Shown: positions 1 through 57,319 of the stretch, piece by piece
Numbering within the stretch: position 1 is the first letter of the stretch
How the letters are laid out: every line of letters starts with the position of its first letter
From: Girardia tigrina
Taxonomy: Eukaryota
Direction: 5' to 3'
Length of the DNA: 57,319 nucleotides
Assembly: GCA_001938485.1 (NCBI GenBank)
Contig: MQRK01179919.1
Location: forward strand, 15,749-73,067
Notes under the pieces: generated by a model
Databases searched by the model: none
The model's input: the letters and a program-made list of their open reading frames with translations, nothing else
What the model was told of the DNA's origin: nothing
Position numbers and translations under genes: made by a program

Positions 1-3000
1 TAAATTTATTTCTTAAATGAAATATTTAACATGAAAAAATATAGATAATTATTTGTTTAAATAATATCTATTTTGAAAGTATTGTTAGTGAAAAATAAAT
101 TTTAATAGATTTGTGATTCCTTTTTTTATCTTTTTTTTTTAATTATTAATTTTCACCCAACAATAATTATATTGGATCTGTGTTCAAAAAGTACAACAAA
201 ATTATTATAACTCAAAACAAAGTTTGAATTTAAAGTAAATGAAAATATATCTAAGGATTTATAATGAGATTTTAATAATAAACAATTATATAACAGAAAG
301 AGAAAGCAAAGTCGATTGGATCGCTATAACAAAAAGTATGAGATATAGGAAAAAGAATAATCAAAGTTACATAAATTATTTTGTCAATTATCAAAACCAA
401 TCGTTCGATTTTAAAAGAACTCTGATTGAGTAGAATAAAAATTGATCACAAAGATTGTATAGTTTCGAATGTTGGATTTTAAAATAATAAAATTTTTCTT
501 GCAGATTGGATTGCAAAATTTATGTTCGGAAATAATTTTTTTCGTGATAAAAAATTATCATATAACTGTTTTTTTTATTGATGTATAAATATCTAACTGT
601 AAAAAAAAGTTTCTTCATGAGACTGAATTGAACAACAAATGTCGGATTATTAGATTTTCGCAATTTGAATCAATCGCTAGAATTGTGGCAAAAATTTTTT
701 TTATTTTTTCGATCTGAAAGGAAAAATGAAATGTAAAATAAAGCGACAAAGATATTCGTAAATTAATTCGGATGTCAGTGTCGAGATAAAAATATTTTAT
801 ATCATTATAATTTATTTAATCAATTTATTGATCATAATTTTTAAATTTAAGTTTTTTTTAAAAATCGCTTAACGACATTACCGTTAAGTGTATAATATAA
901 TTGAATATAAAAATTTTAATATAAATGATAAATAAATGATAATAAATGAAATAAATATTAACAATATATAGCTAATGATAATATAAATAATAAGGAAAAG
1001 CACATGAATAACAATATACGCGTAATTTTTGGTTAGATACAATTAAACTGTTTGAATATCTGGAGATATTACAATAATAAAGGCCTCGGCTTTAAGGATT
1101 TTGGGCAGCTCGTATAAATTTTTGAATTAATTCTAAAAAAGAAAAGTTCAAAAAAGTTTAAATTAAAATATAGGATTTTAACAATTAAAATAAGATAAGT
1201 TAATATACATTTTACATTTTAAAAAATAGAGTTATTAAAAACTAATTAAAATTAATAAATGGTAATTAAATTTGATAAAAATAATTTTGGAAATCAAAAT
1301 AAATTTAATAAGTTTGAAATGAAATATTTGTAATAAAATTTGAAATAAAATAGTTTGATTACAAATTTAAAAATCTTAGACTTTAATCATGTTTGAAGTA
1401 ATAAATGTTATTTTAATTTGAAATAAATAATTTAAAATATCAACTTCAATAAATTTTGAAGAAAAATACTTGTAACATTAAAATTAAATGAAATATTATA
1501 TTATTTATCTATATTTATAATTTATTATTTTTATCTATAAATGGTTTGCGAGAAAAAAAGGAAGTGTTCCTTTGATATTTATTCAAAAAAACTTGTTTAA
1601 AAATATTTTATTTTGTTGTATTAAATAAAAATTTTAAAAATGTCAATTTCTGAATCTTCAACTGTAAATTATCAGGAACCTAACAACGGTAATAAAAAAA
1701 ACAAAACCTCATAAATACACTTTTGAAATACAATAAAATCAACCCAGCTAAAAACTCAAATTTTTAGTGTCAAACACATTTAGTGTTAACCCATTTCATC
1801 ACATGAATACAAAAACCTGAAAGAACAACTCGCCATCCATTCAAGATCGGCAAATTTCTGGATATTCATCTGAATCTTGGCCAAATGACTATGATCGATT
1901 TGAAGCCTTCGAGTCTGATTGAGATAAACCATTTCAACGGTAAGCGAATATCGCCTTCTTCTCTGGCCGGATCCAAATATCTTTTTTGATGCGGCACTCC
2001 TTTTCAAATATAGTAATTTTTAACTGCGTGTTGCGGTAGGTTCATAATAAAACCCATTTCGATGAAAGAGTTTTTTTACATTTCTTAATTTTTTAACTAA
2101 AGTTCTTTGTGATTCTTCAATCATTCATATATCTAAAGTTATCAAAACTAATAATAAACAAAACTATTTCAAAATATTTAAAAATACTAAATGTATTAAG
2201 CAAATAAGTATGCATGAAAAATAGTGTACATTTACATTATTTAAATAGACACAAATAAATAAAGTATTACTTAAACAAATCTATTTACATCATGAGGCAC
2301 ATGAACACAAAAAATTTATATTAAGTAATTTATAGAACTGTTTCAAACAGCAATTCTTTATCTGCGTAAAACAGTGTCTACCAGTATATCATGTTCGACA
2401 GGAGCATCTTGGAATGCTTTGGTATGAAGTACTTTGTGACAACAATGAATAGAGATGTGTCACTTCTCCGCCATTTCCAAAAAAAACAATTATTTAATTT
2501 AATAGTTTCAGATATTAAATTATTTACATCAAAGTGAGGTAGTAAATAAATTAGTAAATTGTCAATCAAAATTAAGGAACAAAACATTTTTAGTCTGTAA
2601 AACATTTCTGAACAATAATTGATTTGGATTAAACTTTGGTGCTTGAAGAGAGAATGTAATGATGATAAAGGTAAATCAAAATAATATAATAAAAATTAAT
2701 TATATTTCGATATTCCGAAACGATAAGGAAAAATAAATTTGTTTACAAATTTATTTTTGAGTTTATACATTGCCCAACACAATTGGATAATTTTCAGATT
2801 AAAGAAAAGAAAGGATTTGTTTATAGCTGCCTTGTATTCATTTTTATAGTAATTTTAAAATGATCACATTCATATGCACATATGTATTGTACATACAAAT
2901 ACAAAGTTATAAATGTACATACATTTTCATTCATTATTCTGTGAGCTGAATAAATCGATTTTCCAAAAATATTATTCAGCTAATACTAAATCGTTACATC

Positions 3001-3699
3001 TTTATATTACATTCTTTATTAGCAAATGCATTATGTTTAACATTTATTTATAACGCAATTAGAATTATTTTATACAATACTTAACAATATTTTAACTTAT
3101 TGTTTTTTTATTAGCTTTTTCCAAATATTTAAACATTTATTATTTTGTTATTAATCATTATTTTTATTAAAAATAATAAATAATCAATTCAGTCAACTCG
3201 ATTGATAAAGTTGATATCATGGTCGATTATAAACGATAATAATAACTATCACAATATGGTTTATATCATGTCCTTATAAAAATTAAAATTAAATTTTGGC
3301 TATTGTTTTATTTATTTTCAGTCAGCATGATATTAACCGTGTTCTACTGAAACTTAATTTAAAATATTTAGTGTATAGTTTATCTGTAATAGATGTTTAA
3401 TTCAAAAATTTAAAATATCAATCTACTATCAGAATTGGGAGACAACTTCAAAAATACAAACGCAGCACTCGAAAATATTCCTCACGTTTTACTTGTACTG
3501 TAGGTTTCAATTAACAATATCACAATATGAAATTTATTTAGGCTACAAACATAGTTTAATGCAAATATCCAATTAAAATGGTAATTGAAAATCTATCGTT
3601 TCAGTAGACAGTAGTGTTAATTATAGGATTTTCAGCTCTACCCCAAGACACACTATATTCAGACTCAATCTTGTAGCCCTCCATGCTCAAAAAGTACCA

Positions 3700-4157
3700 T
3701 ATCAAGATTTCTGCATGGTAAGTTGATCATATTCAAAAAAGAACGGGGCTGCGTACAAGATGGAAATTCCGAGATGATAAAACAGATGCGATATAATTAC
3801 GCTTTCCGGTACATTGAGGAAGATTGGCGTTCATAAGATTGTGTATACATCGACGAAATCGGTTTTAATCAGTGGGCACGAAGGACCAAAACAAAATGAC
3901 AACCTGTTAACGTCACTATTCCAGCCAACCGTGCAAGAAATATGTCCTTGATTATGTCCACGATTATTATTATTTGCTCGGCCATAAGGAAATCCGGACC
4001 AGTACATTTTCAAATATTTGATAACCATATAGCCTATCAGCAATTTATCACCGAATTGTCCAGCAAACTTGAAGGAAGCAATTATAGCTTAATCTATGAT
4101 AATGCTTCCATCCATTCCAATACGGTGTCTAGGCATGACATTTTATATACAGTATGA
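3700..4157 (+). pseudogene. IS630/Tc1-type (DDE_3) transposase remnant
   Basis: Reading through stops gives HGKLIIFKK..GNSEMIKQMRYNYA..CVYIDEIGFNQWARRT..IPANRARNMSLI..SLIYDNASIH. The first (IDExGFN) and second (DNAxxH) catalytic motifs are present; the copy has in-frame stops and is 3'-truncated. Confidence 0.85.
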
Positions 4158-4369
4158 CATTTTAATATACAGTATCAGATACAAGCGCAGTGGGACCTGA
4201 TTATGTATTCAGTTGTCATGGCCACTGATAAAAATAAACATCATAAAATAGGACAAGGTTTTCTTGTCACGACTGTTCTGTTTATACTCGTACACAAAGT
4301 GCAATCGTCATTCGCAACTGACTCGTGCATCTCTCCTGTAAGTAGCGGCACCACTAAGAGCCAGAACAT

Positions 4370-4442
4370 ATGGGGCGGGGTTAATCTAAACACTTAATCC
4401 AATAAAGCGCTGCTCGATCCTGGTTCACCAGTACTGATCTGA
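4370..4442 (+). pseudogene. Possible Gypsy aspartic-protease remnant
   Basis: GVNLNT*SNKALLDPGSPVLI resembles the ALLDTGSPVSI active-site motif. The match is short and the catalytic T is replaced. Confidence 0.3.
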
Positions 4443-7400
4443 TTCGCTCAATAATACTTCTGGTTGAGGTGTTTATGAATTTTAATAATCTTTAATTTTT
4501 CGTCTGTTACATGTTTCGTTTTCTCATTGTTTATGAATTATTTAAAACTGCTATTTGCACTAACAAAGAAATTCACCTTTATCAAAATAAAAAAAACATA
4601 TTTTAAAAAAGTTTTAGTCTTTATTTTTATCATACACTTTGCACTCGGTTTCGATGAATATTTTGATCGTCTGAATTAAACAACATTTTTTGCTGTAGTT
4701 TTTTGCAATTGCTGATTTAACCATATTTAAGAAAGATTGAATACTTTTAAGGATTACGTAATGAATCAAGTAAAAAATATAAACTTTTTTCACACTTCGA
4801 TATTTTTAATTTTAAAATTATAAATGCTACTTTAGCACTTATTTATTTTGTCACACAACTAATAAATAAGTCACGTAATTGAATTTTAACTTTTCGCCAA
4901 AACTTCAAGTCATTTAATGTTCATAAATTTGAAAATTTATTTTATATATATCATCTGTTAATTTTAATTACTAATCAAAACATTTTCAACAAAAGTTAAA
5001 TTCACAAATCCATTTTAAAATTATTGTAATTGTAAAGCATTTTCCATTTTTATCCAAATTAACCAATTTGTCAATAAACATAGTTTTATAACCATACCAG
5101 ACCACCCAAGGGATAGTCAATATGCGGTCGATTTGTCATTTTTCCTAAAAACAGCAAAACACTTGATGCCCACTGCGACAAGTAGTTGCGAAATCCTCAC
5201 AAGATCACAATACTCACAAGAAATTAATTATTCAGTCGGACGACACTTGAGATCGTCTTACCTTCCCCAGGCGTTCACCAGCGCCTCGATCAACAAACTA
5301 AATTTAAATTTGTTCCATCTGTTGATTCCAGTTTAAAACACAAGTTTCTCATTGACATATGAAAGTTACGCCGAACATTTTGTTAAAGCCATTTCTTCAT
5401 GCCATTTAAAGAGTATTTAAATAAACACAATTAAACTCAAATATTAATATTCCACGATTATTTTTTTTACAATTACTAGTATTTATATATAGTTGGTTCT
5501 CTTTTAATTAATTTACATTACAGAAATTTAATAATTATATTATAATTACATATTTTAATAATTCAACAAAATTTTCATGGAAAATATCGTTTAACGTATT
5601 TAATTTAAAAGGAATTAAATAGTTGAATTACTGTATTAGTTAGTAGCAGTAATATTCTACGTAATTTACGTTTAAATTTACAAACTCCTATCATAATCAC
5701 TATAAGAATCTGAGTTTTGATTCTTTGAACAATTAATTTTGAAAGTATTTAAGAATCGGTTATTGATAAAATTAAGAAAATTGAGAATCGACTTATAAAA
5801 ATCACTATATTCTAATAAAATTTGTGGAGAACATATAGTTCCTAAGAGTTTCTCTTCGCAAATTCTTATTTTTCTTTAGTTTGGCTCGATTATTTCAGCT
5901 GATTTCAGTATATGAAATTTAAATCTCGTTTGGTTAATATCGAGTAATTTTATTTTGTAAATTGGATAATATCCGAATATAACTTCTAGTTTTTCTATCT
6001 CTTGCTATGCGATTATATCGTTATTTGAAATTTGTAAAAGCTATTATAGGATGAAATGTAAAAAAAATATAATTATTTTTATTTAAATTTAACTAAGATA
6101 ACTCTGAATAACTAGAAGTCAAATATTATGTTGATACATAGGGGGTGAATTGGATGATCTTTCCTGGCAGCGGATATTTTTTATTATAATTTTAATTTGT
6201 ATTGTTATTTTTAACATTATTGTGATGATAATAAACGTTATTATGATTACAAATTGTATAAATTAAATTTTCATAAAACAAACAAATAAACAGTCATTGG
6301 ATTTTAAACTAAAGTTAATTTTGAATGATGTTTTAATTAATTTTACTTAATATTTTTGTTTATTATTTGGATATAAATATCCATACATTCATATGAGGTC
6401 TTAAGTTGAATAAAAAATTTTTTATTTATAATTCTACGAAATTTTTAAATAATCGATTTTATTTAGAATAAGAGTTATCTGTAATAATTGACATTCCATT
6501 TCGATAACTCGCATTCATTTATTGTTATTTTCTTGAAAATTGTTAGCATATTTAGAAACGTGAATAAAATTTGGAAAATGCATTGCTCTTGAAATTAAAA
6601 TAAATTTGCATTTGATTAAAATCAATATTTTTAGGTAATTTCTAAATTTTGGAGAAAGTAATTACTTATATTAAACTTAATAAATCCATACAATAATTCA
6701 AATTATGTAATAGATAATAACGCGAAAGATTGTTTCTTTCGTAAAATTTTTAAATTATATGCATATTATCAGGACTTGCACTATAATATAATCTACCAGC
6801 TAAAGCTCGGATGGCCATTTTTTATTATTAAGTTACATTTATATACTTTTAAAATAATTTTAATTAGTTTGAATAATTTGACATTGAACATTATACCACC
6901 TACTTAGAATATGGGTTGAATTGTTTTCTGCAGATGTGGTTAGATAACATGCATTTGAAATGAAATGAAAATTTGAAAATGAAATTATCAATAAAAAATG
7001 ATAATCAAAATATCTACTTATAGAGTAAATACAAAACTCTTCCATTAAAAAATATTTAGACAGATTAACCGTCATCCTTATTTATTTCTATATTTAAGTG
7101 ATTTACAAGTTTAAAATTTGATTTTCAAAGTTTTTTAATAATAAATTTTTAATTTACAAAAAAGGTTTATTTAAAGACGTATTTTTACAAGAAAAAAATA
7201 TTTCACAATTTTTTAATCGTTTAGGGATTTTTAATTATTCAATATAAATATAATTTTTTATATATTCCCAGAATTATTTCCAAAAAAATGAATAATTCAA
7301 AATGGAAATATAAAACGACTCTTATCAACTGGAGTTACCACATTGGACGGATTGATAAAATAATAGTATTCTGGCAGTCGGTACAAGTGACACTTATCGG

Positions 7401-9129
7401 TCAGTTTCATTTCGTGATAGAATGAATAAATGAATTATTGATTGATTTAAAACGATATAACTCTGATTCCACAGAAGACGCGATGAATTGTCACTGTACG
7501 CTTTTGTTTCGTAAGGTGTGTCCAGCGGCCAAGGCAAAGCATTAGTTACCGATAAAATCGCCACGCAAACCTATTTTGAAGTAAAAATCAATCGAAAACG
7601 AGTTGTAATTCGATAATTAATCAATGTTGCTCAGTTTTTTGTATGATTGTTACATATCGTAACTATTGAACACTTCGATAAAAACTAATGAAAATTATTG
7701 ATAACTTGTTTTAATAACCATGACTTCCTATTTCTGACATTAAAATATCATAATTTATGAGTAATAGTAAATATTTTCTTATGAAACGTTAAATGCATTA
7801 AATATTTCTTTTCGGGATCTCCCAGATCGGCCACTGATCGCGGATTGAATTTTCCAATCAACATTTAGGCTCTAACGAGGGTAGTTTCTCCTCTCCATCT
7901 TGCGCCAGAATAATAAGGCGAATTTCAATTGTCTCTTATTGTTTGATCAATGAATTCCGAATCGGTTTATTATTTTACCGTTTCTGTTCAATCTAATATT
8001 CAGATTTCCCAGAGATATAGCGCTCGGGAATTTCATAGTGGTTTCATTTTATATTTTTGAGTTTTATTATCATATCTTTTCAAATTTCATTAAAAAATCA
8101 TGTTTAAAAGTTAAATTTCCGTCACAAAACGTGAACAAAAAATTCGTTTAAAAAATTTAAATTCGTTTAGACAATTCTATTACATCGTTAGATAAACTAT
8201 TCGTATATATAATAATATCTCCAAATTTATTCGCCAAAAAAATTGATTTTTAATGTCACCAAATTCAAAGTATTAAATATTTTCACTAAAAATTTCAAAT
8301 CGATAGTGAGTAGGGGAGAAATGCAATTTCTTCCCAGGGCCTTTTTAAAGAAATATTCACCGGGGGCATAAACAATCTGGGATGGTCCATGCGCCAAAAA
8401 ACAGTAACTTTTTTGTTATGGATGAAAATAGTTACTTTTCCTTGTTTTTTTTATAATGGCAAATTTCTATTACCACCGATGAATAGACTGGTTTTTTAAA
8501 CTATATTTTGGTTTCAACAATTCAATTATTTAATCAAACCATTATTTGGGATTGATTCAGGGTCAAAGTACTTGTAACTAATTAGTACTGCAAATTATGT
8601 TGTAAGTGTGGTTTTTTATTTTTATCCAATGACTATATTATAATCCAGGAGTGTTCAAACAGTTGATGATTCAGTGGTGGAACTATACTATCGCCAGTAT
8701 CCACAAGGCGAAACGGATCTACAGCAGCTCATTCCAAAGGCTAGAAAGTGCTTTTGCACAGAGCGAGAACAAAATTTGAACCAATCTATCACTTGCTGCC
8801 TAATATTTTTATAGTCGATCGCCATTGGTTGAAGTCTGAGTAAATACTGTAACGAATTAACTAATTCAACACTATAAAATAACTCATTTAACTAATAATC
8901 TAATTAATTCAATACAAAAATGTTTTTTTAATAATAGCAAATCGATAAAATTCGATAATAACAAATAGACAGAGTCCGTGATATCTCTTTCAGTAAATCA
9001 CAAAATCAAAGGTCAGTCACTAGTGTTGCTATCACTGATATCCAAAATAAAAATTATCCAAAATAATAGTTTTAATTAATGATATCTGTAATAATTAATT
9101 ACTAATTTTGAGATAGAATTTCTATTCAA

Positions 9130-11520
9130 AAATTGATAAGCATTATAAAATTAAAAATGTTTTGTAATAAAATAGCACCTATAGTATCATATGTGGTGAT
9201 AGTATTCTCTTCTAATTTTTCTAATAAATCAACTAATAGTTTTAGTTCGTCAACAATAGTGCTAACGGCTTCTGCTCTGGTACTTCATCGAATGATAAAT
9301 TTACATTTAAGAGTTTGTTGCAAGGTATCTTTCAGTAATTCCCATTGTAATTTTGAATATGAAAAGAAGAAAAAAATATTCTCAATGATTCCAAAAAAAG
9401 TTAAAACTTCTACTTTTGCTGCACTAACTCTCACTAAACTTAATGAATGATTGTCACAACTAAAAAACAATATTAAATTCCTTTTTGGAAAGCAGATATA
9501 CAACCTGACATAACAGCAGCATTATCGTAACACAGATCTACAATTTGCTAATAAAATTTTATCACAATTCAATTTTTTTATAATTGCATTTTCTATGGAA
9601 GCTACATCCTTAGCATGATAAATAAATCATAATAAATCACAACAAATTTTCCGCAATAGAAACTTTTTAATTAATGTCTAATATACCTAACATACCTAAT
9701 AACTAGTGACATTTGTTCTCTATAAGCGATATCGGGAGTCATATCGAATAGAAGTTCATAATTTTTTATTTCTTTTGATGTCATTAATTAGCTGATTTCG
9801 TAATGTATATGCAACAAGTTTGATTGAATTAAAAGTTGAAAAAAATACAATATATTATGCCTTTGTTTAAACGCTCAAAAATAGAAATTGTCTAATTATT
9901 ATTATTATTACATGTTTTTGAATTATTAATATTGATCGATAAATTTTCATTTATTTTTTTAATGTGGTTTGTCTTTAGATTGTTAATGGTGTTTGCTGCA
10001 AAATTTTAAAAATTGATAACTAACGATTTTTGAATTTTGGATTGAATATCTTGATTGATTCATTTTCAATTTTCGTTGAACAATATAAAATTATTATTAT
10101 CGCCGTTTTCTTTTTTATGAGCGAAACTTTTCAATCAGAATACATCAGAGTTGATTATGACGATTAATTCGATTTTAAATAAAAATTTCATGAAATACGA
10201 TTAATGGCGCGAGCAAAGTCAATTTATTGACTCGACTTAACCGATGAAAATCTCGTAGTTCAACTGGCAAAAATAATTAAAAATGAAGATTTTTTATTTC
10301 AATGGGCCCAGCATCAAAATATCACAATCACTATGTCTCTCATATGTTATCATCCGATCCTCGGGGCAACCTGAGGATCGGCCAGAACACTAGGGTTACT
10401 GATTTTCTGAAAGTACATTTGTCTACCCTATCTAGAAATATCATGCTCTTGAGATGTTTCTTACTCACTGTTTAAAAGTCATAGAAAATTATAGTGATTA
10501 TTTTCCATAAATTAACATTGTAAATATATCATTCGAATATTGTTTATTTATTTCTAAATTTTATTTTTTTGTGAAAAAACGCGCTTTATTCCGGCAACTT
10601 ATAATAAATTCCCATTATTTGTTTCACCATGAAGATTAAAATTTTCAACATTACCAAGTATAGGTACATTTTTTGAAATAAGGTACTTTATGTATCCTAA
10701 AATTCGTTGCAATATATTTCGCAATCGCTGTTTCTCTGAATGCATATTTGCTGGTAATGCAATGTACACTTTTGTATAACTTATTAATCGTATTTCTGTC
10801 TCTTTCCACGTTGTAAACGATCTACAATGACCAACACTTTTTCCTGGGAAATTAAACTTTCGGGTTTTTGCCATTGATTGAAACCATAAGTAGTTTTGAA
10901 GAATGATCGGCTATTAGAATTTGAAGATATAAACAATAAACAGCTAAGACAATATTCTGCATCATTTAAAGGAGAATATAATAGCCAAGATGGATTAATT
11001 TCTATTTCTTGTTCATTGCCCAGTCGTCGTAAAAACCAAGATTTTGGCATTTCACGCTTAGCTGATGTTGTGTTAAGATTGTTTTCATTTTTAAATATTG
11101 ATGGCCAATGAGTAATCATTTCTGTGCAAAGTTGGTTTGATATTATTGGTATTTGGGATGTCTTATCAAATTTTAAATAAGCAACACCTTCGAACTTAAG
11201 TACTTTTCAAATTACATTTGGATTTTTTTCATTTGATTCGGTTGATTTTAAAGTATTAGACGAACTTAGATTCCTATCCTCATTATTTTTACTGTCACAT
11301 ATAATTTCTATTTCAGAAATTTTGAGTTTATGTGATGTAGCATCATGTAAAAAAATTTATCTTAGAATAATTTGTTTCAGTTTGTTTATCTCTACATTCT
11401 TCAGTTTCCATCACATTTTATGTTTTGTATAAATAAAAATCCATTATTTTTCTAGTTGTATATGCCTCTGCTTTATTTCTAGCTTTATTTTCCTATCCTG
11501 AGCACCGGTGATATTTTCCC
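9130..11520 (-). pseudogene. hAT (ZMYM1-like/TTF-zinc-finger) transposase remnant, hAT-1
   Basis: Minus-strand motifs in the expected order: TGAQDRKIK (N-terminus), SWLLYSPLNDAEYCLSCLLF (TTF finger), RLRNILQRIL..NNGNLL (DUF4371-like), LLFDMTPDIAYREQMSLVIRYV (first catalytic D), CDNHSLSL..TFFGIIE..R*STRAEAV. It is interrupted by unrelated DNA at about 9870-10590. Confidence 0.92.
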
Positions 11521-12014
11521 CTGTTATTGATATACTTAATATAAATAAATTCTAGTATTTTAGTACAAGTAAAGTATTTAAATTTTGAATAATAAAATAA
11601 TGTTATATTGATTAATTTGAATAAAGATATTGGACCGACAGTGTCTAAAATTCAAATATCTTTCATTAAGTCTAAATAGAAAATATTACCTTTTTCTAGA
11701 TGTAAGAGTTTTCCATTTTCAATTAAAAAAAATAAGCTTTCAATGATTTATTTAAATGCCAAAAGTTGCTAAAATACAATTTAAACTAATCATCAATTAA
11801 AATGTAATATAATGCACATGGTTTCCTGTATTCAATAAAAAAATATTCTTGTTCTAATATTTATAATAGTAATACAACAAAAGTGTCACTTCCTAATTCA
11901 AGAAAATTTGTTCAATGCAATATCTAATTGATTTTAAATATCGATTTTCAGAAATTATTTTTGTATTCGGATTCCAAAATTATTTTTTGTTTTTTATAGA
12001 ACAAATTGTAAGGG

Positions 12015-12083
12015 TGATTTGGCGGCCCCTCAGGGTGGCGCCCGGGGCATTATGCTACACCTGCCAACCTGTCTACGTAATTG
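12015..12083. mobile_element. Probable degenerate hAT terminus of hAT-1
   Basis: GC-rich GGCGGCCCCTCAGGGTGGCGCCCGGGGC...CTACGTAATTG resembles a hAT subterminal/TIR segment and lies about 500 bp upstream of the minus-strand transposase start. No matching opposite end or TSD was established. Confidence 0.5.
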
Positions 12084-13254
12084 ATCCTCCCTGTCATCGT
12101 TTGAATTTCATACATTTCAACCATTTATATTCGTCAAACAAAATTTTTAAAGTTCATCAATTTTTTTCCGAACAATAATGTGACATTAAGTTACGTACCA
12201 AAACAAATTTCACAGTTTTTTAGAAGTTAATTAAATTTTGCTCAATTAAAAATTAACTGGCTAATCATCAAAAATAGTCTCATCAATTAAACAAAATTAT
12301 ATAGATAAAGAACGAAGTTTTTTTCGGATGATTCATGAGGTTTAAAATCCTAGTACGGAGAATAATTCATTGAAACGCATGTATGTATCAAAGTACTTAA
12401 CCAGAGCAAAAAGAAATCCAAGATTGATAAGCAGGCAAAAATCCTTTCCTCCAGAAGTAACTATTTTAAACTATACATTATACATTACCCCTATGGTCTT
12501 CAGATGGTGAAAACCTAACGTTTACTTAAAGTTTCTGGGTAATGAAAATGTTTATATTGGTTTGTATATAGATTTTTGAATGATTGCACGAATGTGTAGT
12601 ACTTTAGATTTTATAATCTGCACCTATTAATAAGCAACTTTCGTGTGCGTATATTAATACTTGTATAAATGGGTGTTCCTTCACCTAACCTTGGGACGAA
12701 ATTTAAACGGGAAGCAAAGGTGTGTTTAAGCTGATGTTCGCATGCAGTTCGGTACATCATAAGAAGTCAAAAATGATTCTGCGAACGTTCATTTATTGAA
12801 ATCAAAGCGAGAAAAATTAGATAAGCATGCATAAACAAACAGATGAACTTGCATTTTAATGGAAACTACTAACATAAACCGTAGAATCTGAAAATAAAAC
12901 AAAAAAATGAAGCAAAAGTAGATAAACGAAAACCATGCTTGAAGTAACAACAATTTTGGAATCAGCGTGTCTGAATTAATCGAAAACTGTGAAATCTAAA
13001 ATTAAAATCGACCTGTGAATAAATAAATCCATGAATTACTGAAAATGGCAACAGTATTACCTGATAGAGGAATCAACTGACGAGCAAATCCGCTTCAAGA
13101 AAATAATCATTTAAAATACACACTTAATATACTTACAGATGACACCACACTATCAATGACAGTGATGACAAAACAATCTTTAGTGTTCCGAGTGGTTTGT
13201 ACATTAATATATTCCTCTGGCTCTGGATCCGACCAGTAATCACTCGTCCATTTA

Positions 13255-13845
13255 CTTTACTCGAACGACTCCTCGGCTATGGCAATAAAATCGTCCAGAG
13301 AAATGGCTGCGTCGTTATATGATATGATCCATAAAGGTCAGAGGTACGACTTTAAGAGCGTTAGTATTGGAAGCCAATTCTGTTTTAAAGTCGGTTGGTT
13401 CATCACTACCCCCGTTATGGTAAATTGGCAATTAAGCGCTGTACCGTCAATAATATCACGCTATCTCCAGGGAAGGTGCGGACGAAGGGGCTTTAACCCA
13501 TATAGTTAGTATAATGGAGACTCTCACGGCCTTTAGAGTGGCAATTAGATCAGCTACAGGGGACGTGATATTGACGCCAAACATATCCTGTAAGAGATTG
13601 ATGCAGCCTCTCACGATGATGGAAAAATTTTCGATTGTTGATGGGGTTCGTCCCCAATTGTTTTCTCAACTGTGAAGATCTCCGTAATTAAAGAACTTTG
13701 TCCCTCTTTAATTGTCCCTTGAGAATTGCCGATGATAGAAGATAATATGGACCGATTGTTTCTTGTCCCATATATATTTGAACATTGTGGACGACACTAT
13801 TGATCACACTCTTCGCTATTCTTAGAAATGGCGTTGTTTCACGAT
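13255..13845 (-). pseudogene. Gypsy gag-like remnant
   Basis: ETTPFLRIAKSV..GPYYLLSSAILK..EIFTVEKTIGDEP..PTLKQNWL..SLDDFIAIAEESFE parallels the Gypsy gag pattern (PYxxLKxAIL, LGDRxPSQ, LKxLWLxRLP, SLDxLAxxADxI). Contains frameshifts and stops. Confidence 0.5.
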
Positions 13846-14321
13846 GAACTAAGCCTTCAAATTAGTGCTAGAAAGCGAGATTTAGAGGATTTCTTGTCAG
13901 TCAGAACCGACTCAAACTTATTCTGAATTTCCACAAATAAATCTATAAAGACAAATTTTACTGATTAATATTTTTTTTGAAAAATTACATTGGATTAGAA
14001 TTCTTCAAAATTTGGATTTCAAAATTGAAATTTCTATTATACTGTTAAATTTGATCTGTTTTATTCACAAATTGTTTTTTTTTAAGTTATTTGGTTTTAT
14101 TTAAAAAATTAATTTTGAAATCGTTTTGTTTGAATAAATAAAAGTAATGTTTTGTGGCGCGAATTTGTTGTAGAAAATTGTGTTGGAAAGTCGCCATTGA
14201 TTAATTTATTTTTTGTGGTTAATTTAAATAAATAAAGATTAATTCGGCGTGAAATAATTTTCAAATTGATAAAGTTATGCTTGAGATCGTTAATAATTTG
14301 GAAGTTCACATTTTTGCAACT

Positions 14322-14690
14322 ATGAGTGAATTGAAGCTGAGTCCTGGATTGACCCAGGCCGATTTTCGTGAATGTCGTGAAGCAATTCAACACGACAAAC
14401 CGTTTCAATCGTCAGATAATGATTTATCATATTTAATCGATCCGTTTTCCGTGGGTTATATTAAAAATTTCATATCGATCAAAAACCCGACGGATAAATA
14501 TGTGGCATTTAAAATCAAAACAACGACACCGAAACAGTACTGCGTGAGACCGGGCGTTGGATTTGTCTCTCCGCAACAGTCTAAAGAAATATCGATCATA
14601 CTGCAACCGATGCAATATTCAATGAATGATAAGGCCGAGACTTTACCACATCTAAAATTCTATGGCGTATCTGAAGTCGGTGAGATTAAA
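14322..14690 (+). pseudogene. VAP: Chimeric host-gene fragment: EF-hand-like N-terminus + VAP (VAMP-associated protein) MSP domain + unidentified piece
   Basis: 14385-14633 encodes PF..IKNPTDKYVAFKIKTTTPKQYCVRPGVGFVSPQQSKEISIILQP, an MSP domain that stops before the HKF strand, coiled coil and TM segment. 14322-14384 (LTQADFRECREA) resembles the calmodulin-like LTEEQIAEFKEA helix. A decayed 24-nt intron lies at 14416-14439. Confidence 0.85.
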
Positions 14691-16005
14691 ATTTTAAATG
14701 TGATCCCCCGACCGGGTGTTCGCTCTCCGTCGCCGACGCGCCGCAGTCACAAAATCGCTGCGCCCGCCCTTGCACCATCAGGCGTTATACATGAAAAATA
14801 TCAATCAGTTTTTTTTTCAAAATTTGCCTAGTTGGATTTTTAATTGATCGTACTTTAATTGAGTCCAATTTTATGTACAGCAGTGTCTGGTTGAAGAGCC
14901 GGTTCGATGATTGCTAATTGTTTGAGATTACGACTTGGTCGTTCTGTTACTACGTTTATTAAATCCATAAAAAGAATATTTCCCATTGATGGCGAGTGAT
15001 TAAATGACACATAACTTATATGTAACGAATATTATAATGTCGATATTATCCCATTTCTGGCAAGTCTAATAATTGTCGTCGCTTTTACTGATATCTTTCG
15101 AAGTATTGCTTGTGCTGCTATTCTGGGCCGAGGCTCCAGCTCCGCGGTCCTGATTGCATTCTTCATCACAAAAATTTTCTACGCACTTCTCCACGACGAA
15201 ATTCATTGTCCCTTGGGTTCTCGATGGAAGGTTCCCCTACACTCTCTTCATTCGATTCTCTGAACACAAGCGTAAATTAAAAAATATTGAATAATATTAA
15301 ATGATATTTAATATTTAAATAATATTTAATAAATACTATATGATAAAATGTACTAGATAAATACAAACACGCAAAAAGAATTATCTAAACTTAAAAATCA
15401 GTTAAAATTTTTCAATGTCTCATTTATGGTAGTACTCGAGTTTAGAGCCCCGAAAACCTTTAAAAACGATAAGTATCTAATACTATTTACTCTCATGTCT
15501 CAATCGTACCTTTAATTGTCAATGAAACATGAAAGACTTTTCGGCACCAACATGTAGATTCAAAATAATAATATTAATAGTTTGACTTACATAAATTTTA
15601 AAATTAATAATGTCGATAATATTTTAATGAGTATAAATATCGATAACTTTGTACTTTGACAACTGGGTGTTTTGAGGTCGGACATATAGTGAACAAATAA
15701 ATGTTATCTATGAATTATCAATGAATGTAGAGATGGCTGACAGATATTTGAGTTATCGTTTAGTAAAATAGTTAATGAGAAATAGTAATGTTTCAATAAT
15801 ATTCTCTTTTCTGAGATATATTAACAGCGAGATTCGATTTTGTGATATGATTCATTTAATTTTTGAGATTAAAAAATTATATCTGAGAATTATGATGAAT
15901 CATCATTGATGATAAATTGGTATTGACTAGACTGATAAACTTTTGGCAATAAAATTGTTTAAGTGACAATTCGTAATCAAATGCTTAGTGATAATATGTA
16001 CAAAA

Positions 16006-16117
16006 ACGGAATTCGTCTGCATAATTTCGTCCTCATAATAATTATAATCGTAATTTTCAAATACGGAATTCGTCAGTATAATTTCGTCTCAAATAATTAT
16101 AATAGTAGGTCGTAACA
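16006..16117. repeat. Two-copy ~55-bp direct repeat followed by a GTCGTAACA end
   Basis: ACGGAATTCGTC..ATAATTTCGTC..ATAATTATAAT occurs twice in tandem; probably a TE subterminal repeat. Confidence 0.65.
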
Positions 16118-16980
16118 TATTGTGGTGCTCGAAAAATCAAATAAAAAACAAATAAATTAAATAATGACTGTTAGACATTTAACCTTGTTTAAATAACTAG
16201 AAATAATGTGTGTAAAATGAATGAATAAATGTTTAAGATGATGAATAATTTTTATCTTTATGTTAATTTATTAATGTTATTTTAACGTACCGATACACTA
16301 ACTAATCTTTTAAAAGCAATGTTCTCTTCGGGAATTATCATAAAGCACACTTTCCGAAACTTGCCGGAATCGAAGGGCTGACCGGCGTGTCCTCACTGTC
16401 TTGGGAGATCGGTAGAACCAGTCGACTTTCAGAGGACGGGCCATCGACCGATGAGCCAGTCACACTAACTGCCATTCCGAGCGGCACCAACTGCAATAGA
16501 GCCAGAGAGACGGGACAGGTAACCGCCACCGTCTGGATGAGAATTCGAAATAAATCGTTGCGCGATTGGAGGCCACCTTTCGACTTCCCCGCCCGGCAAC
16601 TTCCCGCACGATAAAGAGGTGCTAGCCACCATCGCTGGGCTCGGGGGTCAGCACCTAATAGATAATAATTTAATAATTTAAAAAAAATTAAATTCTGAAT
16701 TCCATATAGCGCTATTAATTAGCTTTAAAATTCAGAATTCAAATAATAATTGTAATAATAATTTAACTTTAATTAAATAACATAAATAAGGCAATATATA
16801 AATTTAAATAAGAAAATAAGAATAGTAATAATATTAATTCATAAATGGCGATATTTAACTAAAAAGTAAAGGTATACATAAATAGCGATATATAAATAAT
16901 AATTGAGCATATATGTTCCGCCCGATCTACGAGTTTCCCCGGAGAGTGCAATGTGCAGGACCCATTGTTATTTAAATTTT

Positions 16981-17145
16981 TTCGTCATTACAATTTCACT
17001 GATCGAGAAAATATTCATTATTACAATTTCATTGACCGAGAAAATATTCGTTATTAAAAGCTCCTTAACCGAGAAAATATTCGTTATTTCAGTCTCATTA
17101 ATCAAGAACATATTTGTCATTACAATTTTATTAACCGATACAACT
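16981..17145. repeat. 33-bp tandem minisatellite, about 5 copies
   Basis: Unit approximates TTCGTTATTACAATTTCATTGACCGAGAAAATA, repeated head to tail with no spacers. Confidence 0.85.
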
Positions 17146-17329
17146 GAGAAATTAAAGTGAATTTCAAAAAAAATAAATAGTATTGTTCCGGATTTGAATT
17201 AATAAAATTTGAATTGGAATTTTTAATCGAATTTCAATTCATTAAATTTATATAAAAAATATAGATATATAATAAAAAGAAAGAAAAAAATTAAATTAAA
17301 ATTATGTATATTTATTATATAAATGTATA

Positions 17330-18500
17330 TGTTGCGGCCAGAAACTCATACATTGCATTATACATTACCATATACACAGACATTCACATGTACTAAAAAG
17401 CACAATTCACAAACAAAGAGAAGAAAGACAATGAGAGTTAATACATGTATTTGAAAGTTAAAAACAAATTTACATCGATTGGAACCCCGGAATTGTTCTC
17501 GAATTCCCCGTGTGATCGCCCCGACATCCTCGTAGACTGAGTATTGCCAGTATCGTAGAAACTAAAACACGACATAAAGAAAAAATGGACGAAGTTGAAT
17601 GAAAATTTACCCGATAACGGAAATCGAATAAGCGCATCGTAAGGTGCATCAGTGAAGGGACCCACCGGAAGATGGCATCATCTTGAGAGAATTTACAAAC
17701 CTTAAAAGAATAAGAGTTAATTAAAACGAACCCAAAAAATGATAAAGTTCCTTACTGAGCTTCCCAGTAGACATAGAAGGTCATCCGACGCACTCCGAAT
17801 AGATCTCCCCGAGTAGAATCCAGGAGCGAATCCCGCATTTGAGTCACACCTTCCTGAGGGAAGATATAGCCCCTAAAAGATTAAGAAATTAAATTAAAAT
17901 CATAAGGACTAATTAAGAACTTACATGAGTCAGTCATAATTCCAAAAATAAAAATCATGTGATTAATCAGCATGAATCACCAGACATCTGAAAGTAACAT
18001 ACAGTCATAGAATTCTATAATAAATCAAAAATTACTTTCGAAATCGTGGACACAAAGGCACGCGCACCACAGACATGGTTCCAATGAGCCAACCATCATT
18101 CCAGAAATTCTTGAATTCCTTGCTGGCGAGCGGTGATTGGACGAGGCAGGACATCACGACACGGAATCTAAAGTATAAAACTACAGACATTTTTAGAATT
18201 GACGCACATTATTTATTATTGACGAACATTATTATTGACAAACTAATTATTGTTGACTTACTTCGAAACGACAGCATTACTTAGAGTAACTGAACGACGT
18301 TGAAACGATCGGTGAGCCCTAAGCACTAATTCGAACGAAGAATAACTACGAATTCGAAACCACACGTGAAGCCAAAGTAACCACAGACAGAGGACCGACA
18401 GACGAAGCTAGCAGTCTCGATAGAAAAGATCACCAATTCGAATGCCCCACGAGCAGACGCTTCGACTGGCGAACTATTTAACAGCCCTCCGGATACCGAC
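17330..18500 (-). mobile_element. LTR-like element carrying a degenerate multi-exon gene (copy A)
   Basis: The minus strand has a TATA-like motif near 18480, GC-richer exons separated by GT..AG introns (e.g. 52 nt at 17924-17873), and ends in ...GGCCGCAACA. It is homologous to 47690-48420 and 52500-53157. Confidence 0.6.
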
Positions 18501-19020
18501 CGCATTGTAAATTAATTTTTGTTATTTGATTTCTTGATAATCTGAATATTCGATTAACATTATTTCTTATTCATCTAATTGTAATTAATATGAGTACCTG
18601 AGTATTAACTTCTCTATAAATCCGAGTTAATTAGGTCTTTGACCTGCCGTCGTCGTCGCCCTCGTTCTTGAAGGAATATAAATAAGATCTGATCGTCAGA
18701 TGCATATAGTTCAAATTTGCGACGCAAGTCAGAAATCGATCACGATTAGAAATGAAATATTTAAACAAATAAAACTTTCTAATAAAATCCTAATAAAAAA
18801 TTTTTATTTTCTAAAAAAAATTTTCCTTTCGAAATAAATGTATATTAGTTTAGATTGAATGATATTTTTAATCGAAATTGAATTTTATAACTAAATCTCC
18901 AGACGAAATTCTGTGAATAAATTTGAGTGCTATTTTAAATTGAGTATTATCTTTAACATTACCTTATCTTATTGACGAATGTGCGGTGTAGAGCGAGACC
19001 TGTTGTTGGTATTAATTTAA

Positions 19021-19090
19021 ATGATATGAACTTAAATTATATAAATTTAAACGATATAAATCTAAACGATATAAATATAAATGATGTGAT
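19021..19090. repeat. 15-bp tandem repeat (ACGATATAAATCTAA-like), 4-5 copies
   Basis: Periodicity is directly visible in the sequence. Confidence 0.7.
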
Positions 19091-19329
19091 ACCAAAATAA
19101 GTTACACAATAATATATAATAATAATGTTTTCATGAATTTAGACCAAACAGACATGTCAATGCCACAAGTTCACATGTAGACACAACATTACCGCAAGTT
19201 GACAATACATATTACATAACAGTGTTTCAAGTTATAATCGTCGACATATTTCATACAGACATGAACGATGCATTCACTGGAGAAGAATATGTGCTTACAC
19301 AACATGAAATCAACCCCGATCGACACTAA

Positions 19330-19519
19330 TCTAGGCCCACAGCCCGCAGGCCCTTCGAGCTTGGCACTGCTAGTCAGATGTAAAGTAAGAAGAGACGTCC
19401 GATCCGTGTACAAACAAGCTTATGAACACATTCCTAACATGACATTGGGTTGTGGTTGACCCTTAATAACCACTGGGGGCTCTTCAGCTTTCAAAAATGT
19501 TTTACCTTGAGAGGGTCGT

Positions 19520-19522
<3 letters not shown>
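19330..19522. mobile_element. LTR-terminus fragment (family 'GGTCGTGACA'), copy 1
   Basis: Shares GGCCCACAGCCCG, CCCGCAGGCCCT, GTCAGATGT, GACATTGGGTTG, AATAACCACTGGGGGCTC and terminal GGTCGTGACA with 25590-25759. An inverted relative begins at 40194. Confidence 0.7.

Positions 19523-19569
<47 letters not shown>
19522..19569. repeat. (AT)n microsatellite
   Basis: About 24 perfect AT units. Confidence 0.95.
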
Positions 19570-19570
<1 letters not shown>

Positions 19571-19738
19571 TTTTGTTTCTAATTCCTTTGTTTGAACGAA
19601 TCAGTTATTATACAGTTTGATATCTAATAAAGATTACTAAGGATTACCGATTGCTTTATTATAGAAATATTAATTAACTGAAATTGAATATCTAATTTAA
19701 AAGAACAGATAGCTTTAGCATTTGACTATATTTTTAAT

Positions 19739-20140
19739 GTGGATTATTATATGAAGACATTTGAAGATAATCACGTAAAAATCTCCGAAGAAATCGTTTT
19801 ACCTGCTGTTGCGTCTCAAATGAGAAATTCGTCAAATCCAGTCGTATTTTTCGATGTCAGTGTTGGTGGTCAGGATATTGGCAGAATACAGTTCGAATTA
19901 TTTGCCGATATTGTCCCGAAAACTGCGGAAAATTTCCGTCAATTTTGTACGGACGAATACTGTAAAGATGGAGTTCCTATTTGCGACGAGAACTTTGAGA
20001 TGAAGCACGATAGTGCCGGCAAATTGTCCATGAGATCGCATATCAAAGGAACTGACGAAATTTCATCACCTACTAAAATTTGTGGAGACATTCATGGTCA
20101 GTGGGACAGAGAAATGGCCGTCAGAGGCCAGGAAAATTAA
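19739..20140 (+). pseudogene. PPIH: Chimeric host-gene fragment: cyclophilin H (internally deleted) + PP1-like PPP phosphatase piece
   Basis: [49 protein letters not shown] (the KDGVPI insert is typical of PPIH) is joined directly to [16 protein letters not shown], so the GYKG..FHR..QGGD core is missing. It is followed by [15 protein letters not shown], the PPP GDxHG motif in a PP1-type KICGDIHGQ context. Confidence 0.92.
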
Positions 20141-20526
20141 AATCGGCAGAAACAAATATTATCAATTGAAAAAATCATATTTCGTTCCATAAATCGTTCA
20201 ATTGAGTATCAAAATAATTTTTAAAACGAAAAAAAATGTACAACAATTGAGCAATTGAATCGTAAACAATCTAGAAAATTGACTTTGATTCATAAATTCA
20301 TAAAGTGATTTCTTCTTCACCGTCAGAAAATACTCACTCTGATAAACAACCAATCAGAACGAATATTTCATTTATTTCTCCAATTATTCGGTCACATACG
20401 CACACACTGAAACAATTTCTCTTTCCCTAGCACACATAAACAACTCGGCCAGTAGAAAAATAAACAGTCATATGAATTAAATAATAAAGAACTAAAGCGG
20501 AGTTATTTAAATTTAAAAATACTGAG

Positions 20527-20527
<1 letters not shown>

Positions 20528-20569
<42 letters not shown>
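20528..20569. repeat. (TA)n microsatellite
   Basis: About 20 perfect TA units. Confidence 0.95.
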
Positions 20570-20573
<4 letters not shown>

Positions 20574-20582
20574 CATTAAAAA

Positions 20583-20789
20583 ATGAGTAAAATAAGAATT
20601 CTCGTTTTGGGAGACTTGGGATGTTCACCGAGAATGTCGAAAAACTGTTTGTCATTCGTGAATTTCGGTTGGAAAATGTATTTTTCCGGATATTTGCAAT
20701 CTGAATTGCATCAATCAATCACGACAAACGATCTAATAATTGTCGAACCGATCAAAGAATCGCCGTCGTTTATTAATCAGAGAAAATAA
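20583..20789 (+). pseudogene. ALG1: ALG1 beta-1,4-mannosyltransferase N-terminal fragment
   Basis: ILVLGDLGCSPRMSKNCLSFVNFGWKMYFSGY matches the ALG1 VLGDxGRSPRMxxHAxS..GxxVxxxGY motif with conserved R and H mutated. No downstream ALG1 exons were seen. Confidence 0.85.
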
Positions 20790-21214
20790 AGTGAAATAAA
20801 GTGGGAGGTCTTCGAGTCGGAGGGAAAAATAAATTATCATACCCGGATTTTGCCGGCTTTCGGGACGTTGGCGCGCCATTTCTGGATTGCTTGGTTAACT
20901 CTCTCTCAATAAAACCTCGTCATCACGCACAATATCACTGCATTGGTGACTTTTTTCTGCTGATTGCTCAACATATATATTCGAATACTTCATATTGAAT
21001 TTGACTTTGAGTTTAGGGTTTCGAAAAAATGATGATGTATTAAAAATAATAATTTAAATTCTGAACAATATTAATTAAGTGATAGGAAAAGTATTACAAT
21101 AGACACCTCTTAAGAATAAAGAGTATCATGTGTTGTTTAAATCATTTTTACGTTTCGTAACGTAAGTTATATGTTTTGTTTGTATTGTTAATCTTATGTT
21201 ACAGTATGCTTTCC

Positions 21215-23030
21215 TTGTCCACCAAAAGCGAGTCCTGCAGGTTTAAAAAATGCTACTTGAGTTCATCTGTAAACTCTTAAAACTATCCCCAATGTATTCA
21301 CCCTCTATAATTCCTTTAGCAATAATATAGGTCTGTTTAATTTCCAAAATCAAACTAACGCTTCGCCTTCTGTTCCACGCACCGTAATAAACCATTGGGT
21401 ATTTTTAGTGAATAACCATAATGTTTTTTGAGATGCAAATTAAAGCCTGTTTCACCATAAACACAAGATTTTCGTTTGAAATGTTGTTAATAACCGGCAA
21501 TATTCTTGTCGTAAAGCAATAGTCTTGGTCGTGTTTCTTTCTGTTGGCACTAGTATAAACCTTTTCGGTATATAATCCATTGATTTTAATATTAGGTTGT
21601 CCTAAAAGTTCCCGGTCAAAATTGAAAAATACAATTTTTTGTGCGAGAATTTATTTTAAATAAATAACAATTAATCTTCAAAGTACAGTCCATCGTTTTC
21701 AACTACTTTCTGCTAACGGCCTGCAAGCTTTCAAATCTGGTCAAAGTGCCATTCCGGTTACTTCGAATTGAAGAACTCTTGACATGTTTGTTCAACTTCA
21801 TCGACTGCTTCGAATCAGCGGCCTTTCAAGAAGTGTTGCATGGATCGGAAGAGGCCATAATCGGATGGAGTGCAATCAGGGCTGTAAGCAGGATGCGGCA
21901 GGATTTCGACTCCATCCAACTTTTGGAACCTTCCCGTGGTCTTCTTAGCGGTGTGTGGTTTGGTATTGTCTTGCTGAAGCAGTACACGTTTTCGGTTCAT
22001 TAAGGCAGGGTACTTCTCCTTGAGCTTCTCGTAGACACGGTCCAGCTGTTGACAATAGAGCTCTGCGTTGATGGACTGGCCGTTTTGAACCAACTCAAAG
22101 TGCACGACTCCATCAAAGTTCCACCAGACGCACAACATGATTTTCAAGCCAAATCGATCTTGTTTTGGAACTGACGACGTTGCTTGACCCGATGGAACCC
22201 ATCACTTGTCTCGGTTGTGGTTGACCAAGTAGACCCACTTCTCGTCCGACGTCACAATTCGTTTTTAAAAGCGGTCATCTCGTGGATTCTGTAGCAGTTG
22301 TCTGCAAATTTGAACTCTTATCAGCCTTTGCTTAGGTAAGTTCTTGTTGATCTTGACGCGGTTTCTTGTGCACAAAATTGAGCTGCTTCAAATTCCAAAG
22401 TATGGTTGATCGGCCAACTCCAAGCTTAAATGTCAAATTGCGAGTGCTTGACGAAGGCTTCATGTCCAATTCTGCTTGCAAGTCATCGTTATCCAATTTT
22501 GTTGGTCGTCCAGAACGAGGTGCCTTTATTGAAACGCTTGTACTTTTTCCGACCGTTTGTGTACCTTCAACTTTGCAAATTGCCTTGACAGAATCTTATG
22601 TTATCATGCCTTTCTTCCAATAGTCACGCAGCAACACATGGATTTCAAGCTTTGTAATCTCCTAGTCCATATAATGCTATAAATAAATCGATATATATCA
22701 ATATCAAATAAATAATGCTAAAAATAAATTTGAAAAAAAATTTGTATTTTCGTCATTGACCGGGAACTTTTATGACAACCTAATATACGGGAATTCTAAA
22801 GTTTAGAGCATTGTTATTTTTACAATGTTCAGCTGTTTTAGCATCAATAATTTCATCATCAGTTTTTCTTGAATTGATGCTGATATATAAATTTATGGCG
22901 CTAGAAAAAGAAATTTCCTTTTCTTCCGCTATATTTTTTAGTGTAAGATTCTTTTTAATTGACCTAAAGGATTTTAGAACATTCAAAGTAATTTTTGATC
23001 TTTATTTTAAGGTTGGTAACTCTTTCATAG
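21215..23030 (-). pseudogene. IS630-like (DDE_3) transposase remnant split by a mariner insertion
   Basis: The N-terminal HTH-like part (KRSKITL..TLKNIAEEKEISFSS) lies at 22786-23030. It resumes left of the mariner with LKSMDYIPKRFILVPTERNT..LRQEYCR, ETGFNLHLKKHYGYS, SVSLIL..IIEGEYIGDSF. Confidence 0.8.
21592..22783 (-). mobile_element. mariner (DD34D) element with both TIRs, defective transposase
   Basis: 28-bp TIRs TTAGGTTGTC(C/A)TAAAAGTTCCCGGTCAA with TA on both sides. The transposase (22670 to 21671) has RSGRP, IVTSDEKWVY, QQDNTKPH and HPAYSPDCTPSDY plus stops and deletions. Confidence 0.97.
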
Positions 23031-24252
23031 GGAACGTAACCAAAACCTAATTAATCAACGAATAATGAACGTGTTCAAAATAAAATATTAAAAAAAATAT
23101 TTTATATTTTTAAAACAAATGTTTTTTATCTTAATACAAATGGTTTATATTTTAACACAAATGTTTAATATTTTTGAAATGCTCTGAAGTTGCAACAGAA
23201 CATATTACAGTAATTCCTATATTTCCATTTTTTAGTATATACTTGAGTTTATTTCTATATAATTTATTATAATGAAATAATTGATTATTTAAAAAGTCAA
23301 ATATTTTTAACCAGGGCCGGCCTTAGCTATAAGCAAGTTTGGCAGCCGTCTAGCGCCGCCAAATTTTAATAATTTTTTTTATGTTTTCACTTTGTGTAAG
23401 GCAAGCTTAAATTCTTATTTCTTGCAAGACGATTCATTGTATAAAATTTAAACGCTATAATTATTCAATTTCACTGGAAACGTATAAAATAATGAAAGTA
23501 GTATAAATCTTTAGATTGCTTATTCTTATTCTTTAAGCAACTGTCAAAACATTGATTCTTTAAATAAAAATTTCACCGGTGTAAAAGTTTAGCTATGTAG
23601 CCTATAGTTGATAAATATCGGTTAAAAAGGTAAAACGAACTTCAAATTAAATAACTGCGTATTAATCTACTACTTAATTTACTTGCTGGTTGTTTATTTA
23701 AAGCCTTACTAAAGCCTAAATTTTTAATAATCGTAAAATACATTATCACGTATATTTAAACTTTATAGGCTATATAGGCGCAGTGTTTATGATAATTTTC
23801 AGTTTTGTACCTTACTTACATTATTTCGCGAATCAGTATTACCTAACAGTATAATGCTAATAGAGTTTTTGTTATCATGCAGTTTTATAACAATTGATAT
23901 AATTAGAATATTTTAATAACCGTAAACATTAATTGTAAATAATTTCTAAGTAATTAAAAAAGTTTTATTAAAATTAAAGTAATAGTCCATTAATAATAGT
24001 AATAATTCATTAAATGTCAATTTAAAAATTGTAAGTAATGAATAGAAATATAAGGGCCTAGGTAATATTTCATAATTTTCTTAAAAAATTTTGTAAGATG
24101 ATCTACTTTTATAAAATACTACTTAAAATGATCTACTTTCAGAGATGAATATAAATAGTCTATAATTGATAAATTTCTGTACTCATAATGTTTGAAATTT
24201 TGTTGTATTAACTGACATTCTAGGAACTTGTACTATAATTCAGCCAATCGAG

Positions 24253-25580
24253 ATGTCAGCGATAAAAGGTACAAAATTAGATTCCTGTGCGTTGAAGCGG
24301 AAACAAAAAAAGGAACAAGATTTATTTACAAAATCTCAGGCGGGTAGTATGTTGAAGCAAATGAAGATTGATGCATCCGTTACAACTTATGTTACTTCAG
24401 TTGAAACAAATAACAATTTGTTGAATATTCTTATTAAGCAAGAACCTTCATCAGTGTCGGATTCACTAACAGAAGGAGAACATAGCGAGGAAACTCAGTT
24501 CAACAGAGCTGTAGTGGAACAGGTGACAACATTGCTTATTATGAACTCATAGCCGCTTTCAGTGATATTAATCAATATCATAAACATATTAGCAGTGATC
24601 AGCGTACATTTCTAGTACGATCAGGACCGAACCGAATTTCGCAATATGATTATCCTGAAACATTGGTAGACATTTTTGTTAAAACTTTATACTAGAAAAC
24701 TTCCTAATGGTGAACGAGTTGATAGGGAGTGATTAGTGTACTCTGCAAGTAAAAACAGAGTATATAGTTTCTGTTGTAAATTGTTTTCATCTGTGTCGAA
24801 CAGCTTTTCAACAGAAGGTTATTGTAATTGGAAAAATATTTCAGCCATAGTTCATGACAATGAAGGGTCAATTTCGCATTTAACTACTCAATATAAATGG
24901 ACTGAATTGGAAAATAGATTGCGATTGAATAGGACTATAAACATGGAAAGTTAGAAATTAGTTGAATCTGAGAAACTACGTTGGGGAAGTGTTTTAGAAC
25001 GACTGTTAGTAATAATAGAATTTTTAGCGCAACAAAATATGGTGTTCAAAGGTTCAAATGAGAAAGTATATGAAGAGTCTTGTGGTAATTTTCTAGCACT
25101 TATAGGTTTGCTTGGCAAATTTAATTCCATTCTACAAGAACATATTCGCAGAATGAATAAAGATGAACTACTTGCCACTATCTCGGTAAAAGAATACAAA
25201 ATGAACTCATTTAATTGATTAGCAGTAACATTGTAAAGAAATTGTAAACCGTAAAGAAAAGGCAAAATATTATTCAATACTGCTGGACTGCACACCTGAT
25301 GTATGTCATACAGAAAAAATGACAATGATTCTTCGTGCAGTCGAAATAGACGCTGAGTCAACTAATAAACGTGAGCGTTTTGTAGGATTTATAGATGTGT
25401 GTGAAAGCACCGCATCTGAAAGACTTACAGAAACAATAGCGAAAAAAATTGAGGAGCTGTGATTGAAACTTGATGATTATTTATGAAATCTCAGGAGGGT
25501 AGTATGTTGAAGCATATGAAGATTGAAGGCGCCCAGATAAGAATATTGGAATTAAACAAACGAGCCTTATTTCTGCCATG
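24253..25580 (+). pseudogene. hAT-2 transposase, 5' two-thirds
   Basis: ALKRKQKKE..SQAGSM; LPNGERVDRE*LVYSASKNRVYSFCCKLF; GNFLALIGLLGKF; ILLDCTPDVCH; ERFVGFIDV; GAQIRILELNKRALFLP. Confidence 0.93.
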
Positions 25581-25589
25581 AGCTAAGCG

Positions 25590-25759
25590 GGGGGCCCACA
25601 GCCCGTCCTGCCTTGAAACGAACCCGCAGGCCCTCTGAACTTGACACTGCAGGTCAGATGTCAAGTAAGGAGAGGTGACATTGGGTTGACCAATAATATT
25701 GATCAATAACCACTGGGGGCTCAAGAGTCAACAGAAATGTTAACACTCTGGTCGTGACA
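25590..25759. mobile_element. LTR-terminus fragment (family 'GGTCGTGACA'), copy 2
   Basis: Homologous to 19330-19522; it truncates the hAT-2 transposase. Confidence 0.7.
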
Positions 25760-28700
25760 GATTCAAGGTGGTTGTAACCATGGTAACGGTTACCGTATCC
25801 ATAGCAACCGTGACCCTTTCCTTAGCAACCGAAGAAAAAAGTGCTAATCGATAGTGCACATTGTGTCGCACATTTCTAATGTGCTAGCACAGTGCTTTTT
25901 AAGTTGCACATGTGCAAAAGTGCAAAAATCAATACATAAAATTTTTTAAAATTACTAGTGTTAAAAATCGATATCATATGTTTGATGCACATTTTGATTC
26001 TCTATCTGAATATACAATTAGAATTTTCATATACTGATTACTTTTCCCTATAATTAGCATAATGTGCAAATTTACACAAAATGGACATTGATTTTAGAGA
26101 CAGAAGGAAGCAGAATATCAAAAATGTGCTGATGCACTTGAATAGTAACACATATACGTACATTCAGATTCCACATCAACATTTTCAAAAAATGTTGATA
26201 AATCAATTTTTTAAAACATTTCTCAAATTTTCAAAAAAAGTGCTCAAAAATCTATTTTTTCGTATATATATCGTTATATATATATGTTATATCGTATATA
26301 TCTGAAACCCTTATGATATATGTATGTTATTTACCATCAAACAATACCTCATGAATCGCCTAATGTACCTCATCAACAATCACAAGTACCATGGTTACTG
26401 TAGAAATAATAATTTCGTTCTCCTGATTAAAATTGGAGTAAACGCGAAACTACTATTTCTAACAATAAAAAAAATTAAAAATTTTTTGGTCGAGTTAATA
26501 TGAAATTCAAAGCAGACTAAATCAACGAATAAATAGATTTAACTCAAATAACATATGGAACTTAAAGTATATTAGTAAGTAACACAGTTCTAATCAAGAA
26601 AATTTCAACAGTTATTGTTGATGGTAGATTATACGTATATAATCGTTCGGTCTTGGCTTGTTATTGGCAATAATTCTTCGGACGGATCTGCAATAGTCGG
26701 ACTAGATAGATTGTGAAATTAAATTTTGACCCGGATTTGTTGCGCACGATATTTCTCCAAGCTGATATTGTTGTGAAGGTATTTATTATTACGTATTTTG
26801 TGATCGTTAATTCAATTTTCATCGATTTTTTATCTTCAAATCCTGAATTCAATTTTGATGACATTTCCCGACCACAAATAACATAGTTGAAATAATATTT
26901 TAGTTTATGTTGCTCCCTCTCACTGAGGATCTATCATAAAGGTTATAAGACCAAAAACATGAATAAAAAAGACAAAAAATAAAAAAAAATGCGTTAAAGA
27001 AATCAGCTCCAGAAAAAAACATATGCCGTGACTCAAAAAAATATCAGTTGCACACAGACTAAAAAAAATCACCAAACATAATGAAAGATGTAATAAAGTA
27101 TTTACAATGAGAAAAATATAAAAAACAAATATACACAGTGTTATTGAGCTTTAACAGTTACCGTAACCAAGATACATAACCTTTTATATTACATGTAAAA
27201 ACGACATTTAGAGAACTCCTATTGTACTTAAGACATGCATCGACATTATGCATAACATCTACATAATCAGCTAATTACATGAGTCTAGGTATCAACCATC
27301 AAAAGTACCTTGGTTACCGTAACCATGATACATAACCTTTTAATATTATATATAAAAACAAATGAAAACACCTTAGAAACTATCACCCTTACCTTAAAAA
27401 CCATGAAAAACACCTTAAAAATCATCGAAAACATATAAAATCTACCAAAATTATACAAAAAAGTGCAAAAATCCATACTGCATATGTGCTGCCTAGGCTG
27501 CACTGTGCTAATCAATAATACACGTGTGCAGCCTGCCTAAGCTTAGTGCAAGTGTTCAAAATCAATAAGTTCACACTTGTATAAAGCGCAATATATTCAT
27601 GTTTTAATATAATATAATTTAAAGTGGAGCAGAATGCCCCTGTGGGGGAGAATGCTCATAGGGTATAGAGGGCAAAATTAGTAAGATTTCGAAAATCTGT
27701 CTGAAACCGAAAGGTAAATAGCCGGAATATGATCTTAGATTCTCGAAAAAACGCACACATATCGATTATTAAGATGTTGTGTTTTATAGTGTAAAGTGAG
27801 GGAGAACTCTCATAGGGTATAAAAGGCGAAACAAGTAAAACATCAAAAATCTGTCTGAACACATGGATAGTAACTTATATATGAATAGTCAGATTCAATG
27901 TCAACATTTTTGAAAAAATCGTTACGTAGTGCTTCATCGAATATATGCACATGTGTGCAAATATTATATTATAGATATATATTATATTATGATATTATAC
28001 TATGTTATCAACCAATATCGTATCAACCATTCAAAACATGGCCGTATCCAAGGTGATATCTTCATGCATCCATCATGTCAACGTATTGCATTCATCATAT
28101 CAATACACAGCTGAGCATGTAAAAAAATACAGAAAATGCTGAATAATATATAAAATACTCTAAGAACTACCTTATAAACTGTTGTACCTATCTACCAGAA
28201 ACAAGCTAACCGAACCGGAAATGTTAGGTGAACTTGTTTCGTTATCAATACAAAAATAAAAAAACCAATTTTTTATCGTGATGAAGGCTTTATTCTCAAC
28301 TATAACAGAAAGAAAAAAAAGATTGCTAAATGTTAGATCACAATTAACAGAAATTGGGTCTGATTGGAGATAACGATAGTTAATATACTTCACTAACAGT
28401 TTTGCAGGGTAAATCGTAAATTCGAATAAGATTCCTATGGGTCTTGTTTGTCTTGTTACAGGCATTGTTTTGGATTATGACTCGAACGCAACTGTAAAAC
28501 TTGGATTGATGGCTGGACGAAGAAAATTCCACGGAAAAATGTTTATTGTTAAGGTCTTTTAATTAATCAATTTTTTATTGATTTTTTAATATTCTTTTTT
28601 TATTCAATTTTAGTTTGCCGTTAAAAATTATTTTTATTTTTGTATCGTCTGGTTTTACATTAACCATTACCATCATATTATCAACTATCCAATCAAATTT

Positions 28701-29160
28701 ACCATATGAAACATCAAAAATACCTCAAAAACCATCAAAATCACCATATCAACTATCAAATATACCTCATCAACCATACCATCAACCATCAAATTTATCT
28801 CAACAAACATCAAAATTGACATATCAACCATCAAAATACATTAACAACCATATCATCAACCATCAAAATCACCTCGTGAACAGCCATTTGTATTTAAAAA
28901 CCTTCAAATCTACCTTAACAGCAATAAAAAGTGACCCTAATTGTATCAACCATTATCTTATCAACCTTTCAAAAAGTGAACATTTTAATATACATGTGTT
29001 AGATATATGTATATTATATGTAACATATATTATATTATTGTTATATTATATATAATAACTATGTCTATCATCAACTATTTACTGAAGAATCATCACAATA
29101 TCAACCATTAATATTAGTATAATATTGTTATATAAATACATATATACATATAGTACATTA
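25760..29160. mobile_element. Unclassified repeat-rich insertion inside hAT-2
   Basis: Recurrent TTACCGTAACCATGATACATAACC (27158, 27314, related copy at 25790), a ~65-bp direct repeat (27645 and 27800), GTGCA-rich blocks and an ACCATCAA-rich tract (28660-28960). No diagnostic protein motif. Confidence 0.45.
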
Positions 29161-29639
29161 TATACATATGCGAGTTTTAAATATGCAGTCTACGACAACA
29201 CGATTTTACTTAAATTATGATGAACACGCGATATTACTGGCGGCAACGATAAATTTCAAAAACTATTCTTGCGACATCGGATCGAACGCGAAAGTCTGCA
29301 CGTTTTACCAAATTATCGAGTTCGATCTAACGCATTGCTATTCGACTCGCGGTAGTTTGATCAACGACCGTTTCGACTCGGTCTTCATCGTACGTGGGGT
29401 AGATTTCGACCCATTTCCCGCTTTAATAGCACCATCTAAGCTCGGTAAATTAATTTCTGCCATGTTCGTTCTGTTCTCTCCATCTCGCCAGGAAAAGCAC
29501 CGCGGTTTCAGGTGCACGTCCAATCACCGGCCCCAACCACTAGCTCGTCGCGTCATAGACATCATCTTCATTCAGCACTAGCAGTTATATCCAAGAATTA
29601 AACCTCTTCACAAAATGGAAAACGTTTGCAAATATTTCA

Positions 29640-29890
29640 CCGAACCAGTGTACTCTAGGGGAAGCGCTGAGATATATTTCTAAAAATTGATTGCAGAACG
29701 TATTTCTGAACTTAGCTACAGCGTTGCGATATTATTAACGATTCCGGTTAGCGTTGCGTCTGCTAAACACTCCTTCATAAAATTAAAACCAATAAAAACT
29801 TATTTACGCTCAACGATAGCAACATCGTTAGATCATAACAAACTTATTGACAGTTTTGCAAGTTTAGAGGCCAAAAGAATCCCTCTATAA
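29640..29890 (+). pseudogene. hAT C-terminal dimerisation domain (3' part of hAT-2)
   Basis: ILLTIPVSVASAKHSFIKLKPIKTYLRST..LIDSFASLEAKR. Confidence 0.92.
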
Positions 29891-30170
29891 CGTCCATTCT
29901 ACTGTTCAGAGTGAGCGAAAAATGTAGCCTTTTCATGTTTAAAACAATTGGACTAATATCGTATACTTTTTTTCAGGTTCCAAATAACACAAATTTTACG
30001 TCACGTTCACCGCCCAGGGACAATGAACAGGAAACATTTTGTTGCTCACGCTGTATTTATTATTTTATATTTGTCACGTCTCTGACGTCAGTTAAGTGTG
30101 TTAATTTATCATTGATTTGATTTTTAGGTACAATGCTTAAAATTTATTAATAAATAAAATATATTAATTA

Positions 30171-30644
30171 TGTCGTGCTCCCCTTCAAACAACATTAATG
30201 ATGACTCTGAGCCCCCATCCGTTTTCCATTAGAGTTCAACGGCAATTCTGCCAAACTAAACTAATTACATCTCAATGGGGAGCAGATGCGCCTCCTTTGT
30301 TTACATTAACAAGTTGTGTAAACATCAGAGCGCATTCGGGTTCTTAACCAGTAACGAGGATGTTCTGACTGGTGGCTGAGCTTCTATAGGGGATGATGAT
30401 AACATTGACGACTCAATTTCATAAGTCCGATTCTATTACTTTACGCCTGACAAGGATACCTTCGAGAAACAAGTGACGGTCAGCCCGCGTGCCCCTGTGC
30501 ATTTTATGGTCTGCTGCACCGTCTCTCTAAGCCCTCCGTCCAGGTAAAACTCAACTCATAATTATGCGATATTTATAATTAAATATATTCATTTTAATAC
30601 TAATAGACTATTTATTTTTGATTATTCTTGTCTCTCTCGTAACA
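30171..30644. mobile_element. Solo LTR (474 bp) with 5-bp TSD
   Basis: TGTCGTG...CGTAACA termini flanked on both sides by AATTA. Confidence 0.75.
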
Positions 30645-32725
30645 AATTAATCTTAAGTCTACTCATGTATGCTACGTTAATCACTCTATGAATTATCAAT
30701 TCATTCGCTCGTCTAAATCATTAATTAATGTAATTCTAAATGTCGGTTATTTTACCAGGTTCATAAATTATGCTTTTGAATTAGATAGACGGAGAGAACC
30801 CCGATAAGATAAACGTCAGCCTGTCCGCGAGCCCCTTGCATACTGTGGGCAGCCGACGTCATCCCCAAAGGGTCCCTCGCTCTTCTTCTTTATTATTCAA
30901 ATGTTCAGAAATAACATCTATTATATATTTTTTTTGTTTTATCTCACAGAATTATTTATATTTATTTGCTTGATTATGCTACTTTATTTTTCTTGATTCT
31001 TCTTTACATTAGAACAGTCTGATTATCAATTGTAAAATTATTCAAATCTCTCAAATGTAATTCGATTTTGCGTTAATTTGATTTCACTTTAGTTTGTCGG
31101 AAAATTTTTTTTTTAATTATGCTTTCATCTTTTTCTACAGACACTTAATGTTTGCCTCCAGAGAACCATATCAAAGAAAGACATTTTAAAAATTGCGTAA
31201 AACGTAGGATCACAGGATATTTAATTCGAAACATTTTCAGGTTATTAGTAAGATCAGATGAAAAGTATTTGTACTAACGTTGTTAGAAATTACTGAAGCG
31301 AAATCATTTAAAGCTAGAATGAAAGTGTTAACAGAGAAATTAGTAGAAACTTAAAACTTATTAAAGATGAATTTATTCAAGATTCTCGTTACGTTAGCTA
31401 AGCTACTAAACAAGAGAAGAAACGAAGGGTTCGTTTTGAATCCAATCTATTCATCTTTCAGTGGTTTAATTATTCCATACTGGTTACTTTATCAATCGTT
31501 TGTTGTCTTTCATATACCGTTTATATAACATAATTAAATAATTAAATAAAAAATTAAGTTCTAACTAATAAGTAATTACGATAATTCAAAATTGTCAATC
31601 AAATAAAATAGTTCCTTTAAAAATAATAATTGTATAATAATTGATTAAAATAGTTCCTCATTAATTGAAACAGTTTTTTAACCACTAAAATTAATAACCA
31701 AACAAAACAATTCATATTTATACATCCAAAAGTAAAGTAACCTTTAACCATTATTGAGAAAGAGTAATACTAAATTAACTAATGTTAAATTCTAATAAAA
31801 AATAAAAAAATATTAAATCAGGACGGGGCAAGTATGAAAGGCATAGATTATACAAAATATATACAATGCTACGTTCCCGCTTGTGCCGTTCAGCGGTGCC
31901 GAAATTCAAACTCCATCACTTCCACTACCGATAAGATGTCGTCGCTTTCATGCCGTTCACTCCCTCGTTTCCCCATCAACGGCTCTAATAAACCAGGCAA
32001 AATCAAAATCCAACTAGACTTCCCCCTGAAAGATTGGATATAATAGTCGTCGATGTCTTTCGTACGGATATTGAGATTAAAATTTAAAGAATCAATAAAT
32101 GAAGAAGTGAAAATGATATTGTAAATACTTTTATTGAAACGAATCAAATATGTTGGACCACAGACAATTAATAGATTAGTAAAATAACAAAATTTGGCAA
32201 AACTCTCGGACCGAACTCCGTAATCGAACGTATCAAAACGATCAAGAAGTACCAAACGATAATGAACAATTTTATATTGGATAAGGTAAAAGAATTCAGA
32301 GTAGAATAACAAATAACCAGTTATTAATACATAACAAAACAATAAAAATAAAATAAATAAATAAAAAAATTATAAATAAAATAGTTAGAATAGAAGAATT
32401 GAATTAAACAAAATGAATTTACACACATAAAAATAATAATTTATTGTACACCCCTCGGAGTTTTATCGTTGCAACCGTCAAGCAGTTATAAAATAAAACA
32501 ATTTAAAATAATTTGGATTTTCGAATTGAATAATAAGCTTCAGTAATATGCGCGAATAAGGTAAGTTTAAAAATATACGTGTAAGTTAGAAGTAAGTTAC
32601 TCGAAAATTAGTGAAATTTAAAATGGTGCTGTCAAAATGGTGCGAACCGGTTCGGGTATTTATAGCCTCCGGATGCGTGTTTACCCACAAGTAAACAATT
32701 AGACCATTGTGGTATGGCATCCTTC

Positions 32726-33518
32726 TGTTAGGGTTCTGAAAAAATACATGTGAACACTTTTGAAAAAATTTTATATAGGAAATTTTTAAATAATTCCTTT
32801 AGTAAAATTAGTAATTTCAAATAAAATAATATTTAGTCTAACAAAACTTGGAATTAAAATTATAAATATTTGTTTTACTTCATCAAAAATTATAAATATT
32901 TTACTCTTTGTTTTATNNNNNNNNNNNNNNNNNNNNNNNNNNNNNNNNNNNNNNNNNNNNNNNNNNNNNNNNNNNNNNNNNNNNNNNNNNNNTATTTGCA
33001 AGAAATTTTAACTGAAGAGAATTGTTCGTAAGTAGAGTTATTATTAATATTTACTTTACACTTTTCAAACTTGAACAAAACTTGTAGTATCCTCTATTGG
33101 AGAACAAGGTTTATAGAAGAGTTCTAAGTTTAAATCAAAGCATCGTTCGTTTTTGGGAGATTCACAGTTTTTACTGTAATCTGTTAACTCGCACGAAATA
33201 TTGATTGTATTTGTATTCTGTCATCAAAGAATTAAATTATTATTATTATTATTTGTGACTTGTTGATATTTGTTATTTGAAATAAAGTTTGATAAAAGAA
33301 TTTGTGTTCATTATTCATATATTTATGTTGGAAGACCTTTCTGAATAGTTGGAGTCAGATATAAAGATAAAAGATTATTGATTGAGAATTATTGATTAAA
33401 GATTATTGAGTAAAGAATAAAGAAAAGAGATTTACGATTAAAGATAGAGATTTAAGATTTGTGTTTTAAAAGTGAATAATTGAATTAAAGATAATTTTAA
33501 TAATTTAAAAACCCAACA
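32726..33518. mobile_element. Solo LTR (~790 bp) with 4-bp TSD, copy 1
   Basis: TGTTAGGGTT...AACCCAACA termini, TSD CTTC/CTTC, and an inverted homolog at 49138-49883. Confidence 0.9.
32917..32992. other. Assembly gap
   Basis: Run of N. Confidence 1.
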
Positions 33519-36184
33519 CTTCGTATAGTCTCGTAATGAGACAGAACAACGACCGAAAACCGGATGCGTGAGATTTGCCAAGTTTATTCTATGAAGACCG
33601 CCGAATCATCCCTGATGTCCATGCCGGATGCTCGTGAACGGTCGTTTGTTTACGCGACATCGCTTACCGCGTTCAAATGGAATTTAAAATTATCAAAGTA
33701 CTTTTTAATTAAGTTAATTAAAATCGTTAATTTTTTATTTTATTTTCGGAAGTTTCAAAGGGTCCCGGGAGGATGCAAGCGATTTTTGGACGGGTTCAGG
33801 GAAGCCCCTCGTATATTCGCTACCCCAAAATGCTCGGGACCAATTTAATACTAATTGGGATAATCGAGCTAGACTATCCCCACAATCTTCCTCAATGGTC
33901 TCGGGCGTACTGGGTGTAGGTTGCGAAGGGGTTTTCTTTCGAGATCCGTTCAGTTATTCAAATATCTCAGTCGTAACAATTATAATAAAAAATATAAAAA
34001 TAAATTATAAACATAATAATAATAAAAAATAATAAAAAAAATTAATATTAAAATAAAAAGAAAATTAAAATTACAGCTTAAAATTAGGTCTGTCAACACT
34101 CAGGATTCATTAATAATTCAATTGGTGTGTATGTAAATTGTAATTATATTTCTCAATAATTATAAATATAACGTGCTATAGTGTAAGCCTACTTGCGATA
34201 TTTCAGTCTGACAGTCTGCGTTTTGAAAATGTACCCGCTTTAAAGCCGAAAGTTAATAGACCGTCAGTGGTAGATTCAGGAAAAGCTGATGGGGATGGGT
34301 GGAAAGGGATGTTGGTTCAAAAATTTGGTTGAAGCAAAAAAGATCAGAGGCGGGTTGATGAGCGGGATCGGGGGTCACTGGGGGTGAGATGCGTCAATTA
34401 TCCCACTTCATCAGGATCCTGGGACCGCCCATTTTTTCTTGCCTAGAGCTGGCCCTGTTTTTAAAAATAAATAACATTTAATTTTACGAATTATTTTGGA
34501 TAGTTCTTATTGTATTTTCGTGTTCTAGTAAATTAATTGGGTTCTTTGAACAAATTATGTTCGAAATTTAAATGATTATTATTATATCGTTGTTATTTTT
34601 ATTTATTTTCAAAGTCGAATCATCTGCCTGTATAATGAAAGTCAAATCCAAGTCAATGCAAATAATTATTGAATTACAATCTCTGAAATTATTTGCTGAT
34701 TGCTTGAATTTGTATATATAAATATGTGTAAAAATAAATAATTAATATTGTTAGGGATTTTTTGTCACTTAAATTTTTGAATAAGTAATTTGTAATATCA
34801 TATTATAATTAAATTAGTTCAAATAATTTATTTATATAAATTTTTAAAAAAATAACTATTTCGGATTATCAAAAATTGTAATTAAATTTTTAATTTATTG
34901 AACAAGACCTTTTTAAAAATGAATAGTTTAGAGTAAAAAATTGTAAATAAAATTAAGTTGTAAAATAAAAATCATAATATTTTATTACAATTAAAATTGT
35001 ATTAAATATGTATTGTATTAAATTATAATTATTAAAAAATAATTATAATTGAATATTTTAAACAATTAACAAAGAATAAAAAATATTTAGGAATTTAATT
35101 TTACCAGAAGACATTAACATTCAAATATTTTAAAGATCTAAAATTATATTTAAGTTAAATGGTTTTTAAATAAATAATATTGAAATAACAACATCAAAAT
35201 AATTTTAAATTGATAGAAATCGTTGTAATTTAACTAAAATACGTTTTAAAAATGATATAAAATAAAACAGTAAATTATGTAGATTTTATAAGATATTTTA
35301 AAAAATAAAATATTAATGTATAAATTAACGAAATCAAAAAATAGTTAATTAAATTTTTAAAATAATGTTTTAATAAATAACTTATCAGTATTTATAATGC
35401 AGTATTTTTTATGTATAATGGTTCCGGTCAAAAGAAAACTAAAGAAAAGTTCCACAAGAAAAATTGTTTGAATAATTGTTATTGTGATAGAAATAAAATT
35501 TTGTGTTAATGAATTCTAATCTTGATCAAGAACCCAGCAAATATAAAATAATTACATTAAACATTCAAAATATTTATTTGAATTAAGTTCATTTGATGTG
35601 AACTATTTGAAATTTATCGAGTAATTTTGACTCGATACAGTCAGTATGTATCGGTGTAGGAGCGGAAAATTTAATGTTTGACCAAACACTTTGCCAGTTT
35701 AGGAAAGATTATGTAAATAAATTAAGTTAAATAAATAATAAGTTTAAGTAGATTAAACAATTAAATAAATTTTTGAAAACCATAATTTTAAAATATGGTA
35801 AATCCTTTTTTTATTGTTGAAATGTTAGCGGTTGGTAAAATAGTTTGAATTCAGTGATTAAAAATCGCCAAAAATATTGTATCGATTGCGTATAATCACG
35901 TAATTTCTTTGTGTTTGAAATTGAGGTTTTTTATAATGAACGTCACTTATGTTTGCATGAATGTGATTGGTATGTGTGAATGTAAAATATCTCATATGAT
36001 AAGATAATTGTGTGAATGTATGCATTCAATATATAATATGCAATAATATATAATATGCATATAACATATAGTATGCAATATGCATATGTGTTTAATTTTG
36101 ATTGGTTGTGTATGTATGCATGTGTTTTGTAAAAATGTTACAAAAAAATCAGGATTGTGAAATTTGTGATAATAATAAAGTTTT

Positions 36185-36800
36185 TAGAGTCCATAAAAAA
36201 CATTTATCATTTTTATTTTGAATATTTCTTGATTTTTTCATTTTTTTCAAGAATATCCATGTATATATTCCTTCTAATATATTTTTAAATGGTAGAATAA
36301 TTAAATCAATAAGATCTTTTTTACAGTTAAGGAAGATTCTTCTCCATTAAGTTCAGTAATTTGATTTTCTATTTCAAGAGGAACGTGATTAATAAATTTA
36401 TCAATATCTTTTTTAGATTTATTATATATTGAAAGGAATTTAATCTCAGATATTTCATTGTTTGTTTGTTTGTTTTCAAATTCTATTTCACAAGAAATTT
36501 TAAATTTATATGGCATTCGAATATTATTCATTTTAGATATTAAATCTTTTATATCTTCAGAATAAATAGATGTAATATTACAATTAATAAAATTAGTTGA
36601 AAAATAATTTATAGCTTCTGATTTAATATGATTTATTATTTTTTCTCTATTTTCATCATTGATTTTAATTATTTCAATTTCATTTAAATTAATAATCTCA
36701 CTATTGAATTTCTTCAAATGTAATTTGCTTTTATTATGAGAAATTAAAGCAGATTTATTTTTGAAATATTACATCTGTCTCGAAAAAATCAGTTACATTT
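36185..36800 (-). pseudogene. Polinton/Maverick (adintovirus-like) PolB-associated N-terminal remnant
   Basis: C2H2-like SHNKSKLH, then YKFKISCEIEF..EIENQITELNGEESSLTVKKI..NIQNKNDKCFLWTL. This matches the 'xxGSGWxxxxI...INIQNxDxKCFxWS' region of Polinton-like PolB ORFs. Confidence 0.75.
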
Positions 36801-37166
36801 TCCATATTATTTATTTTTAAATCATCTAATTTTATATTTTCTTTCCCTTCATCTCAATATTCTTTTCTTATCTTTTCTTTCTTTTTTTATTCTTTACTTT
36901 ATTTAATCTTTTTTTTCTCTATTTTTTAAGATTTCATTTCTTTTATATAATTGAAAGTATTTATGGTGTGGAAGTTGAGTAATCCTTCTTCTCCAAAATC
37001 ACTGAAAAGAGAATCAAGCAAAAAAATTTCTTCCATTTTTTATTAAAAATATTTTAATAAAATTTGAAAAATCGGATACCAAAAAGCCATACAGAAGTAT
37101 GGCTGTTTATTTTATATTTGTTTAAGAATAAAAAATTTATTTGATGATATAATTAAAGAAATAAAA

Positions 37167-37412
37167 TTAATTAATTGTATTTTCACTTTCATCACTAAGA
37201 TTATTGATACTATCACTTTCAGTATTTTTATTAGTTTCATTACTATTTGAAGTATTTGTATCTGTATTATAATCCGAATCAGAATACGATATATTTTCAT
37301 CTATCATTGAAATTATTTTATATTTTTTAGTATTTAAATATCTTTCCTGATTTTTCATTAATCCAGTAAAATTACACATCTGACAAATAAATTTTTCCTT
37401 ATTTTCATTCAT
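37167..37412 (-). pseudogene. Small C2H2-like ORF of the Polinton-like remnant
   Basis: FICQMCNF..ERYLNTKKY is a degenerate CxxC..HLxTKKH finger; same strand as neighbouring relics. Confidence 0.5.
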
Positions 37413-37651
37413 TTTTAAAATAAAAATTTTTATTGTTAAAATATTGTTAAAATTAATTATTATATTGTAAATTTGTTAATAAAATATATTGTAAAATATT
37501 AAACATTAATTTTGTTCTTTAAAAGCTATATAGTAATTAAATGTTGTTCTTATTGTACGTTTCTTCATAAAAAATCAAAATCTTCTATTGTATGATTTAT
37601 ATGTTTATTAATAATATTTCTAATTGTATCATGTATTTATTTTTTATATTC

Positions 37652-38279
37652 TTACAATTTTTCTAATAACGTTTTTAACGATTCTAAATTTTCAGATGTA
37701 ATAAAATTTTTTATATTTTCGTTTCTCTTATCACTATCACTGAATTTGCTTATATTTATTTTACATTTCTCCAAATTTTTTTTACTCATTGGAAGTTCTT
37801 CTGTTGAAATAAAAGTATCTGATAAAGCTTTTTTATGAAATAAGAATAATTCATTTTTTTCTAAAATCTTTAAATAATCTTTATATTTTTTTACTTTATT
37901 ATTTGTTATTATATTTAATCCATTATTTGTAACATTAGTAAAAACACATAATCCAGCCAATCCAGCAGTTAGTGGTACTGTTAATCTTCAAAAAGATGCA
38001 ACAACATTCACTCCTACAGATCCTTCCAAAGTAAAAAATCCATTTATATATTTAATACCTAAACCAATCCTTTTCCACCTCACTAAGTTTTTTTGTAATG
38101 CTTAATATGCTCAGTTAAATATTCTAAATCTTTTTTAAAGTACTGTACATGTAAACTTTTCAATTCATTTTTGTAATTTTCAGGTGTTTTTACTGTTCTC
38201 GACTTTGTACTATATTTCTTATATATTCTTCCAAATCCAAATCAGGATAGATATTATCCGTTTTTATTTCTTCAGTCAT
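37652..38279 (-). pseudogene. Polinton/adintovirus-like membrane protein remnant
   Basis: MTEEIKTDNIYPDL..hydrophobic VGVNVVAS..TVPLTAGLAGLCVF..KVKKYKDYL..KKALSDTFISTEE resembles the Polinton-associated ORF with a KALxDxxISxEE motif. Frameshifted. Confidence 0.6.
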
Positions 38280-38371
38280 TTTTTAACTTTTTAATTTTTT
38301 ATTTCAAAAGTATTTATAGAAGATTTCCATTTAAAAAGAAAATAATTATAGAATATAAATCTACAAAAATA

Positions 38372-38378
<7 letters not shown>

Positions 38379-38402
<24 letters not shown>
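38379..38402. repeat. (TA)n microsatellite
   Basis: About 12 TA units. Confidence 0.9.
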
Positions 38403-38403
<1 letters not shown>

Positions 38404-38816
38404 TACTGATAATTATAATTTCCAAAAAAAGTGAAGATTTCGTAAATGAAATTGTAGTGACCACAATTTATTAATTTAACTATTAATTTAATTTTATCAA
38501 AACTAACAAAAAAATGTGCAAAAAAATACGAAATTTAATTTTAAAAAATGGAGTGAATCGACAACATTAGAACGTAAAAAAATGTCGGAAATTAATTTAA
38601 AAAAAGAATTAACTAAATTAATTTTGTTTTAACCATGTAAATAAATCTTATTACCGGTGGATTATTCGAATCTTTTTAATGGCAATAAACATTTTCAATA
38701 TTTTTCGATTATTTTCTTTTTATCTCATTCTGGCATTTTCTACTTGAAGTTTTTTTTTACCACAACCTCTGTTTACATCTACCTATATCTGTCTCTTTCT
38801 TTCATATATCTCCAAA

Positions 38817-39085
38817 ATGCATATTAGCTCATTAGAGGATTTATGCGTCAAAAACTGTTTCGATTTTCTCACAAAGCTGTTCGACAACTCACCGGACCTC
38901 AAATCGCATCGACATCATTCCGGAACTGTCGGGCAAGATGGCGGCCCCAACTATATCCCAACGCCATCCGAAACCGGTATGCTATTATTTTTTTCAGCAG
39001 TTTCTCTCGATCCAATTCCCAGGATCGATTTACGACGATCGGGCCAGCCCAGGTCTCACGTAGACGATGTGGCGCCCACTTTACA
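38817..39085 (+). pseudogene. Unidentified GC-rich gene fragment with a candidate 21/24-nt intron
   Basis: GC-rich coding-like block inside very AT-rich DNA, interrupted by GTATGCTATTATTTTTTTCAG (38977-38997). Confidence 0.4.
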
Positions 39086-40193
39086 GAAATACTTTCATTA
39101 ATTTATATTCATTAATATATAAATTTACAATATATTTATATAAATGTATTTCAAATATTTCAGCAAATAAAAATTCAATGATATTTTTTTCATTTATAAT
39201 TAATAATAATTTTTTTTCAAAATTGTTTATTAATTTTTGAAATAAAATTTCATTTTCTCGTTCTCTAAATAAAATATTATCTATAAGTATTAAATTTATT
39301 TTCAAAATTTTGTTTAATTGAATTAATTTTCTCTTTTCTTTAATTTGAAATATTTAATAAGACATATATCTATTTTGAATATATCTATTTTCATTTTCTT
39401 TTTCTTTACATGATTGAATGTAACTTGAAAAAGAATAAAAATTATATAAAAAGAAATTATCTTTTTCTAAATATTTTTTGATTAAATATTCTTTTTCAAA
39501 ATTATTAAATCGTATTTTATTTTCATCATCTTCTTCACTGAAAGTAAACAGGATAAATAAGTCTCCGTAAATATTTTTCATTTGTTCAACTAATTTTTCC
39601 TCATCTATTGTTAAAGTAAACTTAAAATTCTTAAAGTATTTATTTTTTCTTAAAGAAATTATTTTTTCTATTTCTTTTTGTAAATTTATAAAAGAAGTTT
39701 GAACTAAATTATTTTAATCTTGATATGTATTAAAATAAATAGATAAATTATAATCTTTCACAGAAAATAAATTAATTGATATAAGAATTAAATGTTTTAA
39801 CGTAAGATGTTTTATTATATCTTCAATAATATATTTTTTTAATGTTTTATTATCAGCTTTCAAATCTCTTTTTATATCTTTATATAATTCTGGTATAAAA
39901 AATTATATCAGGATTATTTTGCTATTTGCTTAATTTTTTTTTCTATATTCTATTTTCGTTCTTCTAAAGAATTTATTTCTCTTGAATAAAGTATATAAAA
40001 ATCAATATTTTTAATAAGAAAAGAATTTATATCATCATTGATATTTTTTTGGCTTGACTTTGATTTTTAACCTTTAAATTATCAATTTCTAGACTTTTAA
40101 CCTTTAGAAAATTAATCTCAAGATCTTCAATCTAATCTCCAGATTCGTTAACGTATTCGTTATCTAACCAAGTTTGTTCGAGTTTATTTGTTA

Positions 40194-40520
40194 TGTCGCG
40201 ACCACTTCAGGTTGAAACATTTTTGGGGATCCACACAGCCCACAGAGGTTTTCGACTATTCAACCTCAACACGTGTGATTTTAACTTTATTATGAAGTGA
40301 TCTACACGCCTGCCTCATTCGCCATCTACGACATAGTGACGGATCTGGAGCGTCTTTGGGTTTGAATAAGTTTGGATGGACTATGGCCCCCCTACTAGCT
40401 TAGTGTCGCTCTGAGATGATGTGGCTAGTGATGTCTTTGTTGAATACTTTGTATCACTTAATGTATGTCTCACTCTAGTCTATAGTGTTATATTTATCAG
40501 CCCAACCAACGAGAGGATCA
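40194..40520. mobile_element. LTR-terminus fragment (family 'GGTCGTGACA'), inverted copy 3
   Basis: TGTCGCGACCACTTCAGGTTGAAACATTTTT is the reverse-complement homolog of the ends at 19522 and 25759. Confidence 0.55.
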
Positions 40521-42364
40521 CCTGAATGATAATAATTAGGGTAATAATTTACACAAAGCGTTTGAATTTACTACTTGAACCACTCATGAAAATTAACATT
40601 TTATAATATTTTAAGGGTATTATCAACTTATTATCATAATATTCATTGTAAAATTTGGTATTATTACCATAATGATTATTTACTATTATATTCGATAAGA
40701 GATGATATATTATCCACGAAATTATTATTTTTATAACGCTCTTTGAAATCACCTGCATTTATTATTCATTTATAAAATATTAACATAAGCAAATATAGGA
40801 AAACAATTCTTTAAAATCAAACATTTAGAGTTATAAAGAAATCCAAAAGTAAATCATTCATTATTGACATTTTTCTAGGACAGGGGTGAGTTAAAAAAAG
40901 TACAAATTGAGTGAATCCGCGTAAAGTTGAGATCGCTCTGCATAATCCGCATCGAGACGATTCTGTCTGTACAGCGCCTTTGCCGAAAGGCACTGGGAGC
41001 CGATTTATTTGAATGACTGTTAAATTAACAGAGAATTCAAAACAATTAATGATAAAGTATAATAATTACGATTTAAAAATTAAAACAGAAACTTTTAAAT
41101 TCAAAAATTCAGCTCACCCTTCATATATGATGGGTATTTTTCTAGTAAATATTACCTTGAAAACAAAAGATAATTATCGTAGATGAAAGCCATTACAACC
41201 TAATTATAAGCTTTGACTGCCGGAAACCGTAGGAGCACCGTTTTCGACAATCACCGATCAAGCGTAACCGATCATCAAGTGTAAATCTTTGCTGGTGCTT
41301 TTCGAGGTTTGGGACCAAAACGCGAAGATGACAATCCGGATGCACAAGGAAAGATGACACATCCCACTGCGACTTGGATAATATATGCAGATAACGCTCC
41401 CGTTATAGTTACCAAGCCAAACGCTGTGCGCCTAGATTTTCTTTTTAGCAATAAAAAAGCTGATATCATCTTCCGTCTTTGCAGCCGAAAGAGAAGACGA
41501 CGACAATTGATAGTTTATGAATAACTTGTAAGTATTTTGTTAAATTACTGTTTCTTCGGCCAAAAAAAATAATAAGTTGACAATAAGCTGAAATACAGCT
41601 TCGTCGGTCTTGGATCATTAGTTCGTTTATTCATAATTTGATTAATTATTATGGTTGTTTAAGAACTGTCGTTATGAATGTAAGTGGATCGGAAAGTAAT
41701 GATATTTTGATTTGACCGAACATTTACAAGTCAAAATTAATCATAAATAGAAAATGAGTCTACTCTGATGAATGAAATTGAGAAATAAACTACTTTTGAA
41801 ACGATTTTTCGTTGAAATTAGTCCAAATCATTGAAAAGCTTTGAAGTAAAGTAAATTGGATATCTATGAAGAAGTTCATAAAGCAAAAAATTAATTTTAT
41901 AGCGATTCAGTAGTGTCAGTAGTGTTTGAAATGATTTTGTTATTTTCTCTCATTATTATGTATACTTCTACATGCAAATGTGGAATATTGTGCTGTTGAT
42001 GAAATTCTGTCACTCGCTTCAAATTCATTTCCGGTGTTAATGTAGATGCAAATGTCAGATGCGATTCGCGACTAATATACATGGATTCCATAGAAACACT
42101 TGATAGTTAGTAGAGTGATATCACCATGCATTAATATTGCATTTAATATGTCATCGTTATTCATTCAATCTGCATCAACACAGCAAAAAAACAAAAAAAA
42201 ACTTTTTTATGTAGCTGTGTTGTTGTGCCGTTTATTATGATTATATATTAACATATTAACATGATATATAATGCCTAACTTTGCTCACCTTGTGTAACAA
42301 TAAAATAATAATAAAATAAAATGACTACAAATGTAATAATAAATATGCAGTCAATTAAAACAAA

Positions 42365-43159
42365 ATAATTTACAGAAATGGATTTACAAAAAGAACACTG
42401 ACACGGGGTTGTACACAACTCCGGGTAGTTTCTGTGAAACTAGGTACAAAAGCAACATGATTAAATGTTTAATATATCGTTCTTGGTCTCTTTCGTCAAC
42501 ATATTTAAATGCCCATGAAAGTTTAAATAAATTTACAAGTTTATTAAATAAGAATGGATGCTCAAAATCATTTATCGAAAAATTAACTCATCAAACTTTA
42601 GATAAAATATTAAATGAGTCAAATAGTAATAATAAAAATCTTAATAATACGACTCCTCAAACCATTTCCCCTAATACAAATTATAACCCACTTGAATCAA
42701 GGTATATCTTATCGATTCCTTATTCAGAGGGTTTTAAAAATTTAAAATCATCAATTTTGAAAAGTTTGATCCCAAATACCATGAATCTAAAAATTATTTC
42801 CAAATCATATAAAATTCGTGATATGTTCAGTAATAAATCTCCCACTCCTCTCGGTTTGTGCTCCGATGTTGTTTATAAATACATGTAATGGGTGTAACGC
42901 CACATACATTGGAGAGACATCTTGTCATCTCTGTAAACGGATCAAAGAGCATAGTCGGTTGGATAATGGGAGCAATATTGTCGAACATAATTTAAAATGT
43001 AAAAAGAAAATCGGAGAAAATGATTTTGAAATTCTGTGTAATCGATTTAAAAATTACTGGGAGAGAGTAACGTGTGAGGTCTTATTAATAAGATCCATGG
43101 ATCCAAAAATTAATATCCAAGCTTCACACTCAACTTCTCTGTTAAACATTTTCAAATAG
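42365..43159 (+). mobile_element. Penelope-like retroelement, 5'-truncated (RT thumb, linker, GIY-YIG endonuclease)
   Basis: IYKKNTDTGLY..SFCETRYKSNMIKCLIYR (thumb), LSIPY, then DVVYKY/CNGCNATYIGET..KRIKEH..CEVLLIRSMDPKIN with one frameshift. Confidence 0.95.
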
Positions 43160-43174
43160 CCAAAGTCATCCATT

Positions 43175-43490
43175 TAAAAATATATTTTACGACAATATAT
43201 TTCGACGGATCTACCGTCATCTTCAGGTCACTAATTAATAATCAATTCACCTGTATATAAATACAAAAATGATGATTATGTAATCGGTTGCATGAAATCA
43301 TGCTAATCAAAAATTCTCAATAAGCTCGTTGAGACTGCCGATTGAACATTGATTTTAGGGCAACGTGACCTAATTAACAATGCTTCACACGACACTCTCT
43401 CCCAATAACTGTCAAAATGCTTACACAGAATTTTGAAATTATCAAAATTAACATCACATTTACATTTTTTCCTATGTACTGCAATATTAT
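43175..43490 (-). mobile_element. Second, diverged Penelope-like 3' end in opposite orientation
   Basis: Minus strand NIAVHRKKCKCDVNFDNFKILCKHFDSYWERVSCEALLIRSRCPKINVQSAVSTSLLRIFD* (stop 43305-43303) aligns without gaps to the C-terminus of the adjacent plus-strand element. It is not in the ORF track. Confidence 0.93.
43191..43229 (-). ncRNA. Minimal type-I hammerhead ribozyme in the Penelope-like 3' UTR/pLTR
   Basis: GAC-CUGAAGAU-GACGG-UAGAU-CCGUC-GAAA-UAUA-UU-GUC: catalytic boxes CUGANGA and GAAA, a 5-bp stem II, a palindromic stem III and a GAC/GUC stem I. Confidence 0.8.
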
Positions 43491-44039
43491 GTACAGCTGG
43501 ATGATATAAAATTGGTAAGAGGAAACCACGAACCAGACGGCCCTAGATTAACTGTTCAATCCCGAAATCTCGACAACGACCCATTAATGATTCATGGCAA
43601 TCAAGAACCCCAAATAATCGAACCAAGATCAGCCACGTCACGCATTTAAGGCGATCATCTTCGATTTTTCTGAACGGTGCCTCGACTCTACGCTGCGTTA
43701 GGCAATTGAAACTCTGCATAAGGATAGAATGAATCAGTGTAATCATTCTCGTGATTCGGACACATTCGACATGAATTCCAGTAAAACACAAAAGAAAATT
43801 TCTCCTTTTGAACTTTTTTATTTTCCACAACAAACATAACTCTTACAAAATCCAATCACACAATTTTTGTTTACAAATAGAATTCCTGCGTTAAGAATTT
43901 TTTATTGATTCACGTATGCACTTTCTATTTTTTTAAAAACTTTCCCGCTACACCCAAAAGATCAATTAAATAAAACAAAGGCAAAAATTTGTTTTACTAT
44001 TTTCTGTAAAAAACGCTGTTATTCACAGAAAAGCGTTAT

Positions 44040-44972
44040 CGATCGATTATCGATGTTTTCAAAATGAAGAATCGGCGAGTTGATTTTTTAAACAATTTTG
44101 TTCGGATGCAAATTTTTGATTTTTCAATTCCGTTAAATTCCACTTCTGCCGCTTCTGAGCCTTTAGCATTATGTTCTACTAGAGGTCAATGATGCCCAGA
44201 AGCATCTTCAAACAAAATCTTCAAACATCCACAAACATTCAAAAAGTTCTGTCAAGCTCATAGCGCTGAGAGATTACATTTTTAATAATAGATAAAAGAT
44301 GATGAACAGTGCAATGAACGAATCCAAGAAGCTCTACTTTAAATGGGAATAAGTATGGAGAGTAAAATTCGCAAAAAGAAAAGAATGGATGTCGATGGAT
44401 TGACTGATGATGTAACGATGACATTTGATGTTGAGTTGAAATGGGAAAGGCTGTCTGTCGTAGACAGGTTGATTGAGGAAATATGTTCAATATTTCAACA
44501 AGTTTAAAATCGTGCCAACAAATATACTCTCATTTCACCATCGGATCTCTTTGATAATTATTACTATTGATAGCTTGGCGAAATAGAAGACGATTTGTTG
44601 AAAAAGGAATTCTTAGCCGAAAAAAGAAGACTGCAGTATTTTATCCGAGCTTCAGGAAACGACAGAATGAATGGGCCTTTAGAACTTTTGAGTTTCATAC
44701 AGAGATGTCACCTTGGGGATTCCGTCCCTAATATTGCGATCTAGGTGCGCATCTTTCTTACCCGGGATATTAGCGCTGCCGGCTGCGAACGCTCGTTTTC
44801 CAAATTAAAGGTGATAAAGAACTATCTCCGATCTATAATGAGCAAATAAAGGCTTACAGACTTGATAGTCTTCTCCATTGAGAGAGAGCTTGCTGCTAAA
44901 ATGAATTTTGATACTGTTATCAATAAATTTTGCAAAAATGAAAGTGCGAAAAATGTGCTTGTAAAGTGGTAA
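44040..44972 (+). pseudogene. hAT transposase C-terminal remnant (hAT-3)
   Basis: PLELLSFI..DSVPNIAI*VRIFLT..SAAGCERSFSKLKVIKNYLRSIMS..RLTDLIVFSIERE..FDTVINKF. The 5' boundary is approximate. Confidence 0.92.
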
Positions 44973-45100
44973 TAAAATTGTACATTTTGAAATAACTTTG
45001 TTACTTGGTAATTTTTAGAATAAGAATAAGAGTATTGCAAGAAAAATATGAAATTAAAGTAAGGATTTTGAGACCAGCTGTTTTGACAGTAATAAAATTA

Positions 45101-46417
45101 TTAGGTTCTCCGGAAAGTTCGTAGCATTTTTCAAATGTGATTTCAAGACTGTAATTTTTTACTGTTCGACTTTATTTTTCCATGATTTTTTAAATGTTTC
45201 ATCAATATTCATATATTATCTTTAAAATCAATTAGTTTTCGAGTTTTTGTTTTCCTAATTATGGCCGCAAATAAAATTCATTTAAGACATGCAATGCTCT
45301 TTTTTTTATAATTAGAAGAAAAACTCTGCCGAAACGCAGAAAAAAATTTGCGACGTTTATGGTTCTAGTGCGGTTGGGGAAAGTACAGTGTGTAAGTGGT
45401 TTTCGAACTTAAAGAAAGGCAATTTCAACCTGCAAGATGCAGAAAGATCTGGTCGCCCATCCACTATAGATGACGATGAACTGAAAATTAAAATAGCTGA
45501 AAATCCGAGAATAAACGTTCGAGACTTGGCAGAATTATTGTAGATATCAAAAAGTGCAGTACACGAACATTTACAGAAGCTTGATTTTGTTTCAAGACTT
45601 GATGTTTGGGTGCCATAAATTAACAGAAAAAGTGCTTTCTTTACAAGCACATTTTTCGCACTTTCATTTTTGCAAAATTTATTGATAACAGTATCAAAGA
45701 GTTTTTACCTGCCTTGCGCTCCTCAAAAGAAATAAAGAGAGTCCGGTTCTAAAGTAGCTAATTACCGGCTGTGAAAATGGATAATGTACGATAACGTACA
45801 GCGCAAAAGATCATGCAGGGGGGAAGCTGGAAGTAAGCCTCTCACATCAGCTAAATCGAATTTACACCCAAAAAAGGTTTTATTGAGCGTTTGGTTGGAT
45901 TGGAAGGGCGTGATTTATTACAAGCTACTTCCAAATAAAGAAACAATTAATTTTGATAAGTATTGTCAGCAAGTATGCAAATTGGATAATTCAATCAAGG
46001 AAAAACGTCCGGAATTAGCGAACAGAACAGGCGTTGTATTCCGTCATGATAATGCAAGACCGCATACATTTTTGCAAACTTGAAAAAAATTAGCCGAGCT
46101 TGGTTGGGATATTCTATGGCACCCGACGTATTCGCCAGATATTGCACCTTCAGATTTTTACTTATTCTGTTGTCTACAAAACTCGATTAGTGGGAAAATA
46201 TTCACAGACAAAGATGTTTGCAAGAATTACCTTGATGAGTTTTTCAGGATTAAAAGTTAAGCGTTTTATGAAAAAGGGATTATGAAACTTGAAGAAAGAT
46301 GGCAAAAGGTGGTGTAAAAGAATGGAGAATACTTTTCAGATTGATCTCAGTCATTTCAATTTTTATTGTGTTTCAAATTTTCTTTAAAAAACGCTACGAA
46401 CTTTCCGGACAACCTAA
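45101..46417 (+). mobile_element. mariner (DD34D) element with both TIRs, defective transposase
   Basis: TIRs TTAGGTT(C/G)TCCGGAAAGTTCGTAGC with TA on both sides. The transposase (45261-46344) has RSGRP, VWVP, YDNVQRKR, LHPKKVLLSVW, HDNARPH and HPTYSPDIAPSDFYLF. Confidence 0.97.
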
Positions 46418-46419
46418 TA

Positions 46420-47065
46420 AAATTGAAACAAATTTGGCAAGGTTTATCTAAGAAACTGCATCACCATGAAACTTGACATATCCATCAGGCCTGCTTCTTA
46501 CAATCGACTGAATTAAGCAAACGAATAAAATGTAAGTCAAATATTAATGAGCGTGAGATGAATATATTCTTTTGAGAACACTTATTTTAGCAAACAGTTT
46601 TAAAACGTTTAATTGGCATAGCTATTTTTCGATCTGAGAGAATTTTTTTCATTTCGTGGATCTTCAGAAATACTTGGTTCATCATCCAATTGCAATTTCC
46701 TAGGGTTATTTGAACTAATGGCTAAGTATGACACTGTTCTTGGAGAGTTGCGTGAGCGCAAAAAATAAACAAAAACAAAAGATCATTATCTAAGTTGTGA
46801 TATTCAAAATGAACTGATTGGTCTTGTTACAAAACAGATAGAGCAGTCAAATATGGAACTTTTGAAAATGTCTAAATACTACTCCATCATAGTTGACTGC
46901 ACTCCTGAATTATCTAAGAAAGAGCAGATGAGCATTATACTACGATACGTGGAGTGCAACACATGAATTGGAATATATGTGAAAAAGCACTGTTTTAGAT
47001 GTTTGCAAGTTTTAGATACATCAGGTAAAGGATTGTTGGACTAATTTCTCACTAAAGTTGAATCT
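46420..47065 (+). pseudogene. hAT transposase central remnant (hAT-4)
   Basis: FRGSSEILGSSSNCNFLGLFELMAKYD..HYLSCDIQNELI..KYYSIIVDCTPELSKKEQMSIILRYV..DTSGKGL. Confidence 0.93.
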
Positions 47066-47689
47066 TGGCTTTCTTTTTAATATCACCAACGATCCGATCT
47101 CTCGACAATCGCAATTTACACCAAAGCTGAGTCGTCTGATAGAGTCTCTACTGGGTATCTCTGTTTGACAGGAGTTCGATACTGGGGATTCGGCGCGTTA
47201 CTCAGTGGGAACAAATTGTACGTGGGGGCACATCGATGGCCTGTCAGACAACATAGGATCATCACTATCTCTACCGCATACGCAAGAACTTCCCCAACTG
47301 TTGCGCCCGGTTTAGTGTGGTGACGACATAAAACCTGACAGAATAATCTATAGTAAAGTTAAAACAAAGTTTAAAATAAAATTTGTAAAGTGTAAAATAA
47401 ACATAATCATATGAATCAAATAAACATAACAAATATAATTCAAATTTACATTTGTTGATATTAAATTTTCGTGGTCAACAATTTTCGGGCTCACAAATTC
47501 TTTACAAGTAATAATTTTCAAAATCGTTAAACAGAATCTTCAAATATCAGATAAAATAATTCAGTGAAATTCTGTGTTCAAAACGAGTTTTTAAAATTGT
47601 ATTTGTCGTCTTCAAAATAATGTGATAATGTAATGTCGAAATAATATCGTAATGTAAAGTATCATAAACCGTCATTTTAATGGAAGTAG

Positions 47690-48420
47690 CGCGAGTTTAA
47701 ATACCAAATCTGTTCCATGTAAGGAATGCACTTCTCGATTAACTGTATGTTAATTGTGACCTACATTACGTCGGGCTTTTGTGTAAGATGTCGATATTTA
47801 GTTTTCCGTTGTCGCTCGCACCGTCGTGCCGTGGTGTTGTTGGAATGTCTCTACCACAGATTATCTGTAACAGCCTCTCTCTATGTTGGTGTGTATGTTA
47901 CGATTTTATATTCAGCTCTGCATCCAACTGTAAGACAATAACTGTCTACAAATCACCCGGTAACTTGTGACTCACGATGAATCATGAAAACAAATTTATT
48001 TTTAGAAGCAGTCGTTGAATCATTGTAAGTTTTTTAATTGTTCTTTATTTATTAATTGATATTTACTAATATTTCAAGGGTTGATTTGGACTTAAAAGCG
48101 TGTTCAGATCGGGATTCAAGGAACAATTCCTGTTGACTCTTATTGAAATCTATCGGAGAAGGTCCAGCCGACGGTTTTCCACCAAGTTTAACCTCAGGAG
48201 GAAACTGAATGAAACTATACCACGCTTACTACCAAAAATGTTGATGCAAAAGCAGGCGCAGCGCGGTCGCGGGGCTCCGGCGTCGATTGATATAGTGTCC
48301 CCAGATCGTGGGAGGGTTACTAAATTTTACCGCTAGTCAGCGACCGCCCCTGTCCCTAGGAATCTCTCATCGTCACGTCTCACCACTGGTTATCGACCAT
48401 CGATTGGATCAACTTTATAT
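47690..48420 (+). mobile_element. Degenerate multi-exon gene/LTR-like element (copy B)
   Basis: LFLEAVVES exon followed by a 54-nt GTAAGT..CAAG intron (48025-48078) and a GAAATCTATCGGAGAAGGTC block homologous to copies A and C. Confidence 0.55.
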
Positions 48421-49137
48421 GATTTGAACCGAAAAATGAACTTATCAAAAGATGAATAATCCTTAAATTTAGATATCAATCCGCAGTTCCAATTATTTTG
48501 ATAAATCGAAGAAATTTCATGGGAATTCAACGTTTTTTAATCGACTTTCAATTTCGAATTCGAAGGAGCATCTTCTAATTGTTTTCGTAAACTCATATCA
48601 CAATCGCCACCCAAATATATCAAATTGAAAGTAATTAACATCAATTCAAACCAACAACGTTTTCATAACTTTATTATTTTCACAAAATATTTTCCCGTGA
48701 ATTCAAAAAGATTTCCCGCTTTATTTTTACAAATTGATTATTAGATCTCGTACATAAACAATCCTTTTTAAAAATTTTCGCAAGCTACATAAACTGATAA
48801 AATAAAAAAAATCACAGAATCGAACAAAAATCAATATTTAACAATCTTTTATACAACAAAATAAATTACTTTTTTTAAAAACTATACACAATATTTTTTT
48901 ATTATTTTTATTTTTACTAAATAGATGATTTTTGTAATTATTATTTGAACTATATAGTTTTTTCTTTCATTTAAAATTCATTTCAAAAGATCTCAATCGA
49001 ATGATCGTAAGCAAAGTCAACGATCATCGACATGAACACGTAAAAATATCGTCATTTGTTTGAAATTCACTGAGATCGACAATATCATCGATTGAAGGAT
49101 TTTTTTACAGTGTCTATTGCGAAATTTAGAATAGTAT

Positions 49138-49883
49138 TGTTGGGTTATTATTAAAAATTATCTTTAATTTCAATATTCACTTTTTAAAACACAAATCTTA
49201 AATTTTTATCTTTAATCGTAAATCTCTATTCTTTAATCTTTAATCAATAATCTTTAATCAATAATTCTTAATCTATCATCTTTAATCTTTGATCTGACTC
49301 CAATTAATCAGAAAGGACTTCCAACATAAATATATGAATAATGAACACAAATTCTTTTATGAAACTTTATTTCAAACAACAAATATTGACAAGTCAAAAA
49401 TAATAATAATAATTCAATTCTTGATGACAGAACACAAACACAAAACAATATTTCGTACGAGTTAATAGATTACTGTAAAAACTTTGAATCTCCCAAAACG
49501 AACGATATTGTAATTTAAAACAAACCTTATTCTCCCATACGGGGTACTTATGGTTTGAAAGATTAATATTTTAATAAAATAAAAATAAAATAAGTTTCTA
49601 CGTTACTTTTTAACGCGACTTCTTCTTGATTAAATTTCTTGCAAATATTTTTGGGCAAACTAAAACTAGATTTGCTGCTGTTTATATAGTAATTTTCCTC
49701 AGCCTTGAAAATTGATGAGATAAAACAAAGACTAAAACATTTATAATTTTTAATTCCAAGTTTTGTTAAACTAAATATTATTTTATTTTAAATTGATAAT
49801 TTTTCCAAAAGAATTATTTTAAATTTTTACTTATATAAAATTTTATCAAGAAGTGTTCATATGCATTTTCCAAAACCTTAACA
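49138..49883. mobile_element. Solo LTR (746 bp), inverted copy 2 of 32726-33518
   Basis: TGTTGGGTT...AACCTTAACA termini, flanks GTAT/ATAT (3/4 match), and colinear reverse-complement similarity along the length. Confidence 0.88.
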
Positions 49884-50689
49884 ATATTCATTTCACAAAT
49901 CAGAAATTCCTTGATTGCCAACAATATCGTATTGTGATGATTTATCTAGAAAAGTTCTTTTATGCATTCCAAATGATTTTTTTTCGTTTGTACATTTAAG
50001 ATTTTGTATCCATTTCGAAAATTTTGTGTGTTTATTATTTATTTTATAATATGTTTCATTCAACCATTCATTTATCCAAACCGAATTGTTTCTTAATTGT
50101 TTTCTTTTGCTGTTTGATTTGAAATTTCGCAGCCCCCATGAATTATCAATTATACAACCGCTATTAAAAAAGGTCCCAGAATATTTATTACGAATCTTTG
50201 CATCTTTTATTTTGTGACTAAATTTAAATGTAAATTTCATAGCACAACAAGTCAATTTTTAAAATGAAAATAGAAATTTTTTATTTCAGGATTTTTACTT
50301 CTCAACACACCACTATTTACGCATATCCATTCATTCATGTTCAAAACATTATTCATCATACCTCAAACTATCTCCATCAGAGGGAGAATGTGTTGATCAA
50401 TTAATTCAAACCGACAACCAGGAAGACCACCTACCAACGCCAAAGCACCACAACCACTCTCTGCTACCAGAAATGTTGGTGTGAGAGTGGTATTGGCGTG
50501 GTAGTCGCGCAATGGTGAAAGTAAGATGTTGACGGGTCATGGGGAGCAATAACGCGACAAACGCTAACATATTATTTTGTCTGCAGCCTCGGACACATTG
50601 GTATTCCAACTCGCGGAGAGATACGAGCATCTCGAGAGGTCGAGAGGGTCGTTCCTCCATCAGCAGTTACAGTTGGCTAGCGAACACCG

Positions 50690-51215
50690 GCAAAACAAAT
50701 TCGCCCGATTGATATCACTCTCATTCAAAACAGATACGCATTATTCGCAGCGCTCTGTGTCCCAACACACCATTGCTGCGCCCATCCCACGAGACAATAC
50801 TGATCAAAAGATCGAAACATTGTTGAAGTATCGCGAGTATTCGAACGGTTTCGTCATCGATACAATTCTCAGAAGTTTGACGCTCTCATAGAGACACCAG
50901 ATCATCAAATTAACAATTAAATCTTTCTTCGACGTTTCATTGTCCAATAACAGTTCAAATCGCGCAATAACATCAACTGAATCATCCTCCTCATACCGAT
51001 TCACTGCATTTGTCATACATTTGTAACCGTCAATCGAAAAAAATTAAACTCTCATTAAATCAGCCATTTGAACCATTTTCAATATTCGATTCATCGTTTG
51101 AATTTCGGCAATTTGCAAAGCGCGATCATTTAGGCTGACGGAAACAGTGTTTACATCCCTGACGAGACAGTGCGGGGAAAAGAAATCGCTATGGAAATTC
51201 GCGATGCAATTCAAA
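50690..51215 (-). pseudogene. Unidentified host-like coding fragment
   Basis: About 150 codons read through with few stops (..LQIAEIQTMNRILKMVQMADLM..VIARFELLLDNETSKKDLIVNLMIWCLYESVKLLRIVS..). Protein-like but not recognised. Confidence 0.35.
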
Positions 51216-52109
51216 CTTTTTTATGTTCAAAAAAAATAACAATTCCAAAATTTTTTACTATCATTTTAATCGAACAGAATCCTTTCTTTCCACTCTTCAC
51301 AATCGATCATAAAAGCAAAATCATACATCTATTTATCACAAAAAAAATCATAACAATTCTCGCTCAGAATATCAACAATCAACCAACAAATTAGTGCGTT
51401 TAAACAAAAACGCACTTTTTCACTAATTTAATTACATCTGTGAACAGTGTAAAGTCTGGAGCGTTATCAGATTTATATATGCCTGGAGGGGCGACGAGCC
51501 CCCAGAAAGCATGGTGTTAATCGGATATGATTATGTTATTATTGTGTTGACATGTCTATATGTTTGGGACTATGTACACTATCTAGATGGGATTCTCCTC
51601 CATTGTCGCCATCTACAAGTCCTTGTGTTTGTGGTTAGTCTCAACATACACTACTTGAAAGCACGCGTTTGATTCGTGGTTTATTACTCTAATGCTCATT
51701 CATGTACTATCTAAAGATATTTACAAAAGTTCATTTGCTTCCATTTACAAAATTATCTATAGATTATATATATGTATTCTCATTTTATGTTACAAGTACT
51801 ATCATCATCGGACTATTGTATCAAAGTTAGATTCGCGATTTAATGTCTGTCGGACTGTATAAATTTATCCAGAAACCATATTCGTTTTATTTAGTGTCGA
51901 CAAATTTGTTTAGAAACCACTCTAATTATACTTACTGTAAATTTCATCCATCGATTATTAAAAGAACAATAAAACACGATTTTTGAAAGTTTATTATGTT
52001 GATAATTCTGATTATTAAAACAACAATAGTTGTTTTAAAATCTTTTTTTAATAATCAAAAATAATATTTTTAATTTATATAAACGCAGTTTACATATGCC
52101 CATGTACAA

Positions 52110-52325
52110 GATGCAGAGTATCATGACAAGTAAACGTTGGCTTCAATCTGTCTATTGAGACCTTCTTTGTGTAACCAACAATCTTTAGGTCAAAGGTTTT
52201 CAAGTCATTAGATCTGCTGAGTACCTCATAAGCTCCATAGTATGGTGGCTTCAGCGAGCCAGAGTTATCGATCTTGATCCATACGTATTTGCAGTCTTTG
52301 AGAGCCTGTGGTAGAAAGATCTTGA
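52110..52325 (-). pseudogene. Ty3/Gypsy pol C-terminus (integrase GPY/F region)
   Basis: IFLPQALKDCKYVWIK..LKPPYYGAYEVL..KTFDL..KKVSIDRLKP. Confidence 0.92.
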
Positions 52326-52499
52326 GGGTCAACTGTTTGTTTTCTCGTCGGACTACTTTGTAGAGAATGTTGTCAACTGATGTCACCAATAAGTTTTGTG
52401 GATAAACTGTTTTCTTAGTTATTAGTTGTCGTTTGAATAATTGTGGCACTGAAATAATTTCGTCGTAGTTATTTATTGTCGTTTTTTATTGTTTTTTGT

Positions 52500-53157
52500 G
52501 TTTTTACTTATTTTACGTTGATATTTATAGAGCTTGGTTAACGCAAGTGCGTATTTTTGATGTTTTCTAACTGCAGACAATAATTTTATTCCACGATGCT
52601 CTTACATGTCATTTGTGATATGTTGCATCGAGTGTGGCAGGACTTTGCAATCAGAGTGTCACTCCGGCACGTCAGCGATTATTCATTATGAATAATTGCA
52701 TGATTCTATTTTTGAAACTCGCGGTTGACTCATGGTAAGTTTTAATTAAAAGCTTTTATATTTTAATTGATTTCTTCAATATTTTATGGGTCAATAACTT
52801 TGTCCAGGATGGGCGGGCTCTCAAACAAGTTGAAGATACAGGTGGCTATCGATAAGATCTTCATGGAGAGGGTCGGACGACTCGCTATGACATCAGGTAA
52901 GTTCTAAAAACGCCTCTCGGCTTGAATGACTTCTACGTATCATTTAGTGCATGCAGGACATCAGAGTAATCAACGAAGGACAAGAGCAGCTTGCAGAGGT
53001 GTCGAGACGACTAATGTGGACAGTACTCTATGAAACTCCGGATTTTTTTATGAAATTTGAATATATGTATTAAACGAGGACGATTTTCCTTCTTTTTATT
53101 ATTTGTTTTATTATTCATGAAGCAAGTTTTTATAAGATGTAAGTGTCGACCGCAACA
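52500..53157 (+). mobile_element. Degenerate multi-exon gene/LTR-like element (copy C)
   Basis: LFLKLAVDS exon, a ~54-nt GTAAGT intron from 52735, exon ..IDKIFMERVGRLAMTSG, and an end in CGACCGCAACA like copy A. Confidence 0.6.
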
Positions 53158-54099
53158 GATATATATTTTAAAAAATTCCAAAGATCTTTTATGTTTTAAT
53201 TTTGTTGAGGTTATAAAATAAAAAAGTATGAGTTTTAAAAGTATGAGGGGTTTATTTACATCTGTTTTATTTTAATGTTAATATGCTTATTAAATATTTT
53301 AAAATTAAAAATGATTTAATAAAAGAAAGTCATAAAATAAATAAATATCTATTTAAAAATAAAAAATACCTTTTTAATATATTTATTATAAATAAAAATA
53401 TTTTTCAGTCATAACAATTTATATATTTTAATAGAAGTTATGAAACAATTTTAAATAAATTCTAAAATAAAATTTTGGTTTTAATGTCAAAATTATTTAA
53501 TGAATTTGCAAGATTTTAAAAATTGAATCGAAAATATTTAATGGATTAATTTGTGGTGAGATAATTAAATTAACAGAAAAATTTGTTTAAATATGTGAAT
53601 TGTTGTTATATTAATAAATTTTGGTGTTAAAAAATGAATCCTGATATTGATGTTGCAACCACTTCTAACAAAAAGTATTAATTGTTTTAATTAATAGATA
53701 AAATAAGATATTATTTATTTGTTTACTGTAATAAATATAAATTACATATGTAGCATTTGTCTAAAAAGTTTGTTTGTTTGTCAGTCATGCTTTTCAATGT
53801 GAAATTGTGGAAGAACCAAAGTAAATTCATTTAAGATCGTGGTCAATCTGGATATCCCGTATCAATACAATTTTGTCGGTACAGCGCCTTCGCCTAAAGA
53901 CACCTGGAAGGCGATAAAAGAGATCGAAAACCATACAAGTCGTTAAATGGTTAAATTAACACCGATTTCACAAGGTGCCAACATTGTTATTAGGTGGGGC
54001 CTATTTTGAATATTATCATTAATTTTATTTAATTAATTTAAATTATTTCCTAACGAATCTTGAGGAACATAAGCGGGGACCGATATCGCTATTAGAGTT

Positions 54100-54665
54100 C
54101 TCCAGAATCGAAACCGGTACTTCCGCTTCTCCGTACCGATAAACATTTATATTAAATATAGTTAATAAATTTTTATTGTTGTTATTATGAGTTTTTATTT
54201 TCTTCTATTAATAACTTATAGATGAATACAAAGATTTACTAATAAATATGGCTACAGTCGCTGCCGGCAACAAGAACTGTCCGTCAACGGATTTATGCAT
54301 ATGGAAATATTTCTCCAAACACGTTATGCTACTACCTGCAATAACGTATGTGACAAATTCGAAATTAAGCATTGCAGTATAGTAGAAACAGAGAGCATCC
54401 AAAGGCAGATCGACTACTGCCAGAAAACTGACACCCGTGTCGAAGGGGGTTACATAATTAAACATGGATCAAGGTTAACATATATTCATATCAATAATTT
54501 TATATTTTTATTTCTAGAGGAAGAATAAAATAAAGTGAAGAATTTTATGTTAGATTTTTAAATTTTAACTCAGTGACTGAAAGAATGGCGTTACTTAAAT
54601 CCGAACGCCCACATAAATATATCAAATTCAAATCAAAGTGCGAAAGCACTCTCAGAAAAAAATTA
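54100..54665 (+). pseudogene. rep: CRESS-DNA-virus/Replitron-like HUH Rep remnant with intron(s)
   Basis: Candidate motif I RNRYFRFSV; motif II region (AG)QQELSVNGFMHMEIFLQ after one frameshift near 54267; motif III IDYCQKTDTRVEGG. Removing a 44-nt GT..AG intron (54474-54517) continues the frame with GRIK*SEEFY..LKSERPHKYIKFK, which resembles the oligomerisation domain. No helicase motif seen. Confidence 0.75.
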
Positions 54666-55023
54666 GGGATGCCGACACGGCCTAAATATACTTGGGGGTG
54701 AAAAGCCCCTTTCAAAAAATTTTACTATAACAACGAGAACGGAGAGAGAGAGATGTGAACTCTTATTTTCGTCGGACCATCAGGAATTGACAAAACGAAC
54801 TTTGTGTTATGCCATTTTGAGAACTCCCTTCATATAACGGGGAGACAAAAACTTAAGATCAATTAGGTGCAGAACATCTTTGACTGTGCCATCGAGGGGG
54901 AGGTAGATGTTAAGTACGGCGCCTCACACATTCCATGTGAGACACTCCGAATAATATGCACCAATGAAATAGACTATTTCATTAATCCGCATTGACCGAA
55001 AAACAAGCTGAATGCTATTTACC

Positions 55024-55061
55024 GCAGAGTAGCTGTTGTGGCAGCAGCGCAGTGGAAGCGT
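55024..55061 (+). pseudogene. Possible 5' fragment of initiator tRNA-Met
   Basis: GCAGAGTAGC and AGCGCAGTGGAAGCGT match the 5' acceptor strand and D-arm of eukaryotic tRNAiMet, separated by a short insert. The rest is absent. Confidence 0.3.
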
Positions 55062-55657
55062 CTTTTTTTACTTGGCGTTAAATGGGGGAGAGGATGTTTA
55101 TTAAAATTATTATTGTCATTTTTTATTATTATTTTTATTCAAATATAAATACATATATAACATACAGTGTCTCCGCGTAATCATCACATCGTCTTTTCGC
55201 CCCTCATGTGACAGCGCAGCATGTTTTTTTGATTTTAGAATTCTCCAGTAGATCATTGATCGTCTGCACACATGTGTTGCGATTATCAATCACCCACAAG
55301 CAATCGATAATTTTCTCCCTAAGGAGGGCGGGTCTCCATTTATAGAAAACATTTTGCGATAATGTCTCGAGTTTTTCGGGTTTTATCTCACTCATTTTCG
55401 TGAATTTCTGATAGAGATGGGGAAATTATTTTGTATTCTTTAACCATATTTTTTCATTATTTGTTGATAAAATTCGAAGTTTCAATTTTTAATGATAATT
55501 GAAAACTCCAATCAATAATATTTCATTTTTCAAAAAAATTCTGCGAAGTTACCGCAAATCGACGTTCAAATATTTAAACAAAACTAACTCTTAACATAAA
55601 TTCTATATAACATAATAGAATTAATAATATATTAACATAATTCTATATATATATATA

Positions 55658-56686
55658 CAGTGCTGGAAAAAAGTATTTTGACAGTGCACTTTTTTGCGAT
55701 TTTTAGTGAAAATATATTACCAAAAACAGTTTTTCAACCTGATTTTTAATACAACCTAATAAAAGTATATTTTATCTATTTTAAGTAAAGAATTAATAGA
55801 GTGAGACTATTTGAAGGATATTATGTAAGCACTTATAATGCTTACGTAATAATATGTATGCATGGCCATGTATACACATGTGAATATGCTCTTATATGTA
55901 CAGTGCATGCAAAATAAGCTGCGTCACTAGTATTGCATATGATGCATTATCCTTCTTTCTTCCTTCATAAACCAATCAAATCACGATTTTTTTGTTATGC
56001 CTGGAAAACAAGTTGACCAAGAGATTCGAAGTGCCTTACACTGCAATACAAGTCTGTCAACAAGAGAAATTGCGGCTCAATATGGAATTTCCTATCAATC
56101 TGTTGCCAATATAATCATAAGATATGAATCCAAAGGTAATACTTCAATTAAAACAAGATCAGGCAGGCCGAAAGCAACCACACCCTGAGTTGATGCACTA
56201 ATAAGAAGGCTAGCAGGGAAGAATCCCTTCCATTACTTCTGCCCAAATCAAGCGCAATCTGGCAGTGCAGTACAGCAATGTTACTACACGTACAATAAGA
56301 AATCGCCTGTGCAAGGATTTCAAAATTCCAGCCCGTAAAGCTGTGAAAAAACAAATCATTACAAGTGCAATGAGAAAGAAGCGATTACAATTTTGTGAAA
56401 AATACAAGAATTATACGATTCAACTGTGGAAAAAGGTCATGTTCAGTGAGGAAAGCTCATCCCAAATCAACAATTGCCCCAAACAGACAGTTTGAAGACC
56501 AGTTGGCTCATCACCGGTGAACCCAAGGTACACAAAGAAGACTAGAAAGCATCCAACTTCTGTCATGGTTTTGGACTGTTTTTCCCACAATGGTCGAGAG
56601 GAGCTTACACTTCTCAATTCAAACCAAAGACTCAATACCGATGGTTATATCAAGATTTTAGAAGAGAAGTTGACTCATTTTATGTG
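55658..56686 (+). mobile_element. Tc1-like element, left TIR plus truncated transposase
   Basis: TA|CAGTGCTGGAAAAAAGTATT terminus. The ORF from 55997 has STREIAAQYGIS..RSGRPKATT, TIRNRL..ARKAVKK..RKKRLQFC..WKKVMFSEES and KHPTSVMV. It is cut off at about 56686. Confidence 0.95.
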
Positions 56687-56851
56687 AGTAGGGAGAAAAT
56701 GGGCATTCGGTCTACATACCCCCTTTTTTGGCCTTAGGACGCCATGGCGCCCTAATAGACGAGCCATAGCTCGTCTAGGCCAAAAAATCTCCCCTCACAC
56801 ACCCCACTAAAAATTATTTTAAATCGAAGGCCAAGCAGGTTTTGTACTTTT

Positions 56852-56985
56852 NNNNNNNNNNNNNNNNNNNNNNNNNNNNNNNNNNNNNNNNNNNNNNNNN
56901 NNNNNNNNNNNNNNNNNNNNNNNNNNNNNNNNNNNNNNNNNNNNNNNNNNNNNNNNNNNNNNNNNNNNNNNNNNNNNNNNNNNNN
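56852..56985. other. Assembly gap
   Basis: Run of N. Confidence 1.
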
Positions 56986-57094
56986 GTGGGGAGTGGGGAG
57001 TGATTATATATTATTTTTACTTATATATAAGAAGTAATAAAGGGGGTAATATTAGTTATATATTATCATTATATATTATCTCCCCACTCCCCAC
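56986..57094. repeat. Perfect 15-bp GC-rich inverted repeat around a 79-bp AT-rich spacer
   Basis: GTGGGGAGTGGGGAG (56986-57000) and CTCCCCACTCCCCAC (57080-57094). Confidence 0.9.
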
Positions 57095-57319
57095 CTATAT
57101 TAATCTCGGCCCCGATCGATATATCGATTTTTTATTGATTCTTTGTTATTAATGAATTTTTTAATTTTAAAAAATTTTTTTTTAAATTTTTTTATATGTC
57201 TTTTTATGGTTTTTATAGTGTCTGGTGACACTCGGTTGTTTTTGTGTTATGTCTTTATATAGGCAGTGGGGAATCACCCATACGTTGCTGGGTGGGTTAT
57301 GTTTCTGGGTTATTATAGC

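Follow-up and report, generated by a model that had tools for sequence, protein, structure and literature searches.

How did a gene for an HUH Rep, split over several reading frames and interrupted by apparent introns, come to lie among the repeats of a planarian chromosome, and is it the remnant of a virus or of a transposon? The gene is situated near the end of a contig of Girardia tigrina (MQRK01179919.1, positions 15,749 to 73,067), and the whole stretch that was analysed, 57,319 nucleotides long, is referred to here as the window. A preliminary description offered two readings, an endogenised ssDNA virus with a spliced Rep or a Replitron-like transposon. The former is supported by the present analysis, and the virus can be given a family name, that of the PEVE/PIVE elements. 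According to PMC3198968, PEVE is an extrachromosomal virus-like element of G. tigrina (2002) that had not been found integrated as of 2011, and PIVE is an integrated virus-like repeat of Schmidtea mediterranea (Repbase 2008). There is good reason to believe that the window holds a dead fragment of a PEVE/PIVE-family Rep with an HUH and an SF3 helicase domain, left by an integrated nuclear ssDNA virus that infected planarians and probably relied on host splicing for its Rep mRNA.

The Rep remnant in the window

The sequence from 54109 to 55045 is a decayed HUH and SF3-helicase Rep with five stops, one frameshift and a missing Walker B. Its parts, together with the repeat that adjoins it, are the following.

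53730..54088, no strand assigned: high-copy interspersed repeat of about 350 bases; adjoins and truncates the Rep remnant and lies outside the element
54109..54160, + strand: remnant of Rep exon 1 with RCR motif I (RYFRFS, 54115-54132), aligned with motif I of paralogues
54161..54221, + strand: likely intron 1, 61 nt, GTTAAT..TTATAG, phase 1, 85% AT
54222..54473, + strand: Rep exon 2 with motif II (FMHMEI, 54292-54309) and motif III (YCQK); frameshift near 54265
54474..54517, + strand: likely intron 2, 44 nt, GTTAAC..TTCTAG, phase 2, 86% AT
54518..55045, + strand: Rep exon 3 with the helical linker and the SF3 helicase, in frame 3

The 5' part of exon 1 has been removed by the abutting repeat. 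The peptides QQELSVNG-FMHMEI and IDYCQKTDTR, on which the preliminary description was built, were both recovered in frame 1, with motif III beginning at 54415, the position of its catalytic tyrosine. The 44-nt intron of that description is well supported, as a spliced aligner returned its exact coordinates with three of three references that lack the intron (the unbroken frame of a paralogue, one protein of PEVE type and one distant protein), and the in-frame TAA noted downstream of it is present at 54531-54533. A second intron had been suspected between motif I and the remainder of the domain. A likely intron is present there, and motif I does lie upstream of it, but its start is at 54161 and not at 54139, where there is no GT; these coordinates rest on close paralogues, since with the distant reference the aligner placed the intron elsewhere. 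The view that the frame is cut at about 54665 proved to be wrong. Frame 3 continues through four more stops (54699, 54756, 54864 and 54993) to a helicase with a degenerate Walker A motif (54774-54797), motif C (54951-54965) and an arginine finger (55014-55028). Walker B has been lost with a deletion of about 68-69 bases at 54860/54861, a loss confined to the window copy. A protein that joins HUH motifs I-III to an SF3 helicase has the CRESS-type (Cressdnaviricota) architecture.

The copy is a dead chromosomal fragment, integrated and broken, truncated at both ends, flanked by host repeats and devoid of termini of its own. It is surrounded by the debris of host transposons, such as a Tc1 transposase at 55943-56687. 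The upstream repeat of about 350 bases was considered as a part of the element and rejected, as it ends at 54066-54088 in all 28 loci fetched and has a Rep beside it in none of them. It is one of two unnamed high-copy interspersed repeats in the window, the other being located at 53447-53671, and a weak match to a retroelement integrase tail was obtained at 52090-52485. Judged by eye, 42343-43159 is presumably the tail of a GIY-YIG-type retroelement and 21815-22201 a mariner transposase, and 14253-14831 and 19688-20140 are what we take to be pieces, perhaps pseudogenes, of an MSP-domain (VAP) gene and of a cyclophilin gene, respectively. Two DNA runs from a single study contain the Rep stretch and differ from it at 0-1 positions in about 480-500 bases; these runs may be the assembly's own source, in which case the agreement argues only against an assembly error.

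Relatives of the Rep and fuller units of the family

With the unbroken paralogue frame as the query, the PEVE Rep was the sole match among 92 candidate proteins (51% identity, E 7e-54). When the window pieces were compared with it directly, identities of 47% and 39% were obtained, the latter for the helicase part over 178 columns, and since the pairwise E-values are 3e-43 and 4e-22 the similarity is not due to chance. As judged from these comparisons, the PEVE Rep is the only named close relative of the window Rep; the wider relatives are unnamed CRESS-type Reps. The preliminary description had named the lack of an HUH or Viral_Rep (PF02407) profile hit as a ground for refutation, and such a lack was formally observed for the window pieces. 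Among 12 ORF pieces of the window searched against Pfam no Rep piece had a hit, and PF02407 matched neither the window pieces nor the PEVE Rep, whereas 11 of 22 relatives matched it at E<0.01, one of them above the curated cut-off. This outcome is nonetheless uninformative, because the PEVE Rep goes without a Pfam hit as well and because circovirus and nanovirus Reps are reached by other means. A family profile of 28 natural sequences matches the PCV2 Rep structure 7LAR along the two domains (E 7e-8) and extends to a nanovirus Rep domain, and the best matches of the fold predicted for the unbroken paralogue ORF (pLDDT 81) are circovirus and nanovirus Rep domains.

The search for further copies that had been recommended was productive. 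In the assembly of 1.43 billion bases, the helicase part has at least 192 matches (411 candidates, of which 150 were scored) and the nuclease exon at least 111 (213 candidates, of which 150 were scored), numbers that count matches and not copies; related copies run into the dozens. Copies 85-91% identical to the PEVE-type protein P0003 reveal near relatives of PEVE itself in the genome. Trees were calculated from 63 copies and 13 proteins, with 26 short regions and two regions with large inserts dropped, and a second time from 49 rows. The window copy is nested among PEVE-related copies (a 28-row clade, 99/96) and forms with L096 and L154 a clade (100/99) inside a 15-row clade (100/99), the other members of which mostly carry an intron at site 101 (see below). 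A metagenome scan with a clade-B Rep yielded no confirmed stretch among 81, and a viral-contig scan with the PEVE Rep returned PEVE itself as the only match.

The full layout of an element was seen in relatives of another lineage than that of the window. One unit consists of 6,046 bases between 243-base inverted repeats and contains a capsid-like ORF, a PLA2 frame, a Rep on the opposite strand and a second helicase. The PLA2 domain (PF08398, E 5.5e-12, above the cut-off) opens its frame in this lineage; in the large ORF of PEVE it was not found with Pfam. The second SF3 helicase matches Parvo_NS1 and PPV_E1_C by the helicase part of an NS1-like open frame of about 220 amino acids, and it is present in other lineages of the PEVE/PIVE family. 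Next to the window-clade copies examined, neither capsid nor second helicase nor terminus was encountered. The capsid-like ORF is related to an ORF of PEVE (22%, E 1e-14), and its clade-B and PEVE-type versions obtained a language-model score of 0.95 to ssDNA-virus capsid clusters, with weak recognition values; Pfam gave no match, a PDB sequence search with the PEVE version gave no hits and the fold prediction failed (pLDDT 30.5). Its identification as a capsid is weak. The 5' part of Rep is overlapped by an unnamed ORF in a different frame, for which Pfam gave no hit, both in PEVE (L111:3221-4049) and in a second lineage (L108:4058-4627).

The preliminary description had recommended a check for terminal direct repeats. 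The fuller units end in long inverted repeats and appear to be linear. The PEVE contig carries 243-base inverted repeats as well. Among the termini of the family, a T-shaped hairpin occurs with its two arms in both orders, and one such terminus is present in the window.

56724..56786, + strand: T-shaped terminal hairpin of a second, separate family element; z -7.9, none of 200 shuffles as stable
56787..57317, + strand: sequence of the inverted terminal repeat that follows the hairpin, interrupted by an assembly gap; 74-86% identical to the termini of fuller units; runs to the contig end

This hairpin adjoins the Tc1 transposase. It was rejected as the end of the window's Rep element, as it faces away from it and matches another lineage. 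The juxtaposition of a Rep and a hairpin of different lineages has a parallel in at least six contigs (L099/L100, L101, L147, L151, L152, L159) in which Rep copies from more than one lineage are found no more than 10 kb apart, a biased count in that the contigs were picked for several hits; trapping in piRNA clusters or targeted integration are possible causes. A further contig (C250892, comprising L106 and L158; 10,367 bases) with PEVE-type parts has an identical 2,157-base direct repeat at both ends, which fits a circle or a tandem, and its capsid-like frame crosses the inverted repeat into the second-helicase segment.

In an alternative model the family descends from a virus but lives inside the cell as a transposon or plasmid, spreading in the genome by Rep nicking at the hairpins; its introns would have been acquired during long nuclear residence, and the window lineage may have lost the capsid. 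Hairpin ends are indeed numerous and young, with at least 45 matches in the genome (40 scored of 430 candidates) that are mostly 90-99% identical and in many cases start at the hairpin. Some belong to short units of about 540-630 bases that contain no genes and in one case form a tandem, and these many young ends may be non-autonomous passengers. The model also accommodates the listing of PIVE as an integrated repeat (PMC3198968), and the lack of a capsid beside the window-clade copies. Arguing against it are the Rep copies themselves, which are mostly distant with saturated dS and display no burst of near-identical copies. Moreover, one lineage has kept long open frames for both PLA2 and the capsid-like protein, and PEVE has kept the latter, the extrachromosomal PEVE already possesses an intron-like insert, and no target-site duplication was seen at two readable unit ends. 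A purely intracellular element is thus unlikely, though it deserves to be kept in mind. In 17 hand-picked pairs of Rep copies, dN/dS ranged from 0.55 to 1.17 in four close pairs and from 0.03 to 0.35 in five, and dS was saturated in eight with modest dN; for the window and its nearest copy the value was 0.88. Saturated dS between lineages combined with near-neutral close duplicates is expected from the repeated endogenisation of a diverse virus that replicates under selection, with neutral decay of the captured copies, the reading preferred here.

Short probable introns at clade-specific sites

Introns were called with a protein-to-DNA spliced aligner in 91 Rep regions (best hits with duplicates removed and PEVE included, a few of the regions being parts of one copy), and sites were numbered on the PEVE-type protein. 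Sixty-nine short GT-AG inserts were found at six recurring sites: site 17 in 14 copies, site 65 in six, site 101 in 23, site 182 in five, site 206 in 16 and site 218 in five. They are 38-56 nt long with an inner AT content of 87%, which may be compared with the short-intron peak of planarians at 45-85 bases given in PMC13594981. C occupies position -3 in 32 of the 69 (inner C 8%) and A position +3 in 54 (inner A 39%), signals that the aligner does not enforce. If retained, 68 of the 69 would put the reading frame out of register or bring in a stop. The inserts are not independent, as the copies are related. In a boundary control on the first 16 intron-bearing copies, GT-AG ranked above 11 other pairs in nine, with two ties and five losses, the losses being mostly to pairs composed only of A and T.

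The site of window intron 2 is common to six copies, and that of intron 1 occurs in three other copies of the clade (59-62 nt). Two further sites precede the start of the PEVE-type protein, one in the window clade and one in PEVE; the window-clade intron 1 site is shared with a sister clade at 140-230 bases, where it is less sharply called. There are thus eight sites in all, and each Rep lineage has its own one to three short AT-rich introns.

It could be argued that the inserts are AT-rich insertions that entered the copies after integration and are not spliced. They were identified from DNA, two read runs presumed to be RNA yielded neither coverage of the window's introns nor a junction, which speaks neither for nor against splicing, and the boundary control favours GT-AG only moderately. 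However, the same site and phase recur in copies that are only about 55% identical in protein and whose dS is saturated, the enrichment of YAG and GTA exceeds what the aligner enforces and coding constraint continues on either side of the inserts. Insertion after integration is accordingly very improbable, and the inserts are treated here as introns.

Intron sites track the clades on the trees. Sites 65 and 182 change once, site 218 twice, site 206 three times, site 17 four times and site 101 eight times. Decayed copies with missed calls contribute to the higher counts, and the protein records were assumed to be intron-free. Change counts alone cannot tell gain from loss, and some losses are also required, for example at site 101. 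Gain is favoured because the outgroup proteins and the full-length relative P0158 (45%) are continuous frames. Different lineages have probably gained introns at different sites, and the PEVE-type virus family probably keeps gaining host-style introns. An origin from introners was considered and rejected, as introns from different sites resemble one another no more than shuffled sequences do (median score 20 versus 20).

The deposited PEVE Rep comprises 272 amino acids and starts after motif I. Motif I is encoded upstream, across a 56-nt insert (GTACAG..TTTAG, L111:4028-4083), and therefore the Rep of the extrachromosomal PEVE is likely to be spliced too. Among four environmental relatives (P0005, P0004, P0051, P0153) there are predicted proteins with an end at the position of the site-17 intron, be it their start or their stop, and one with a 17-residue insert before motif II, which suggests site-17 or further introns outside the Girardia genome.

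Proposed cycle and comparison with known systems

The live element would most likely go through the cycle of a nuclear virus with linear ssDNA, and the putative steps below are modelled on the biology of circoviruses and parvoviruses. The terminal hairpin would prime second-strand synthesis, and host polymerase II and the spliceosome would then produce the Rep mRNA. Rep would nick near the hairpin by means of the motif III tyrosine and unwind the DNA with its SF3 ring, which would generate the two orders of the hairpin arms. Adeno-associated virus replicates by such a rolling-hairpin mechanism. The genomes would be packed in a jelly-roll capsid, and PLA2 would aid entry. Copies captured in stem or germ cells would be inherited and then decay neutrally, and the introns would have travelled with the replicating element.

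The window is a fragment of a known but neglected family. In the literature searched, outside of which most subscription journals lay, no paper was found on introns, capsid, PLA2 or hairpins in PEVE/PIVE. The eight clade-specific intron sites, the likely splicing of the PEVE Rep and the occurrence of a CRESS Rep together with PLA2 and ends like those of parvoviruses seem to be undescribed. They would correct the picture of PEVE, the Rep of which likely has an upstream exon with motif I and which carries a capsid-like gene; PEVE would then be a true virus. More tentatively, and with somewhat more doubt than confidence, we propose that PEVE is but the visible tip of a family of ssDNA viruses of animals that has yet to be classified. 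Its members would combine a CRESS Rep with AAV-like T-hairpins, would carry a second SF3 helicase besides a PLA2 and a capsid of parvovirus type, and would have gained Rep introns independently at seven or more sites. Parvoviruses are thought to be derived from CRESS viruses (PMC10288648, in a passage citing earlier work), and an animal lineage that unites a CRESS Rep with parvovirus-like termini, PLA2 and capsid bears on that step. Eight clade-specific short introns in one viral gene, mutually unrelated in sequence, would allow intron gain to be dated on a tree, and this in a host that is tractable in the laboratory. If the proposal is true, the family connects circular CRESS viruses with parvoviruses as a link that is still alive, and it offers a natural experiment in which introns are gained fast.

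Among known systems, Replitrons share with the window a Y1 HUH Rep that is allied to CRESS Reps and resides in a eukaryotic genome, but with the fused SF3 helicase, motifs RYFRFS, FMHMEI and DYCQK in place of SUTU, HUQ and GYxxK, and long inverted repeats at the ends of related units, where Replitrons are described in PMC10288648 as having no helicase and short direct repeats, the second reading of the preliminary description can be considered practically eliminated. A Helitron, with a Y2 Rep and an SF1 helicase, was likewise rejected, motif III having one tyrosine and the helicase being of type SF3. Circovirus and nanovirus Reps correspond in HUH motifs I-III, linker and SF3 helicase and provide the best profile and fold matches, but identity is only 16-23% and the related units have hairpin-tipped inverted termini rather than a plain circle; intron-interrupted Reps are known among CRESS viruses, as mentioned in PMC6186406. 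The Oomyviridae (Lineavirales, Cressdnaviricota; 'parvo-like hybrid virus') have, according to PMC12451638 and PMC13426907, linear ssDNA genomes, a Rep like that of circoviruses, a capsid protein bearing PLA2 and likely stramenopile hosts. An apparently linear genome, such a Rep and PLA2 occur together in one related lineage here, whereas the second SF3 helicase and the likely spliced Rep set the present family apart; no named member of the Oomyviridae was among the Rep search hits. Of the features of Parvoviridae, hairpin termini and PLA2 were observed in related units, and a jelly-roll capsid is a candidate by weak language-model evidence, but the HUH protein is of the CRESS type and not a parvoviral NS1. 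PIVE, compared by description only, groups with PEVE in Rep-like and NS1-like proteins (PMC3198968). PEVE comes closest. The window copy differs from it in being integrated and broken, in its lineage and in its intron sites, and is linked to it by the homology of the Rep (39-47% for the window pieces) and, at the level of the family, by the 243-base inverted repeats and the NS1/E1-like second helicase.
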